Assembly (NCBI GenBank): GCA_040377305.1
Contig: JBEIPA010000008.1
Coordinates: forward strand, 1 to 64,000
Direction: 5' to 3'
DNA: 64,000 bases
Source of the DNA: Flavobacteriales bacterium
GTDB taxonomy: Bacteria; Bacteroidota; Bacteroidia; Palsa-965
Position 1 is the stretch's first letter; each line of letters opens with the position of its first letter. The position numbers were made by a program, and so were the translations under genes. This document shows positions 1 through 64,000 of this stretch, one piece after another. Under the pieces are notes generated by a model. The model was not told where the DNA came from, ran no database searches, and was given only the letters and a program-made list of their open reading frames with translations.

Positions 1-104
1 AAAACGGTTCCTTTGTGGTGTTTTTTTTTTGGCCCCTTTCCATACTTTTGTGTGTCGAATATTCATAACAATTTATTTGGCCACCCCACAGGGTCGAGAA
101 AAGT

Positions 105-791
105 CTACTGCACTCTCGCCACACTTATCGACCACACTCTCGGCTTGAACGGCTTCAGCAGCGGATTATCGCTCTGCACATCTACATCACCTAGAATCTG
201 CGCGCTTTCTTCCGGAGTTAAAGTCACTGCAGCGGGACCTTCGGAAAGCTGTACGGCAATTCCTCTTCCCTCGAGATCACCTTTCTGCCAGTCACGAACT
301 CCTCCAGCGAAATCCCAACCGAAACCTGCGAAAGTGAATGGACGTCCATTTATTTTCTGAAGTTCTTCAATCGACATTCCCAGAGAAACACCCGTGGTCG
401 ATTTCCATGCGCTCGTTGCGAGAGAATCCGCATACCAATCTGAATCGCTCACTTGTGTTACTGACAAGATTCCGATTTTCAGCCCGCTATTTAACCAGGT
501 AATTTCAATGTGCGAAGAAGGCTCCGTTTTCAGAATCGTTCCAATCGAAAAATATCCTTCGGCACCCCAAATGGTGTCGAGTGTTACATTTTCGTAACCA
601 AACTGAATCTTGAGTGCTTCCTCGTCGTGAATATTGAGGAGATTCTCCAACAGTGGTAGCGAAGCAATACTGTCAGCGGCTTTTATGCTGTCTGATTGTG
701 CTTTGTCCTCAGCGTGATTACTATTGCCTGTACAACTTGCGAGCGCAATTATTCCAGCAACCAGGCCTATTCCTAATACAGCGTTTTTCAT
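105..791 (-). CDS. Hypothetical lipoprotein
   Basis: ORF 105..824; ATG at 791 gives MKNAVLGIGLVAGIIALASC, a lipobox-type signal peptide. Confidence 0.75.
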   Translation of the reverse strand: MKNAVLGIGLVAGIIALASCTGNSNHAEDKAQSDSIKAADSIASLPLLENLLNIHDEEALKIQFGYENVTLDTIWGAEGYFSIGTILKTEPSSHIEITWLNSGLKIGILSVTQVSDSDWYADSLATSAWKSTTGVSLGMSIEELQKINGRPFTFAGFGWDFAGGVRDWQKGDLEGRGIAVQLSEGPAAVTLTPEESAQILGDVDVQSDNPLLKPFKPRVWSISVARVQ

Positions 792-953
792 GGATTTATT
801 TGGGTAGCCGAATGTACTCAACAATCATTTTCCGGCAAGCCGACCTGGACGATAATCCATCAAGTCAGACAGGGAATCCCCATCGAAAATCCGTAATTTA
901 GCAGACATCACGACCTAAAGGTATCGCGACCCATTATCTTAAGTTTCAAACCT

Positions 954-973
954 GCCCTAAGCTTGTCGAAGGG
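954..973. repeat. Single REP-like palindrome GCCCTAAGCTTGTCGAAGGG in the E1 leader
   Basis: CCCT...AGGG stem; resembles the dispersed CCCTGAGCTTGTCGAAGGG repeat recalled from Bacteroidota genomes. Confidence 0.45.
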
Positions 974-993
974 TCTTAAATAGTAAATCATAA

Positions 994-3411
994 ATGGCTA
1001 ACGTGGCGGAGAAAATGAACCCGGCTTCCAAAGAGAAATGGGAAGAATACAGGAACATTGTGTTAACAGATTTTCGTCTGGCAACTGAGAGTCGTGAAGC
1101 GAGTCTCACCGGGCGCAAAGAAGTTCTCACGGGCAAAGCGAAGTTTGGAATTTTCGGCGACGGAAAAGAAATCGCCCAGATTGCCATGGCGAAAGTTTTC
1201 CGCGAGGGCGATTTTCGTTCAGGATATTACCGCGACCAGACTTTCATGTTCGCTACGGGAACTTTGTCGTTGAAACAATGGTTCGCGGGACTGTACGCGC
1301 ATACCGATATTGAACAGGAACCGATGAGTGCAGGCCGACAGATGGGCGGACACTTTGCGACTCGTTCACTCAACGAAGACGGTTCGTGGAAAGATCTCAC
1401 GAAAATCAAAAACTCATCTGCCGATATTTCTCCAACCGGTGGACAAATGCCACGTCTTCTAGGTTTGGCAATGGCGTCGAAACATTTTCGGAACAATCCG
1501 GAATTGCACAACGGAAAATTCCAGCAGTTCTCGCATCAGGGAAATGAAATTGCTTTCGGTACAATTGGTGACGCATCAACTTCAGAAGGTTTGTTCTGGG
1601 AAACTATGAACGCTGCAGGTGTTATGCAGGTCCCAATGCTGGTTTCGGTGTGGGACGATGGCTACGGAATTTCTGTGCCGAAGAAGTACCAGACTACGAA
1701 AGAAAGTATTTCAGAAGCGCTTTCCGGATTCCAGCGCACGGCAGAGAAAAAAGGATTTCAGATTTTCAAAACAAAAGGTTGGAATTATCCTCACCTCATT
1801 GATACGTACGAAAAAGCAGCGAAGCTTTGTCGCGAAGAACATGTGCCGTGTCTCGTACACGTGGAAGAAGTGAATCAGCCGCAAGGACATTCAACTTCCG
1901 GTTCTCACGAGCGTTACAAATCGCCGGAGCGCTTGCAGTGGGAAACTGATTTCGATTGCGTGAAGAAATTCCGCAGCTGGATTGAATCTACTCAGCTTGC
2001 AACAGCCGAAGAGCTCGACAACATCGAGAAAGAAGCGAAAGAAAAAGTGAAGCTCGATCGTCGTGCTGCATGGGATGCGTACCTCGCGCCTATCAAAACG
2101 GAATTGAAAGAAGCCGTAGAACTTCTCGATCGCATGGCCGGAGAAAGTTCAAACGGGGCGTTCATTTCTAAAGTGAAGAGTGATCTCACTGCGAAAATGG
2201 ATCCGATCCGTAAAGACATTCATGGCGCAATCCGCACCGCGTTGAAATATACACGCAACGAAAACACCGCTTCGAAACAAGAAGCAATTCGTTGGGTACA
2301 ACTGAATACGATTGCGAATTTCAATCGCTACAGCTCAACACTTCATTCAGGCAAAGCCCTCGAAGTGAAACCTGTTGCAGTCGAATACGCCGATGACAAA
2401 ATGTACGATGGACGAGAAATCCTTCGCGACAACTTCGATTCCATTCTTGCGAACAACAAAGAAGTCATCATTTTCGGTGAAGACTCCGGATTCATTGGCG
2501 GTGTGAACCAGGGACTCGAAGGCTTGCAGAAGAAATACGGAGAGATTCGTGTATTCGATACAGGAATTCGTGAAGCAACAATCGCAGGACAGGCAATTGG
2601 CGCTGCTATGCGTGGACTTCGTCCGATAGCTGAGATTCAATACCTCGATTATCTGTTGTACGCAATCCAGATTCTGAGCGATGATCTCGCGACGTTGCAA
2701 TGGAGAACAATGGGAGGACAAAAAGCTCCTGTTATCATTCGCACACGCGGGCACCGCCTCGAAGGTGTATGGCATTCCGGTTCCCCAATGGGAATGATCA
2801 TCAATTCACTTCGCGGAATATATGTATGTGTACCGCGTAACATGACGAAAGCTGCGGGTTTCTACAACACATTACTCCGCGCTGATGAACCAGCTATTGT
2901 GATTGAGCCCTTGAACAGTTATCGCCTCAAAGAAAAAACGCCAGCGAACTGGGGCGAATTCTGCGAGCCACTAGGTGTTACAGAAACAATCCGCGAAGGA
3001 AAAGACATCACAATTGTGAGCTACGGTCCTACTTTGCGTTTAGCGATGGACGCTGCGAAACAACTTGAAGAAGTCGGTATTTCAGCAGAGATCATCGACG
3101 TGCAAACGTTGTTGCCATTCGATCTTAGTCACTCTATTGTGGATTCTGTGAAGAAAACAAATCGCCTGCTTGTTGTAGACGAAGACGTTTCAGGCGGAGC
3201 GAGTGCATTCATTCTGCAACAGATTGTTGAGACGCAAGGTGCGTTCCAGTATCTCGATAGCGAACCGAAAACATTAGCTGCGAAAGATCACCGTCCGGCT
3301 TATGGTTCGGATGGAGATTACTTCAGCAAGCCGGGAGCGGAAGATATTTTCGAGACCGCGTATGCGATGTTGTCGGAATCAGATCCGGGTAAATTTCCAC
3401 CGATCTACTAG
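994..3411 (+). CDS. 2-oxoacid (probably 2-oxoisovalerate) dehydrogenase E1, fused alpha+beta subunits
   Basis: TPP-binding GDASTSEG motif, YYRD, GHSTSG, FDTGIREATI and RPIAEIQY transketolase-type domains; 805 aa. Confidence 0.9.
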   Translation: MANVAEKMNPASKEKWEEYRNIVLTDFRLATESREASLTGRKEVLTGKAKFGIFGDGKEIAQIAMAKVFREGDFRSGYYRDQTFMFATGTLSLKQWFAGLYAHTDIEQEPMSAGRQMGGHFATRSLNEDGSWKDLTKIKNSSADISPTGGQMPRLLGLAMASKHFRNNPELHNGKFQQFSHQGNEIAFGTIGDASTSEGLFWETMNAAGVMQVPMLVSVWDDGYGISVPKKYQTTKESISEALSGFQRTAEKKGFQIFKTKGWNYPHLIDTYEKAAKLCREEHVPCLVHVEEVNQPQGHSTSGSHERYKSPERLQWETDFDCVKKFRSWIESTQLATAEELDNIEKEAKEKVKLDRRAAWDAYLAPIKTELKEAVELLDRMAGESSNGAFISKVKSDLTAKMDPIRKDIHGAIRTALKYTRNENTASKQEAIRWVQLNTIANFNRYSSTLHSGKALEVKPVAVEYADDKMYDGREILRDNFDSILANNKEVIIFGEDSGFIGGVNQGLEGLQKKYGEIRVFDTGIREATIAGQAIGAAMRGLRPIAEIQYLDYLLYAIQILSDDLATLQWRTMGGQKAPVIIRTRGHRLEGVWHSGSPMGMIINSLRGIYVCVPRNMTKAAGFYNTLLRADEPAIVIEPLNSYRLKEKTPANWGEFCEPLGVTETIREGKDITIVSYGPTLRLAMDAAKQLEEVGISAEIIDVQTLLPFDLSHSIVDSVKKTNRLLVVDEDVSGGASAFILQQIVETQGAFQYLDSEPKTLAAKDHRPAYGSDGDYFSKPGAEDIFETAYAMLSESDPGKFPPIY

Positions 3412-3417
3412 ACACAA

Positions 3418-3637
3418 CAGTGCTCAGTGCTCGGTTTTGTGAGAACCGGTATCGTGGTTTTATTGTGAGGCCCAAGATCTTTATGGTCAAAAAACTACAA
3501 AGACGCTAAGGCGCAGAGGACCGCAAAGAATAGTCCGTTTTAATCCGTCCTTTCCGCTCAATCCGCGTACCATCAAGCAAAGCACATCAGCCGAGATCTT
3601 ACCTTTCACCAAACCGAGAACTGAGAACTGAGCACTG
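3418..3637. repeat. Composite element with heptamer inverted ends (CAGTGCTCAGTGCTCGGTTT ... AAACCGAGAACTGAGAACTGAGCACTG)
   Basis: Inverted termini visible; 3420-3530 recurs at 10979-11089. Confidence 0.8.
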
Positions 3638-3734
3638 GGCACATTTGAATACGTAAGACCCCCTGATTTTAACAGTAAAATGAGCGTTTTTTCAAGCCCG
3701 TGTTTCCCTATTTTTACGTCACAAAATCCAAACC

Positions 3735-4787
3735 ATGAGAAAACAATTACTATTCGTATCGCTTGTTGCTTTTGCAGGTACTGCATCTGCACAGGTGACT
3801 ATTACCGACCTCGATCAGCCGCAAATTTTGCAAGTGTTCCAACAGGCTACTGATACTACAGGAACACAGAACGAAGGCGTTGCCGGTCCCGCGATTCCTT
3901 ATATGTTCGGAACCCTTCAGAACCAAGGTCAGGACAGTTTGACGTTCACGAATTCGCAGTGGACTGCATATTCGGCAAACTATCCTAATTCGAATCTTGC
4001 AATCATTCAGAACACGGGAGATGCATACATCTATACGATGATGAACAGTTCCGTTCTGGAAATGCACGGACAAGCTGCTGACCCATTTGGTAACGGTATT
4101 ATTCCGCTGACATTCACGAATCCGGAAACACAAATGATTTTCCCTGCTGCGTACGGCTCATCTTTTGGTGATACTGCAGGTGGTGTAAACAAGTTCTATA
4201 TGGGCTTTGATCCGGGAATCGGATTCACAGTTGACTCTGCACAGATTCACACAACGATCATCAAAGCTTCTGACTACGATGGATGGGGTTCTTTGACTTC
4301 ACCACTCGGAACATTCAACGTGCTTCGTCAGAACACTTACCGTAAGCAGATCGACACAATCGATATCTATGCTTTCGGTAGCTGGACTTACGCAATTTTC
4401 ACACAAGTTGATTCACTGCGTACCTACACGTATTGGACGAACGGAATTGGATTCCCGATTGTTGAATTGACAGACCAAGGCGATCAAGGAACAATCAGCA
4501 ACGCAACATGGTTGGTTTCATTACCGACGGTGACTTCAACTGATCCGATTTTTGTTGAATGCTTCGGCGTTTCTGCTTATCCAAACCCGGCGAGCACAAC
4601 AGCGACTTTCGCTACGCCTTTGGCAACAGGTTCTATCGAATTTCTTGACATGACCGGACGCGTTGTGAAATCACAAATCATCAACTCTTCAACTACAACA
4701 GTTGATGTTTCTGATGTAGCGAACGGAATGTACATCTATCGCGTGGTTGGAACTAACCAGCAAGGACAGATTCAGGTAGCGCACTAA
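3735..4787 (+). CDS. T9SS type-A sorting domain secreted protein (paralog 1)
   Basis: Signal peptide ending ASAQ; C-terminal AYPNPA...DMTGRVV...GMYIY. Confidence 0.85.
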   Translation: MRKQLLFVSLVAFAGTASAQVTITDLDQPQILQVFQQATDTTGTQNEGVAGPAIPYMFGTLQNQGQDSLTFTNSQWTAYSANYPNSNLAIIQNTGDAYIYTMMNSSVLEMHGQAADPFGNGIIPLTFTNPETQMIFPAAYGSSFGDTAGGVNKFYMGFDPGIGFTVDSAQIHTTIIKASDYDGWGSLTSPLGTFNVLRQNTYRKQIDTIDIYAFGSWTYAIFTQVDSLRTYTYWTNGIGFPIVELTDQGDQGTISNATWLVSLPTVTSTDPIFVECFGVSAYPNPASTTATFATPLATGSIEFLDMTGRVVKSQIINSSTTTVDVSDVANGMYIYRVVGTNQQGQIQVAH

Positions 4788-4813
4788 TCGCAGAACCGCA
4801 ACGTATATTTTGA

Positions 4814-4843
4814 GAGCCCCGGATTTTCCGGGGCTTTTTTTTT
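4814..4843 (+). terminator. Intrinsic terminator
   Basis: GAGCCCCGGA-ttt-TCCGGGGCTT followed by a T-run. Confidence 0.9.
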
Positions 4844-4962
4844 GATGCTGGTAATTGGCATTTCGTTGCCACTTACAGGCTGAATCCTGCCAATTGAATA
4901 GAAAAGGAAAAGCATTGTAACTAATACCGAACGATCGAAGTCTCATGCTTAAAACAAAAAAC

Positions 4963-6021
4963 ATGAAACAAATTTTATCGTTCGCAATCTCCTTAGTGAG
5001 CATTGGCTCATTTGCTCAAAATGCTCAAACCGTAACTATTATTAATTCTAATGACGTAGCGTATCCCGGGTTTCAGTACCAATACTATACGGATACGACA
5101 ACCAGCAATTTTGATCCAGGCTTGGGTGGCACAGGCTGGACCACAGACTTCACGTCGCTATTGCTGGATGAAACCGAAGTCCTTTCTATCGTAGATATTG
5201 CGCAAACTCCACTGGCATCTGTATACCCGTTAGCCGATCTCGTTATCTCTAACAGCAATGGAATGCTGGGTGTAGCAGCGAACACCGCAAATGCATTTAG
5301 CATAGTGGATGAAATCAATCCTGCATTCCAGGGACTCATCAATTTTCATTACACTCAACCGGACACCATGCTCAACTATAGTGTGGCTCTATATGATGAG
5401 TGGACAGACAACAGCTCCTACTACATGTCTATGTACTTTGGTGCGGATCCCGGTAACGGAACTATTGCCGATTCAATGCGATTGATTTCTACGAAACAAG
5501 AACATACAATCGTTGATGGAGAAGGCACTTGTATTACTGAAGCCGGCACCTACACTGCGTTGCGCATGCTAACAACCACTACTTCCACAGATTTCGTAGA
5601 GTTTTATCAAAATGGAACATGGGTTTCATTTGGGGTGATGGGACAGTCCTCAACGCAGACTTATACCTGGTGGGCCAAAAACACAGGGCTGTGGCTTGCT
5701 CTTTGTGAAATTGACGGCTCTACCGGTGAAATCATGAGCGTTTCACGTCTCGCATCCTTGACTACGACAACCGAAATTTCAGAGTCATCAAATCTCCCGG
5801 CGGTTAAGCTGTACCCGAATCCTGCCAGCGATTTCATCACCATTGAAAGTGCAATCAATGACAGTCAATTGGAAATAACTGATGTAACAGGCCGTGTAGT
5901 AAAATCAGTGCCGATCAATTCCACTGTAACTACTTTCAGTGTTGCTGATCTGTCTGCTGGAATGTACACATACACTATTACTGGTACGAATCAAAAAGGA
6001 CGCATCCAGGTAACGCGATAA
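4963..6021 (+). CDS. T9SS type-A sorting domain secreted protein (paralog 2)
   Basis: Likely start MKQILSF (4963); LYPNPASD...DVTGRVV...GMYTY; shares internal motifs with 3735..4787. Confidence 0.85.
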   Translation: MKQILSFAISLVSIGSFAQNAQTVTIINSNDVAYPGFQYQYYTDTTTSNFDPGLGGTGWTTDFTSLLLDETEVLSIVDIAQTPLASVYPLADLVISNSNGMLGVAANTANAFSIVDEINPAFQGLINFHYTQPDTMLNYSVALYDEWTDNSSYYMSMYFGADPGNGTIADSMRLISTKQEHTIVDGEGTCITEAGTYTALRMLTTTTSTDFVEFYQNGTWVSFGVMGQSSTQTYTWWAKNTGLWLALCEIDGSTGEIMSVSRLASLTTTTEISESSNLPAVKLYPNPASDFITIESAINDSQLEITDVTGRVVKSVPINSTVTTFSVADLSAGMYTYTITGTNQKGRIQVTR

Positions 6022-6043
6022 ACGTAACGCATGTCTATAATAA

Positions 6044-6070
6044 GAAGCCCCGATTTAATTCGGGGCTTTC
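6044..6070 (+). terminator. Intrinsic terminator, possibly bidirectional
   Basis: AAGCCCCGA/TCGGGGCTT stem between convergent genes. Confidence 0.75.
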
Positions 6071-6136
6071 ATGCATGCTAAATTCTGTAAATCGGTTCCG
6101 GGCCAGTTCATTTGATCTTCACCTTCCCGACCCAGG

Positions 6137-7183
6137 TTAAATATTCTTCACTGCAATTCTCAGTTTAGCAGACTTCGCCCGCGGATTCTGAAAACATTCT
6201 TCCGCAGTTGGTCTCAACGGTTCTTTCGAGTACTCGCTAAAAATTCCTTCGCGAAAAAAATACTGAAACGCCTTCTTCACCCGTCGATCTTCTCCGGAAT
6301 GAAAAGTAAGAATGGCAACCCGACCGCCGGGCGCCAATGCATCCGGAAGTTTATCGAGAAATTTCTCCAGCACCTCGAATTCGTTGTTCACCGCAATGCG
6401 TAACGCCTGGAAACACCGCTGACATGCTTTCCTGATTTCTTCCTTGCGGGTTTCCTTCGGGACAAATTCCAACGTCTCGGCAATCACGTCACGAAATTCT
6501 GTTGTTGTTGCAAACGAAATTCCTTTCGTGCGTTCATAGACAACCGCTCTCGCAATTTCAGAAGCGTAAATCTCGTCAGAGTACTCAAAGAAAATTTCAG
6601 CGAGTTCTTCCTGACTTGCTTTCTTCAGAATTGCAGAAGCCGGTTTTCCGTAATGCGGATTCAATCGCAAATCAAGTGGACCGTCGACTTTAAATGAGAA
6701 GCCCCGATCCGGATTATCAATCTGCATGCTCGACACACCTAAATCAGCGAGCACAAAATTCAGCGGACCACTTTCGGCAACAACTGCTTCAATGTCGGAG
6801 AAATTCATTTTTCTCGGCTGGAAAATTTCTTCGCCGTATCCAAAACCTTTCAGTCGTTCAGTCGTGCGGGGTAACTCAATCGGATCGACATCTGTTGCGT
6901 ATAACATGCCTTTACTATCAAGCCCTTTGAGAAGCTCGAGTGAATGTCCGCCATAACCAAGTGTTGCATCTAATCCAACTTGTCCAGGCTGAACATTCAG
7001 AAACTCCATGATCTCCTGCACCATGATAGGACGATGCATTCCCGCTGGTGTTCTTCCCTGCGCAATGATCTTCGCAACATCTTCCGCATACTTCTCCGGA
7101 TTCTGCTCCTTGTACTTGTCTTTAAAAGACTTCGGGTGAGTGCCGGAATAGCGGGCGCGGCGTTTTGGTTTTTCGTCGGACAT
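6137..7183 (-). CDS. rsmH: 16S rRNA m4C1402 methyltransferase RsmH-family protein, outside the dcw cluster
   Basis: HRPIM, DATLGYGGHS, DLGVSSMQID, GPLDLR, FQALRIAVN, FHSGEDRRVK, NPRAKSAKLR. Confidence 0.85.
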   Translation of the reverse strand: MSDEKPKRRARYSGTHPKSFKDKYKEQNPEKYAEDVAKIIAQGRTPAGMHRPIMVQEIMEFLNVQPGQVGLDATLGYGGHSLELLKGLDSKGMLYATDVDPIELPRTTERLKGFGYGEEIFQPRKMNFSDIEAVVAESGPLNFVLADLGVSSMQIDNPDRGFSFKVDGPLDLRLNPHYGKPASAILKKASQEELAEIFFEYSDEIYASEIARAVVYERTKGISFATTTEFRDVIAETLEFVPKETRKEEIRKACQRCFQALRIAVNNEFEVLEKFLDKLPDALAPGGRVAILTFHSGEDRRVKKAFQYFFREGIFSEYSKEPLRPTAEECFQNPRAKSAKLRIAVKNI

Positions 7184-7288
7184 TACTTCTTTCTCTTTCC
7201 TTTCTTGAGTTGTTTCTTCTTCTCAGGTGCGGACAAATAATTTTCATTCGTCACAATTCAACTGGAACAATAAGATGCACAGTTGTAA

Positions 7289-8668
7289 TTAAAGCCTTAC
7301 ACCGATCACGAGTATATCATCCACCTGTTCTGTTCCTTCTTTCCACTGTTCAATATAATCGTCAAGAATTTGCTCCTGCTCACTCATTGGTTTCTCCTGC
7401 ATGGAAACAAGAATCTCTTTGAACTTTTTTGTGGTCAGTTTCTTACTGTTCGACCCGCTGAACGTATCTGCATAACCATCGGTGGCGATATACAAAGTGT
7501 CATTAGGTTGCAAGGTCACTTCGTGGCTCTCAAAATGCTGGCTGTCGTGAGTGAATCCGCCAATTGCATGCTTTGTACCTTTAATTTCCTCAATCATTGT
7601 TTGACCATCCCGGATAATCCAAAGCGGTCTGTTTGCGCCTGCGAATTTAACCACACGCGTTTCTGTGTCGATAGAACAAAGTGCAATGTCCATACCGTCG
7701 CGTGTCGATTCATCGCTTTCAGTTTGATGTAACGAAGTCCGGATTCCTTTATTCAATAGCATCAGAATTTCGGAAGTATCTGAACTTTGAGAAACAGCAT
7801 CATCCAGAACTTCGGATCCAATCATACTCATGAAAGCGCCTGGGACGCCATGACCCGTACAATCTACCGCTGAGATCAAAACTAGTTTTCCCTTTTGATG
7901 AAAGAAATAGAAGTCGCCACTGACAATCGCCTTTGGTTTATAGAGCACAAAATTCTGCGGAAGTGCTGCAGTTATTTCTTCACGCGCAGGAAGTTTCGCT
8001 TGCTGGATACGTTTTGCGTAGTTAATACTGTCTGTAATCTCCTTGTTCTTTTCTTCAATGAGATCTTTCTTCAATTCCAGTTCCTTGTTCGTTTCAACAA
8101 GTGCAAGACGCGCAATGATCTCCTTTTTTGTCAATGAATAACGTGCCTGAATAAGCACAACTGACATTATTGAAACAGTGAAAACAAGCATTCCTCCGTT
8201 TATCAGAATCTCCTGCACAGTAAGCGCGCTGTACAGATGAAAGCAGATAACATTGACGATGAGCGACGTTACTACTACGCCAATCGACCAGATCGGCTTC
8301 CAGAGTACCAGCATTCCCGCACCGATGAACAAGGCTAAGTAAGCGAACGCGTGCTTCTGAAGCATCGGCACGTCCATCACACTCCACATGTATGCGTTCT
8401 GCAGGGAAATTCCCAGCACCGGAATGAGCATCAGTAATTCCGTGCTGAGATTAATTCTTTTCCGCAACAACACCGCGACCAAAGTGATCACTGTAACGAT
8501 CATTCGCAGGACGAAGAATATTTTCCAGTATCCGGGAATTGTAAAATAGTCCGCAATGAACCAGATCGGATTCAGGAAAATGGCAACCCAACACACGATC
8601 ACGTGATGCTTCGTGGCAATGCGTGTTAATTCGCTTTGCCAGTCAACATTAGACGCAAGATTTTTCAT
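7289..8668 (-). CDS. Multi-pass membrane SpoIIE/PP2C phosphatase
   Basis: About 6 TM segments, SINYAKRIQQA coil, VSGDFY, DCTGHGVPGA, DGMD, TDG, QVDDILV. Confidence 0.9.
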   Translation of the reverse strand: MKNLASNVDWQSELTRIATKHHVIVCWVAIFLNPIWFIADYFTIPGYWKIFFVLRMIVTVITLVAVLLRKRINLSTELLMLIPVLGISLQNAYMWSVMDVPMLQKHAFAYLALFIGAGMLVLWKPIWSIGVVVTSLIVNVICFHLYSALTVQEILINGGMLVFTVSIMSVVLIQARYSLTKKEIIARLALVETNKELELKKDLIEEKNKEITDSINYAKRIQQAKLPAREEITAALPQNFVLYKPKAIVSGDFYFFHQKGKLVLISAVDCTGHGVPGAFMSMIGSEVLDDAVSQSSDTSEILMLLNKGIRTSLHQTESDESTRDGMDIALCSIDTETRVVKFAGANRPLWIIRDGQTMIEEIKGTKHAIGGFTHDSQHFESHEVTLQPNDTLYIATDGYADTFSGSNSKKLTTKKFKEILVSMQEKPMSEQEQILDDYIEQWKEGTEQVDDILVIGVRL

Positions 8669-8798
8669 ATCTGCCAAAATGCGGGAATTCGTTCGTAAGT
8701 GTACAAAGTTAACCTGTCTTGACTAAACTAATTGACACAAGTATGAAAACGACGAAGCAAAAAATGTTTCGCCACAGCGTAGATAGACGAACAACGAA

Positions 8799-9374
8799 TT
8801 ACTTCTCAAAATCCAGATTCGTGGGACCATCAACGGTCGCGCTCGACTTCGGACTTGATCCAGTAACAGGAACTGTATTGTCAACGATCTCAAACTGAAG
8901 ATTGTCGAACCAGATTTGTCCGGTGCCGTTGAGTAATGCGCCATACGCAAGCATCGATGCATTTGAAGGAACATCGAGGACAATTTCGCACTTTGTCCAT
9001 GCAGTAGTGCCTTTGATAGGTCGATCGTGCATATTGTCGAACGAAAGCGACTTCGTAGAGCCCGCTTGATCAACACGCAACCAAAGTCCGGCCCAGCTCG
9101 TCACATTTTCCGACTTCACGTACCCAGTCATTCGCACCCGCTTACCGAGGTACACGCCCGGCATGGATTGCTGCATGAGCGTTCCGAAACCATCAATGTT
9201 CTTCTCGATCGATTTGATCGTCGCCGCATTCACCCCATTCTGACCTGCGCCCTTGTCGGTTCCCATTTGATAGCTTTTTGGTTTGCTACCTGCGGCGAAC
9301 CAGCCAGTTGGAATGTCGTAGGAACACAGAAGGATCAATGAGGTGATTCCTGCAAAACTGACGAATCGTTTCAT
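8799..9374 (-). CDS. Secreted hypothetical protein with a CBM-like beta-sandwich domain
   Basis: Signal peptide; GKRVRMTGYVK, WAGLWLRVD, GQIWFDNL pattern of a domain also seen in esterases and S41 peptidases. Confidence 0.7.
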   Translation of the reverse strand: MKRFVSFAGITSLILLCSYDIPTGWFAAGSKPKSYQMGTDKGAGQNGVNAATIKSIEKNIDGFGTLMQQSMPGVYLGKRVRMTGYVKSENVTSWAGLWLRVDQAGSTKSLSFDNMHDRPIKGTTAWTKCEIVLDVPSNASMLAYGALLNGTGQIWFDNLQFEIVDNTVPVTGSSPKSSATVDGPTNLDFEK

Positions 9375-9482
9375 GGGGGAAGAGTTTTGAGAAGGGAAGT
9401 TAAGTCAATTTTCGAAAAGTTTAACTGTGAATTTCAACAGTTATTCTCAGTATCCCGGTGCTTCCGTGGTAAATTTTTACTG

Positions 9483-9490
9483 TAATTTGT
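9483..9490 (+). promoter_or_regulatory. Bacteroidota -7 promoter box (TAATTTGT) 4 nt before the murQ ATG
   Basis: Similar to TAnnTTTG consensus. Confidence 0.5.
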
Positions 9491-9494
9491 AGCT

Positions 9495-10295
9495 ATGCAA
9501 AAAATCACCGAATCCTCTTCCAACTACAACGATCTTGAAAAAATGTCGGTGAAGGAATTGCTGACGAATATCAACAAGGAAGATCAGACGGTGCCGATGG
9601 CGATTGAAAAGATCATTCCCGAAATTGAAAACCTTGTGACTACGATTGTTTCGCGTATGCAGAACGGCGGTCGCTTGTTTTACATGGGCGCAGGCACGAG
9701 TGGACGATTGGGAATTGTAGATGCTTCGGAGTGTCCGCCGACGTATGGTGTGCCGCACGGAATGGTCATTGGATTAATCGCAGGTGGTGATGCAGCCATT
9801 CGTAAAGCTGTTGAATTTGCAGAAGACAGCAAGGAACAAGGATGGAAAGATTTACAGGAGCATGAAATCGGCAGAGATGATGTGGTGATTGGCATTGCTG
9901 CTTCGGGAACCACACCGTATGTGATTGGCGCTTTGGAGAAATGTAATTCCCTCGGAATAATCACGGGATGTATTACGTGTAACCCGGGAAGTCCGATTGC
10001 AGAACTGGCGAAGTATCCGATTGTCGCTGCTGTTGGTCCGGAATTTGTAACGGGCAGTACGAGAATGAAAAGCGGCACTGCGCAGAAATTAATCCTCAAT
10101 ATGATTTCAACCGCGGTGATGATTCGGCTCGGTCGTGTACAAGGCAATCGCATGGTAGATATGCAGCTCAGTAATCACAAACTTATTGACCGTGGCACGA
10201 AGATGGTGATGGAAGCGACTGGAACGAGTTACGAAGAAGCGAATGAACTACTAAAAAAACACGGTTCAGTAAGAAAAGCTATCTCGATGATGTGA
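9495..10295 (+). CDS. murQ: N-acetylmuramic acid 6-phosphate etherase
   Basis: GAGTSGRLG, DASECPPTYG, GIAASGTTPYV, GPEFVTGSTRMKSGTAQK. Confidence 0.95.
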   Translation: MQKITESSSNYNDLEKMSVKELLTNINKEDQTVPMAIEKIIPEIENLVTTIVSRMQNGGRLFYMGAGTSGRLGIVDASECPPTYGVPHGMVIGLIAGGDAAIRKAVEFAEDSKEQGWKDLQEHEIGRDDVVIGIAASGTTPYVIGALEKCNSLGIITGCITCNPGSPIAELAKYPIVAAVGPEFVTGSTRMKSGTAQKLILNMISTAVMIRLGRVQGNRMVDMQLSNHKLIDRGTKMVMEATGTSYEEANELLKKHGSVRKAISMM

Positions 10296-10374
10296 TAATA
10301 GGATTATATGATGATCGGATGAGTTTATACTGGCTCCAAATCCTATCATTCAATCATCAAATCATCCTATCATA
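10292..10374. repeat. Inverted 8-mer array (ATGATAGG / CCTATCAT family)
   Basis: Degenerate ATGATAGG units start at the murQ stop; complementary units at 10339-10374; a single arm recurs at about 36750-36790. Confidence 0.6.
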
Positions 10375-10403
10375 CTCCGAATCGACAATAAAGAACAGAT
10401 ATC

Positions 10404-10970
10404 GTGCATTCAATAGAGCCCTACTTCGCCTGGCGCGATCTCTACACCGCAGAGGAAGATGACCGTTCTCCGTTCTTTGAGCGCGAGTACAGCGAGTTTG
10501 AATTCACCAATACGATTTACAATTACGTCATTCATCCGCAATGGGACGATTTTGGTTCGACCACGATGTACATGAAAATTCTCTTCTCCGATTACGAAGA
10601 AGGATTTGCAATCATCGAACTGATTGGGGAATGGAATGATACTTTGTACAACGATGTCATGACGTTAAAACGTGACATTGTTGATCAACTCATCAACGAG
10701 GGTATTATGCACTTCATCGTAGTCGGTGAAAATATTCTGAACTTTCATTACAGCGACGACAGCTACTACGAAGAATGGTACGAAGATGTTGAAGAAGGAT
10801 GGATTGCGTTCATCAATTTTCAACCGCATGTGCTTTCTGAAATGAAACGAGCACGCATTGACTGGTATGTGAACTGGGGTGGAGAATTGAATGAGTTGCC
10901 TTGGAGGACGTATAAGCCAGCACAGTTGTTTGAGAAAGTTAAGGCCGTGCTTGGATTGAGACTTGGGTAG
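10404..10970 (+). CDS. Conserved acidic hypothetical protein (Bacteroidota type)
   Basis: GTG start; IEPYFAWRDLY...HPQWDDFGS...GEWND...GENILNFH; host-like codon usage. Confidence 0.75.
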   Translation: MHSIEPYFAWRDLYTAEEDDRSPFFEREYSEFEFTNTIYNYVIHPQWDDFGSTTMYMKILFSDYEEGFAIIELIGEWNDTLYNDVMTLKRDIVDQLINEGIMHFIVVGENILNFHYSDDSYYEEWYEDVEEGWIAFINFQPHVLSEMKRARIDWYVNWGGELNELPWRTYKPAQLFEKVKAVLGLRLG

Positions 10971-10978
10971 TGTTCTCG

Positions 10979-11089
10979 GTGCTCAGTGCTCGGTTTTGTG
11001 AGAACCAGGATTCAGGCTTTGTTGTGAGGCCCGCGATTTTCATGGTCAAAAAACCACAAAGACGCTAAGGCGCAGAGGACCGCAAAGAA
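10979..11089 (+). repeat. Second copy of the 111-bp repeat at 3420-3530
   Basis: Gap-free alignment with 12 mismatches in 111 nt, counted by hand. Confidence 0.9.
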
Positions 11090-11098
11090 ATCAAGCCA

Positions 11099-11563
11099 TC
11101 ATACAACATCGTGAAGTATAAACTCCGTCCCATTCACATTCACGCGTTCATCTGCTTTCTTCCCTACCATCTTCTGTCCCAACGGTGATTGCGCCGACAA
11201 ACACATCACGTTTTCTCCGTCCACTACAATTTTTCCAAGCGGAATGCTCAGGTAAATCCAACCTTGATTGGTTTTCACGAGCGAGCCGTTAATCACAACT
11301 TCACTCTTCGCATTGGGATCGATGCGTTTGAGCACTTGCTCCTGCTGCAACAACAAAGTCAGTTGATTACTCAGCTTCTCCTGCTCGATCTGCATCATTG
11401 CTCGCGCGGTTTCGTGCTTGTCGCCTGCGGTGCTTTTAGAATCGTTCTTTGCTCCTTCTACGAGTTCGTGGAGCTGCTGTTTCAATGAAATAATTCTGTC
11501 ACCTAGGGTCGCGCCCACTTGTGTCCACAGGTTGTATTTCACCAAGCCTTCCGATTTTGTCAT
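11099..11563 (-). CDS. GreA/GreB-like protein
   Basis: KSTAGDKHETARAMMQIE, GSLVKT, SAQSPLG motifs; start codon uncertain. Confidence 0.75.
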   Translation of the reverse strand: MTKSEGLVKYNLWTQVGATLGDRIISLKQQLHELVEGAKNDSKSTAGDKHETARAMMQIEQEKLSNQLTLLLQQEQVLKRIDPNAKSEVVINGSLVKTNQGWIYLSIPLGKIVVDGENVMCLSAQSPLGQKMVGKKADERVNVNGTEFILHDVV

Positions 11564-11999
11564 ACTTCTTCATTAGGGTATCAATTATCAGGTACTTCTC
11601 AATTCTGACGTACTTAGGATCAGAAGAAACACTGTCGATAGTCATTTCAATATTAAAAAAGCAATCACAAAACTCTCCTTTGCGAATTCGAAGTGTATCA
11701 CCGGTCACCTCATCAATTCGATAGCTTTTACTCGGTGCTGGTTGATGCAACAAATACAACGTGTCGCCAGAATATTTTCTTACTACCAATTCCCTATTCG
11801 CACAATTAGCCATCATATCAAGATGCAAAGTCAGAATATGATTGTGGTAATTTCTAAAACTTACTCTTTCTTTATAACACTCACCAAGGCATTTGCTCAT
11901 TTTGAATTCTCTGATAATGGGAAGATTTTCGTGGTGATTTGCAACCACAAAGCCACACATTAACAGGCACATGCACATATATGGCAACAACTTCCTCAT
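11499..11999 (-). CDS. Cys-rich secreted hypothetical protein
   Basis: Signal-like N terminus; KCLGEC, ANC, CDC; ATGA overlap with the permease. Confidence 0.6.
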   Translation of the reverse strand: MRKLLPYMCMCLLMCGFVVANHHENLPIIREFKMSKCLGECYKERVSFRNYHNHILTLHLDMMANCANRELVVRKYSGDTLYLLHQPAPSKSYRIDEVTGDTLRIRKGEFCDCFFNIEMTIDSVSSDPKYVRIEKYLIIDTLMKKYDKIGRLGEIQPVDTSGRDPR

Positions 12000-13171
12000 G
12001 CAAGCGCCAACACATTTCGTTTAAACAACCGCACCGCAATCAGATTCAATCCCGTACCGATGCAAATCAAAACCAATACGCGTGTAAGGAAAGTCGGATC
12101 AGTTAATGGAAGATCGCGCCAGAAAATATCGTAGAATCCTTGTACGCCCCAGTAGTTAACTGTGATTACGCCAAGCTTCTGCATAAACGCCGGCATGATG
12201 AACGATGGAACCATGCTTCCACCCAATGCGCTCATGGTCATGATCACGAGGGTCGACATTCCCTGAACTTGCGCACGTGATTTTGCAAATGAAACCAGGA
12301 ACACGCCGAACGATGAACAGGAATATGCCGTGCAGAAAATCATGATGAGCAATGCCGGAACGTGTGACGGAACATCGAGTCCGAATACCAACCAGCCAAA
12401 TATGAACATCACGGCAAGTTGCATCATGGAAATAATGTTTACTGAAATCATCTTGCCGAATAAAATTGAAGAAGGATTAATCGGCGACACAATGAGCTTC
12501 TTCAGTGTTCCTTCTGCTTTCTCGTCGAGCATGCCCATTCCCATAGCGGTTACAGAGAACAACAACATCATGATTGCGGTGCCGGCAACTGCGTGAACGA
12601 GTCCAGCTGAATTTTCTTTCTGCTTTATTACACTGGTTTGCTTCAGTTCCAGATTCGGAGCAGGTTGTGGATTGTATAAGATTCCCTGCGGAGGCGGGTC
12701 GCCAGACCTTTTGTAAAGAGTCCCCATTTTCATCCTGCCAACATACTCGTTCAGCCTTCCAAACAAAGCTCCCGTTAGAATTGCGACTTCCGGACCTTCA
12801 CCTTCATCGGATCTAATTTCGAGTACGGGTGTTCCCTGCTTATTCACACTATCGCCAAACCCTTGGTGAATCAAAAGCACAGCAGCCCGCTTTCCTTTTA
12901 ACACAAGCTCAGTTGCTGAATCGGCTGTTGTTGTTTTAACTACGAACTCTTCCAATGAATCGAGACTCGAAATCAGCATCTTGCTTTCGTTGCTTTGATC
13001 AAGATCAGCAATCACCAACTGACGTGGTTCCGGTTTCTCGTCGCCCCTACCCGCTCCGCCAAATGCAAAGGCGAACAACGTTATCAGGGCAATGGGTACA
13101 ACGAACGCCATGAGCAATCCACGACGATCGGAGAAGAATATTTTTATGTCTTTGAAGGCTATCGTTAACAT
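11996..13171 (-). CDS. ABC-2 type transporter permease
   Basis: N-terminal TM, extracytoplasmic domain, EKAEGTLKKL, LGGSMVP, 5 C-terminal TMs. Confidence 0.9.
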   Translation of the reverse strand: MLTIAFKDIKIFFSDRRGLLMAFVVPIALITLFAFAFGGAGRGDEKPEPRQLVIADLDQSNESKMLISSLDSLEEFVVKTTTADSATELVLKGKRAAVLLIHQGFGDSVNKQGTPVLEIRSDEGEGPEVAILTGALFGRLNEYVGRMKMGTLYKRSGDPPPQGILYNPQPAPNLELKQTSVIKQKENSAGLVHAVAGTAIMMLLFSVTAMGMGMLDEKAEGTLKKLIVSPINPSSILFGKMISVNIISMMQLAVMFIFGWLVFGLDVPSHVPALLIMIFCTAYSCSSFGVFLVSFAKSRAQVQGMSTLVIMTMSALGGSMVPSFIMPAFMQKLGVITVNYWGVQGFYDIFWRDLPLTDPTFLTRVLVLICIGTGLNLIAVRLFKRNVLALA

Positions 13172-14094
13172 TAGTCGCGCAGTTGTTTACCGGTGAGACT
13201 TAAGAAAACTGTTTCGAGATTGACTCTGCGAATGTCGATGTGTTCGATTTCAATTCCAGCATCATTACATGCGACAATCATCTTCGGCATTTCTGTTTTC
13301 AGATTGGCAGAAAGAAATGTGAGTTCACCTTCCGACATTGTGAGTGTATAACCCGCACTTTTCAGTTTAGATACAATCTCTTCGGTGATTCCTTTGCCGG
13401 TAATCACCAGCGACTCTTTCTCGCCGCCTTGCTGTTTTAATTCCTCAAGCGTTCCTTGTGCGATGATTGTTCCGTTGTCAATGATTCCGATTCGGTCGCA
13501 GAAACGTTCAGCTTCTTCCATATAATGTGTGGTGTACACAATCGTCATTCCTTCCTTATGCAGCTTCTCCACCACTTCGAAAATGAGGTTGCGCGATTGC
13601 GGATCGATTCCGACTGTCGGCTCATCCATGAATAATATTTTCGGTTTGTGTAATAATGCCGATGCAATATTGATGCGGCGCTTCATTCCACCCGAATATG
13701 TTTTGACTTTGTCGTTGCGGCGATCGAACAACCCGAACAACTTCAGTGTTTCTTCAATTCGAATTTGCAGATCACTTTTAGAAACTCCATACAGACTTCC
13801 CCAGAATAGGAGATTGTCGACAGCGGAAAGATCGTTGTACAATGCTATCTCCTGCGGAACAACACCGATAACCTGCTTGCACTGCTTCGGATTTTTTTTG
13901 AGATCGTTCCCGTCTATGGTCACCGTGCCGGTATCGGGATCCACAAGCGTACTCATGATTCCGATTGTGGTCGATTTACCAGCGCCGTTTGGGCCGAGCA
14001 ATCCGTAAAACTCTCCGGGATGAATGGTAAAAGAAATTCCCTTCAACGCGACTGTGGTGCCGTAGGATTTCTTCAAATCAGTGACTGTGATCAT
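13171..14094 (-). CDS. ABC transporter ATP-binding protein (exporter type)
   Basis: GPNGAGKST, YSGGMKRR, DEPTVGID, TTH. Confidence 0.95.
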   Translation of the reverse strand: MITVTDLKKSYGTTVALKGISFTIHPGEFYGLLGPNGAGKSTTIGIMSTLVDPDTGTVTIDGNDLKKNPKQCKQVIGVVPQEIALYNDLSAVDNLLFWGSLYGVSKSDLQIRIEETLKLFGLFDRRNDKVKTYSGGMKRRINIASALLHKPKILFMDEPTVGIDPQSRNLIFEVVEKLHKEGMTIVYTTHYMEEAERFCDRIGIIDNGTIIAQGTLEELKQQGGEKESLVITGKGITEEIVSKLKSAGYTLTMSEGELTFLSANLKTEMPKMIVACNDAGIEIEHIDIRRVNLETVFLSLTGKQLRD

Positions 14095-14112
14095 GTACGA
14101 AAGATAATGTAA

Positions 14113-14349
14113 AACGCGGGTTGAAACCCACGTTGCTCATGTCATTTTACATAGGAATTGACTCGTGAGCCGCGGGATAAATCCCACGGCTGTCTTAAGA
14201 CACACCGGAGTTGTGCGTTCACGAAAGCTCACGATTCATTGTGCGTTTGCCTCGGCGGGTGTATTCATGAAAGCCGCGGGATTCATTTCGCGGATTGAAT
14301 GCGCCCACGCGAAATGTGGACATGAGCAATTCGGGTTTCAACCCGAATT
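14113..14349. repeat. REP/REPIN-like cluster with four palindromes and about 26-bp inverted ends
   Basis: Palindromes at 14113-14134, 14168-14191, 14272-14296 and 14328-14349; 14118-14143 is inverted relative to 14319-14344 (23/26). Confidence 0.8.
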
Positions 14350-14350
14350 A

Positions 14351-16291
14351 TTATTGCACGATCTCCGACAACTCCATCCACCGACCTGTCTTCACCTCCA
14401 ACTGCGATTCAATCTCACCAAATCGTGTTGAAAGTTTCGCGAGCTCAGCAGAGTCGTTAATGGTTCCGAGTTTCTCCGTAATGGACTTCTTCTCCGCTTC
14501 AAGCAACGGAATTTCTTTATCGAGTTGTTCGAATTCGAATTTTTCTTTGAACGAAGCCTTACGGTTCCCTGTTCCCTGTTCCCCGTTTCCTGTTGGTGCG
14601 GAGTTCTTTGTTTCCTCTTCCGACACAGCAACTACTTCCTTTTTTTGCTGGGAACCGGGAACCGGGAACTGAGAACCCTTCTCTCGCCACTGTGAATAGT
14701 TCCCCGGGAAATCCTGAATCACACCTTGTCCGTGGAAAACGAAAAGATGGTCCACAAGCTTGTCCATGAAATAACGATCGTGAGAAACGATGATTACACA
14801 TCCCGGAAAATCGAGTAAGAAATCTTCGAGAATCGCCAGCGTGAGAATATCAAGATCATTTGTGGGCTCATCGAGAATCAGGAAGTTTGGATTGCGCATG
14901 AGAAGCGTACACAGATACAATCTGCGTTTCTCTCCTCCGCTCAATTTACCGACCTGTGTGTATTGCATCTGCGAAGTGAACAGGAAGCGCTCGAGAATCT
15001 GACTCGCTGAAACTTTCATTCCATCGCCAGATGGAAAATATTCCGCGATCTCTTTCATGACTTCAATCACGCGAAGATCATCTTTCATCTTCATGCCGTT
15101 TTGGTTGTAGTAACCGAAAACAACAGTTTCGCCGGTTTGAATTTTCCCGGAATCGTATGGCTCAAGTCCAAGCAGAATATTCAGTAATGTTGATTTACCT
15201 GAACCATTCGCACCTACAATTCCGATTTTCTCGCCGCGCTTAAATGTATAATCGAATCCATCGAGAATGATCTTCTCAACTTCTTCACCTTCCATATTTT
15301 TAGAAGTGAATTTCTTTTTCAGGTTAACAAGTTCAAGAATCTTTCCACCCAATCGCGTCATGCTTGATTCGAGTTTCAATGCTTCTTTCTTCTCCGGACC
15401 GGCTGCTTTCACTGCAACTTCTTTGAAAGCATCTTTCCGTGCTTTCTGTTTCACGCTACGTGCACGAGGCATTTTGCGTACCCATTCTAATTCGCGACGG
15501 AAAAGGTTTTTCGCTTTCGACAGTTCAGATGCCTGCTGCATTTCACGCTCAGCTTTCTTCTCGATGTAATACGCGAAATCGCCATCGTAGTTATACAGTT
15601 TGCCGTCTTCCATCTCGATGATACGATTGCAAACTCTATCCAGAAAATAACGATCGTGTGTTACAAGCAGCAAGGTCATGTCGCGACCTGCAATGTAAGT
15701 TTCCAGCCACTCGATCATGTTTATATCGAGGTGGTTGGTCGGTTCATCCAACACCAATAAATCCGGTTCAGAAACCAACACCTGCGCGAGCGCCAGACGT
15801 TTGATCTGTCCACCCGAAAGTGTAGAAACTTTATGCGAGAAATGATCGAACCCGAGTTTACCAAGAATGGTACGCACGCGTTGCTCAAGATCCCAGGCTT
15901 GCAGGGCATCCATTTTCGAATTCAGATCCATCATGAGATTCTGATTCTTCTCGCTTGGATCTTCAACTATGGCTTCTGATATTTCTTCGAATTCCCGAAC
16001 GGTACGAATCAATTCCGAATCGGACGACAACACCGCTTCCAGAATGTTCTTCTTCGGATCAAACTGCGGATCCTGGTGAAGAAACTCGGTGGTCATGTCG
16101 CGACGCATGGAAACAATTCCCTTATCCGGAGAATCCTTACCTGAAATGATTCGCAATAAAGATGATTTTCCGGCACCGTTGCGCGCAATTAACGCCACTT
16201 TGTCGCCTTGAGAAAGTCCGAACGTAATGCCTTCGAAAAGGACTTTAAGTCCGTATGACTTCGAGATGTTTTCTACTGATAAAATATTCAC
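14351..16291 (-). CDS. ABC-F family ATPase (Uup-like)
   Basis: Two ABC domains (ARNGAGKS/LSGGQ/DEPTNHLD and GANGSGKS/LSGGE/DEPTNDLD) plus a C-terminal coil; GTG start. Confidence 0.95.
   Translation of the reverse strand: MNILSVENISKSYGLKVLFEGITFGLSQGDKVALIARNGAGKSSLLRIISGKDSPDKGIVSMRRDMTTEFLHQDPQFDPKKNILEAVLSSDSELIRTVREFEEISEAIVEDPSEKNQNLMMDLNSKMDALQAWDLEQRVRTILGKLGFDHFSHKVSTLSGGQIKRLALAQVLVSEPDLLVLDEPTNHLDINMIEWLETYIAGRDMTLLLVTHDRYFLDRVCNRIIEMEDGKLYNYDGDFAYYIEKKAEREMQQASELSKAKNLFRRELEWVRKMPRARSVKQKARKDAFKEVAVKAAGPEKKEALKLESSMTRLGGKILELVNLKKKFTSKNMEGEEVEKIILDGFDYTFKRGEKIGIVGANGSGKSTLLNILLGLEPYDSGKIQTGETVVFGYYNQNGMKMKDDLRVIEVMKEIAEYFPSGDGMKVSASQILERFLFTSQMQYTQVGKLSGGEKRRLYLCTLLMRNPNFLILDEPTNDLDILTLAILEDFLLDFPGCVIIVSHDRYFMDKLVDHLFVFHGQGVIQDFPGNYSQWREKGSQFPVPGSQQKKEVVAVSEEETKNSAPTGNGEQGTGNRKASFKEKFEFEQLDKEIPLLEAEKKSITEKLGTINDSAELAKLSTRFGEIESQLEVKTGRWMELSEIVQ
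14563..14677. repeat. Inverted heptamer arrays inside the ABC-F CDS
   Basis: GTTCCCT units at 14563-14594 and GGGAACC units at 14650-14677. Confidence 0.8.
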
Positions 16292-16310
16292 GGCGCGAAG
16301 ATACTACAAA

Positions 16311-16494
16311 CAGTAGGCAGTTGCGCAGGCATTCAGTTGGCAGTCGATGAATGGAAGGATTCAGCAGATTTCGAGATCCGCGCGATAAATCGCACGGAAC
16401 CTTGAAGTAGCTTTCATCAACTGCCAACTGCCCTACTGCATACTGCCCTACTGCATACTGCCCTACTGCTTACAGCCCTACTGCATACTGCCTA
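16311..16494. repeat. CAGTAGG/CAGTTGG-family inverted element with a 15-mer tandem arm and a nested REP
   Basis: CAGTTGGCAGTCGATGAA versus TTCATCAACTGCCAACTG (17/18); (CTGCCCTACTGCATA)n at about 16428-16490; inner CCGCGCGATAAATCGCACGG. Confidence 0.8.
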
Positions 16495-17247
16495 CTCCTT
16501 CTTCGGTTTGTAGTCGTACGTAATCTGAATAATCTTCGGCTCCTCCGGTTTAGGTGGATTCATTTCCGGATTCTCTTCCGAAAGTTTCGCAATCTGCTCC
16601 GGAGTCAGCAAGGCCCTCTCCTCTTCCGTCAGATGACTTTCCAAATCTTCGATCTCCTCTTCATCCTTCCAGTAGTTTTCCGGTTGCGGACCTTCTTTTC
16701 TCAAGGCATAAGCCAGAATAACTCCGGTGAGCGCCCCATACAAATGTCCTTCCCAGGAAACCGTTGGATCGAATGGAAAAATGCCCCACACCATGCTTCC
16801 GTAGAGGAAAATGAGCAGGAAGGAAATCATGGTAAGACGTGGAACTTTTCGGATGAATCCGCTGAAGAAAAGAAAGAAAGCCATGCCGTAAACTACACCG
16901 CTAGCTCCGATGTGAAAGTGTTGACGTGCGAACATCCACAAAAGAATTCCATTGGTAAAATAGATGAGCCAGAAAACTTTTCCTGCAATCTCCCGGTAGT
17001 TTGACCACAGGAGAAATCCGAGAAGCAACAGTGGAATTGTATTACCAAATAAGTGTTCAAAGTCAGCGTGCAAAAGCGGTGTTGTAATTATGCCAATTAA
17101 TCCGCCTGCTGTGCGCGGAAACACCGAGTAATCGGCCCAAGACTCCTGTAAAAACCCTTGCGCTAGATGAATGAGCCAGATCAGCACCACGAAAGTGAAT
17201 GGGAAAAGCTGTCGGAATAAAATAAGGTGCCGGGCAGGGTTTGACAT
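16492..17247 (-). CDS. Rhomboid family intramembrane serine protease
   Basis: HADFEHLFGN, GASG, SWEGHL; multiple TMs. Confidence 0.9.
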   Translation of the reverse strand: MSNPARHLILFRQLFPFTFVVLIWLIHLAQGFLQESWADYSVFPRTAGGLIGIITTPLLHADFEHLFGNTIPLLLLGFLLWSNYREIAGKVFWLIYFTNGILLWMFARQHFHIGASGVVYGMAFFLFFSGFIRKVPRLTMISFLLIFLYGSMVWGIFPFDPTVSWEGHLYGALTGVILAYALRKEGPQPENYWKDEEEIEDLESHLTEEERALLTPEQIAKLSEENPEMNPPKPEEPKIIQITYDYKPKKE

Positions 17248-17381
17248 GCGCTTGTTTGCTCAAAGTTAGTACCACGTGCGGAATTGGATGAAATTCGGGT
17301 CAGAACGTCTGAATGTTCCTCCAGTCAAATGACATTGCGACAAATACAAGGCAAATTGGCGTGAATTGTTCCTACCGCCCG

Positions 17382-17389
17382 TATCTTTG
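17382..17389 (+). promoter_or_regulatory. -7 promoter box TATCTTTG 3 nt before ATG 17393
   Basis: Perfect TAnnTTTG match. Confidence 0.65.
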
Positions 17390-17392
17390 AGT

Positions 17393-17923
17393 ATGCCCCT
17401 CCGGCTCAAATCTGCTGTATTACTTGCCTTCTGCGCTGTGTTTTTCTTCAACACGAGCGTATTCGGCGTTGTGTTGTCTGCAGAGCTTTACGTGCATCAA
17501 CTCGCACAGCTGGAAAAAATCAAAAAGAAAAAGCACAAGGACATCATTGAACTCCGAATCGACAAGCAACTTGTTGAATCGCGCAACGAGCAATTTCAGT
17601 GGGAGAAAGATTGGGAATTCCGCTGGCTGGGAGAGATGTATGACATTGAAGATTCTTTTCTCGACGGTGAAACATGGGTCTTCTTCGTAAAACACGACAC
17701 GAAAGAAGATATGTTGCGAAAGAATATGGATCGGCATGCTCAAGATGAAAACACGAAACGTAATGCTCAACTCAAGAAAAACCTGAAAGGCACAGAGTAT
17801 TTTGAGCAAGTCGCATTTGTTGTTCAGTTATACACCGAAGCAATTCTGCAATCTCCGGAACCTGAGTCAAACTTGGGATCAATACATTCTGTCATTCCGG
17901 ATCCTCCACCCTGGTTAAGCTAA
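17393..17923 (+). CDS. Membrane-anchored hypothetical protein with a C-terminal polyproline motif (putative regulatory leader of the TonB-dependent receptor)
   Basis: N-terminal hydrophobic helix, EFRWLGEMYDI core, ends IPDPPPWLS*. Confidence 0.75.
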   Translation: MPLRLKSAVLLAFCAVFFFNTSVFGVVLSAELYVHQLAQLEKIKKKKHKDIIELRIDKQLVESRNEQFQWEKDWEFRWLGEMYDIEDSFLDGETWVFFVKHDTKEDMLRKNMDRHAQDENTKRNAQLKKNLKGTEYFEQVAFVVQLYTEAILQSPEPESNLGSIHSVIPDPPPWLS

Positions 17924-18004
17924 GTGTTTCTTAAGTGCTTATGCACTGAAAAAATCATTGTCCGCTCCCGCTTGATATCGGGACGGAGAAACTTACTTAA
18001 CCAG
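17911..18004 (+). promoter_or_regulatory. Putative cis-regulatory multibranch RNA structure covering the receptor initiation region
   Basis: 17911-17931 pairs with 17987-18004 (18 bp, two bulges) and encloses hairpins at 17934-17947 and 17961-17987. Confidence 0.65.
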
Positions 18005-18009
18005 TTCAC

Positions 18010-20433
18010 ATGAAAAAGAAATTATTCTTGTGGCTGTTTGCGCTTGCAGTCGGGATAACCGTGCAGGCACAGATAGTCACAGTGATTGATCACACCACGC
18101 GACAAACGATTCCCGGCGTAATTATTTACAGCAAGGGCTCCACTGTTTCCGTTGTGACCGATGCGAAAGGACAGGCAGATGTTAGTCCACTGAAAGGTGT
18201 AGACAGCCTGTACATTCGCCAATTCGGTTACACAGAAGTAGTGATTGCATTCTCCGCGATAGGTGGTGATACTACAACTATTGAGCTCACCGGTTCCGAC
18301 ATTTCCATGAATGAAGTTGTGATCTCGGCAAATCGCTGGGAGACCGATCAAATGGAAACGCCATACCGAATCGAGAAAATCAATTTACGTGAAGCGCAAT
18401 TTCAGAGTCCGCAAACAACTGCAGATCTTCTTGGGAGCGGAGGAAATGTTTACGTACAAAAAAGTCAGCTCGGTGGAGGTTCGCCGATGATCAGGGGATT
18501 TGCAACTAACCGGGTGATGATTGTGGTCGATGGTGTTCGGATGAACAATGCAATTTTTCGCGCGGGAAATCTTCAGAATGTCATCTCACTCGATGCGGGC
18601 GGATTTGAAAGTGCGGAAATACTTTTCGGACCCGGTGCAGTAATGTATGGCAGCGATGCCATTGGTGGCGTAATGGATTTTCATACGCTGCAACCCAAGT
18701 TTTCTGCAGGAGTGAAACCAACTTTTACAGGAAGTGGATTTGGACGTTTCTCCTCTGCGAATCTGGAAAAGACCGGACATGTTGACTTCAACATTGGTTT
18801 GCAACGTTGGGCATTCATAACCAGCTTCACGTATTCGGGGTACGATGATTTGCGTGCAGGCTCTGTGGGTGAGTCGTACTATCTGCGTCCGTATTATCAG
18901 CAATCATTCAATGGAGTCGACTCTATGGTTGCAAATAGTGATCCTTCGGTTTTGGTTCACAGTGGCTACAAGCAAATGAACGCCATGCAGAAAATCCGTT
19001 TCAAACCAAGTGAACACCTTGAGTTTGATTATGGGTTTCACTACTCTGCTACTTCGAATATCCCGCGTTATGATCGCCTGGTTCTCGATGCAAATAACGA
19101 CAGCGTATTCGATAATGCGGAATGGTATTACGGTCCGCAAACATGGATGATGAATCGCCTTGGCATCACGCATTCGAAAGCAAATAAGATGTACGATCAC
19201 TTCCGCGTGGTGATTGCACAGCAGTCGTACGAAGAAAGTCGTCATGACCGGAGATTCGGCAGCAAGAAACTGCGTCATCAAACAGAAGGTGTGGCTATCA
19301 TCTCGGCGAATCTGGATCTTGATAAAAAATACGGAGAGAAAACTACGTTCTATTACGGAGCGGAGTACGTGTACAACCGTATTACTTCCGAAGCATTTCG
19401 TGAACACATTGAAACCGGAGTAGTTGATCCTCCAATCAACACGCGTTATCCAGACGGCTCCACGTGGATGGCCTTGGGCGCGTACGTAAGTGTGAAACAC
19501 AAAGTGTCGGAGAAATTTCTCGTGAATACCGGAGTGCGTTACAGTCACTTTCTGATCGAAGCGGATTTCGACACTACTTTGTTTCCGTATCCGTACACGC
19601 ATGCGAGTCTGAGCAAAGGTGCGTTGAATGGTAGTATCGGATTTGTTTATTCACCAATGAAAAACTGGACCATTTACGTAAACGGCTCCACCGGATTCCG
19701 TGCACCGAACATTGATGACATCGGTAAAGTGTTTGAATCGGAAGCAGGATCAATTGTAGTTCCGAATCCGAATCTCGAACCCGAATATGCAATGGGTGGC
19801 GAAATCGGAACATCTGTTGTTGCAGGTAATTTCATGAAGCTCGACGTTTCAACTTACTACACACAGCTCAACAATGCATTTGCACGTCGCAATTTTCAGA
19901 TCGACGGACAAGACAGCATTTTGTATGATGGGCAGATGAGTCAGGTGCAGGCGATACAGAACATTGCGAAAGCGTATGTGTTCGGAATTCAGGCTGAAGT
20001 GAATTTCTACTTCGGTCACGGAATCGGAATGCGCAATACGTTCAACTGGATGAAAGGCGAAGAACAAAGCGGAGATAGTCTTCTTTACTATCCGTTGTCG
20101 CATGCAACTCCAGTTTACGGAAGCTCGCATCTAACGTACGAGCGCAAAAAACTAAAGCTCGACTTCTATGTGCTGTACAACGGAAAAATGGATTACTCTG
20201 ATTTCGCACTCTCAGAAAGAATCGACAACGGAGCGTATGTGAAAGACGAGAGTGGTTTGCCATTCACGCCTTCATGGTACACCTTGAATTTCAAAGCAGG
20301 ATATTACATCAGCAAAAACCTTTCTGTGAATGCAGGACTTGAAAACATCACCGATCAGTTGTACCGCCCTTACGGATCAGGCATTACTTCCCCGGGAAGA
20401 AATTTCATTGTTGCATTGCACGGAAGGTTCTAA
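18010..20433 (+). CDS. TonB-dependent receptor (heme/iron-receptor-like)
   Basis: N-terminal extension, EVVISANR, plug with GPGAVMYGSDAIGGV, GFRAP and NPNL motifs, C-terminal Phe. Confidence 0.95.
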   Translation: MKKKLFLWLFALAVGITVQAQIVTVIDHTTRQTIPGVIIYSKGSTVSVVTDAKGQADVSPLKGVDSLYIRQFGYTEVVIAFSAIGGDTTTIELTGSDISMNEVVISANRWETDQMETPYRIEKINLREAQFQSPQTTADLLGSGGNVYVQKSQLGGGSPMIRGFATNRVMIVVDGVRMNNAIFRAGNLQNVISLDAGGFESAEILFGPGAVMYGSDAIGGVMDFHTLQPKFSAGVKPTFTGSGFGRFSSANLEKTGHVDFNIGLQRWAFITSFTYSGYDDLRAGSVGESYYLRPYYQQSFNGVDSMVANSDPSVLVHSGYKQMNAMQKIRFKPSEHLEFDYGFHYSATSNIPRYDRLVLDANNDSVFDNAEWYYGPQTWMMNRLGITHSKANKMYDHFRVVIAQQSYEESRHDRRFGSKKLRHQTEGVAIISANLDLDKKYGEKTTFYYGAEYVYNRITSEAFREHIETGVVDPPINTRYPDGSTWMALGAYVSVKHKVSEKFLVNTGVRYSHFLIEADFDTTLFPYPYTHASLSKGALNGSIGFVYSPMKNWTIYVNGSTGFRAPNIDDIGKVFESEAGSIVVPNPNLEPEYAMGGEIGTSVVAGNFMKLDVSTYYTQLNNAFARRNFQIDGQDSILYDGQMSQVQAIQNIAKAYVFGIQAEVNFYFGHGIGMRNTFNWMKGEEQSGDSLLYYPLSHATPVYGSSHLTYERKKLKLDFYVLYNGKMDYSDFALSERIDNGAYVKDESGLPFTPSWYTLNFKAGYYISKNLSVNAGLENITDQLYRPYGSGITSPGRNFIVALHGRF

Positions 20434-20458
20434 AATTTCTGAAGAAGTGGAGTTTGAT

Positions 20459-20487
20459 AAGGCGCGAAGGTGATTCGCGCCTTTTTT
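20459..20487 (+). terminator. Intrinsic terminator
   Basis: AAGGCGCGAA/TTCGCGCCTT followed by a T-run. Confidence 0.85.
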
Positions 20488-20559
20488 CTTGATGTTAACG
20501 TCATGACGCCTTAACCATTGCGTAATAACATTCCCGGTAATTTGTAAAAACAAAATACC

Positions 20560-20790
20560 ATGAATACAGCAACAGAACAACGTGGCGAGCTCGCACAGAT
20601 TTTTTTGAAAAACGGACGCAGTCACATGGGAATTCTCCTGAATGATTTAGATGAACCGGAGAGCTTTGATCACGAAGTGCGCTATGTGAAGTCGAGCAAT
20701 TTTAGTCAGTGGCTGGAGAGTTCGGATGAAGGACTCGTTGAAATCGTAGATCCGGAACATATCGACGGAATAGACCTCTACCTGAAATAA
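20560..20790 (+). CDS. Small acidic hypothetical protein
   Basis: 76 aa; A-rich start region; upstream TAATTTGT -7-like box at about 20538. Confidence 0.65.
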   Translation: MNTATEQRGELAQIFLKNGRSHMGILLNDLDEPESFDHEVRYVKSSNFSQWLESSDEGLVEIVDPEHIDGIDLYLK

Positions 20791-20886
20791 TTTGAAGATT
20801 CGAAAATTTGAAGATTTGAAGATTTGAAAAGGTGACCTCATCTGATCACGAACCTGGAATTTTCAAATTTTCGAATCTTCAAATCA
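20790..20886. repeat. Inverted 8-mer array (TTTGAAGA/TTTGAAAA family) between convergent stops
   Basis: TTTGAAGATTCGAAAATTTGAA versus TTCAAATTTTCGAATCTTCAAA. Confidence 0.8.
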
Positions 20887-21657
20887 ACTAATGCCCCGAC
20901 GTTTTTTAATATTTTCCCACGCCTCCTGCACTTTCTGAAACCGTTCCTTAGCGGCTTTCTGTGCTTCTTCTCCGAGGTCAGCAACTTTATCGGGGTGAAA
21001 TTTCACAGCCATCTTGCGATACGCTTTTTTAACTTCTTCGTCGCTGGCGTTTGAATCTACTTCGAGGATTTTGTAATCGCTGTCGACATTGCGGTAGAAC
21101 ATATTCTTCACCGACTCATAGTCTGCGCGATCAACGCCGAGAAAATCTGAAATATTCTCGATGATAATTACTTCACGCGGATGAACATCGCCATCTGCTG
21201 CCGAAATGCCGAACAGGTAATGCAGCAGTTGCACACGTTGTGCTTCGGGCATATACTGGCGAATTTGCAGACACACATCGCGTAAGGGAATTTCTTTCTC
21301 AAGTAAATCCTTCAGTACGGGCAGCAAGCGCGACGCATTTGCTTCTCCGAAATTACCCACGAGAAATTTCTTGACGTATTCAAGCTCGGAACGAAGGACT
21401 TTTCCGTCGCCTTTCATGACCGCAGCTGTCAAGACCAATAAACTTGCTGTGAAATCTCCTTGTGCAGTGCGCGCAGAATATCCGCCACCATAACCACTGC
21501 CACCGAATCCGCCGCCACCAACATCGCCAACGCTTCCAGGCGGAACCGCTTTCATTTCATCGAGCATTGCGCCCAACACAAGGCCTATCACTCCACCTAT
21601 CGGACCACCTGCGGCCCAACCTATTGCTCCTCCAATCCACTTCGCAAATTTTGCCAT
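20884..21657 (-). CDS. djlA: DjlA-like co-chaperone (TerB + J domain)
   Basis: Gly-rich TM N terminus, ADGDV TerB motif, J domain with HPD. Confidence 0.85.
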   Translation of the reverse strand: MAKFAKWIGGAIGWAAGGPIGGVIGLVLGAMLDEMKAVPPGSVGDVGGGGFGGSGYGGGYSARTAQGDFTASLLVLTAAVMKGDGKVLRSELEYVKKFLVGNFGEANASRLLPVLKDLLEKEIPLRDVCLQIRQYMPEAQRVQLLHYLFGISAADGDVHPREVIIIENISDFLGVDRADYESVKNMFYRNVDSDYKILEVDSNASDEEVKKAYRKMAVKFHPDKVADLGEEAQKAAKERFQKVQEAWENIKKRRGIS

Positions 21658-23622
21658 TTACATTTTCTCAAAAATCAAAACTACTTTATTGAAATCGGCA
21701 GAAGCATTCATCACTTTCCGGAAATCTTCATACCGCTCTTTGTCATACGTCACGCGCTGATAACTCTCTTCGATAATGACCTTCACATTACTTCCTTGCT
21801 GCGTGTAAGTACTTTTGAACATCATTGTAGGACTCAGACTGTCATCCGCAACAAAGATGTTCAACGCTTCCAGATTGGTCACCTTGTATCCTGCAGGAAC
21901 TTCGAAGTTGATCTCGCGTACAAAACCATGCGGATTCACCAGAGCAATGTCTGTTAAACGTTCCTCTTCCTGATACATGTGATACTGTGTACCGATAACC
22001 TCACCTATTTTAAAAAGATAGCTGTTACAGGTTTTCTCCAGAAAAGAATTGGTAGTGAATTCGCCAGTGATCGAGAGTGGCATTCGGTACAGTGTATCTT
22101 CTCCGTTGAAGCCGGTAATCCGCACATTTCGTGGACGAGCATCGCTAGCACCAATTGCGAGAAGTGATTCACCTTCCTCCTGTTTATCCTCTGCGCTCAT
22201 GTAATTCACGTATGGCTGCAGGAAAGAAGCCGAGTGACCAAGATACTCATGCGTGGTTTTCACATTCGCAATTCCGTTATTGAGATCAAACGTCATAGAA
22301 ACAGACAGGTTGTTCATGTTCTGTTTCCAATTTGATTCCTGAATCCATTTGATCTCACCCCGCATCTTGCCCGGGCTATCATCACTCTTGCGAATGAAAA
22401 GACCGTCTTGTCCGCACAACGCACCGGGAATAAATCCGTAACGGCTGCCTTCACTGCTTGGTGCGATGAAGTTTGATGTTTCCGGAAAGTAGATCAGGAA
22501 ATGCTGCAGATATGTCCACGAGTCGAAGTCGCCATCAAAGCGTTTCTCGAAACGATCGGAAGTCATTACAATCTCCATTTGCACCTTTGCTTGCTCGAAT
22601 AGTGCTGCGTAAAGTCGCATTATTCCTACGTCTGTACCTACTTTCGATTTGATGATACCCGCAACTGTCTCATACTTGTCACCTTCTGCATCGTAACGAA
22701 TGGTGAAATTGGATTTGACGTAACCTTCAATCAAACGAATCTTTTCTTCCATGGACATTTCGCTCCTGTAACCCATGGTCTTCAGCAGGAGATGCGCCAT
22801 TCGCTTTTCATTCGGCGAACTGGAATAAATCATTTCGTAAAACGTATTTGCGGCGTCGTCCCACGTACTCATCCGTCCACCAAACATTGCGCCGGTGTTA
22901 TAGGCAAACTTGTATTCCACGCGCGGATAAGATGCATTGGAAGATGAATATGACTCCTCCTCAAATCCTTTTACAAATTCGTCTTTCAGGCTCAACTGAC
23001 GTTTCTTGTCGTACCCTTTGTAATCGACTTCCTCCATCTGTTCGAGCCCGTTGTACGATTTCGCTTCGTAGCGAATATACTCCGGCGTGACGATGTCAAA
23101 TTCAATTTTGTGGTAGTCATAAGAACTACGGAAACTCTCTGTACCGAAGCCTCTCCAGTTCTTCTTCACGGTGTACATATATTCAATTTCACCGCCCACT
23201 TCAACACCTTCTAATGCGTAAATTTTATACGGTCCCGCGTTGTTGTAGTTTACTACATCTTTCACGTTGGTCACATCCATCATGTGTTCCTTGCCGTCTT
23301 TCGAGATGTACCGGGCTTTGAACTCCACCATCCCAATTGCGTTCGTCATTGAAACATATACCTTGTTGAATGATTCAATGGCGTAGTCCGTATTCAGTCG
23401 TACAATCAGGTGACGCGTATTAAATGTTATGGGAGATCCACCCTCAAACGCGACTTCAACACACCGCTTGTCCAGTAAAAATACTGCACCTTCTTTTTGT
23501 TCTTCAGCAGATATCACTTTGAGATCGCGGAAGGATTCCCAGTCGTATCGCATGTATTCGTACTCAGCGAACAAGGGCGAAGCGAGCACCAGTGCTACAA
23601 GTGTTATAAGGACGCGTTTCAT
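21658..23622 (-). CDS. DUF3857/transglutaminase-like protein, apparently catalytically inactive
   Basis: Same architecture as its neighbour but has KVGTDVG where the neighbour has RYGDCKD. Confidence 0.8.
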   Translation of the reverse strand: MKRVLITLVALVLASPLFAEYEYMRYDWESFRDLKVISAEEQKEGAVFLLDKRCVEVAFEGGSPITFNTRHLIVRLNTDYAIESFNKVYVSMTNAIGMVEFKARYISKDGKEHMMDVTNVKDVVNYNNAGPYKIYALEGVEVGGEIEYMYTVKKNWRGFGTESFRSSYDYHKIEFDIVTPEYIRYEAKSYNGLEQMEEVDYKGYDKKRQLSLKDEFVKGFEEESYSSSNASYPRVEYKFAYNTGAMFGGRMSTWDDAANTFYEMIYSSSPNEKRMAHLLLKTMGYRSEMSMEEKIRLIEGYVKSNFTIRYDAEGDKYETVAGIIKSKVGTDVGIMRLYAALFEQAKVQMEIVMTSDRFEKRFDGDFDSWTYLQHFLIYFPETSNFIAPSSEGSRYGFIPGALCGQDGLFIRKSDDSPGKMRGEIKWIQESNWKQNMNNLSVSMTFDLNNGIANVKTTHEYLGHSASFLQPYVNYMSAEDKQEEGESLLAIGASDARPRNVRITGFNGEDTLYRMPLSITGEFTTNSFLEKTCNSYLFKIGEVIGTQYHMYQEEERLTDIALVNPHGFVREINFEVPAGYKVTNLEALNIFVADDSLSPTMMFKSTYTQQGSNVKVIIEESYQRVTYDKERYEDFRKVMNASADFNKVVLIFEKM

Positions 23623-25577
23623 TTTGCTGTGGTGGGGGTTGCCGGTGCAGCCGGTGATTTAGTAAGTGTAACGTTCTCGTTTGATGCAGCTGTCAAAGCA
23701 GCTGAGAATTCATTCCATTGCTGAAATTGATCAGGTGAAATACCGAGTGAGTTTACGGTAATTACTTTTTCGCAGATCAGTTTTCCGCCAAGGTTACGGT
23801 AAGTGATTGAACAGGAATAGTCGCCAATCGTAATCACTTCGTCTTTTGGCATACAGGAAACAGAATAGCCTTCAGGAACCGCAAGAATAGCCACGTGTTT
23901 GCTGGTGCTCTTGTAATCGATCTCATAAGGCGATGTGCGGCGTGTTGTGTCAATGAACGAGTTCACCCATGAACGATCAAGACACAAATTGATGTAAATG
24001 TCATTCGCATTCTTGTGTGCGTATCCGTCAAGGGTAAATTCATAATTTACCTTGAGGTCGTTATCGCGATCGTACAGGTTAGCGTAATGCAATGTATCGA
24101 TGTGAAATTTATTCGAACCCTTCTCCACGTAATGGGTGATGAACTCGGCTTTCTCCTCCTCGTTCATCGCGTCCATAGGATACACGAGGTCAATCTTTTC
24201 ATACCCGCTTGCCGTCATATTACCTGTTCCGTAAATGTTTGCATCAGGAGTGAGTGTCATAAACACGGAATCGACACGCATATTCTTACTTGCATCTACA
24301 ATCGGTACTGTAACAATCTCGAAATTCGATGGCCCTTTGCTGATCAGTGCTTCCTTGCCCTGAATCATTGAAGTTGGAGTACCCATCGGATAGTTCTTTC
24401 CGGTTGCATCGAGGAAGTAATATTTGCCGTCGACGATGTACGTGCAGATCATGTGATTGTCCGACATAGGACTAGGCACATCGGCATACTTGTAAGGAAT
24501 TCTGCGTGTTCCGATCCACGTGATATACGACTCAACACCTGCTAAGCGCAACATGGTATTTGTAATATTTGCCATGTCTTTGCAATCGCCGTAGCGACGA
24601 TCACAAATCGCAGCAGCATCACGCGGAATGAATCCACCAAGTCCATCTTCGAATGCCACATACTTGATATTGTCCTGCACCCAATAGAAGATTCGCGATA
24701 CTTTTTCGAACTCATTGGCAGCTCCACGCACAAGTGTATCTACGATCTTCTGAAGTTCAGGATTCTGTTCCTTGTTGAGTTCATCTACAAACGTGTAATA
24801 CCAGTTATACAAACCTTGAGGTCCATCCAGATACGGAACCACTTTACCCGCATTGGTGTACTGCTTGATGTAAACAACTACATGCGGTGCAAACCACGAC
24901 AAGCCCGGATCATCTGATTCAGAACGGTACTTTGTCGCATTCTTCTTTCGCCAGGTGTACGTTTTAGTTGTTCCGCTTTCAACCAATGTAAACTCAAGAT
25001 CTTCCTGTTTAATATTGAACAGCTTCCACTCGATCACTACACCAGCAGGAACCACAACTACGTATTCAGAAAGCTCAACGGGGATTCCCGCGTTAAAATA
25101 AAAGCGACCAAAAAAATGTCCGTCTTTGAGTTTCTCGTTGTAATCCATCTGCAGGCGGCTGCCTTTTACCAGGCCGGTATAGACGAGATTCTTTGCCTGC
25201 AAGTCATCGTAGAAGGAACCTGACGCGAATTCATTTGTTTCGTAAATCTCCTTTACCGGAGCCGTCGAGTATTTCCCCTTGCTGTTTGGATTAAGCGCTT
25301 TCCCCGCAACGGCAGAAATAGTGCTGAACGATGAGAAATAAATTTTCCGTTCCGTATACGCTGCTACTTTATCGCCCAGCAACAACAGCTCTTCATGTGC
25401 GTGCGTATAAACTACGGGAACACCTTTCTCAATTTTAATGGTGCTCTTCTCCGTTTGTGAAAGATACACTGCGCTTTCCGTCGGATACTTTGCAACATAT
25501 TCAGCAGTCAGGTCCTTATTCTTCTGTGCGAAAGACAGAAGCGGAGCGAGAACACCCAGCAATAAAATCTGCTTCAT
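23619..25577 (-). CDS. DUF3857/transglutaminase-like protein with an intact Cys-His-Asp triad
   Basis: Start MKQILLL (25577); WVQDNIKY, RYGDCKDMA, NHMI, FLDAT. Confidence 0.9.
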   Translation of the reverse strand: MKQILLLGVLAPLLSFAQKNKDLTAEYVAKYPTESAVYLSQTEKSTIKIEKGVPVVYTHAHEELLLLGDKVAAYTERKIYFSSFSTISAVAGKALNPNSKGKYSTAPVKEIYETNEFASGSFYDDLQAKNLVYTGLVKGSRLQMDYNEKLKDGHFFGRFYFNAGIPVELSEYVVVVPAGVVIEWKLFNIKQEDLEFTLVESGTTKTYTWRKKNATKYRSESDDPGLSWFAPHVVVYIKQYTNAGKVVPYLDGPQGLYNWYYTFVDELNKEQNPELQKIVDTLVRGAANEFEKVSRIFYWVQDNIKYVAFEDGLGGFIPRDAAAICDRRYGDCKDMANITNTMLRLAGVESYITWIGTRRIPYKYADVPSPMSDNHMICTYIVDGKYYFLDATGKNYPMGTPTSMIQGKEALISKGPSNFEIVTVPIVDASKNMRVDSVFMTLTPDANIYGTGNMTASGYEKIDLVYPMDAMNEEEKAEFITHYVEKGSNKFHIDTLHYANLYDRDNDLKVNYEFTLDGYAHKNANDIYINLCLDRSWVNSFIDTTRRTSPYEIDYKSTSKHVAILAVPEGYSVSCMPKDEVITIGDYSCSITYRNLGGKLICEKVITVNSLGISPDQFQQWNEFSAALTAASNENVTLTKSPAAPATPTTAK

Positions 25578-25578
25578 A

Positions 25579-28500
25579 CTATTTTCCTTTTGCTTTCGGT
25601 TTTTTAGTGTCCTTCGGCGCTTCAATCGGCACTACTACCTCATCTTGCTGCACACCACCGTAAAACAAACGTGTTGTCGTTAACTGACCTTGTTCGTTGT
25701 AGAAATACCAGCGATTCCACTCCTGATCAAGGATCCATGACTCTACGCGCTTCGTGTTTCCGTTATCGTAGTAGTAACGACACTCTCCGTCGATCTGACC
25801 GTAGTAATAGGTCTCTATCGATTTCGGTTTACCATTGCTGTAGTAAGCCTTCTGTATTCCATTGCGCTGACCGAAATCATAAACTTCTTCTTTTGCAACA
25901 CTTCCGTCGGTATAATATTCCACCCAACGTCCGTTCACTTCCCCATTCTCAAGCGTCCCCTCTATTGATTTCTTTCCATTCGCATAGTACGCTTCGATTT
26001 TCGCATCTCCCTCTTCAATCTCTTTCATCGCCACCATGTTTCCATCGGTTCCTTCGTATGCGTAGCCTTTCAGCTTGCCCTGAGAATAATAACGAACCCA
26101 CATGAGCTTACCGTCATGCGAGTACACTTTGGATTCGCCATCAATTTCTCCATCAACAATTGTGTATGAACGCTGCAGTTGTCCGTTGTCGTGAAAATAT
26201 CTCTGCTCACCCACTTCCGCACCATCGACAAAATTTTCTTCAAAACGTTTCTGACCGTTTTCCCAGTAACCCACAGAAACTCCGTTTAGTTCACCTTCAC
26301 GCAATTCCACTTCATTATACAATGCATCGGTAAACTCGTAGCTGACCTTACGTTTGCCTTCGAGATCACCCATCACGTAAGTTCCTTCCCAAATTACACG
26401 TCCGTTCCAGTCGTACTTTTTGTATTCCCCATTACGGAATCCGCGTAAGTATTTTCCTGCATGCCATGATTTCCCATTCTTGTACGTCGGATTAAAATCA
26501 CCTGTTCCATTCGGCGCTTTCATTTCATACTCCACCTTTCCGGTTGAATCGTACATCGTGCGCAATACGCCAATGTTCCGCTTCAGCTTCACTTCTTCAC
26601 GGCGACGACCACGTGCATCGCTGAATTCCTGTGTACCATATTCGCTGTTGTTCAGGTAATACGAATGTTGCACCTGTAAGCCACGCGCATTGTATTCGTA
26701 CCAGTCGCCCTGACGTGAATCGTATTGCAGCCATCCTTCAGAAGCAATTTCTCCGTTGATGTGCCATGTCTTGCGATACCCATGTTCGAAACCATACTTG
26801 TATTCGGTTTCAAAAGCAACTTTTCCGTTCGGGTGATATACTTTGTACGAACCATCGAGGAGATCCTGATAATAGTTTACGGTAGAATTTTTCCATCCGT
26901 TCTCGTCGTAGTAAATCCATTCACCCTGCTTAGCTCCGTTGTAATAATTGCCGCGACCTTGTTCTGCTCCGTTCGGATAATACTCTGTAACGAGCACTTC
27001 ACCTTTCGTGATGTTAGCGGTAGCCAGAACATTTCCTTTGGTGTTGAACCAGGTATCTTTAGTCAGGACATCTGCTTTGTAAACTTTCTCGTTGGTCTTA
27101 ACACCATTGTTGTCATACGTCGTGAGCGTTCCCTGAAGTTTACCTGCTTTGTAATTTGCTTCCCGTGCGACGTTACCATTCTCGTGGTACTCTTTCCAGA
27201 GCCCTTCGCGTTTGCCGGCAACTTTATAAGTCCCTTCGCGCGCAATCTTACCATTACGATGATACAATTTCCACGGACCAAAAGCCAAATCGCCTTTGAA
27301 CACGCCCTCAGAATAGATCTTTCCGTCAGAATAGTATTCTTTCGATTCCCCGTTCTTTTTGTCAAGCGTAACTTTTGACTCCTTCGACAACTGACCGTTC
27401 CAGTAATACGATTTCAAATCTCCGTTAAGTTTGCCGTTGGTGTAATTAGTCACCACACGTTCTTTATCGTTCGAATAGTAGAGCGTACATGGACCATTCA
27501 GCAATCCCATTTTGAACGAACCAGCCATGTCTTTTGCACCGCTGTACTTGTAACTCACAAAATCACCTTCCGGTTTGTCCATTTTGTAGGTATAGGAAGA
27601 ACGTTTCTCTCCATTGCTCCACCACAATTCTGATTCGCCTTCTTTCAATCCATTTTTGTAAACGGTTCGCTCCTTCACATTTCCGTTTTCAAAATAGTAC
27701 GTCCACGTACCTTCGTATTTACCCGCAGCATTGAATGGGCCTTTACACCAGATCAAACCTGATTTCTCATAGAAGTATGTCCACTCACCATATTGTTTTT
27801 TCGTGGTAGGATTTCTGTGACCAACACCTAACACCATGCGGTTATCCCAAAGAGAAATATCAGCATCAGTCTTATCACCGATCGTTTCTAACGCCGGGTG
27901 TTTGCTGTTCTTCGTATTGTATTCGCCAATCCAATCAGCGAAAGCGCGGATCTTCTTTTTGTTCTTCTTCCATCCCTTTTGAATTTTAGGATCTGAAATC
28001 GAGCTCATCGTCCAATAGTTGAAAGCGATGAAGTGCTTCTTTGCCTGAAGATCTACGAAGAACGGAATGTAATTCTCCATCCACCAGTTGCCGGTGCCGG
28101 ATTTGTACTCCATGGCTTCAAACATCATCTGACGCACTTTTACGAAATCGTAATTCAGTCCGGTTTTGTTTTCGTAACTCGGTTTAAGTGCCGCACCCGA
28201 TTTTACGATCTCGAGCAGCGCATCAAAGCTTTCGTCGCCGGTCTTGTCCGGATCAAGTCGTGTTTCCGGATCCCAATCGTAATTGTTCTTGTAAAGATCT
28301 TCTACCATCACAACTACTTTGTCCTGACGATCGTTGTTGGTAGAAAGAATCAGATAATACTCGAACGATAGAATTGCCGGGATGTGACGGCCTTGATCTG
28401 CTGCAGACTTACCGAGATAGTAATGGCTCATCGGATTGTACGGATTGAGTTTCACGCACTCCTGGAATGCAGCTTCGGCCTCTTTGAATTTCTTCGCCTC

Positions 28501-28938
28501 GTAATACGCGAGCCCCTTGTTATATTGGCAACCAAACGCATACGGGTATAACTTGATTGCTTCGTCCATAACCGCGACACTTTCATCATAGCGTTTCATT
28601 TCACGCAGAGAAATTGCAGCGAGGTTGTAGAAGCTCACACGCGATTCGGATTCCAATTCAATTCCGTGACGGGCATGAAGCAAACACAAACTGTCTTCAT
28701 TGTCCTCATTGTAAGCATAGCACAGATTGAGCAATGCTGTGATGTAGTTGGTGTCGTTGCGGCTCACTTTCGCGTACGAGCTTGCAGCTTTGTTGTATTT
28801 GCCAATTGCGTAATAGATGTTTCCTTCGAGGATCACCATCGCTGAGTTGACAAGCTCAACATCTTTTTGAGCAGCAAGTTTGTTGGAAAATGTTGCAGAA
28901 AATACAACAAGAATGAGGAGACGAATAAAGTGCTTCAT
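25579..28938 (-). CDS. Large exported TPR + MORN-variant (YwqK-like) repeat protein
   Basis: Signal peptide, N-terminal TPRs, dozens of G.W..YY.NG repeats. Confidence 0.9.
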   Translation of the reverse strand: MKHFIRLLILVVFSATFSNKLAAQKDVELVNSAMVILEGNIYYAIGKYNKAASSYAKVSRNDTNYITALLNLCYAYNEDNEDSLCLLHARHGIELESESRVSFYNLAAISLREMKRYDESVAVMDEAIKLYPYAFGCQYNKGLAYYEAKKFKEAEAAFQECVKLNPYNPMSHYYLGKSAADQGRHIPAILSFEYYLILSTNNDRQDKVVVMVEDLYKNNYDWDPETRLDPDKTGDESFDALLEIVKSGAALKPSYENKTGLNYDFVKVRQMMFEAMEYKSGTGNWWMENYIPFFVDLQAKKHFIAFNYWTMSSISDPKIQKGWKKNKKKIRAFADWIGEYNTKNSKHPALETIGDKTDADISLWDNRMVLGVGHRNPTTKKQYGEWTYFYEKSGLIWCKGPFNAAGKYEGTWTYYFENGNVKERTVYKNGLKEGESELWWSNGEKRSSYTYKMDKPEGDFVSYKYSGAKDMAGSFKMGLLNGPCTLYYSNDKERVVTNYTNGKLNGDLKSYYWNGQLSKESKVTLDKKNGESKEYYSDGKIYSEGVFKGDLAFGPWKLYHRNGKIAREGTYKVAGKREGLWKEYHENGNVAREANYKAGKLQGTLTTYDNNGVKTNEKVYKADVLTKDTWFNTKGNVLATANITKGEVLVTEYYPNGAEQGRGNYYNGAKQGEWIYYDENGWKNSTVNYYQDLLDGSYKVYHPNGKVAFETEYKYGFEHGYRKTWHINGEIASEGWLQYDSRQGDWYEYNARGLQVQHSYYLNNSEYGTQEFSDARGRRREEVKLKRNIGVLRTMYDSTGKVEYEMKAPNGTGDFNPTYKNGKSWHAGKYLRGFRNGEYKKYDWNGRVIWEGTYVMGDLEGKRKVSYEFTDALYNEVELREGELNGVSVGYWENGQKRFEENFVDGAEVGEQRYFHDNGQLQRSYTIVDGEIDGESKVYSHDGKLMWVRYYSQGKLKGYAYEGTDGNMVAMKEIEEGDAKIEAYYANGKKSIEGTLENGEVNGRWVEYYTDGSVAKEEVYDFGQRNGIQKAYYSNGKPKSIETYYYGQIDGECRYYYDNGNTKRVESWILDQEWNRWYFYNEQGQLTTTRLFYGGVQQDEVVVPIEAPKDTKKPKAKGK

Positions 28939-28985
28939 AGGGTCAGGTTAAGTCTCAAATTTAATAAACGATTCGGGTCTTTTGG

Positions 28986-29096
28986 CAACATTTTCAAAGT
29001 TTGGGAGGGATTTACTCATTAACCTTCAACAACTTTTCCAAAGTTTGGGATGAATAGGCTCAACAACCCTCGTCAACTTTGGAAAAGTTTGGGAGG
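28986..29096. repeat. Three 23-bp palindromic units with an exact 44-bp period (BIME-like)
   Basis: Units start at 28986, 29030 and 29074: CAAC-N6-AAAGTTTGGGA(G/T)G. Confidence 0.8.
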
Positions 29097-29507
29097 TTAC
29101 AGCGCCGATATGCAGAACTTGATTTCCTCAATGGCATTCCTACGGGAAATGGAGAAATTACCTTGATCTGCGGACTCTACGTACTCGTAAAGTGCGAGCG
29201 ATTTAACATATCGGTCCTTGGCAGCGCGCTGATCTGAGTCCATGAGCAGATCTGCTTCGGTGCGCACTCCGCCTGCGAAAACTTCAATTTGCGCTGCCGT
29301 ATAACCGTCCTCGATGAGTTTACGGAGAATCTGGCTGGGCATCAAATGATCCAGCATTTGGGCGTCATTTCCGAAAAACGTGGAATAAGAATCGCGAATA
29401 GTCCGTAGAGCTTCATCGCGACGACCTTTGGCATTCAGCTGCATAGCTGTACCCAACACTTTTGCGAACTCATCAATCATTCGCTGTATGTAGTCTCTTC
29501 TCAGCAT
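29097..29507 (-). CDS. Small helical hypothetical protein (DUF6483-like)
   Basis: MLRRDYIQRMIDEFAKVL N terminus; operonic spacing. Confidence 0.65.
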   Translation of the reverse strand: MLRRDYIQRMIDEFAKVLGTAMQLNAKGRRDEALRTIRDSYSTFFGNDAQMLDHLMPSQILRKLIEDGYTAAQIEVFAGGVRTEADLLMDSDQRAAKDRYVKSLALYEYVESADQGNFSISRRNAIEEIKFCISAL

Positions 29508-29508
29508 T

Positions 29509-30075
29509 TCACAAATGTGTAGGTCGTTTCGGTGGGGGAACTCTGCGCATTCCTATCGGATAGTTAAATCCAATGGAGAATTTCGATCCTTCGGTGATGA
29601 CTGGTGTATCGGAATTTCCCTTTACAAAATTGTATCCGACGTAAACGAAAACCACGCTGAGTACATTGAATCCACCTTCAATTCCGATGACGCCGCTGGA
29701 ATTTCCGTCTTGCATGTAGTAGCCGTAGCTCACCCTTCCACCCAGAAATACACTCGAAAATTCCATGGACAATTTTGGTGCGATGATGAGTGAAGAATCG
29801 TAACCCATATCGGCACCAAATGTGAATGAAGCCGCTGCTGCTGTTGTTCCTTTTCCGAAAGCATTGTAGTGTTGCAATCGCGCCATACGACCGAATCCAA
29901 GTTCAATAAAACTCGCCGATTCCTGTTGATTGTACGCTGCTCGTCCTACCCAACCACGCTCGGAAACTGTTGTGTCGTAGTATTTGCGTTGTTGAGACCC
30001 GGAACCAGGAAAATGAGTTGCAGATGCCGAAGCGCTCAGCGTGAAAATCAAAATGAATGTGAGAACGTTTCGCAT
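29509..30075 (-). CDS. Hypothetical outer-membrane beta-barrel-like protein
   Basis: Signal peptide; amphipathic strands with aromatic residues. Confidence 0.65.
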   Translation of the reverse strand: MRNVLTFILIFTLSASASATHFPGSGSQQRKYYDTTVSERGWVGRAAYNQQESASFIELGFGRMARLQHYNAFGKGTTAAAASFTFGADMGYDSSLIIAPKLSMEFSSVFLGGRVSYGYYMQDGNSSGVIGIEGGFNVLSVVFVYVGYNFVKGNSDTPVITEGSKFSIGFNYPIGMRRVPPPKRPTHL

Positions 30076-30085
30076 GGTAAGTGAA

Positions 30086-30898
30086 TTACCATTTACCGCT
30101 TACGCCGCCGCCGCCAAAACTTCCACCACCGAAACCGCCAAAGCCGCCACCACCGCCGCCGCCCCATGATGAACCGCCGCCCCATGAAGAACCGCCAACG
30201 AATCCGCCACCAAAACCACGACCCATTGTGAATCCGCCTCCGCCACCACCCTTTTTCACAATGCGAATCATGATAATCAGGAGGATAACCAGCAACAGAA
30301 TCGTTTTCCAGGAAATTCCTTTCGACTTCTTCGCTGCTGCACCATCGTCGTATGCGTCTTTGGCCATTGCCATGAGCGCATCCGTTCCCTGGTCAAGCGC
30401 ATCATAAAACTTTTGCTCCTGAAAGAGCGGGACAATGATATCGTCCTTTACGTGAACATTTCGTGTTGCATTGATCTTGGGCTGCAATCCTTCACCTACC
30501 GCAATTGCAATGTCGCGCTGACCTTCGCCACCTGTCGGCTTTACAAGGATCACTACGCCATTGTCGTGTTCCGCTGTTCCGACTGCCCACTTCTCTCCAA
30601 GCTCGGTTGCAAAATCAATTGCACGCCATCCCTGAAGATCATCAACAATAACAATGGTTATCTGATTGGAAGTTTCATTGTTGAATGCAACTAGTTTGTC
30701 CTCGAGTGCCTGTTCTTCGGAGGCAGAAAGAAAATCGGGAAATTCCGTCGATAAATTATTCACCAAACGTGGTGGAGAAGGCTGATCCGGAATCCCTTTC
30801 CATTTGTCGGTAGACACTTGTGCTACTAACGAAGAGAAGCTCAGCATCAGCATGAACAATCCTGCGAGCAAATAACGGGTCAGGTTTTTCATAGGCAC
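30086..30898 (-). CDS. TPM domain protein with Gly-rich tail (YgcG-like)
   Basis: DNGVVILV, IAVGEGL, TM, GGFGGGSFGGGGVSGKW. Confidence 0.9.
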   Translation of the reverse strand: MPMKNLTRYLLAGLFMLMLSFSSLVAQVSTDKWKGIPDQPSPPRLVNNLSTEFPDFLSASEEQALEDKLVAFNNETSNQITIVIVDDLQGWRAIDFATELGEKWAVGTAEHDNGVVILVKPTGGEGQRDIAIAVGEGLQPKINATRNVHVKDDIIVPLFQEQKFYDALDQGTDALMAMAKDAYDDGAAAKKSKGISWKTILLLVILLIIMIRIVKKGGGGGGFTMGRGFGGGFVGGSSWGGGSSWGGGGGGGFGGFGGGSFGGGGVSGKW

Positions 30899-31336
30899 TT
30901 AGCCGAAGCTGATATCGTTTGACAATTCATCAGGATTTGCATCCGTCTTCGGAAAATGTTGTTCAAGTGGAACAGCACATTGAGTAACCGCGTCTGCAAT
31001 TCCATCGGCGTAGCGGTTGTCTTTGAAACAGGCAATGGCATGATCTAAAGTCGACTGCCAGAAATCTGTTGGAACTTTTGCATTGATTCCTGTATCACCG
31101 ATAATCGCAATCTTGTGAGATTTAACCGCGATATAAATCAATACGCCCGTACGTTCTGCAGTCTTGTCCATTCCCAATTGAATGAACAAATCTTCCGCGT
31201 GTTTCTTCGCATCAATCCAGCACCAGTTCTCCAAATGCACCCGGATTTCTCCTACGGTACGTTTTTCAGCCTCTTCAATTGCAGAGACAATTTTCTGTTT
31301 CTCCGTTTCCGTAAGAAAATCTGCTGCTGACGACAT
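30899..31336 (-). CDS. TPM domain protein
   Basis: AEKRTVGEIRVH, RTGVLIY, GDTGI, DELS. Confidence 0.9.
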   Translation of the reverse strand: MSSAADFLTETEKQKIVSAIEEAEKRTVGEIRVHLENWCWIDAKKHAEDLFIQLGMDKTAERTGVLIYIAVKSHKIAIIGDTGINAKVPTDFWQSTLDHAIACFKDNRYADGIADAVTQCAVPLEQHFPKTDANPDELSNDISFG

Positions 31337-31341
31337 GGCGT

Positions 31342-31941
31342 TTATTTAAAATCGAATTCAACTTTCGGTGCATTCTCCGCACCTGCGTCTGCCTCGAAAT
31401 AAGGCATGGTTTTGAATCCGAATAGTCCCGCCCACATGTTACGCGGGAAGCGCTGCACCTGCACATTGTATTCACCGGTTAAAGCGTTGTAATCTGTGCG
31501 TGCTTTCTTAATCATGTTTTCAGTTTCGGAAATCTCGGCACGCAATTCTGTAAAAGCGCCATTAGCCTGCAGTGTCGGATATGCTTCAGCAACTACTAAA
31601 AGTCGCCCTAACGCAGATGACACGTTGTTCTGTGCCGACTGAAACTGCTGCATGGATTCTTCATTCAGATTTTCCGGACTGATTTTTACCTGAGTTGCAC
31701 TCGCACGTGCATTGATCACCGCTTCAAGTGTAGATTTTTCAAAATCAGCCTGCCCTTGCACGGTTGCAACAAGGTTTGGAATTTTGTCGAGACGCAATTG
31801 ATACGCCGCCTCCACATTCTGCCACTCGGCACGAACCTGTTCACGCGATGTTACCAACGTGTTGTATGTACTGCATCCGTTCATACCTACGATGGCTAAA
31901 AAGATGACTAAAATGATGAGGATGATGGAACCGCGTTTCAT
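31342..31941 (-). CDS. lemA: LemA family protein
   Basis: YN.LV...W.NVEAAYQ.R.D.IPNLV, EAYP.L.AN..F, FP.N. Confidence 0.95.
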   Translation of the reverse strand: MKRGSIILIILVIFLAIVGMNGCSTYNTLVTSREQVRAEWQNVEAAYQLRLDKIPNLVATVQGQADFEKSTLEAVINARASATQVKISPENLNEESMQQFQSAQNNVSSALGRLLVVAEAYPTLQANGAFTELRAEISETENMIKKARTDYNALTGEYNVQVQRFPRNMWAGLFGFKTMPYFEADAGAENAPKVEFDFK

Positions 31942-31989
31942 TGGGTTTGGTGTTTTAGGTAATGTCGTTTAAAGGTAGCTTTTTAGTCT

Positions 31990-32088
31990 GGAGATGGGAG
32001 TTGGGATACGGGAGTAAATGAATGTCAAGCACATACATTGCCAGAAAACGTTCTTCACTCCCGTCTCCTATCTCATAACTCCGATCTA
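31990..32088. repeat. Inverted heptamer array (GGAGATG/GGAGTTG family) at the htpG stop
   Basis: GGAGATGGGAGTTGGGATACGGGAGT versus ACTCCCGTCTCCTATCTCATAACTCC. Confidence 0.7.
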
Positions 32089-33972
32089 TTTAATAAGTTC
32101 CACGCTCCGCTTAATAAACTTCGTCAATTCCTCACCTTTCAGCAAGCCCTGAGCGAGCAACGCCAGATCAGCGGACTGTTTGATGAGTTGTTTCTTCGTA
32201 TCGGCATCTTTCTCGCCAACGATTTTCGTTACCAGCGGGTGATTTGTATTTACGATAAGGTTGTGCGTCTCCGGCATGTTACCGAACATGTTCATTCCTC
32301 CTCCGCCCAGTGCGCTCATGTCCTTCATGCGACGCATAAATTCGGGACGAGTAACGAGCATCGGTGAATCCGTTTCGCTGAGCGATTCGAACATCACGTT
32401 GTATTGTTCCTTCGGAAGTTGTTCTTCAACGAGCGGACGTAATGCATCACGTTCTTCATCGGAAAGTTTGGATGGCATTCCATCGTCTTTCTTGATGAGC
32501 TTCTCGATTGTATCAGAATCCACACGAACGAACTGGGAATTTTCCAATTTGCTCTCGAGGAAATTGATGAAGTGCGGATCGATCATGCTGTCCATCACAA
32601 CCACTTCGTATCCGCGCTCACGGGCAGAAGAAATGTACGTGTGTTGTGTATTGACATCGCTCGCGTAGAGATATACGAGTTTCTCTTCCTTGTTCGTCTG
32701 CAAAGGCTTGATCTTCGCTTCGAATTCTTCCAGCGTGAACATTTTGCCTTCTGTAGTTCTGAGAAGCGCAAATTTCTTCGCTTTGTCCCAGAATTTATCG
32801 TCGCTCAGCATGCCGTATTGAATAAACATGCGAATGTCTTCGTATTTCTTCTCGAAGTCTTCACGATCTTTCTTGAAAAGCTCCTCGAGTTTGTCAGCAA
32901 CCTTCTTCGTGACGTGAGAAGAAATCTTCTTCACGTTACCATCGCTCTGCAAATACGAACGCGATACGTTGAGCGGAATATCCGGTGAATCAATTACACC
33001 ACGAAGCAATGTCAGAAAATCCGGAACAATCTGCTCCACCGAATCCGTTACGAAAACCTGATTCGAGTAAAGCTGAATTTTGTCTTTCTGCATCTCGAAG
33101 CTCTTCTTGAGTTTCGGGAAATACAAAACGCCCGTTAAGTTGAATGGGTAATCCACATTCAGGTGAATCCAGAAGAGCGGCTCTTCGAAATTCATCGGGT
33201 ACAATTCGCGATAGAAATTCTTGTAGTCTTCGTCAGTGAGATCGGCTGGTTTCTTTGTCCATGCCGGAGCCGGATTGTTGATTTGTTCCGGAGAAGTCAC
33301 TTCGGTTTCTTCACCAGCTTCGTTCTTCACTTTCTCGGTTTTCTCTCCGAAGAAAATCGGAACCGGGAGGAAGCGGCAATACTTCTCGAGAATTCCACCG
33401 AGGCGGCTTTCTTCGAGAAACTCCAGCGAATCATCAGCAACATGGAGGATGATGTCCGTACCACGGTGCTCACGAGATGCAGGAGTCAGCGTATACTCCG
33501 GAGAACCATCGCATTCCCAGCGAACGGCTTCTGCTCCTTCTTTAAAACTCTTCGTAACGAGTTCCACTTTCGCGGCAACCATAAACGCGGAGTAAAATCC
33601 GAGTCCGAAATGACCGATGATGCTATTTACAGCATCTGTCTTGTCTTTGTACTTCTGCACAAATTCTTCAGCACCGGAAAACGCAACCTGTGCGATATAT
33701 TTTTCCACTTCCTCCCCGGTCATGCCTAGTCCGCGGTCGGAAATAGTAATTGTCTTTTTGTCCTTATCGACTGCCACCTTGACAAACATTTCGCCGAGAT
33801 CGCCTTTCGCTTCGCCCATTGCAGATAGCGCCTGAATCTTCTTCGTAGCGTCTACCGCGTTCGAGACAAGCTCTCGCAGGAAGATTTCATGATCAGAATA
33901 GAGGAACTTCTTAATGATCGGGAATATGTTCTCGGTTGAGACGTTGATTTTGCCGGTTGTAGTGGTTGACAT
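32086..33972 (-). CDS. htpG: Molecular chaperone HtpG (Hsp90)
   Basis: LYSDHEIFLRELVSNAVDA, DRGLGM, IGHFGLGFYSAF, DIPLNVSRS. Confidence 0.97.
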   Translation of the reverse strand: MSTTTTGKINVSTENIFPIIKKFLYSDHEIFLRELVSNAVDATKKIQALSAMGEAKGDLGEMFVKVAVDKDKKTITISDRGLGMTGEEVEKYIAQVAFSGAEEFVQKYKDKTDAVNSIIGHFGLGFYSAFMVAAKVELVTKSFKEGAEAVRWECDGSPEYTLTPASREHRGTDIILHVADDSLEFLEESRLGGILEKYCRFLPVPIFFGEKTEKVKNEAGEETEVTSPEQINNPAPAWTKKPADLTDEDYKNFYRELYPMNFEEPLFWIHLNVDYPFNLTGVLYFPKLKKSFEMQKDKIQLYSNQVFVTDSVEQIVPDFLTLLRGVIDSPDIPLNVSRSYLQSDGNVKKISSHVTKKVADKLEELFKKDREDFEKKYEDIRMFIQYGMLSDDKFWDKAKKFALLRTTEGKMFTLEEFEAKIKPLQTNKEEKLVYLYASDVNTQHTYISSARERGYEVVVMDSMIDPHFINFLESKLENSQFVRVDSDTIEKLIKKDDGMPSKLSDEERDALRPLVEEQLPKEQYNVMFESLSETDSPMLVTRPEFMRRMKDMSALGGGGMNMFGNMPETHNLIVNTNHPLVTKIVGEKDADTKKQLIKQSADLALLAQGLLKGEELTKFIKRSVELIK

Positions 33973-34007
33973 GGTGTGTTTTTTTTACTGATTTACGGTT
34001 GCAGAGG

Positions 34008-34047
34008 GCGAAATACGTGCCAATGGCAGTTATATGACAACATGGCA
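34008..34047 (-). promoter_or_regulatory. Putative sigma-54 promoter of htpG with adjacent TGCCA/TGTCA boxes
   Basis: Minus strand TTGGCACGTATTTCGC matches TGGCACG-N4-TTGC spacing; three TG(C/T)CA boxes immediately upstream. Confidence 0.55.
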
Positions 34048-34141
34048 TCGAATACTACTATGGTGTGAACGTTGAGGTTGCTTCACGTCACTTCTGGTTA
34101 CCTTTACATCAGTTGCGCCATTAAATCATAAACGCTGTAAT

Positions 34142-35659
34142 ATGATTGCCAACACTTCTGCCCGATTTCTGATTCTGACTACACTTTCGCTGCTCCTTAA
34201 CCTTGGAGTCAACGCACAAAATTCTGCCAACGGAAACATTGTTGTCGACGACACGGTTAAACTCGAAGTCATTCGATTATTTCCGGATTCCTTCCCAAAT
34301 GTATCAGTGATTTTCCGTGCATCGGGTCCAAATGGTCACGCCATTTACAACCTGGATAGTTCCAACGTTCATGTAACGGAAAATGATCTTGACTGCAAAG
34401 TTGTTTCTGTGAAGCGGATCTCAAAAGATTGGGCGGTGAATACTGCACTGGTAGTTGATCACTCCGGTTCGATGCGCATGGATGATGTGCTGAGAAAACA
34501 TTGGGACAGTCTTCCTGCAAACGTTTGGAAGACCGAAAAACGAACAATGCGACAGTATACCAATGGCGAAGTGGACAGTGACTCCACGTTTACAGTTCGC
34601 GTTGCCCCTCAGGACCCTTCCTGGTATCACACCCCGTTGTGGTATGCGCAACATGCAGCTACATCGTACGTCAACAAAACAGATCCGGCGAAAGACAAAA
34701 ACTGTCTGGTGGGATTTTCAACCGACGTTGATGTGACTTTACCGCTGAGCGGCTCACAATCATCGATTACCAATAGCATCTATGGCCTTGAACCAACCGG
34801 TGAAACGGCATTTTATGATGCCGTGAGTCGCGCGATCGATGAAGCCGATAAAGGTGACGGGATTCGGGTTGTAATTGCCATGACCGATGGAAAGGATAAT
34901 AATTCCCGTCAATCACTCGCTGCTATTATTGCGAAATCAAAAGCCAAAAATGTTCCTGTGTACGTAATTGGCTTAGGTGATGTTGATCAGTCTCCACTCA
35001 AACGTCTTGCGCGTGAAACAGGAGGACTTTCTTACTTCACGAACGACGCCTCTACTTTGTCCGACATCTACAAGCGCATCACTTTAGAAATACAATCAAT
35101 TTATGAAGTCGTTTATGAATCGCCCTCCATGTCAATGAACGACTCTGCACGGAATTGTCAACTCTTCTTTGATGTCGAGAGTAAATACTTTTCTTCCCGA
35201 ACACTCTCATTCGTGCTACCCAAAGAAGTGGTGGAACGCATTAATGCGAAAGAAGCACAAATCGCGGCGCAGGCTCTTCCCGTTGAGGTAGCTGAACCAG
35301 TTGCCCGACCCGAAATTCCATGGGGCTTAGTCGGCATCGGCGTTACGGTTTTAGCCGCTGGTGTTTTATCGGCGCGCTACATGAATCGCGACAAAAAGAA
35401 AACGCGCCTGGAAATTGTAAATATCTATCCGAATCCGACGAGTGGACCGCTTACAATTGACTTGAATAAAGATGCAGGAGTAGCGGGAAGTACATTGATC
35501 ATACGGAATAACACAGGCGCAGAAGTGATGAGAAGTTCGCTCAGCGCAGGAATGTCGCATACTGTAGATGTTAGCTCGCTGGAGAACGGCAGTTATTCTG
35601 TGACGGTTGTGGCGGGTGTGGATGTTAGTTTCACGAAGACGTTTGTTGTGGTGAAGTAA
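34142..35659 (+). CDS. VWA domain protein with a TM helix and a T9SS-like C-terminal domain
   Basis: DHSGSM, TAFYDA and TDG MIDAS residues; hydrophobic WGLVGIGVTVLAAGVLSA; IYPNPTSG...GSY. Confidence 0.85.
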   Translation: MIANTSARFLILTTLSLLLNLGVNAQNSANGNIVVDDTVKLEVIRLFPDSFPNVSVIFRASGPNGHAIYNLDSSNVHVTENDLDCKVVSVKRISKDWAVNTALVVDHSGSMRMDDVLRKHWDSLPANVWKTEKRTMRQYTNGEVDSDSTFTVRVAPQDPSWYHTPLWYAQHAATSYVNKTDPAKDKNCLVGFSTDVDVTLPLSGSQSSITNSIYGLEPTGETAFYDAVSRAIDEADKGDGIRVVIAMTDGKDNNSRQSLAAIIAKSKAKNVPVYVIGLGDVDQSPLKRLARETGGLSYFTNDASTLSDIYKRITLEIQSIYEVVYESPSMSMNDSARNCQLFFDVESKYFSSRTLSFVLPKEVVERINAKEAQIAAQALPVEVAEPVARPEIPWGLVGIGVTVLAAGVLSARYMNRDKKKTRLEIVNIYPNPTSGPLTIDLNKDAGVAGSTLIIRNNTGAEVMRSSLSAGMSHTVDVSSLENGSYSVTVVAGVDVSFTKTFVVVK

Positions 35660-35800
35660 CCCTGTAAGCGTTTAACTCCTGCAGGGTGTAACAACCGGAA
35701 TTATCCGTTTTCAAACGTTTGCTACCGACTAGTGCGAAATTGTTGTCGTAACTCGCGCGCACGCGCATAACCCTGCAAGCGTTTAACTCCTGCAGGGTTA
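35657..35800. repeat. Two 31-bp palindromic REP-like direct repeats
   Basis: TAACCCTG(T/C)AAGCGTTTAACTCCTGCAGGGT at 35657 and 35768 (30/31). Confidence 0.85.
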
Positions 35801-35852
35801 GAATTCCCGCCACTTGTCGCCCACCCACCACACTTTTGTCGTAACTTAGCAC

Positions 35853-36278
35853 ATGGCCAAATCCAAACGCCCCGAATCCTCTATGTCGTTCAACTCCATG
35901 GACGACAAATCAACGCGATCACTCATCGACACCGCCCGAGAAGGAATTCCGTTTACCCAGTTCCTGAACATTGCGCAGGCAAGTCCGTTCACGATCACCG
36001 AATGGTCGAATTACTTACACGTGTCTGAACGCACCATGCAACGCTACAAAAAAGAGAAGCGCACGTTCGACACACTGCAATCGGAAAAGATTCTGCACAT
36101 CACCTTGCTTTACAACACGGGCATTGAGCTTTTCGGTACCGACGAGAAATTCAACAAGTGGCTCGAGAGCGACAACCTTGTCCTCCATTGCAAACCGAAA
36201 GATTTACTCGATAGCATGTTCGGAATCGGAATGCTACGCGATGAGTTGACGAGAATTGAACACGGCATTCTCGCATGA
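35853..36278 (+). CDS. Xre/MbcA/ParS-family antitoxin
   Basis: HTH SERTMQRYKK; F..WL...N..L..KP.DLL...G...L..EL.RIEHG. Confidence 0.9.
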   Translation: MAKSKRPESSMSFNSMDDKSTRSLIDTAREGIPFTQFLNIAQASPFTITEWSNYLHVSERTMQRYKKEKRTFDTLQSEKILHITLLYNTGIELFGTDEKFNKWLESDNLVLHCKPKDLLDSMFGIGMLRDELTRIEHGILA

Positions 36279-36733
36279 TCGTTTTCCGTCTCAGTAAAAC
36301 AAAGTTCGCACGCGATCTCTCCGGTAAAGGAGCAGAAATCGCTGGTGGACGCTGGAACAGCAAAGGCATTCCGGTGATTTACTGTGGCGCGTCGCGAGCT
36401 TTGTGTACAACGGAAATTGCAGTACACACTCCGCTTGGAAATATTCCGGAAGACTATCAGATTGTCTCAATCAAAATTCCGGATATCGGCTTTTATGAAA
36501 TTCCGGAATCAAAGCTTCCGAAAAACTGGAGAGTGTTTCCGCATTCCATCGACACACAGAAACTCGGTGATCAGTTTGTAAAAGCAAACAAACATCTGGT
36601 GATGCGTGTTCCGTCGGCTGTTGTGCAGGGCGATTTCAATTTCATCATCAATCCACGACACAAAGATTTTTCAAAAGTTAAAATACAGAATGTGCAGGCG
36701 TTTTCGTTTGATGAGAGGCTGTTTAAGAAGTAA
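36275..36733 (+). CDS. RES domain toxin
   Basis: VFRL, GGRWN, E, VPSAVV, NFIINP; ATGA overlap with the antitoxin. Confidence 0.92.
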   Translation: MIVFRLSKTKFARDLSGKGAEIAGGRWNSKGIPVIYCGASRALCTTEIAVHTPLGNIPEDYQIVSIKIPDIGFYEIPESKLPKNWRVFPHSIDTQKLGDQFVKANKHLVMRVPSAVVQGDFNFIINPRHKDFSKVKIQNVQAFSFDERLFKK

Positions 36734-36895
36734 TCGAGTACATATCTTTATGATGGAATTACGAAATGATAGGATGATAAGATGATACTACTATCGTTTG
36801 ACAGTTGAAGAAGAAAAAGTGGGGACATTTCAATGATCGGTCCAAACTTTTGATCTTTGTGAAACCAAAAAAGTGGAAACTAAAATATAGAGTAC

Positions 36896-37483
36896 ATGAA
36901 TAAAATATGTCTTGCACTGTGTTGTTCGATTGTGGTCTTCACTTCTTGTGGCGAGGATGAAAAGCCTTTAACTCACATCATCACTGGAAATTCTCAATTC
37001 ACAACACAAGAAGCTTTGGACCTCAATTCAGAAGGAATCAACCTTGTCAACTCCGGCGACATTTCCGGTGCGAGATTCAAATTTGAAGAAGGATTAACCT
37101 ATGAACCCAACAATTCAACTCTTTTGGGTAACCTCGGGAATTGCGCTTTGTCCGAACAAGATTACACAACTGCAAAGTCATTCTTTCAGAAATCCATCCA
37201 GGCAGATTCAAACTACCTCAATAGCGTGGTGAACTATGCCAGTATATTGTACGATGAAAATAATGACAGCGCCGTTTATTGGAACCAATACATTCTTAGA
37301 AAAAGCGCTGATGATTCCCAACTTGGACTTGCTAATCTACGACTGGCCTACGATGCTTTCAATCATGATTCGTGCCTGATTGCGCGGATGAGGTATGATC
37401 TAGCCATCATGTACCTGACAAAAGCAAACGTCGATCTCACCGGAGCTGAGAAATTAGGAACAGAACTCGTAAACTGTCAATGA
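36896..37483 (+). CDS. TPR lipoprotein
   Basis: FTSC lipobox; TPR helices. Confidence 0.75.
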   Translation: MNKICLALCCSIVVFTSCGEDEKPLTHIITGNSQFTTQEALDLNSEGINLVNSGDISGARFKFEEGLTYEPNNSTLLGNLGNCALSEQDYTTAKSFFQKSIQADSNYLNSVVNYASILYDENNDSAVYWNQYILRKSADDSQLGLANLRLAYDAFNHDSCLIARMRYDLAIMYLTKANVDLTGAEKLGTELVNCQ

Positions 37484-38400
37484 AACTCGGACGAATCGCC
37501 TTTGCACTCGCATGTTGTGCGAGTTTTAGCTTGTGTTCCTCGGAGCAAGAAACTGAGTCGGTGAAATTTATCGTGCGTTACGATTTCAACAATCCTGAAT
37601 CAACTCAAACTCTTCCCGCAATTCTCAACGAAATTTCCGGACAAACCATTATTGACGACTCTACAATCGCGTGCGTCCAGGACGAGAATGGAATTATTTT
37701 CATCTACGACACGAAGAAGAATTTCATTCGTCAGCAAATCACTTTTGCAGGTGATGGAGACTACGAAGGAATCTGTAAAGTGAATGAAGACTTGTTCATC
37801 CTTCGTAGCGATGGAATATTATATCAAGTTGTGAACTTTTCATCAGCGACTCCGTCTACAATCGAGTTTATCACCGGAATTCCCGCCGATAACAGTGAAG
37901 GTTTGTGTTATGATTCGCTTGGAAATAGATTGCTCATTGCATGTAAGAGCAGAATTGGTGACACCAAAAAAGATAAGGACTTGCGCGCAGTGTATGCCTT
38001 TGATCTAACCGCAAAGCGTCTGGGCAGTGAACCTGCATACCAATTCTCCGTTTTCAAACTACTTGAATTCGCCGAAGTATATGAAATCGAAATTCCCAGC
38101 AAGACTAAAAAGAAAGGAGCGGTTCCGGATTTCAAATTCAAGATGTCTGAGCTTGCTGTTCATCCAATAACACATGATCTCTACATTCTTTCCGCGACAG
38201 ATCATGCGTTGATGGTTTATGGATATGAGCATCAGGATCAGCGATCAGATTATGTTATTCACCTCGAAATGCTGGATGAAAAAACGTTCAACAAAGCAGA
38301 AGGAATATCATTCTACAATAACGGCGATGTACTTGTTACGAACGAAGCGCAGGATAAAAAGCCTACTTTGTTGAAGTTTACATACAAAACCACACCATGA
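37480..38400 (+). CDS. SdiA-regulated/YjiK-like beta-propeller protein
   Basis: LNEISG, QDENG, DYEGI, NSEGLC, KAEGISF, TNE. Confidence 0.8.
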   Translation: MKLGRIAFALACCASFSLCSSEQETESVKFIVRYDFNNPESTQTLPAILNEISGQTIIDDSTIACVQDENGIIFIYDTKKNFIRQQITFAGDGDYEGICKVNEDLFILRSDGILYQVVNFSSATPSTIEFITGIPADNSEGLCYDSLGNRLLIACKSRIGDTKKDKDLRAVYAFDLTAKRLGSEPAYQFSVFKLLEFAEVYEIEIPSKTKKKGAVPDFKFKMSELAVHPITHDLYILSATDHALMVYGYEHQDQRSDYVIHLEMLDEKTFNKAEGISFYNNGDVLVTNEAQDKKPTLLKFTYKTTP

Positions 38401-39110
38401 GCGAAATTCAATTTCTCACATCTCCGCTCATCACGGCAAATCACGCATTCTTTCTTCGTCACGGCGGTGTTTCCCGCGCTCCTTTCGGTTCACTCAATTT
38501 CGGCGGACACGATGACAATCCGCACAACATCAAAATGAATCGTGAGCGAGCGCTGACTTCAGTTGGAATGAATCCCAGCAAAGTTGCACGTCTCAATCAG
38601 GTACATGGTGGCGATGTTCTCGTTGCTCAAGTTGGCTCGCAAACCGGTGATGCACTCGTCTCCAAAGAGCCGGGACTCGTTCTCGCAATCGGAGCTGCAG
38701 ATTGCTATCCGCTCTTGTTTCTGGATGCGAAGAACAATGTAATTGGTGCTGCACACGCAGGATGGAAAGGTACGCTCGCACGAATAGCAAAGAATACGAT
38801 TGAAAAGATGATTACACTCGGTGCTGAGCTCAACGAAATTCGCGTTGCGATCGGCCCCGGAATTTGTCGCGACAATTACCAAGTAAGTGAAGAAGTAATT
38901 GCAAACTTCATTGCGGCTGGATTTCCGGAAACTGTTCACACCGGAAGGCAACTTGATTTGTTGGCTGCGAATAAATTCGTACTTGCTGAGGCTGGGATTT
39001 CTGAAGATCATATCTGGGCGTTGAATCGCTGTACGACTGAGGAGGATTTTTTCTCGTACCGACGCGATAACGGAAAAACAGGGCGAATGTGGGCATGCAT
39101 TTCTCAGTAG
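38397..39110 (+). CDS. pgeF: Peptidoglycan editing factor / purine nucleoside phosphorylase PgeF (YfiH)
   Basis: GGVS, NQVHG, ADC, HAGWKG, IGPGI, FFSYRR. Confidence 0.92.
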   Translation: MSEIQFLTSPLITANHAFFLRHGGVSRAPFGSLNFGGHDDNPHNIKMNRERALTSVGMNPSKVARLNQVHGGDVLVAQVGSQTGDALVSKEPGLVLAIGAADCYPLLFLDAKNNVIGAAHAGWKGTLARIAKNTIEKMITLGAELNEIRVAIGPGICRDNYQVSEEVIANFIAAGFPETVHTGRQLDLLAANKFVLAEAGISEDHIWALNRCTTEEDFFSYRRDNGKTGRMWACISQ

Positions 39111-39223
39111 GCAGTAAGCAGTTGGGCAGTCAGCAGTCACCTCAGATTGTCAATTCTATACTCCTATAAATCAAGTAGCTATATCCTTGACTGCCAACTG
39201 CACTACTGCACGAGTGCCGACTG
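39105..39223. repeat. CAGTAGG/CAGTTGG-family inverted element that includes the pgeF stop
   Basis: CAGTAGGCAGTAAGCAGTTGGGCAGTCA ... TGACTGCCAACTGCACTACTG; same family as 16311-16494. Confidence 0.75.
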
Positions 39224-39254
39224 ATTTTCCCTATCTTCGTCAGCCCCACCACCC

Positions 39255-41576
39255 ATGAAAATCTGGATCAGATTAGGCATCTATTTCATCGTAATCGCAG
39301 CTGCGGCTATGGTGTTTATCGGTGTGCTGTCTTATCATCAGGGAAAAGACGCGCTCGAGAAGGAATCGTTCGACCGATTGACAGCGGTGCGCGAAATGAA
39401 AGCCACGCAAATTGAGGATTACTTCACACTCATCCGCGACCAGGTTACAACGCTTGCGTATGATCCGACAGTTGTAAAAGCCACAGCACTTTTTGAGGAT
39501 GCTTACAACAATGTAGCGACTGACCTGAACATGAATCAGCGCAAAATGATGCGTGTAGATTCATCACTCAACGCGTACTTCGAAAATGTTTACCTCAAAA
39601 AGCTAAATACCAACCTCGATAAGAAAACGTATCTCGCTACGGAGCAATCACCCGATCCAAACTGCAGGATTCTCCAGAACCTGTACATGGTGAATAATCC
39701 GAATCCACCGCTGGAGAAGTATAAGTTGATGTCCGCAAACGACAGCAGCATCTACACGAAAATTCACGAACACTTTCACCCGTTCTTCCTCGAGTATCTT
39801 TCGAAGTTTGGTTACTACGATATTTTTCTCGTTGACGCGCACTCGGGAAATATTGTATACACCGTTTACAAAGAAGTTGATTTCGGCACATCACTCGAAG
39901 ACGGACCATTCAGCAAAACAAACATCGCCGAAGTCTATCGCAACGTGAAAGAACACGGAATGGATTCTGCAGGTTATTACAGCATTGCGGATTACCAACC
40001 CTATCATCCTTCTTACAATCAACATGCAGCATTCATTGGCGCTCCGATTATTCAGCGCGACTCGATGATCGGCGTTCTCATCTTCCAGATGCCGATTGAC
40101 AAAATCGACGATGTGATGACGAACAAGCGAGGATGGAAAGATGTTGGTCTGGGAAGCACTGGTGAAACGTATCTGGTTGGTAGCGATTACAAAATCCGTA
40201 ATCAGTCGCGCTTCCTGATTGAAGACAGCGCTGCGTACTTCAAGATGATTCACGATCTGGGAACGGACGATGCCACCATTCGGAAGATTCGGAATCTGCA
40301 AACATCAATCGGATTGCAGGAGGTAAAAACAAAAGGAACAGAGGCAGCCCTCAACGATAGCACAAGTTCCGAGATCTTCGAAGACTATCGCGGAGTTTCT
40401 GTGTTGTCGGCATATCGTCCCCTCAATATTCCCGGACTGCGCTGGGTGATCATGTCGGAGATCGATGAAGAAGAAGCATTTGCTCCTGTATATGAATTAC
40501 GCTTTCAGATCATCATTGGCTGCGCAATCATTGTTTTACTTTTGCTGGTCGTATCGTATTTCGTGTCGCGAAGTTTCTCCAAGCCACTTGCTATTCTTTC
40601 ACAGGATGCAATTGAAGTGGCCAAAGGAAATTTTGATGTTCAGATTGACATTCATCGAAAAGATGAAATTGGTGTGCTTGCTACTTCCTTCCGTAAAATG
40701 CAGCACTCAATCCGCAAGTTGATCGATGAACTTAAAGACATCAATCAAAATCTCGAGAACAAGGTTGCGGAACGTACGGCAGAACTCAACTTTCAAAAAG
40801 AACTGATCGAAGTCAAGAACAGAGAAGTTGTCGATTCAATCAACTACGCGAAACGATTGCAGCACGCCATTCTTCCCGACTTCGAAGAAATGTATGCAGC
40901 ACTTGGCGATAGCTTCCTGTTGTACAAACCGAAAGACATTGTTTCCGGCGATTTCTACTGGATGTTTGAGGACGGAGATATTCTTCTCACTGCAACAGTA
41001 GATTGTACAGGTCACGGCGTTCCTGGTGCAATGGTAAGCGTAGTCGGTGCAAACAGTCTCGATCGTTGTGTGCGTGAATTCAAATTGCGTAAGCCAAGTG
41101 AGATTCTGGAGAAACTTAGCGACCTCGTCGAACTTACTTTCGCTACAGAACAATACGAAGTGCGGGACGGAATGGATATTTCACTGGTGAGTTACAACCG
41201 AAAAACACGTGAGCTGCAATATTGCGGAGCACACAATCCGCTGTGGATTATCCCTGCAGATGTTGACGAGATTCGCGAAACAAAAGCCGACAAGCAGCCG
41301 ATTGGTAAATACGAATACAGAAAGCCATTTACGAATCATACGTTCCAGTTGAATACAGGCGATTCGATTTATCTGTTTTCAGATGGTTATGCTGATCAGT
41401 TCGGTGGACCACTCGGAAAGAAATTCAAATACAATACGCTCAAAAAACTATTGCTCGACAGTTGTCGCGAACCGATGATGGTTCAACATACGATTCTGGA
41501 TGAGAATTTCGAAAACTGGAGAGGTATGTTGGAGCAGAATGATGATGTGTGTATGATTGGCTTTCGTGTCAGTTAG
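39255..41576 (+). CDS. Cache-type sensor + HAMP + SpoIIE phosphatase
   Basis: TM; periplasmic domain (FGYYDIFL, GLGSTGETYLVG); TM; HAMP (RKDEIG.LA); VSGDFY/DCTGHG/DGMD. Confidence 0.9.
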   Translation: MKIWIRLGIYFIVIAAAAMVFIGVLSYHQGKDALEKESFDRLTAVREMKATQIEDYFTLIRDQVTTLAYDPTVVKATALFEDAYNNVATDLNMNQRKMMRVDSSLNAYFENVYLKKLNTNLDKKTYLATEQSPDPNCRILQNLYMVNNPNPPLEKYKLMSANDSSIYTKIHEHFHPFFLEYLSKFGYYDIFLVDAHSGNIVYTVYKEVDFGTSLEDGPFSKTNIAEVYRNVKEHGMDSAGYYSIADYQPYHPSYNQHAAFIGAPIIQRDSMIGVLIFQMPIDKIDDVMTNKRGWKDVGLGSTGETYLVGSDYKIRNQSRFLIEDSAAYFKMIHDLGTDDATIRKIRNLQTSIGLQEVKTKGTEAALNDSTSSEIFEDYRGVSVLSAYRPLNIPGLRWVIMSEIDEEEAFAPVYELRFQIIIGCAIIVLLLLVVSYFVSRSFSKPLAILSQDAIEVAKGNFDVQIDIHRKDEIGVLATSFRKMQHSIRKLIDELKDINQNLENKVAERTAELNFQKELIEVKNREVVDSINYAKRLQHAILPDFEEMYAALGDSFLLYKPKDIVSGDFYWMFEDGDILLTATVDCTGHGVPGAMVSVVGANSLDRCVREFKLRKPSEILEKLSDLVELTFATEQYEVRDGMDISLVSYNRKTRELQYCGAHNPLWIIPADVDEIRETKADKQPIGKYEYRKPFTNHTFQLNTGDSIYLFSDGYADQFGGPLGKKFKYNTLKKLLLDSCREPMMVQHTILDENFENWRGMLEQNDDVCMIGFRVS

Positions 41577-41608
41577 ATCTCCATCAAAACGAAGGAAAGA
41601 AACCAGAA

Positions 41609-42523
41609 ATGACAATTACAGCAAACAAGAAGATAGTTTTCTCTGGCCACAAAGGTCCGGTTTACACAATCACACCAGGAATTAAAGAAGGAGAAATTCT
41701 CTCCGGCAGCAGCGATCAGCGTTTAGGTTCGTGGAATTTGAGAACAGGTCAGGCTGCTGATTTCAGTGCAGTGATGCCGACGCACATCCTTGCGTTGATT
41801 GCAATTCCTCAGTCGAAAATAATTGTTACCGGCACGAGTGGCGGAACGGTTCACTTTCTTGATCCGATCAACAAGAAAGAAATAAAAGCAGAAAAATATT
41901 TCGACTCGCAGGTTTTCGATTTTGCTATCTGCGAAAAACACCATGTGTTGTTTGCAAGCTCAGGCGACGGTAGAATTATTGTGACCGATCTTAATTCATT
42001 CGAGAAGCTGAAGACTCTCCAACTCAGCAATGAGAAAGTGCGCAATTTCGCCGTTCATCCGGATGGAGATTCAGTTGCAGTTGCAACCAGTAATGGAAAC
42101 GTACACGTGTTTTCACTACCGCTCATGCAGGAAACACATCAATGGAAAGCGCATGACCTGGCAGCAAACTGTGTGTGCTGGCATCCGGCAGGAAAATATC
42201 TTTTGAGTGGTGGCCGCGACGCACATCTGAAAGTGTGGAATCCTGAAAAGAATTTTGAATTGATTCAGGACATCGCCGCACATAACTATGCGATCTACAG
42301 CCTGACGTTTTCTCCGGACGCAAAATATTTTGCCACCGCTTCACGCGACAAAACAGTGAAAGTCTGGAATGCAGACACGCAACAACTTCTCCTTCGTATC
42401 AACAAGGAAAAGCAGGACGGGCATCTAAACTCCGTGAACAAAGTAATCTGGACAAACGAAGGATTGATTTCAACCGGAGATGATCGTGCGATTATTTTGT
42501 GGCATCTGGAAATTCCGGCTTAA
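41609..42523 (+). CDS. WD40 repeat protein
   Basis: GH...W repeats, SGGRDAHLKVW, ASRDKTVKVW; likely ATG at 41609. Confidence 0.9.
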   Translation: MTITANKKIVFSGHKGPVYTITPGIKEGEILSGSSDQRLGSWNLRTGQAADFSAVMPTHILALIAIPQSKIIVTGTSGGTVHFLDPINKKEIKAEKYFDSQVFDFAICEKHHVLFASSGDGRIIVTDLNSFEKLKTLQLSNEKVRNFAVHPDGDSVAVATSNGNVHVFSLPLMQETHQWKAHDLAANCVCWHPAGKYLLSGGRDAHLKVWNPEKNFELIQDIAAHNYAIYSLTFSPDAKYFATASRDKTVKVWNADTQQLLLRINKEKQDGHLNSVNKVIWTNEGLISTGDDRAIILWHLEIPA

Positions 42524-42525
42524 AT

Positions 42526-43944
42526 CTAAGACGCCTCAAATAAGAGATCCATTTTCAGGTCGTTCTGCACATTCCCGGAGTAAGTGTTCAGTTGCAAGCC
42601 AAAAGTAGTAACCATCGTAAGGAATACAGACTTCCTTGTTTGTGTTTCACTTTTGAACGCTCCGATTTTATTTCGAAGCTCGGCATCATACTTTTTATCA
42701 ATCCGGAACGGGCTGATTGAAAATTTCATTTCGCAAATATTTATTACACCATCTCTCCGGTCAATTACAAGATCAATCTGCGCCCCGTTTGACGATAACA
42801 TACTTTTCCAGGAAGATGTTTCTGTTTCAACCCCGCTTATTCCCAATGCCTTTTTGATCTGAGGTAAGTGAGCCAGACAAACCTGCTCGAAAGCATAACC
42901 GCTCCAGGTTCTATGGCTCGGGCTATCGATCATTTTCAACCAGTAATTTTTATCAAACGATTTTTTACCCCTGATAAATTTTATGTGGAACAAGGAAAAG
43001 AAATCGCATAGTTGATACAGACTGTTTCTTGATTTTTTTCCAAATGGGATGTACCGGCGAATGAAACCACTTTCTTCAAGTTCATCCAGTAAACGGGTAA
43101 GACCACCACCATCAGCAAGCCTGCTTCCCACGCTTATTTCAGCACGGGTAAGTCCTCTGGCTTTCTTAGCAAGCGCGGCTACGATGGCTTCATGCCGCTC
43201 AGCTTTCGCAAACAATGATTTAAAAAGATTATCAAACTCGGCAATAAGTAATCCATTGAATTCAAAGCAAACCTTATTGATATTTTGCGCTGCACTGAGC
43301 CCTTTATCTATTGCGTCCCAATAAAAAGGAACGCCACCTAATACCATATAAAGCTGCACCAGTTGGTAATAATCCAAAGTGATCTTTTTATGCTTGAGCA
43401 GTTCTGAACATTCATTCAACGTAAAAGGCTCTATTTTGATTTTTTGAGTAACGCGATTGTGCAGACCACCTTTACCATTGATGAGTGTGTTGATCATCCA
43501 CGAAGCCGCCGAACCGCAAACAATTAATAAAATGTCTTTCCTTCCCGATGCCCAGCTATTCCAAAAGTGTTCCAAAGCAGGAACAAATCCTGCGCGGGCG
43601 GTATCAAACCAAGGTAGTTCGTCAATAAATATTACTTTCTTCTTTCGTTTTGATTTCTCAACAACCTGCCGGATTAGCTGAAAAGCTTCCATCCAGTTAA
43701 CCGGATTTTTACGGCGCTTCTGCGGATGCTGCTCCTGCATGGCCATAGTAAAGTTTGCAAGCTGCTCTTCCAATGTTGCCTGGGCAAGTCCCGTGAGACG
43801 GAACGTAAATTTATTCTCAAATACATTTCTAATCAGGTAGGTTTTACCAATTCGTCGCCGTCCATAAACGGCAACAAATTCAGACCTGCCGGAAGCCATC
43901 TTTTTATTCAGCAGCGAAATCTCCTTTTCTCTCCCTATAATCAT
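42526..43944 (-). CDS. AAA ATPase - winged HTH - PD-(D/E)xK nuclease (archaeal-ATPase/DUF234-like)
   Basis: Start MIIGREKE (43944); GRRRIGKT, FIDE, GGVP, wHTH LDELEESGFI, FEQVC...QIDLVI...ICEMK. Confidence 0.88.
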   Translation of the reverse strand: MIIGREKEISLLNKKMASGRSEFVAVYGRRRIGKTYLIRNVFENKFTFRLTGLAQATLEEQLANFTMAMQEQHPQKRRKNPVNWMEAFQLIRQVVEKSKRKKKVIFIDELPWFDTARAGFVPALEHFWNSWASGRKDILLIVCGSAASWMINTLINGKGGLHNRVTQKIKIEPFTLNECSELLKHKKITLDYYQLVQLYMVLGGVPFYWDAIDKGLSAAQNINKVCFEFNGLLIAEFDNLFKSLFAKAERHEAIVAALAKKARGLTRAEISVGSRLADGGGLTRLLDELEESGFIRRYIPFGKKSRNSLYQLCDFFSLFHIKFIRGKKSFDKNYWLKMIDSPSHRTWSGYAFEQVCLAHLPQIKKALGISGVETETSSWKSMLSSNGAQIDLVIDRRDGVINICEMKFSISPFRIDKKYDAELRNKIGAFKSETQTRKSVFLTMVTTFGLQLNTYSGNVQNDLKMDLLFEAS

Positions 43945-43951
43945 GGCAGCG

Positions 43952-44056
43952 TTATATTTGGCTATAAATGTACCAATAAACATACTTATCGCCAAATAGG
44001 AGATACTTATATTTGGCGATAAGTAGTCCATAATGGGTACTTATAGCCAGATATAA
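43952..44056. promoter_or_regulatory. Four alternating copies of TTATATTTGGC(T/G)ATAAGTAC, a putative operator array
   Basis: Copies at 43952(+), 43983(-), 44007(+) and 44037(-); 55-bp period. Confidence 0.7.
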
Positions 44057-44167
44057 AACACGGCGGAGACAAAGAAATGCGACAGAAAAATGGAGATGGA
44101 GTCGAATCTCTCCGGTCGGCCTTGATTATAGTTGATCCGGTAAGCCCGGAAGTTATCTCTTAAAATG

Positions 44168-44205
44168 TCAAAACGCCAGGCGGTTTAACCTACCTGACGT
44201 TTTGA
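44168..44205 (-). terminator. Hairpin downstream of recQ
   Basis: TCAAAACGCCAGG/CCTGACGTTTTGA stem. Confidence 0.7.
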
Positions 44206-44224
44206 AAGTAAAATATACTACGAT

Positions 44225-46432
44225 CTAGTTCCCGAATTCAGAAATGAATTTGATTCTCATCAACCTTACTTCTTCCTCCGAGTAGTCTTCTTCTCCGAGT
44301 TCATCAAGAGCGGCGTCAATTGAATCGTCTTCTGCTTCGCGGAAATAATCTACAATCTCTTCCTGCTTCTCCTCGTCCATCATCTCGTCGATATAATAGT
44401 TGATGTTCACACGAGTGCCGGAACTTACGATTGCTTCGAGCTCTGTGATAATATCTTCGATCTTGAGTCCCTTTGCTTCTGCAACGTCTACAAGATCCAG
44501 CTTGCGGTCAATGCTTTGAATGATGTGAACTTTCAATCCTGATTTGTTCACGATTGATTTCACGATCAGATCCTGCGGACGATCAATTTCATTCTCCTCC
44601 ACATACTTCGCAATCATCTCAACGAAAGGCTTACCGAACTTGGTTGCTTTTCCCTGTCCAACACCCGTGATCTTCGTGAGTTCCTCGATGTTGATCGGAT
44701 ACTGAATTGCCATTTCCTCGAGCGATGTTTCCTGAAACACAACATACGGAGGCAAATTCTTCGAGCGTGCAACTGTGCGGCAAAGATCTTTCAGCATGCT
44801 ATAAAGTTCGGGATCCGCACCGCCACCACGCGCTCCTCCTCCACCTGCTATATCATCATCATCGTCGCTTTCCGAACCTTCATAGTTGTGATCAAGCGTA
44901 ATCATCACGTTCCAGGGACTCGATAAAAACTCTTTTCCTTTTTTCGTGAGCTTGAGCAATCCGTAATTCTCAATGTCTTTCACAAGCATTCCTTCAAGAA
45001 CTGCAGTACGGATAACCGCATTCCAATAAGATTCCTCCTTCTGGTCGTCGATTCCTTTTCCGAAAACTTCCAGGTTGTCGTGCTTGTATGATTTCACTGT
45101 TGCTGTAACAACACCAGTGAGAATATGAATGATATGCTTGTCTTTGAATTTCTCTTTTACTTCAGAAACAGTTTCGAGTACCAATCCGATATCGTCTGTT
45201 GCATCGAACTTCTGTTTCGGATTCTTGCAATTGTCGCACTGCCCGCAATTCTCCTGCTCGTAGTTTTCACCGAAATAGTGAAGAATCACTTTACGGCGAC
45301 AAGCCGATGATTCTGCGTATGCAACCGTCTCCAGCAAAAGCTGCTTTCCGATTTCCTGTTCAGCAACCGGCTTGCCTTTCATGAATTTTTCCAGCTTCTG
45401 AATATCCATATAGCTGTAGAATGTCAAACACTGCCCTTCTCCTCCATCGCGACCTGCACGACCGGTTTCCTGGTAATAACCTTCGAGTGACTTCGGAATA
45501 TCGTGGTGAACAACAAAGCGAACATCCGGCTTATCGATTCCCATTCCGAATGCAATCGTTGCAACAATCACATCGATGTTCTCCATGAGGAAATCATCCT
45601 GCGTTTGCGCGCGCGTACCTGCATCCAGTCCTGCGTGATAAGGAAGTGCTTTGATTCCATTCACCTGCAAAGTTCCTGCAAGCTCTTCAACTTTTTTACG
45701 GCTAAGACAGTATATGATTCCTGACTTGCCGTCATTCTTCTTCACGAACTTGATGATCTCCTTAATCACATTCACTTTCGGGCGAACTTCGTAATACAGA
45801 TTACCGCGGTTGAATGATGATTTATAAATCGTCGCCTCAGTCATGCTGAGGTTCTTGAGAATGTCTTGCTGAACTTTCGGTGTCGCAGTTGCAGTCAAAG
45901 CAATAATCGGAACCTGTCCGATTGCCTCAATGATCGTACGCAGGCGACGGTATTCCGGACGGAAGTCGTGACCCCATTCAGAAATACAGTGTGCTTCATC
46001 AATTGCGAAGAAGGAAATTTTAATCTCGCGAAGAAATGCAACGTTCTCATCCTTCGTGAGCGATTCAGGAGCAACGTAAAGCAATTTTGTTTTTCCTGAA
46101 GTAATATCTTTTTTCACTTTGAGAATCTCAGCTTTTGTAAGCGAAGAATTCATGAAGTGTGCAATGCCATCGTCTGTACCGTGGTTGCGGATTGCATCCA
46201 CCTGATTTTTCATGAGTGCAATCAAAGGAGACACTACAATTGCAGTCCCTTCACTGATCAATGCCGGAAGTTGGTAACACATTGACTTACCACCACCTGT
46301 CGGCATAATCACAAACGTGTCCTTTCCTTCCAGAACGTTGGTAATAATCTCTTCCTGCTGACCTTTGAATTTGTCGAAACCGAAGTACTTCTTCAGTTCA
46401 TCAGACAACACAAGGTTTTCCGTATCATTCAT
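44225..46432 (-). CDS. recQ: ATP-dependent DNA helicase RecQ
   Basis: MPTGGGKS, DEAH, TATA, QETGRAGRDG, CRR/CGQCDNC zinc site, RQC, HRDC. Confidence 0.97.
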   Translation of the reverse strand: MNDTENLVLSDELKKYFGFDKFKGQQEEIITNVLEGKDTFVIMPTGGGKSMCYQLPALISEGTAIVVSPLIALMKNQVDAIRNHGTDDGIAHFMNSSLTKAEILKVKKDITSGKTKLLYVAPESLTKDENVAFLREIKISFFAIDEAHCISEWGHDFRPEYRRLRTIIEAIGQVPIIALTATATPKVQQDILKNLSMTEATIYKSSFNRGNLYYEVRPKVNVIKEIIKFVKKNDGKSGIIYCLSRKKVEELAGTLQVNGIKALPYHAGLDAGTRAQTQDDFLMENIDVIVATIAFGMGIDKPDVRFVVHHDIPKSLEGYYQETGRAGRDGGEGQCLTFYSYMDIQKLEKFMKGKPVAEQEIGKQLLLETVAYAESSACRRKVILHYFGENYEQENCGQCDNCKNPKQKFDATDDIGLVLETVSEVKEKFKDKHIIHILTGVVTATVKSYKHDNLEVFGKGIDDQKEESYWNAVIRTAVLEGMLVKDIENYGLLKLTKKGKEFLSSPWNVMITLDHNYEGSESDDDDDIAGGGGARGGGADPELYSMLKDLCRTVARSKNLPPYVVFQETSLEEMAIQYPINIEELTKITGVGQGKATKFGKPFVEMIAKYVEENEIDRPQDLIVKSIVNKSGLKVHIIQSIDRKLDLVDVAEAKGLKIEDIITELEAIVSSGTRVNINYYIDEMMDEEKQEEIVDYFREAEDDSIDAALDELGEEDYSEEEVRLMRIKFISEFGN

Positions 46433-46804
46433 TTAATGGTAAAGTATTATTGGACGGGAGAGTCCGGTGTGTTTTAACTATCAAAGTAAAGATATAATGA
46501 AATTCCTGATCATTCGCTAGTTATTTGTCAGACTAGTGATGCAAATCTATGAGTGGCTTGGAACGCACGATGAGTGAAATTTATTGATTACTCAATATAC
46601 CACATATCATCTGAAAGTGCAAAGAAGAATATCATGAACTTATTCGAAGACGCTAAAATTTGTTTGGTCGATGATCTAATTCACCATAAAAAGGTTCAAC
46701 TATCGAAATACACATGCGATTTTTCACTGCGTTTACACATTTAGAATTGCTTCTGGTGATGTCGGTTTTCATTTAGTAAATTAGCAGCAACTTATTCCTG
46801 GCCC

Positions 46805-49633
46805 ATGAACAAAATTTTACTCTCTTTACTTGTGTTACTGTTATGTTCAAGATTGAACGCACAAGCACCGGAAGGAATCAACTATCAGGCAGTTGCACGA
46901 GATGTGGCTGGCACAGAAATGCCTAACACCCCGGTGGATGTACAGGTGCAAATTCTGAACGCTTCGTTAGCTGTAATCTATCAGGAAGATCACCTTGACA
47001 CAACGAACGCATTCGGTTTGTTCAACCTTGTAATCGGTCAGGGACAAAATCCAACATCAAATTTCTCTGCAATCGATTGGGCAACTGGTCCGTTTTATCT
47101 GCGTATTTACATTGATGCGAACAACAGCGGATATGTTAACATGGGTTACACGCAGTTGTGGTCTGTTCCGTATGCGCTGTACGCGAAAGAATCTGCGAAT
47201 GGTCCACAAGGATTGCCCGGGTTAAATTGTTGGGATGTCGATGGAGATGGAGTTCAGGATCCAAGTGAAGATTCAAATGGTGATAACCAGTGGAATGCAC
47301 TTGATTGTAAAGGAGATTCTGGTGCAACGGGTGCAGTTGGTCCAGCAGGTCCACAGGGAATTCAAGGAATTCAAGGTGTGCAGGGACCGCAAGGAACTCA
47401 AGGAGCACAGGGGCCACCCGGCGCATCCGGATCGAATGGACTTGCTTGTTGGGATTTGAATGGTAATGGAATCGGCGAAGTTGGTGAAGACATTAACACT
47501 GATGGATTCTGGAATTCATTGGATTGTGCAGGTGCAGTTGGTCCCGTTGGAGCAGTTGGTCCAACAGGCGCAACTGGTCCGACAGGTCCAACAGGAGTTA
47601 CCGGAACCGCTGGCACGAATGGAACCAATGGCGCAACTGGCCCAACCGGACCCACAGGTGCAAACGGAACGAATGGTGCAACTGGCCCAACCGGAACCGC
47701 AGGCACGAATGGAACCAACGGTGCTACCGGGCCTACAGGTCCTACGGGCACCAACGGAACCAATGGTGCTACCGGTGCAACAGGAGTTACCGGTGCAACC
47801 GGCCCTACCGGAACTTTCGCAGTGAACGCATGGACGCTGCAAGGCAACAGTATTACCGCGGGTGATTTCATTGGCACTACAAACGCACAGGATCTTGTGT
47901 TTCGCACGAGCAATGTTGAAGCAGCGCGAATCAATTCATTTGGTGGTGCCGCGATAGGAACTGCTACCACAGCGACAGGTACTTTTGGGTATGCAATCGG
48001 ATCGAATAACGTTGCATCAGGCAATCGCGCTTTCGCGCTGGGAAATCATGCAACAGCTTCGCATCTGGGCGCGTTTTCTATTGGTGATTGGGGCGGTGGT
48101 AGTCCGACTATAGCTGCGTCGACGCAACAGGATGAAATGACCATGCGTTTCAGTGGTGGCTATCGTTTCTTCACCAATTCAACACTAACCACTACGCAGG
48201 GAATCTATTTTACCAACACGGGGTATGTGGGTATTGGTAATCCTTCACCATTTGGTAAACTGGATGTTTACCAGACAGCGGTAACAGGACCGGCAGGTTT
48301 TTTCTCCATCACGAGTGCGGCCAATTCATCAGCTGCAATTAATGTTGCTCACTCAGGATCCGGTATCGGTATTTCCGTTTCTGCCAATGGAACCGGAGCG
48401 GGTATGTTCTCATACATTACAGGAACCGGAAACTCTAACTATGCATTCCGTGCACGAACTGAAGGAACGGGACCTGCAGGAGATTTCATTGTGAACAATG
48501 CCTCGAGCAATGCAAACGGCGTTCAGGTTTCTACGAATTCCAGCACTGGTAATGGTGTTTATTCTTATGTAACAGGTGGAGCACGTGCAGGATTTTTTCA
48601 GATCAATAACGCAACGAGTGGCGCACACACAATTCAGTCTGAACATTATGGTCTTGGTCGCGCGGGGCATTTTGAAGTCGTGAATGCAAGTAACAATACT
48701 GATGCTTTGCTTGGCGCGACAAACGGAATGGGTGCAGCACTTCGTGGTTTTCAAACCGGAACGGGTGTTGCGGGAGACTTTCAGGTTCAGAATGCCGCAA
48801 ACACAACTGCCTCATTGCGTTCAACGCACAACGGATCCGGTGGTGCATTGGAAGCATACAACACTGGTTCGGGTCGCGCTGGTTTCTTTCAGGTTGGTGC
48901 AGCAGGTAACAGTTCTACAGCATTGGAAATCATCACATACGGCACAGGACGAGCTGTGCGCATAAATGTTTCAAATGCAACAAGCACTTCACCTGCTCTC
49001 GAAGTTACCGGAAACGGAATCGGACCATCTGCAGTTTTCCTTAGCGGAAACGTTGGTGTTGGAACGTCAACTCCATCTGCGAAGCTACAGGTTTCAGGAA
49101 ACGTTGCTGTACCTGCGACCAACTCGTATCGTTATGCCACTCCAAAAACAAAATATTATAAAGTGAGCGCGTTCGAACTAACGCCTGTAAGTCCGCTTTA
49201 CGATACGAGAATTGATGATGGATTTAGTTCCGGAAACGTGAATGGACTCAACTCCGTGTGGATCGGCAACGGAACCGCCGGCACAGTTGGATATTGTGTT
49301 GCTGCTGTTCATTTACCAGACAGCGCCGTTATAACAGCATTGAGTGCTCAACTCATTAAGAATGGAGGATCACTTCCATCAGTTGTTGAATTGTACAGAA
49401 CAGATGGCACTGGATACGCTTCAAATACAGCACAACTCATTGCAACTGCTTCTGCAACCACAAGTGGCGGCATTGTTTGGTTCGTGAGCGCAGGCTCGGT
49501 GAATACATCGTTCAATGTGGTAGACAACCAAAACTACAGCTACTTCATTCGCTGGAGCGGAGAACAAGGCACACAAAACGTCCGCTTCATCAATGCAACA
49601 ATTAACTACCAGATACGTCGATCGGAATATTAA
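46805..49633 (+). CDS. Exported collagen-like fibre protein
   Basis: AQAPEGINYQAVAR N-domain, LWSVPYALYA, Gly-X-Y runs, GNVGVGT motifs, repetitive beta-rich body. Confidence 0.85.
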   Translation: MNKILLSLLVLLLCSRLNAQAPEGINYQAVARDVAGTEMPNTPVDVQVQILNASLAVIYQEDHLDTTNAFGLFNLVIGQGQNPTSNFSAIDWATGPFYLRIYIDANNSGYVNMGYTQLWSVPYALYAKESANGPQGLPGLNCWDVDGDGVQDPSEDSNGDNQWNALDCKGDSGATGAVGPAGPQGIQGIQGVQGPQGTQGAQGPPGASGSNGLACWDLNGNGIGEVGEDINTDGFWNSLDCAGAVGPVGAVGPTGATGPTGPTGVTGTAGTNGTNGATGPTGPTGANGTNGATGPTGTAGTNGTNGATGPTGPTGTNGTNGATGATGVTGATGPTGTFAVNAWTLQGNSITAGDFIGTTNAQDLVFRTSNVEAARINSFGGAAIGTATTATGTFGYAIGSNNVASGNRAFALGNHATASHLGAFSIGDWGGGSPTIAASTQQDEMTMRFSGGYRFFTNSTLTTTQGIYFTNTGYVGIGNPSPFGKLDVYQTAVTGPAGFFSITSAANSSAAINVAHSGSGIGISVSANGTGAGMFSYITGTGNSNYAFRARTEGTGPAGDFIVNNASSNANGVQVSTNSSTGNGVYSYVTGGARAGFFQINNATSGAHTIQSEHYGLGRAGHFEVVNASNNTDALLGATNGMGAALRGFQTGTGVAGDFQVQNAANTTASLRSTHNGSGGALEAYNTGSGRAGFFQVGAAGNSSTALEIITYGTGRAVRINVSNATSTSPALEVTGNGIGPSAVFLSGNVGVGTSTPSAKLQVSGNVAVPATNSYRYATPKTKYYKVSAFELTPVSPLYDTRIDDGFSSGNVNGLNSVWIGNGTAGTVGYCVAAVHLPDSAVITALSAQLIKNGGSLPSVVELYRTDGTGYASNTAQLIATASATTSGGIVWFVSAGSVNTSFNVVDNQNYSYFIRWSGEQGTQNVRFINATINYQIRRSEY
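47531..47812 (+). repeat. Degenerate coding tandem repeats (GATGPTG / GTNGTNG)
   Basis: Repeated 9-45 bp units encoding collagen triplets. Confidence 0.85.
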
Positions 49634-49654
49634 CGGATGTATTACACCACTTAC

Positions 49655-49684
49655 AAAAGAGCAGATTAACTACCTGCTCTTTTT
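49655..49684 (+). terminator. Intrinsic terminator
   Basis: AAAAGAGCAG/CTGCTCTTTT stem. Confidence 0.8.
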
Positions 49685-49699
49685 CATTATCATTGATTA

Positions 49700-50365
49700 A
49701 TGAGAATTTCTGTCGGTCTCCTTCTACTCCTCTTCACGCAGGCAACGTTCGCACGAACTGCGCCACGCGATGTTGTAGATCCCTGGCAAGCACATTTTGG
49801 ATTGATGGCCGGATTGAATACTTCCACTTTGCAAATGAAGGGAGGCTTTGGACCTACCAAAACTTCCACGATACAATGGACTGCTGCGTTTGGAATGTAT
49901 TACAAGACCAAAGTGAAAAACATGTTTCGTTTCGAAATCCAAACCGGTTACGAAACAGCAGGTGCGGGTCGCGAATATTATTACGAACGAAGCTCTGGTG
50001 AGTTCATTCGAATATTTGACCGATACAGAACTATTCCTTTTTCAATGCTCCTCACAAGAAATCTCGGGTGGAAGGAAACAGTTTCTTTGGGCTTGGGATT
50101 CAAAACTAATTTCATCCTTAATCACTCCGTGCGGCATCCCGGCACATTGGATCGCCCTGGAATAATACGCACACCCGACGTGTTAACCTTGTACGGATCT
50201 CCTGTTGCACAACTTAGTCTTAACCTCCTTTATGCGGAAGTTTCCTTGTACGGATGGTATGCCGTTACGCCTGTAATCGATCATCTCGACGTTACCGCGA
50301 GTCCTTACGGAATTACCTTTATGGTAAAGGCGAGATTGTTCCAGTTTGGAATGGGAAAACCCTAA
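49700..50365 (+). CDS. Outer-membrane beta-barrel (porin-family) protein
   Basis: Signal peptide; FGLMAGLNTS start of a small barrel; amphipathic strands. Confidence 0.7.
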   Translation: MRISVGLLLLLFTQATFARTAPRDVVDPWQAHFGLMAGLNTSTLQMKGGFGPTKTSTIQWTAAFGMYYKTKVKNMFRFEIQTGYETAGAGREYYYERSSGEFIRIFDRYRTIPFSMLLTRNLGWKETVSLGLGFKTNFILNHSVRHPGTLDRPGIIRTPDVLTLYGSPVAQLSLNLLYAEVSLYGWYAVTPVIDHLDVTASPYGITFMVKARLFQFGMGKP

Positions 50366-50443
50366 AGTCTACATCCTATTTTCCCAACATCAAGGCGCTT
50401 TTACCTATTTTCATATGTAGTTACATCTAACTATCTTTATCCT

Positions 50444-50815
50444 ATGAAGAAATTATTCGTTTTGCTCATAATGGGCATTGTTCCGGCAACTATATTCTTC
50501 GGATGCAAGCACGAACCTGTGTTACCCGAACATCAGGTTAGTTTTAGTCAGGACATCATGCCTATTATTCAAATGGGCTGTCAGCATAGCGGTTGTCATG
50601 GAGATACGGCCAACCCTGAATTCCCTATGACAAACTATGAGCAGGTAATGGCTGGCGGAGATATTAAACCAGGAGAGCCGAACAATAGTGAATTGTACGA
50701 GGTCATTACGGATAATGATGAAGAAGATCGCATGCCGCTTAATAGGCCTCCGCTCTCTGACAGAAACATCAAGCTGATTTACATCTGGATTGCACAAGGA
50801 GCAAAAGATAACTAG
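50444..50815 (+). CDS. Lipoprotein c-type cytochrome with a CX4CH motif (Planctomycete-cytochrome-like)
   Basis: FFGC lipobox; CQHSGCH; PG...SELY; RMP; IWIAQGA. Confidence 0.8.
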   Translation: MKKLFVLLIMGIVPATIFFGCKHEPVLPEHQVSFSQDIMPIIQMGCQHSGCHGDTANPEFPMTNYEQVMAGGDIKPGEPNNSELYEVITDNDEEDRMPLNRPPLSDRNIKLIYIWIAQGAKDN

Positions 50816-50873
50816 CCAAGAACCCTGTCGTTGACAGTCAGGATTCCCGAATTCCACTTAGGAAAAACATTAT

Positions 50874-51257
50874 ATGATGAGTAAAAAAATATTCGCGCTT
50901 TCTCTTTTCGTTGCGGCTGCTGTTTTCACCGGTTGTTATAACGATAATATGGAAGATGTTTATCCGGGTGACGGTCTGTTCCGTCCTTGTGATACAACGT
51001 CAGCTATTTCATATACAAATCACATTGTTCCGATCATCGAAAACAATTGCGTTGCGTGCCATTCAGGTGCAGGTGCAAATGCCGATGTTCATCTGGACAA
51101 TTATCAGGGGGTTTACGATGTAGCTACAACAGGATTACTTGTTGGTGTTACGTGGCACGAACCGACTTATACACCAATGCCGCCTAACTATCAACTCGAC
51201 AGTTGTTCCCTTGTTCAAATCAAGAAGTGGGTTCTCGCTGGCGCACCAAACAACTGA
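50874..51257 (+). CDS. Lipoprotein monoheme c-type cytochrome
   Basis: FTGC lipobox; CVACH; PMPP distal Met; KWVLAGAPNN. Confidence 0.82.
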   Translation: MMSKKIFALSLFVAAAVFTGCYNDNMEDVYPGDGLFRPCDTTSAISYTNHIVPIIENNCVACHSGAGANADVHLDNYQGVYDVATTGLLVGVTWHEPTYTPMPPNYQLDSCSLVQIKKWVLAGAPNN

Positions 51258-51322
51258 TTCCTCCTATAAATCCTGCCGGTTAAGTCAGGAGTCACGAATA
51301 CCGCGTAATAAAATAAGGAACT

Positions 51323-52279
51323 ATGATTAAAAAATACATCACCCTATTTGTATTGCTTATTTCGTTGAGTGCAGTGGCGCAAGACGATATGCAGGCTTAC
51401 CTCGATAGCATTGCTGCAGCTGAAGCCGGTAATGCACCGAAAGAATATACTTCCGCAACATTCAAGACCACACGGATTGTAAATTTTCCGTCCAGCGAAA
51501 CAACCGGAAAAAAATTGCTTGACTTCCGCATCATGCACCGTTTCGGTGAAGTGTATTCGGGCTCCGGCAACTTCGGCAAACAATTTCTTGGAAATTTCTT
51601 TGGACTCGATGGCCCTGCAGGAATCAAGATTGCATTTGATTACGGTATTAACGAATGGATTACGGTCGGAATCGGCAGAAGCTCCTACGACAAGATTGTT
51701 GATGGAACAATTAAAACACGTATTCTGCGTCAGACTATGGATGGCAAGATGCCAATCAGCATGACGTATCAGGGAATCATGAACGTTACAACAAAAGCTG
51801 ATCCGCGTGCCTCACAACCTGGAGGTGTTGACAAGTATCAGTATTTCACTTCGCGATTGTCCTATTCCAATACGCTAACTATCGCGCGCAAGTTCAACGA
51901 TAAGCTTTCGTTGCAGGTTACCGCATTTCATTGTCACTTCAACATGGTCGACTTTCGCGACTACAAGAATGATGTTTTCGCTGCAGGATTATCCGGACGT
52001 ATTAAGCTCACGGCCCGCATGGCATTGACATTCGAATATGCGTATCGTATCAATCAATATGTTCCTGACAAAAGTGTCTACCAGGATCCATTCGCAATTG
52101 GTTTGGATATTGAAACCGGAGGACACGTTTTCCAGGTGCATATTACCAATGGATTTGGTATTAACGAAGTTCAGTTCATTCCATATTCAACAAGCTCGCT
52201 TGCAAAAGGGCAGATTCGACTTGGCTTCAACATCTCCCGTGTTTTCTCTACGGGTAAGCGCGAAGGCTCGACCTGGTAG
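51323..52279 (+). CDS. DUF5777-family beta-barrel protein
   Basis: TFKTTRIVN, LDFRIMHRFG, FFGLD, DIETGGHVFQ, GFNISR. Confidence 0.85.
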   Translation: MIKKYITLFVLLISLSAVAQDDMQAYLDSIAAAEAGNAPKEYTSATFKTTRIVNFPSSETTGKKLLDFRIMHRFGEVYSGSGNFGKQFLGNFFGLDGPAGIKIAFDYGINEWITVGIGRSSYDKIVDGTIKTRILRQTMDGKMPISMTYQGIMNVTTKADPRASQPGGVDKYQYFTSRLSYSNTLTIARKFNDKLSLQVTAFHCHFNMVDFRDYKNDVFAAGLSGRIKLTARMALTFEYAYRINQYVPDKSVYQDPFAIGLDIETGGHVFQVHITNGFGINEVQFIPYSTSSLAKGQIRLGFNISRVFSTGKREGSTW

Positions 52280-52379
52280 GTGTACTAATCCCGAATTCCA
52301 AAGAGTTCGTATGTAATCCATAACAAACCCCTCACGCATGCGCATGCCTTTTGTGCGGTTGATTCGTACAAGAATTACT

Positions 52380-53252
52380 ATGAAAAAGAACAAGACAACA
52401 TTAGCGTTAGTTGCAGCGATCGCACTCGCGGGATTTGCAACAATGAGTTTCGATATACTCGACGACACCGGAAAAGCGGGACGTACGGGTGCGCCGGGTG
52501 AATCAACGTGTACAGGTTGTCATACAGGTTCTCCGATCAACGATGGACTTGGTTCAGTTGTTATCAGTTCGCCTGATTTGGGCATTGGTTGGGAATACAT
52601 GACCGGTGATACGTACACGATTAACGTTACTGTTTCCCGCGTCGGTGCACCGTTATTCGGATTCGATCTGGTTTGTCTCACGGGTACAACTCCTGCACAA
52701 AACGGGGGAACACTCGTTGTTACGAACACAGCTGAAACACATATTCTCAACGCGACAGTCAGCGCGGTGGTTCGCAAGAACATGACGCACAAATTGAACG
52801 CCGGCGTGGCAACAGATACAAAAACGTTTACGTTCGAATGGATTGCACCCACAACCAATGTTGGCAACGTTACATTCTATTGCACAGGTAATGCTGCAAA
52901 TGGAAACGGCGCGAAGACTGGTGATCATATTTACAGCACATCACAAGTTGTAACCCCGGCGGTGGGTGCAAGCATGGAAGACATTCTGAACATTACCCGT
53001 TCGTTCAGCGTGTTTCCAAATCCTGCAACAGAAAATGTTTTCGTGAATTACAATGTTGCAATCGGTGAGCGCGTTGATTTTACCTTGATGACACTCGACG
53101 GAAAATCGGTTGGTCCTGTTTACAGTTTCAATGGAACCGGTGACAGAGCAACATCCATGCTTTCTCTTCCTGCGGATCTTGCCAAAGGAATTTATTTCAT
53201 TCGCATGGAAAGCGGATCGAACAGTAGTATACAGAAGGTTGTGCTGGAATAA
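52380..53252 (+). CDS. T9SS-secreted protein with CxxCH and a Reeler-like (choice-of-anchor V-like) domain
   Basis: Start MKKNK (52380); RTGAPGESTCTGCH; FEWIAP; NAANGNG...GD; VFPNPA C-terminal domain. Confidence 0.85.
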   Translation: MKKNKTTLALVAAIALAGFATMSFDILDDTGKAGRTGAPGESTCTGCHTGSPINDGLGSVVISSPDLGIGWEYMTGDTYTINVTVSRVGAPLFGFDLVCLTGTTPAQNGGTLVVTNTAETHILNATVSAVVRKNMTHKLNAGVATDTKTFTFEWIAPTTNVGNVTFYCTGNAANGNGAKTGDHIYSTSQVVTPAVGASMEDILNITRSFSVFPNPATENVFVNYNVAIGERVDFTLMTLDGKSVGPVYSFNGTGDRATSMLSLPADLAKGIYFIRMESGSNSSIQKVVLE

Positions 53253-53271
53253 CATCCTCACACTTTCTTGC

Positions 53272-53300
53272 AAAGGCGTCTCACCCCCCGAGGCGCCTTT
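53272..53300 (+). terminator. Intrinsic terminator
   Basis: AAAGGCGTCTC/GAGGCGCCTTT stem. Confidence 0.75.
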
Positions 53301-53379
53301 ATTATTTCCACTTGTTCATTGAGCGTTTACTCGTGAGTGCGATCGCTGTTCAGTCAAATTCCTTAACTTGATGCTATCA

Positions 53380-53892
53380 ATGAACAAACTCGCTGACTCT
53401 TCCGGAACAGTTGTCTATGAACTAAACAACCAGATTGTTGTCGCCAAAAAATCGGCACAATGGACAACAACCTTCCTGTTTGTTTCCGTACTCGTTACAA
53501 TCATTACGCTTGCAAATAGTGTCGTTCAGCTTTGGCTTCAATTGAACGCCGCAGTTTCAATTGCGCTGCTTGGAATTGGACTATTGTTTCTGGTGATTAC
53601 AATTCTCGTTGCGCGTTACAGAAAGAAAGTGAATTCCATTCCATGGAATGAGCTCGAAGTAATCTGTAAACTGGATCATGGAAAAGGAAAAGTGATTGAC
53701 AGTCAAGAACAAATCCTATGTGATTTGTCGGAAGCACGATTGCACCGTCAAATGCAAATGACATCGAGTTCATCTGCGCTGATATTGCTAGCAGGCAACA
53801 GAAAAATAAAGTTGGTCAGTGGAAGTCCTTTTTCCGGTGGAATGGGTGCGGTGGAAAAGGCTTTGCTGGATCGTGGAATTAAAAAGAAATAG
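53380..53892 (+). CDS. Two-TM hypothetical membrane protein
   Basis: Two hydrophobic helices; abuts the next gene; start uncertain (53368 or 53380). Confidence 0.65.
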   Translation: MNKLADSSGTVVYELNNQIVVAKKSAQWTTTFLFVSVLVTIITLANSVVQLWLQLNAAVSIALLGIGLLFLVITILVARYRKKVNSIPWNELEVICKLDHGKGKVIDSQEQILCDLSEARLHRQMQMTSSSSALILLAGNRKIKLVSGSPFSGGMGAVEKALLDRGIKKK

Positions 53893-54444
53893 ATGAAAAA
53901 ACTTATTCCTTTTTTATTCATTTTGTTTCTGTTCGGATCTTCCGCTTTCGTCAAGCCTGTTGCCATTGAGTCTGTTTCAGATTCCTACTGGGTCAAATTC
54001 CAGGACGACAGCGGTCGTTTTGGATATCTAAATACCAAGGGCGATACGATGATTCCCGGAGGAAGATATTGGCCATGCTATACCGATACGTTCAGGGCTT
54101 ATGCCATTGTTTGTAGCACAAGTAATGGCGACTTCATTGCAATCAACAAACAGGAAAAAGTGCTTTACAAAGTTTTTGGCTTCGACAACGGTCCCGATCC
54201 AGTGTCTGAAGGTCGATTTAGAATTCTAAAAAATGGCCTAATTGGTTTTGCCGATGAGCGAACGGGAAAAGTGATGATTTACCCGCAGTACAAATGTGCT
54301 TTCCCTTACGAAAATGGTGTCTCAGAAGTTTCTTTTGATTGCAACGTGAAACCTCCAAAAGGAGATGAACACGGAACATGGACGGGCGGTAACTGGTTTT
54401 ACATTGATCATGCCGGAAAGAAAGCTCCACCGCCTGAACATTGA
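53893..54444 (+). CDS. WG-repeat protein
   Basis: FGYLNTKG, FDNGPD..SEGRFRI, IGFAD, AFPYENG. Confidence 0.8.
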   Translation: MKKLIPFLFILFLFGSSAFVKPVAIESVSDSYWVKFQDDSGRFGYLNTKGDTMIPGGRYWPCYTDTFRAYAIVCSTSNGDFIAINKQEKVLYKVFGFDNGPDPVSEGRFRILKNGLIGFADERTGKVMIYPQYKCAFPYENGVSEVSFDCNVKPPKGDEHGTWTGGNWFYIDHAGKKAPPPEH

Positions 54445-54550
54445 TAGTAATCCACACTTACTCGTTCACAGTTTACACTTATCAGCTCAACCAATCCGGA
54501 TTGCATCACTTAGCTTTACTTTGTAATTAGCCAGAAATCCGCATCGCTGA

Positions 54551-55840
54551 ATGATTCTTATTGTTTTTACCACTGAGTACCGCACCGGTAGCGATAAATT
54601 CGCAAGAATTGCCGCAACGATGGAACGTGAAACGAAAGCACGTTACACCGGTGAAGTGAAATGCGTGGGTATTCACGGTAAGAAAGATCTGAATGCGCTG
54701 TTTGAAGCTGCGCTATCCGCGGGAAGCAAAATTGACGAGTTTCATTTCATCGGTCATTCCGGAATGTATGGTCCTATGTACGGAACGATGCAATATCCAG
54801 AGCAATACAGCCCGTATGAGTTGAAGAATCTGAATATTCCATTCGCTGAAAACGCAAAAGCATATTTTCATTGTTGTCGTTCTGCCCGATGGTTTGCGCC
54901 ATACTTCGCTGAGCAATTCAAGGTAGAAGCATTCGGCTATCACTGGTACACCACTTTCTCTTCCGACAAAAAGAAATTCAGGAAAGTAACCGATGCTTCG
55001 CCTAATGTGTATGCTGCCGGTTGTGTCGGAAAGAAATCGCATGGATGGATTGGTTCGGTGAAAAAGTACACCGGAACGGATCTCGAAATAATGAAATCGT
55101 TCAAACCGACTCACGCGAATGCCGATTCGACTTACAATCCCGTTGCTGAATTATACGATGCCGTTTTTCAGGATATTAAAGTGCGGAAAGACGAATGGAA
55201 TTGGATTGTGAAACACTTTCCGTCTTCCAAAGATATTACAGTGGTCGACATCGGATGCGGAAACGGTGCTTTGCTCAAAGAGCTTTCTCCGCGAATCAAA
55301 AATGGAATCGGTCTCGACATTTCTTCCGGCATTCTGGATCGTGCGCGAAAATTCACAGCAGGTATTTCGAATCTCGATTTCCGTCAGCTCAACGGACCGA
55401 AACTTCCTCTGGAAGATCATTCAGTTGACGTTTTCATTTCCATGTTGTCGTTCCGCTATCTCGATTGGGATCCGCTCATGGATGAAGTGAAGCGTGTGCT
55501 CAAGCCAGGAGGAAAAGTGTTGATCCTCGACATGGTCACTGTTCCTGCAAAGTGGCATGAGTTTCCGAAGCTTCTGAAATCCAAAATGATGATGTACACA
55601 CAGCGTATCACAGAACCAGCATTTTCACAAAACCTGAAGAAGCTTGTGACCAATCCGGCCTGGAAAGAAATGCTGAAACATAATCCGATTCGCGCAGAAC
55701 ATGAAATGAAGTGGTATCTCGAAAGCCGTTTTCCTTCGAGGAAAGTAGAGAAGATCAACGTGGGCTGGAATTCCTGCATTCTCGCTTTCGATTCGGGCGA
55801 CATCAAGAACATCAAAGACATTTATCTCACATATCCATGA
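54551..55840 (+). CDS. Fusion of an N-terminal clan-CD-like His/Cys domain and a class I SAM methyltransferase
   Basis: FHFIGHSG...YFHCCRS; VDIGCGNG, GLDIS, RVLKPGG. Confidence 0.8.
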   Translation: MILIVFTTEYRTGSDKFARIAATMERETKARYTGEVKCVGIHGKKDLNALFEAALSAGSKIDEFHFIGHSGMYGPMYGTMQYPEQYSPYELKNLNIPFAENAKAYFHCCRSARWFAPYFAEQFKVEAFGYHWYTTFSSDKKKFRKVTDASPNVYAAGCVGKKSHGWIGSVKKYTGTDLEIMKSFKPTHANADSTYNPVAELYDAVFQDIKVRKDEWNWIVKHFPSSKDITVVDIGCGNGALLKELSPRIKNGIGLDISSGILDRARKFTAGISNLDFRQLNGPKLPLEDHSVDVFISMLSFRYLDWDPLMDEVKRVLKPGGKVLILDMVTVPAKWHEFPKLLKSKMMMYTQRITEPAFSQNLKKLVTNPAWKEMLKHNPIRAEHEMKWYLESRFPSRKVEKINVGWNSCILAFDSGDIKNIKDIYLTYP

Positions 55841-56565
55841 AGATCGGAATTTGCGATTACGGCATTGGTGGAATCGGGTTGTACAAGCTGGTTCGTCCGC
55901 GCACAACAGCCGACATCATTTACTTTTCTGATTCGGGATTTACACCTTACGGAAAAGTTTCAGAAGAAGAATTGCGCGCGCGAATGGATCACGTAATTGC
56001 GTGGTTCAATTCCATGGGAGTCGATCAGATTGCTGTGGCGTGTAATGCTGCGAGTACGGTGATTAAACCTTCGCAGAACATTACCGGAATTATTCCACAT
56101 GGCATTAATCTGGTGATGCAACATCGTCCACAGTCCATTGCGATTGTTGGTGGGTCGCGAACAATTGAATCGGAATCGTACAAGAATATTTTCGAGAAAA
56201 ATGGAATAGACGTAGTTCAACGTGTTGCGCAAACCCTTTCCATTCGCATTGAAGCAGGCGACATTGATTCGAAAGAACTCGACGAAGATCTTGCAGATAT
56301 TTTTAATCCGATCAGCGATGCGGAATACACATTGCTTGCATGTACACATTATCCGGCAATCGCTCAGCGCATTCAGCGTTTCACCTACTCTACCCTACTC
56401 GATCCTTCTGCTGAAATGGCTGAGTGGATCTTTGAGAACTGGGAAGGCATGAACGGTGAGTCCAAAGACGAATGGTTCACGACCGGCGATACCGATCAAA
56501 TGAAAATAGCTGCTGACCGTGCGTTCGGTGTGGAGCTTCACGACATAAAACAAATTGAGCTATGA
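55837..56565 (+). CDS. Divergent Asp/Glu racemase (MurI-like)
   Basis: ATG 55837 overlaps the upstream stop; DYGIGG, TPYG, ACNAAS, ACTHYP with both catalytic Cys. Confidence 0.85.
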   Translation: MKIGICDYGIGGIGLYKLVRPRTTADIIYFSDSGFTPYGKVSEEELRARMDHVIAWFNSMGVDQIAVACNAASTVIKPSQNITGIIPHGINLVMQHRPQSIAIVGGSRTIESESYKNIFEKNGIDVVQRVAQTLSIRIEAGDIDSKELDEDLADIFNPISDAEYTLLACTHYPAIAQRIQRFTYSTLLDPSAEMAEWIFENWEGMNGESKDEWFTTGDTDQMKIAADRAFGVELHDIKQIEL

Positions 56566-56771
56566 ACATGTTCACGAAACATCCGCAAGAAGTCGGTTTG
56601 AACTACTTTCAGCACATGTGGTTTGCATTTACTATTGTTGGCAAACTTATTTACGCCGTAATTGCATGTTTTGTGCACGCATTCTTTCCGTTCTTGTTCA
56701 CAAATACAACGAGCGGAATTGTAACCGATCTTCACAGTAAAATCACCCATCGTAAAGAACATAACGCATGA
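56562..56771 (+). CDS. Small membrane protein (DUF6356-like)
   Basis: FTKHP..VG..YFQH...HAFFPFLF; ATGA overlaps on both sides. Confidence 0.75.
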   Translation: MNMFTKHPQEVGLNYFQHMWFAFTIVGKLIYAVIACFVHAFFPFLFTNTTSGIVTDLHSKITHRKEHNA

Positions 56772-57499
56772 AATACGGAATTATCAAACTCGCAGCGGTT
56801 TCTTGTCGCGCTGAAGCCTCTCACAAGTCGGAACAGATCAATCAGCTTATTTTTGGCGATCTCTATTCTGTAATCGAAGAATCAGCGGACTGGCTCAAGG
56901 TAAAAGCCGACTACGATAATTACGAAGGTTGGATTCATCGCAAACATCATTCTGAAATTACAGCGAAAGAATTCAAAGCCTTGCAAAAAGTGAAAGCTCC
57001 GGTAACACTCAATCTGCTGGGACAGGTAAAAAACAAAACCGACAAATTCATTACGAGCATTCCGGTTGGTTCTTCACTGCGTGATTCAGGATTCACTTAT
57101 AAAGGCAAGAAAGCCAAACAGTCTCGCGCGAACATTTTCAAGTATGCACACCTATATCTGAATGCACCGTATCTCTGGGGAGGAAAAACTCCATTCGGTA
57201 TCGATTGCTCCGGATTCATGCAGATGTCGCACAAGCTCGCCGGAATAAAATTGCCCCGCGATTCATGGCAACAAGCGCTCGTTGGGAAAGCAGTTAAGAA
57301 TCTGAAGTCGGCAAAGAAGGGCGACCTGTGTTTCTTTGGTGATAGTGATAAAGTAACTCATGTAGGAATGCTGCTCAGCAAGAATACAATTATTCACGCC
57401 TCCGGACAGGTGCGCATTGATGGTATTGATGAGAATGGCATTTTTCCGGAAGAAAGCGGCAAGTACACACACAAATTAAAATCAATCCGTAGAGTCTGA
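56768..57499 (+). CDS. SH3 + NlpC/P60 (C40) cell-wall peptidase
   Basis: DNYEGWI; PYLWGG; DCSG; LPRDS; HVG; IHAS. Confidence 0.92.
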   Translation: MKYGIIKLAAVSCRAEASHKSEQINQLIFGDLYSVIEESADWLKVKADYDNYEGWIHRKHHSEITAKEFKALQKVKAPVTLNLLGQVKNKTDKFITSIPVGSSLRDSGFTYKGKKAKQSRANIFKYAHLYLNAPYLWGGKTPFGIDCSGFMQMSHKLAGIKLPRDSWQQALVGKAVKNLKSAKKGDLCFFGDSDKVTHVGMLLSKNTIIHASGQVRIDGIDENGIFPEESGKYTHKLKSIRRV

Positions 57500-57500
57500 T

Positions 57501-57986
57501 ATGTTCCTTCGCACCGAAAATTCCCGTGAAATGAAGATCATCGGCATGCGACACAGCATGTCGTTGGTGAATAACACAACTGGAGAGCTGTTCCGCACGT
57601 TTATGCAACGCAGAAATGAAATTCAGAATCGCGCTGGCTCCGATTTGTTATGCGTACAGAATTTTCCGGAAGGTTATTACCGCGCATTTAATCCGGCAAC
57701 CACATTTGAGAAATGGGCTGCGGCCGAAGTAACATCATTCGCTCTGGTGCCTAATGAAATGGAGACAGCAATCGTTCCTGCTGGATTGTACGCCGTATTT
57801 CTTTTCAAAGGAACGCCGGCAAATGCAGGTCCGTTCTTTCAGAACATTTTCATGAACTGGTTTCCATCTTCGGAATATGAACTTGATATACGTCCGCACT
57901 TCGATGTACTCGGAAGCAAATACAAGAACAATGATCCTGAATCAGAAGAGGAAATCTGGATTCCGATAAAATCGGCAGTGAAATAG
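57501..57986 (+). CDS. GyrI-like small-molecule-binding protein
   Basis: KWAAAEV, PAGLYAVF, RPHF, EEEIWIPI. Confidence 0.88.
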   Translation: MFLRTENSREMKIIGMRHSMSLVNNTTGELFRTFMQRRNEIQNRAGSDLLCVQNFPEGYYRAFNPATTFEKWAAAEVTSFALVPNEMETAIVPAGLYAVFLFKGTPANAGPFFQNIFMNWFPSSEYELDIRPHFDVLGSKYKNNDPESEEEIWIPIKSAVK

Positions 57987-57993
57987 TTGACGC

Positions 57994-59172
57994 ATGTTGT
58001 GGCAGGACTCGCTCTTCTTCATTTCACTGTATTTCATACGTCCGCTTACGGTCCTCATTCATGAATTGGGTCATGCGATTCCATTAGTACTGCTGACAAA
58101 AAATCGTGCAACTGTTTTTGTAGGTTCTTATGGCAAGCGAGAAGACTCGATGCGAATCAAATTGCCTAAAATGGAAATTTTCCTGCGTTACAACCCGTTC
58201 GGATGGAACAAAGGAGTTTGCATTCCGAGTTCAGGAGAAATACCGATTAACATTCAGATAATCTATACAGCGGGTGGCGCTTTAATTTCTTTGCTGGTAG
58301 CCGGGGTTGCATTCGGAATCAGCACAACCTATCCTGGCTATTCGTATCCTGGTTTTTTCATTGTCCTATTTCTGTTCTCGGCAATTTATGATGTGTTTCA
58401 TAACCTGATCCCCAGCGATAATCCGATTCAGCTCGACGATGGCACACAAACATACAATGATGGTAAGCAATTGCGTGATCTGTTCCGTTATGGAAAAATC
58501 AAAGGTGAACTCAAGCAAGCGTTCACCTTTTATGAAGCGAAGGAATACAGAAAAGCTGCTGAACTTCTTCGCAACAACTTACCTCAGGGCAAATCGCAAC
58601 CGCTAATTACAAAGGTCGCAGTATTCTGCATTCTGCGTGCGGGTCCAATCGAGCATGACCTCGAATTCTTAAAACGTTTGCATGCATCGAATACAATGGA
58701 TATCGATGACCTCAGCAATACGGGCACCTGTTTTGCCATGGTGAAAAGGAATGAAGAGGCTATGATATTCCTTCGGCAAGCGCTTGCCAACGATCCGGGA
58801 CATCTTTACGCTAATGCAAACATCGCGTACGTGCTGTATAACGAGGGCAAATATGAGGAGGCACTGAAAGTGTTTACCCTCGTCACCGAGATCAATGATC
58901 AGTTCTCCTATGGATTCAGCAACCGCGGAATTGTGAAAATTGAGATGGGCGATGAAGCCGGTGGACTTGCGGATATCCGTAAAGCGATGGAATTGGATCC
59001 AGACGATTCATTTTCTTACCGCAGTATGGGAATCTATCACCTGAAGAAAAATGAATTTGATGCAGCGCTTGAGATGTTCAAAAAGGCGAAACAGCTTTAC
59101 GCCAGGACCGATGGGATTGATGAGCTAATCAGACAAGCGGAAACACATGAAGTAAATCTTGATTTAATCTAG
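57994..59172 (+). CDS. M50 (site-2) metalloprotease with C-terminal TPRs
   Basis: HELGH, NLIP...NDG, TPR repeats. Confidence 0.85.
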   Translation: MLWQDSLFFISLYFIRPLTVLIHELGHAIPLVLLTKNRATVFVGSYGKREDSMRIKLPKMEIFLRYNPFGWNKGVCIPSSGEIPINIQIIYTAGGALISLLVAGVAFGISTTYPGYSYPGFFIVLFLFSAIYDVFHNLIPSDNPIQLDDGTQTYNDGKQLRDLFRYGKIKGELKQAFTFYEAKEYRKAAELLRNNLPQGKSQPLITKVAVFCILRAGPIEHDLEFLKRLHASNTMDIDDLSNTGTCFAMVKRNEEAMIFLRQALANDPGHLYANANIAYVLYNEGKYEEALKVFTLVTEINDQFSYGFSNRGIVKIEMGDEAGGLADIRKAMELDPDDSFSYRSMGIYHLKKNEFDAALEMFKKAKQLYARTDGIDELIRQAETHEVNLDLI

Positions 59173-59187
59173 ATCCATCGTTGCAAA

Positions 59188-59631
59188 TCACATTTCAGAT
59201 TGCACTAATCGAACGACGTGTTTGTCAATCGTGTAAGTCATTTGTTCAGCATCCAATTTCTCCAATGAAATCCAGCGAAATGTTTGCGCACCTTCTTCAT
59301 TCCGCGTATGCTCGAACGGAATCTCTGATGCGCGAATTTTTTCCGGCGCAGGCAGATTCGCTTTGTAATATATACTGATTAGCTGATCTTCTGCACGAAA
59401 AGCAGACTGCATGAAAAAATCGGTGGTATAAAAATGCTCCCATGAAATCGGATCCTGATCCATTTCCTCCTTACACTCGCGACGTAAACAATCGGCGATA
59501 CCTTCACCCCATTCGAGTCCGCCACCAGGAAACTTGGTCATTTTTGTTCCGCCGCGTTCTTCGTCTGTGATTAATAACTTCCCATCATAGATGATGAGCG
59601 CGTACACGCGGATGTTGAATCGCCTGGTCAT
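59188..59631 (-). CDS. NUDIX hydrolase
   Basis: PGGGLEWGEGIADCLRRECKEE Nudix box. Confidence 0.92.
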   Translation of the reverse strand: MTRRFNIRVYALIIYDGKLLITDEERGGTKMTKFPGGGLEWGEGIADCLRRECKEEMDQDPISWEHFYTTDFFMQSAFRAEDQLISIYYKANLPAPEKIRASEIPFEHTRNEEGAQTFRWISLEKLDAEQMTYTIDKHVVRLVQSEM

Positions 59632-61358
59632 TTGAAGTCTCCTTTCGGCAATGTGACATGCTGTTCAAATTTCGCAACCGGATAACGATTGTGCGAAGGT
59701 TCCTTATATGTCGATCGCTGGTAAACAAAATTCATCTGCATCCAGTGACTGTTTGCCAATGTCGTATCCACACGCTTTGCAGAATCCAGTTCCGCTTTGA
59801 TTTTCGGATTTTCTGTGATGATCTTTTCTGCCATTGGATCAAACACGTAATCGCTGAACCATTCTTTCTGACTAAGAACACCATCAAAGAAATTCCACGC
59901 GAAGAAACTATCATCACCCCTGGGATCCAATGTTTCCATGATGTAACGATTCGCAACCTGATTCAATTCGATAATGTAATCGCCACGATAAAAACGAACT
60001 GTAGCTTTCCGCTCACTCGTCTGTGTTCCGCGATGGTTGTAATGGGACTCATACGGATAGGCGGGTGTATTCACCTTTTCAAAATAACTGAAGGTAGCAT
60101 CAAGCGTCGTATCCTTTAAGAGCCTCGACATTTCAACGCGATTTACCTTCAATCGCTCAATCACCTCTGTCCATGCCTGCGGAATGATCATGACTGCAGG
60201 TTTCTTCACCGTCATTGTCGGCGCATACGTGTTGTAAAACCGAATCTTCTTTTCATACGGGTTGGTTTTATCGTAGGCCAATACAGGTAATCCCGAGACC
60301 TTTGAAATGACATGAGTCGATTCGTATCCTCTGAAGTCAAACATATCATATTTCGTCGTGTCTAGTTTCCAAGCCAGATGAAATTCAGTTTGCTTCTTAA
60401 CAGCTTCGTTGGCTTCCTTGTGCAATCGGGTAATTTCCGCACCATCCTTCGAACATTGATTGATCATCGTAACCATCAGATCGTATGTTGCCCACACCCG
60501 ATCGTTGTATGGTTTTAGCATGTGTGTTTCAGGAACGAATCCAATGCAGTTAAACAGAGCTGCATATCCCGTTGCAAAACGCGGAGTCTCCAGAAAAGCA
60601 ACAATACCCGATTCTGGAGTTTCACCCATCGTTTCAACGTATGGACAAATTGGATTTCCCAAGGCCTTCATGCCACTGTACAAGGCAGGAACCAATTTCT
60701 TGTCCATGTATTCAGAAAGAAGTGGATGAAGTTTATTCCGTTGTGTAGCGATCAAAGTCATGGTGTATTGGTAATCTGCGCCATCTGAAACGTGATTGTC
60801 AATGAGAATATCCGGCTTCCAGAACTGAAACAATTGTTGAAATGACAGCGTGTTCTGTGCATCGGCCTTAATGAAGTCGCGATTGAGATCCAGATTTTTT
60901 GCGTTACCTCTGAATCCGTATTCTGCTGGACCGTTTTGATTCGCACGTGAATTGTTCCCACGATTCAGATAACCATCAATGTTATAAATCGGAATGATGA
61001 CAAGGATCACATTTATCGGAAGTGACTTTGGATTTGAAAGGTAATATCGTGTCAGTTGAAGTGATGCATCCACACCATCCGGTTCACCGGGGTGAATTGC
61101 ATTGTTGATCATGATCACACACTTCTTCTTAATCTCCGCACCTGACGGAGAAAAAGTCTGATCCGCAGAAAGAATAGCAGCGGTTAAAGGCACCCCGGCA
61201 TCCGTCATGCCCCACTGATCAATCGACAAAATATCGCCGGGCTTATCCAACGATTTATACTCTGCAATGACTTCAGCGTACGTTTTTGAGTTTGTGAAAA
61301 CAGGACGTTGTGCTGCGAGAGTTGTGCAGATCAGCGAGAATAGAATGAGAAGGCGCAT
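59628..61358 (-). CDS. M14 family zinc carboxypeptidase
   Basis: IHPGEPDG, DLNRDF, DNH; signal peptide; ATG at 61358. Confidence 0.9.
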   Translation of the reverse strand: MRLLILFSLICTTLAAQRPVFTNSKTYAEVIAEYKSLDKPGDILSIDQWGMTDAGVPLTAAILSADQTFSPSGAEIKKKCVIMINNAIHPGEPDGVDASLQLTRYYLSNPKSLPINVILVIIPIYNIDGYLNRGNNSRANQNGPAEYGFRGNAKNLDLNRDFIKADAQNTLSFQQLFQFWKPDILIDNHVSDGADYQYTMTLIATQRNKLHPLLSEYMDKKLVPALYSGMKALGNPICPYVETMGETPESGIVAFLETPRFATGYAALFNCIGFVPETHMLKPYNDRVWATYDLMVTMINQCSKDGAEITRLHKEANEAVKKQTEFHLAWKLDTTKYDMFDFRGYESTHVISKVSGLPVLAYDKTNPYEKKIRFYNTYAPTMTVKKPAVMIIPQAWTEVIERLKVNRVEMSRLLKDTTLDATFSYFEKVNTPAYPYESHYNHRGTQTSERKATVRFYRGDYIIELNQVANRYIMETLDPRGDDSFFAWNFFDGVLSQKEWFSDYVFDPMAEKIITENPKIKAELDSAKRVDTTLANSHWMQMNFVYQRSTYKEPSHNRYPVAKFEQHVTLPKGDFK

Positions 61359-61365
61359 GACCAAA

Positions 61366-61438
61366 GATAGTTAATAGGAAATAGGCGATAGGCAATAGAA
61401 ATATCGATTTTACTATTGCCTATCGCCTATCAACTATC
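61366..61438. repeat. Inverted heptamer array (ATAGGCG/ATAGGCA family)
   Basis: Perfect 18-bp inverted repeat 61381-61398 / 61413-61430 plus outer GATAGTT/AACTATC. Confidence 0.85.
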
Positions 61439-61444
61439 GTCTGA

Positions 61445-63697
61445 TTACTCCTTAATTATCCGTTCCGAAGTCACGTAATTTCCGTGTTCATCGCGCACCA
61501 TGAGAATGTACATGCCGGTTGCGAACTCAGTAAGATCAATCTGATTATTCTTATTGAGAAATTGTCCCGACATGCAAACTTGTCCTGTGGAAGACAGTAG
61601 TTCATACGTGATCGTTTCTTCACCGAAGTTCACCACGTTCAAAACGCCCGACGTTGGATTCGGATAAACAGCAACTCCCGTTTGCTCCGGAGATTCATCA
61701 ACATCCGTAGGACAAATATTCCATCCTGCACAACCGCCCCACGTGTATGTGATCCACGGACCGTTTCCATTCGGGCAACGTCCATACGAATGATCCGATG
61801 CAAGAATTCCGAATGCGATACTATCAAGCACGACTCCTTGTGCGTTGCATAACAAAACGTACTCACCACCAGACGCCAGTTTGAAGTTGGCATGTATTTC
61901 TCCGGGATTTCCAGCATCCTCATCGGCCCATATTAATGCGAATCCGTTTGGAGGAATAACGTAAGATGGTAATGCGCATTTCAGATGATTTCCGGGATCA
62001 TCAGTGATGTACAAACCTTCGAGGTTGAGTGGAGTTCCAGTTGTGTTGAACAACTCAATCCAGTCTTCATGCGCGCCAGTTGCATCTGTGCAACCAATGA
62101 AATTATAGCTCACTAATTCATTCAGCACAACCTGACCCGCTGTAGCTGTACTAACCGAAACGTAATAATTGTAGAATTCATACTCTGCCCGTTCCGGTGA
62201 AAATATTCCGGCAGTGGGATTGTTTGCGTAGATGTAATACTGCATCAAAGGAGAAGTACCCGGCATTGCAGCACCATAAACTCCATCTGCTGCTACACCA
62301 TCGCCGTGAAGACCATCGTCGTACATCACCACCTTCGTGAATTTCTTCCAGATCTGATCGCGATAACCGAGAAAGACGGAATTAGCATTGACAACACTGC
62401 AGGTAATCCACGCAGTGTCGTTCAATACTATAGCGGCCGGTGTGGCAATGATATTCGTAATGGTTGGAGGAGTTGCCGTGAACTGAACTGTACCTTGCAG
62501 GTAAGTCTTACGCGGTTCCATAAGCGTAGTGATTCCCGGTATCATCCCGGTTGTAGTTGTAAGTCCGTTGAGAAACTGCCCGTACGTATAAAAGGGGTTG
62601 GGCTCTGCCTGCACAGAACTATCAATCAATGTCTGAAGTTGCATTGCGCGGAAATAATATGAACTGTCCGCAAAGAACTCATTCATAATCGTGCGTTCGT
62701 GTGCGATGTACTGACGATACGTAACACTATCGCTGAGCAAATTCATGATCAACGGGCGTGCACCATAATTGTAATGCAACATCGGTGTCATCGTTTGCAT
62801 GCTCGATACATTAAGATTGGATGTACCTGTATTCGTGAATCCACCGAAACACATATTCAGGTCCCACATAATCGCGTTGAAGCGTCCGTTATCATCACGA
62901 TACAGATAATAATTCTGAGAAAATGCGCCGGAGTACGAATCGAGATTTACGGTTGCGTTGTTGAATGCGATCATCCACAAAGCTCGGTCTATATCAAGTA
63001 TTGTATCGAGTTCAGCGTAGTTGTTCGCAAGTGTGTCACATAATCCAATCAAGTCCTTCCAGGCGTAGTCCGATTTCATTTCGTAACGCGTGTAGTAGTT
63101 GGCACTATCAGATCCGAGGTGAAGTAAATTCGGAACTTGTCCGCTTACAACATTTTGCGGTGTACACTTGAAAAATGAATTCGAAGAAGAATAGAAATGA
63201 TCGCTGTTGAATTCAGAATCGATGGATTGGGAATTGCTGAACAAGCCGTAATAGACACCGTTAATAGTTACGCGTGCGAAATTACACTGTGGTGCGGGCA
63301 TATAGTTGCGAACAATCTCATAGGCGAGCACTTCACGAACCATGCTCGGATCAGAATATCCGTTACCAAGCTTGATATCTTCGTATCCATCATAAGTCGC
63401 ACTTCCATGAATGTAGTCAAGTTTGATGTGTAAAGGATTTTTCGCACGACTGGAATCGTAGGAACTGTTTCCTTTGAACTTCACGCCTACGCTATCGTAC
63501 ACCACTCCGTTAATGACACACAGAGCTGCGAGTGTATAACCTTCGGCTCCTGCTTTTGCAGTATCCATCTGGTAATCCCAATTCGGTTGTGTAAAAGTGA
63601 TGTCGATTACCTGAATGGTATCAACCGCGTAAAAATTAGTCTGCGCTCCGAGCGTAATGCCTGACGCGCAGAGCAACGTGAATAGAAATTTCTTCAT
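61445..63697 (-). CDS. CotH-family kinase + lamin-tail domain + T9SS C-terminal domain
   Basis: GVKFKGNSS, RE.LAY, NLDSY, QNYYLY, WDLN; DDGLHGDG..ADGVYG; LNE...DWIELFN; VYPNP. Confidence 0.9.
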   Translation of the reverse strand: MKKFLFTLLCASGITLGAQTNFYAVDTIQVIDITFTQPNWDYQMDTAKAGAEGYTLAALCVINGVVYDSVGVKFKGNSSYDSSRAKNPLHIKLDYIHGSATYDGYEDIKLGNGYSDPSMVREVLAYEIVRNYMPAPQCNFARVTINGVYYGLFSNSQSIDSEFNSDHFYSSSNSFFKCTPQNVVSGQVPNLLHLGSDSANYYTRYEMKSDYAWKDLIGLCDTLANNYAELDTILDIDRALWMIAFNNATVNLDSYSGAFSQNYYLYRDDNGRFNAIMWDLNMCFGGFTNTGTSNLNVSSMQTMTPMLHYNYGARPLIMNLLSDSVTYRQYIAHERTIMNEFFADSSYYFRAMQLQTLIDSSVQAEPNPFYTYGQFLNGLTTTTGMIPGITTLMEPRKTYLQGTVQFTATPPTITNIIATPAAIVLNDTAWITCSVVNANSVFLGYRDQIWKKFTKVVMYDDGLHGDGVAADGVYGAAMPGTSPLMQYYIYANNPTAGIFSPERAEYEFYNYYVSVSTATAGQVVLNELVSYNFIGCTDATGAHEDWIELFNTTGTPLNLEGLYITDDPGNHLKCALPSYVIPPNGFALIWADEDAGNPGEIHANFKLASGGEYVLLCNAQGVVLDSIAFGILASDHSYGRCPNGNGPWITYTWGGCAGWNICPTDVDESPEQTGVAVYPNPTSGVLNVVNFGEETITYELLSSTGQVCMSGQFLNKNNQIDLTEFATGMYILMVRDEHGNYVTSERIIKE

Positions 63698-63707
63698 CAG
63701 CAATTTA

Positions 63708-64000
63708 TTACTCAACAACGAATTTTTCGACGCGCACGCTTCCTGAATTCGTCATGGAACGGATATAATAAACTCCACTCGCCAAAGTCTCAATATTCAA
63801 TTGCAATGAAGCCGTTGCCGACTTTACGTTCATTACTTCGCGTCCGGTGTAATCAACGATTGAAATGGTTCGCTGATCAACATAGCCGAATGTGAGATTC
63901 ACGGTTTCATTAGCTGGGTTCGGCACTACTGTAAAATTAAGCGAATTCGATTCACCGACTCCAACCGTGCTGCAAACATCACAGAAAGAGAAACACACAA
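63708..64000 (-). CDS. 3' end of a T9SS type-A sorted protein (partial; runs off the window)
   Basis: VVPNPANE...DYTGREV...GVYYI...KFVVE. Confidence 0.85.
   Translation of the reverse strand, partial: VCFSFCDVCSTVGVGESNSLNFTVVPNPANETVNLTFGYVDQRTISIVDYTGREVMNVKSATASLQLNIETLASGVYYIRSMTNSGSVRVEKFVVE

What the first reader, a model, noticed from the sequence alone, without database searches (positions are those of the whole stretch)
17382..18012. Candidate ribosome-arrest leader protein plus RNA switch controlling a TonB-dependent receptor
Seen: a probably leaderless ORF (TATCTTTG-AGT-ATG, 17393) encodes an N-terminal membrane helix, a soluble domain and the C terminus IHSVIPDPPPWLS*. The codons right after the prolines (CTGGTTAAG-C-TAAG-TG-TTTCT, 17911-17931) are complementary to AGAAACTTACTTAACCAG (17987-18004), which ends 5 nt before the receptor ATG (18010). 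This 18-bp stem closes a junction containing two hairpins (17934-17947, 17961-17987) and covers the A-rich initiation region. Known: PPP/PPW are strong stalling motifs; SecM, MifM and Bordetella CruR (upstream of a TonB transporter) use stalled ribosomes to control downstream expression; Bacteroidota initiation depends on unstructured upstream A-rich sequence. Inference: a ribosome stalled at DPPPW would cover the 5' arm and free the receptor start. Ligand binding or export force on the exported domain would release the stall and switch the receptor off. The leader lacks the CxxC/RAPP of CruR, so this may be a distinct Bacteroidota family. The receptor has FRAP/NPNL motifs but no His between them, so its ligand is unclear.
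Basis: partly seen in the sequence, partly recalled or inferred. Interest (0 to 1): 0.82.

Follow-up and report, generated by a model that had tools for sequence, protein, structure and literature searches.

The report
Proline-stall leader unzips receptor start
A small membrane-anchored gene that ends in three prolines sits just before an outer-membrane uptake receptor gene, and its last codons are predicted to pair with the receptor's start region; this layout recurs across a large unnamed family of Bacteroidota genes, so it likely works as a ribosome-stalling switch that senses a still-unknown signal, probably a metal.

Summary
Observation confirmed. The 176-aa ORF (17393-17923) has no Pfam/NCBIfam family but belongs to a large Bacteroidota family (1,648 clusters at 50% identity; 62 of 301 genomes sampled across the phylum). 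All 126 complete members recovered end in PP or PPP, 120 of them 2-6 residues before the stop, with a nearly fixed distance from an invariant acidic domain. Searching from the receptor side, 23 of 29 orthologues carry the leader directly upstream. The post-proline codons pair with the downstream start region better than chimeric pairs in 45 of 116 loci (controls 7-10%), with unrelated arm sequences and in the register a stalled ribosome would cover. About half the loci show no such stem. It works like Rhodobacter CutF (PPP stall opens a stem) but fails CutF/CruR membership: no CxxC, no RAPP, over 150 aa, and a predicted folded beta-domain with no fold match. Stalling, ligand, direction and topology are untested; heme-type receptors and heme ABC genes downstream hint at iron or another metal. 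The scan earlier noted a different, three-cysteine Bacteroidota leader family, not this one. New variant of a known kind.

The parts
17382..17389 (+). Bacteroidota -7 promoter box (TAnnTTTG), 3 nt before the leader ATG; leaderless or near-leaderless start inferred
   Evidence: only such box in 17250-18030; consensus from PMC6847099
17393..17923 (+). Leader ORF, 176 aa, unnamed Bacteroidota family
17411..17482 (+). N-terminal hydrophobic segment (about residues 7-30), likely uncleaved membrane anchor; orientation unresolved
   Evidence: hydropathy; family median uncharged segment 25 aa; helix in model
17543..17707 (+). Predicted small beta-domain (residues 51-105) with near-invariant E75, Y83, D84, D102, E105; candidate sensor
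   Evidence: conservation; AlphaFold pLDDT above 90 over the strands; no fold match
17786..17899 (+). Variable-sequence, fixed-length linker (residues 132-169), no predicted structure
   Evidence: E105 to last Pro median 72 aa, 10th-90th percentile 69-74, n=99
17900..17914 (+). DPPPW codons, candidate stall site (P171-P173 at 17903-17911)
   Evidence: stall strength of PPP, DPP, PPW from PMC5811046
17911..17925 (+). 5' arm of the long-range stem (last codons and stop of the leader); may extend to 17931
17934..17947 (+). Inner hairpin 1 (not conserved in sequence)
17961..17987 (+). Inner hairpin 2 (not conserved in sequence; no U-tract on the + strand)
17991..18004 (+). 3' arm of the stem, covering -19 to -6 of the receptor start codon
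18010..20433 (+). TonB-dependent receptor, 807 aa; nearest models are heme/hemoglobin types, below their cut-offs; no His between FRAP and NPNL

Best explanation
The 176-aa gene is likely a cis-acting sensor leader: a ribosome that likely lingers on its final prolines would cover the 5' arm of a predicted stem and free the start region of the receptor gene, and the conserved acidic domain likely sets how long it lingers in response to a ligand, most likely a metal ion. Shown by sequence and comparison: the ORF, its invariant PP end, the fixed spacing, the position at the head of operons, and the co-varying complementarity. Predicted: the stem and its opening by a ribosome footprint. Inferred: translation from a leaderless start; membrane targeting with the domain outside the cytoplasm (72 residues would span tunnel plus translocon); a cation site formed by E75, D84, D102 and E105 (plus Cys at position 99 in most relatives, Val here); release of the stall when ligand is bound, so the receptor is made when ligand is scarce (about 2:1 over the opposite, CutF-like direction). 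My guess for this receptor is iron or heme status, at roughly even odds against other metals.
For: PP within the last 16 aa in 126 of 126 complete members found by a profile lacking the C-terminus, 97 with PPP, 120 with 2-6 residues to the stop; background 48 of 3,499 ORFs. 142 of 146 full-length library representatives have PP in the last 14 aa. All four Pro codons are used, so the peptide is what is kept. 23 of 29 receptor orthologues have the leader directly upstream, all with PP. Native arm pairs rank in the top 5% of chimeras in 45 of 116 loci, 28 of 55 before this receptor family, 32 of 79 after clustering at 45% identity; shifted windows 12 and 11 of 121; host-genome gene pairs 7 of 100 with slightly different windows. 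Arm identity among the top loci averages 0.34. Pairing peaks +9 to +21 from the penultimate Pro codon and -23 to -11 from the ATG. Here the opening cost of -20..+3 falls from 11.4 to 5.4 kcal/mol once the P site reaches the prolines, and is 10.4-12.5 at all earlier codons tested. The same leader heads unrelated genes, as a portable regulator would. Precedent: CutF (PMC9973294; bioRxiv 2025.02.05.636593). Three leader-headed operons include a heme ABC ATPase over the NCBIfam cut-off (3 of 3 scanned).
Against: No expression, stalling or ligand data. 60 of 116 loci do not reach the top 10% in the chimera test, and only 26 of 89 showed more than 2 kcal/mol relief by a ribosome footprint (18 of 200 controls). 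With the P site on Pro172 the start region is only partly freed (mean unpaired 0.30, against 0.14 free, 0.53 at Pro173, 0.56 at the stop), so ordinary termination opens it too. The genome encodes EF-P, which normally resolves PPP, and the CutF proline motif was not a strong staller in a heterologous fusion. Residues upstream of the prolines are poorly conserved, unlike SecM-type arrest sequences (recalled). Charge bias does not settle topology (43% vs 41%, n=99). Targets are mixed (haloperoxidase-like, AhpD-like, M43, MetE) and do not point to one ligand. Many related genomes are not independent.
Confidence: 0.55

Rival explanations
1. Same stall-and-unzip switch, but the input is export or membrane-insertion force (SecM, VemP, MifM logic) or envelope state, not a bound ligand.
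For: Membrane anchor plus fixed 72-residue spacing; nearly all targets are exported proteins or head operons of them; one sensor precedes many cargo types.
Against: None of 96 downstream genes matched a sec or yidC family (9 had no match); more receptor under poor export is hard to rationalise; four near-invariant carboxylates with no invariant basic partner suggest a binding site.
Confidence: 0.15
2. Constitutive translational coupling: any ribosome finishing the leader opens the stem, the prolines only lengthen the window, and the protein has a separate job or none.
For: The stem overlaps the stop codon, and a terminating ribosome opens it as well as one at Pro173.
Against: Does not explain an invariant domain held at a fixed distance from the prolines, nor PP in all members including those without a stem; 6 of 29 orthologues manage without a leader.
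Confidence: 0.13
3. Control acts on transcription, as for CruR: a stalled ribosome blocks Rho-dependent or intrinsic termination in the intergenic region, and the stem is secondary.
For: CruR precedent (PMC9426467); C exceeds G around the leader end (skew 0.11-0.13, partly forced by Pro codons); about half the loci lack the stem; 10 of 116 have a terminator-like hairpin with a U-rich tail, one very strong (L008).
Against: No terminator-like site at this locus; the 3' arm is tied to the start codon across loci; terminator-like hairpins are not clearly enriched in stemless loci (7 of 60 vs 3 of 56). It may still apply to loci with long spacers.
Confidence: 0.1
4. An ordinary accessory membrane protein of the receptor, with a chance or processing hairpin behind it.
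For: It has a predicted folded domain and travels with one receptor family.
Against: It also precedes unrelated enzymes, lies upstream rather than downstream, and keeps PP beside the stop in 126 of 126; pairing is position-specific and above four controls.
Confidence: 0.05

Closest known systems
CutF of Rhodobacter capsulatus (cutF-cutO; PMC9973294; bioRxiv 10.1101/2025.02.05.636593)
   Same: Exported leader with a C-terminal PPP; stalling lets the ribosome melt a stem over the downstream initiation region; acts in cis; short spacer.
   Different: CutF has a cleavable signal and a CxxxC copper site, is under 150 aa, hides a Shine-Dalgarno sequence and turns on a detoxifying oxidase. This leader has no Cys motif, is 176 aa, has a predicted acidic beta-domain, and its stem covers -19 to -6 in a phylum that does not use Shine-Dalgarno pairing.
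CruR of Bordetella pertussis (DUF2946; PMC9426467)
   Same: First gene of an operon with a TonB-dependent transporter; proline-based C-terminal motif; ligand-released arrest is the logic I infer here.
   Different: CruR has CxxC and RAPP, is predicted poorly structured, does not need its signal peptide, and acts through Rho-dependent termination.
CutF-like list D (5,334 proteins, 19% Bacteroidota; PMC9973294)
   Same: PP within 15 residues of the C-terminus, N-terminal targeting signal, TonB-like neighbours, Bacteroidota included; all predicted only.
   Different: Filtered to under 150 aa with Cys or His metal motifs; this family (mostly 165-190 aa, carboxylate motif) falls outside the filter. 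I did not open File S1.
RAPP/RGPP uORFs and SecM, VemP, MifM, ApcA, ApdA, ApdP monitors (PMC12992588, PMC10987492)
   Same: Localisation signal, spacer and C-terminal proline motif controlling the next gene; RAPP-type uORFs are reported before TonB receptors across Gram-negative bacteria.
   Different: No RAPP-like motif in 0 of 126 members; no sec or yidC target seen.

Membership tests
DUF2946 / CruR / CutF | Match to the DUF2946 profile | tested here: not met
   No such Pfam match for the protein, 32 members or 150 members; nearest DUF2946-named Atlas cluster scores only 0.86 with 92 of 256 features
DUF2946 / CruR / CutF | CxxC or CxxxC copper motif | tested here: not met
   One Cys only, in the hydrophobic segment; motif in 6 of 126 members
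DUF2946 / CruR | C-terminal RAPP | tested here: not met
   0 of 126
CutF-like proteins (survey rules of PMC9973294) | PP within the last 15 residues | tested here: met
   126 of 126
CutF-like proteins (survey rules of PMC9973294) | Length under 150 aa | tested here: not met
   176 aa; most representatives 165-190 aa
CutF-like proteins (survey rules of PMC9973294) | Cleavable Sec signal peptide | tested here: inconclusive
   About 25 uncharged residues, no conserved cleavage motif in the alignments; no signal-peptide predictor available
CutF-like proteins (survey rules of PMC9973294) | Same-strand downstream gene within 1,000 nt | tested here: met
   86 nt here; 121 of 126 within 20-260 nt
CutF mechanism | Stem hiding the downstream initiation region, overlapped by a ribosome at the prolines | tested here: met
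   Computed only; top 5% against chimeras in 45 of 116 loci
CutF mechanism | Ligand-dependent stalling at PPP, action in cis | not testable with these tools
   Needs toeprinting and reporter genetics
CruR mechanism | Rho-dependent termination between the genes | not testable with these tools
   Only a C-over-G skew was computed
Sec/YidC monitoring substrates (SecM, VemP, MifM, Apc/Apd) | Lies upstream of secA, secDF or yidC | tested here: not met
   Downstream gene here is a TonB-dependent receptor; 0 of 96 downstream genes matched such a family, 9 had no match
Known riboswitches and leader RNAs (Rfam) | Covariance-model match | tested here: not met
   Two sub-threshold eukaryotic matches only in 17200-18100
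Heme/hemoglobin TonB receptors (for 18010-20433) | Score over TIGR01785/TIGR01786 cut-off; His between FRAP and NPNL (motif rule recalled) | tested here: not met
   204 vs 317 and 210 vs 324 bits; no His; nearest solved relative PhuR

The most novel reading that the evidence does not exclude
A phylum-wide family of nascent-chain sensors with a new folded, carboxylate-lined domain reads periplasmic iron (or another non-copper metal) while still tethered in the translocon, and switches heme-type receptors, heme ABC systems and haloperoxidase-like clusters by unzipping a Shine-Dalgarno-independent start region. It would be a trans-membrane translational metal switch outside the cysteine/histidine class, and one module of a set of interchangeable PP-ended sensors, of which this genome carries at least five more.
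Probability: 0.3. Interest if true: 0.88.

Novelty: new variant of a known kind. Interest (0 to 1): 0.72.

Why it matters
Only two metal-sensing stalling leaders (CruR, CutF) turned up as tested cases in my searches, both copper- and cysteine-based and both in Proteobacteria. This family is large, unnamed, and sits in front of one of the commonest receptor subfamilies of the class (94 of 151 genomes have the receptor; 23 of its 29 closest orthologues have the leader). It supplies a defined, testable switch for how Bacteroidota, which ignore Shine-Dalgarno sequences, regulate initiation by structure, and a candidate new ligand-binding domain. It also suggests that many 'hypothetical proteins' before Bacteroidota transporters are regulators acting in cis.

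Tried and rejected
Pfam, NCBIfam and Rfam gave no family for the leader or the RNA; no solved relative by sequence. Fold searches: whole model matched only long helices, best Z 6.0; domain model had no Foldseek match at E 0.001 and best VIA Z 4.0, rmsd 5.1 over 65 residues; this does not prove a new fold. Locus scans by peptide pattern were poor: 2 loci in genome contigs, both already held, and none in metagenome contigs. No RNA holder listed; contigs of four DNA runs did not span the stem, so no strain-level compensatory change could be seen. Column-wise covariation was dropped because spacers do not align; the chimera test replaced it. One search anchored on the first PP run, which misplaced about ten loci; one search corrected this and its numbers are the ones used. 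Intrinsic terminator and sigma-70 promoter at this locus: none above chance. Cys at position 99 does not sort cleanly by target class (30 of 60, 16 of 21, 13 of 18). Charge bias did not settle topology. A motif search for EF-P found nothing; the family search found it. No complex was predicted, since binding is not claimed. Literature searches that found no description of this family; the library lacks most subscription papers.
Full report
1. Observation. The region 17880-18030 folds at -40.1 kcal/mol, z -4.61, better than all 200 shuffles. The box is the only one in 17250-18030. F. johnsoniae starts transcription 4-5 nt after this box (PMC6847099, passages); in this genome the box-to-ATG spacing peaks at 4 nt (101 of 3,499 ORFs), with 23 at 3 nt and 2-3 at 0-2 nt, so a leaderless start is plausible, not certain.

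2. The leader family. No Pfam or NCBIfam family matches and no solved structure by sequence. Twenty close proteins (49-100% identity, the query included) share the N-terminal helix and the EF.W.GEMYD block, diverge over about 25 residues, then reconverge on PP two to three residues before the end. A profile finds 1,648 clusters at 50% identity (E up to 0.001); the Atlas clusters are unnamed and mostly Bacteroidota. It was found in 62 of 301 genomes across the phylum, patchily (one family 0 of 63), and in 30 of 35 genomes of the host family, 23 of 23 of good quality. I fetched 40 of the roughly 50 phylum matches not returned as loci; those left were weak, broken or at contig ends, plus a few weak intact ones. 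In 247 aligned sequences E75 (96%), Y83 (95%), D84 (91%), D102 (94%), E105 (90%) and P172 (99%) stand out; position 99 is Cys in 77% but Val here. AlphaFold gives helix 3-49, a beta-domain 51-101 at pLDDT above 90, helix 103-131 (low confidence in the domain-only model) and no structure for 132-176. No fold match stands out. From the strand register I infer that E75, D84, D102 and E105 lie close together; I could not inspect coordinates.

3. The proline end. With a profile cut before the linker, all 126 distinct complete members have PP in the last 16 residues, 97 have PPP, and 120 end 2-6 residues later. Most of these loci were first found with profiles that included the prolines, so the receptor-side test below is the independent one. 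Among library representatives, 142 of 146 long enough have PP in the last 14 residues; three of the other four have PPP slightly further in. Background is 48 of 3,499 host ORFs. All four Pro codons are used. The distance from E105 to the last Pro has median 72, with 80% within 69-74 (n=99). PPP, DPP and PPW are listed as strong stalling triplets (PMC5811046, passages). The genome has EF-P.

4. Targets. Of 96 downstream genes scanned (97 found; one was another leader), 71 have a Plug domain; 7 are vanadium-haloperoxidase/PAP2-like, 3 CMD/AhpD-like, 2 M43 peptidases, and one each DUF3179, FG-GAP, cobalamin-independent methionine synthase and a truncated carboxypeptidase-regulatory-like start; 9 had no match. 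In 20 longer regions the leader generally heads the run of genes. Four operons add a periplasmic binding protein and FecCD-type permease, and in the three with the ATPase in view it passes the heme ABC cut-off; others are haloperoxidase-like plus ASPIC/UnbV clusters. From the receptor side: 94 of 151 class genomes have a close relative; of the 29 best non-self loci, 23 have the leader directly upstream, all with PP, and 6 do not (seven of the 23 were already held). The receptor is nearest to heme/hemoglobin models but under their cut-offs (PhuR nearest solved).

5. The RNA. Spacers cannot be aligned, so I paired each locus's post-proline window (+3 to +30 from the penultimate Pro codon) with every locus's -28 to -3 window. 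Of 121 loci with 20-260 nt spacers, 116 had non-overlapping windows. Native pairs were in the top 5% in 45 of 116 and the top 10% in 56; 28 of 55 before this receptor family, 17 of 61 before other targets; 6 of 14 among loci new from the receptor search; 35 of 79 for spacers up to 120 nt, 10 of 37 for longer. Windows shifted upstream or downstream gave 12 and 11 of 121; host-genome gene pairs gave 7 of 100. After clustering leaders at 45% identity, 32 of 79 representatives remained in the top 5%, and the arms of top loci are only 34% identical. Pair probability peaks at +9 to +21 from the penultimate Pro codon and -23 to -11 from the ATG, which includes the -12/-13 positions discussed for initiation in PMC6847099. 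A 27-nt footprint lowered the opening cost of the start region by more than 2 kcal/mol in 26 of 89 loci against 18 of 200 control pairs. At this locus the cost drops from 11.4 to 5.4 at the prolines and to about 4.7 near the stop; mean unpaired probability of -20..-1 is 0.14 free, 0.30 at Pro172, 0.53 at Pro173 and 0.56 at the stop. So a terminating ribosome also opens it; the prolines would set how long. About half the loci show no stem; some start codons may be mis-picked, 10 of 116 have terminator-like hairpins, and an internal box occurs in 3 of 116. One locus (L007/L110) comes from G012, an unpublished genome; it counts once in these tallies, as a PP-ended, stem-positive locus, and no conclusion depends on it.

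6. Mechanism. Most likely a cis-acting sensor leader: translated from a leaderless or very short leader, targeted by its hydrophobic segment, with the acidic domain emerging about 70 residues ahead of the prolines; dwell at DPPPW keeps the 5' arm covered and the receptor start open; ligand binding changes the pull on the chain and so the dwell. Stalling, topology, ligand and direction are all inferred. For an importer I favour release on ligand binding (receptor on when scarce) by about 2:1, and a metal, possibly iron, from the carboxylates and the heme-type context. Rivals: export monitor (0.15), constitutive coupling (0.13), Rho or terminator control (0.10, more likely for long-spacer loci), accessory protein (0.05).

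7. Comparison. It works like CutF: PPP-dependent stalling that overrides EF-P and melts a stem over the cutO start (PMC9973294, passages and sections 10-11; bioRxiv 2025.02.05.636593, abstract and discussion). It shares the target type with CruR (PMC9426467, first seventh of the text and passages). It is a member of neither: no DUF2946 match, CxxC/CxxxC in 6 of 126, RAPP-like in 0 of 126, over 150 aa. The 2023 survey already predicted PP-ended leaders in Bacteroidota but filtered to under 150 aa with Cys/His motifs; its File S1 was not opened and could bear on overlap. The RAPP/RGPP survey (PMC12992588, passages and section 13) and the Sec/YidC survey (PMC10987492, passages) cover other motifs. 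Searches found no description of this family. An earlier scan note (e1-9891254) describes a three-cysteine Bacteroidota PP leader; that is a different body, and I did not test its claims.

8. Verdict. Real feature; unnamed, large family; new variant of the CutF/CruR kind with a different candidate sensor domain and a Shine-Dalgarno-independent switch. Interest 0.72.

Noticed in passing
G000 C30:159904-160287, C52:249976-250317, C1:26537-26902, C2:39341-39655, C28:22848-23225 (all +): Five more small ORFs with a hydrophobic N-terminus and PP 2-5 residues before the stop, 41-106 nt ahead of transport-like genes, with unrelated His-rich, acidic or three-Cys bodies; the C1 one ends in the same PDPPPW. 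Three show the same arm pairing (rank 0.004, 0.026, 0.078). Downstream genes judged by eye only.
   Followed up: partly
L008 spacer (G056:C41): A strong hairpin (-22 kcal/mol) with a U-rich tail lies between leader and receptor, with no start-region stem: possible transcription-attenuation version of the switch.
   Followed up: no
L163:9434-11647 (-): Tandem layout leader, methionine-synthase-like gene, leader, ASPIC/UnbV gene.
   Followed up: no
L161:5037-12434; L162; L160: Two or three leader paralogues cluster within a few kb, heading different receptors; in L161 one leader is followed 438 nt later by another leader rather than a target.
   Followed up: no
L164, L165, L168-L171: The leader repeatedly heads clusters of vanadium-haloperoxidase/PAP2-like lipoproteins with ASPIC/UnbV, DUF3179 and unnamed exported genes; one search found no paper on this cluster.
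   Followed up: partly
window 16492-17247 (-); L177:8894-10843: A rhomboid gene lies divergent from the leader here; in L177 a similar gene sits between two divergent leaders, one before an M43 peptidase.
   Followed up: no
G000 whole genome: The -7 box lies 3-7 nt before the first ATG in 242 of 3,499 ORFs, peak 4 nt, suggesting many leaderless genes.
   Followed up: no
L137, L157: Two of six receptor orthologues without the leader have their own -7 box within about 50 nt of the picked start.
   Followed up: partly
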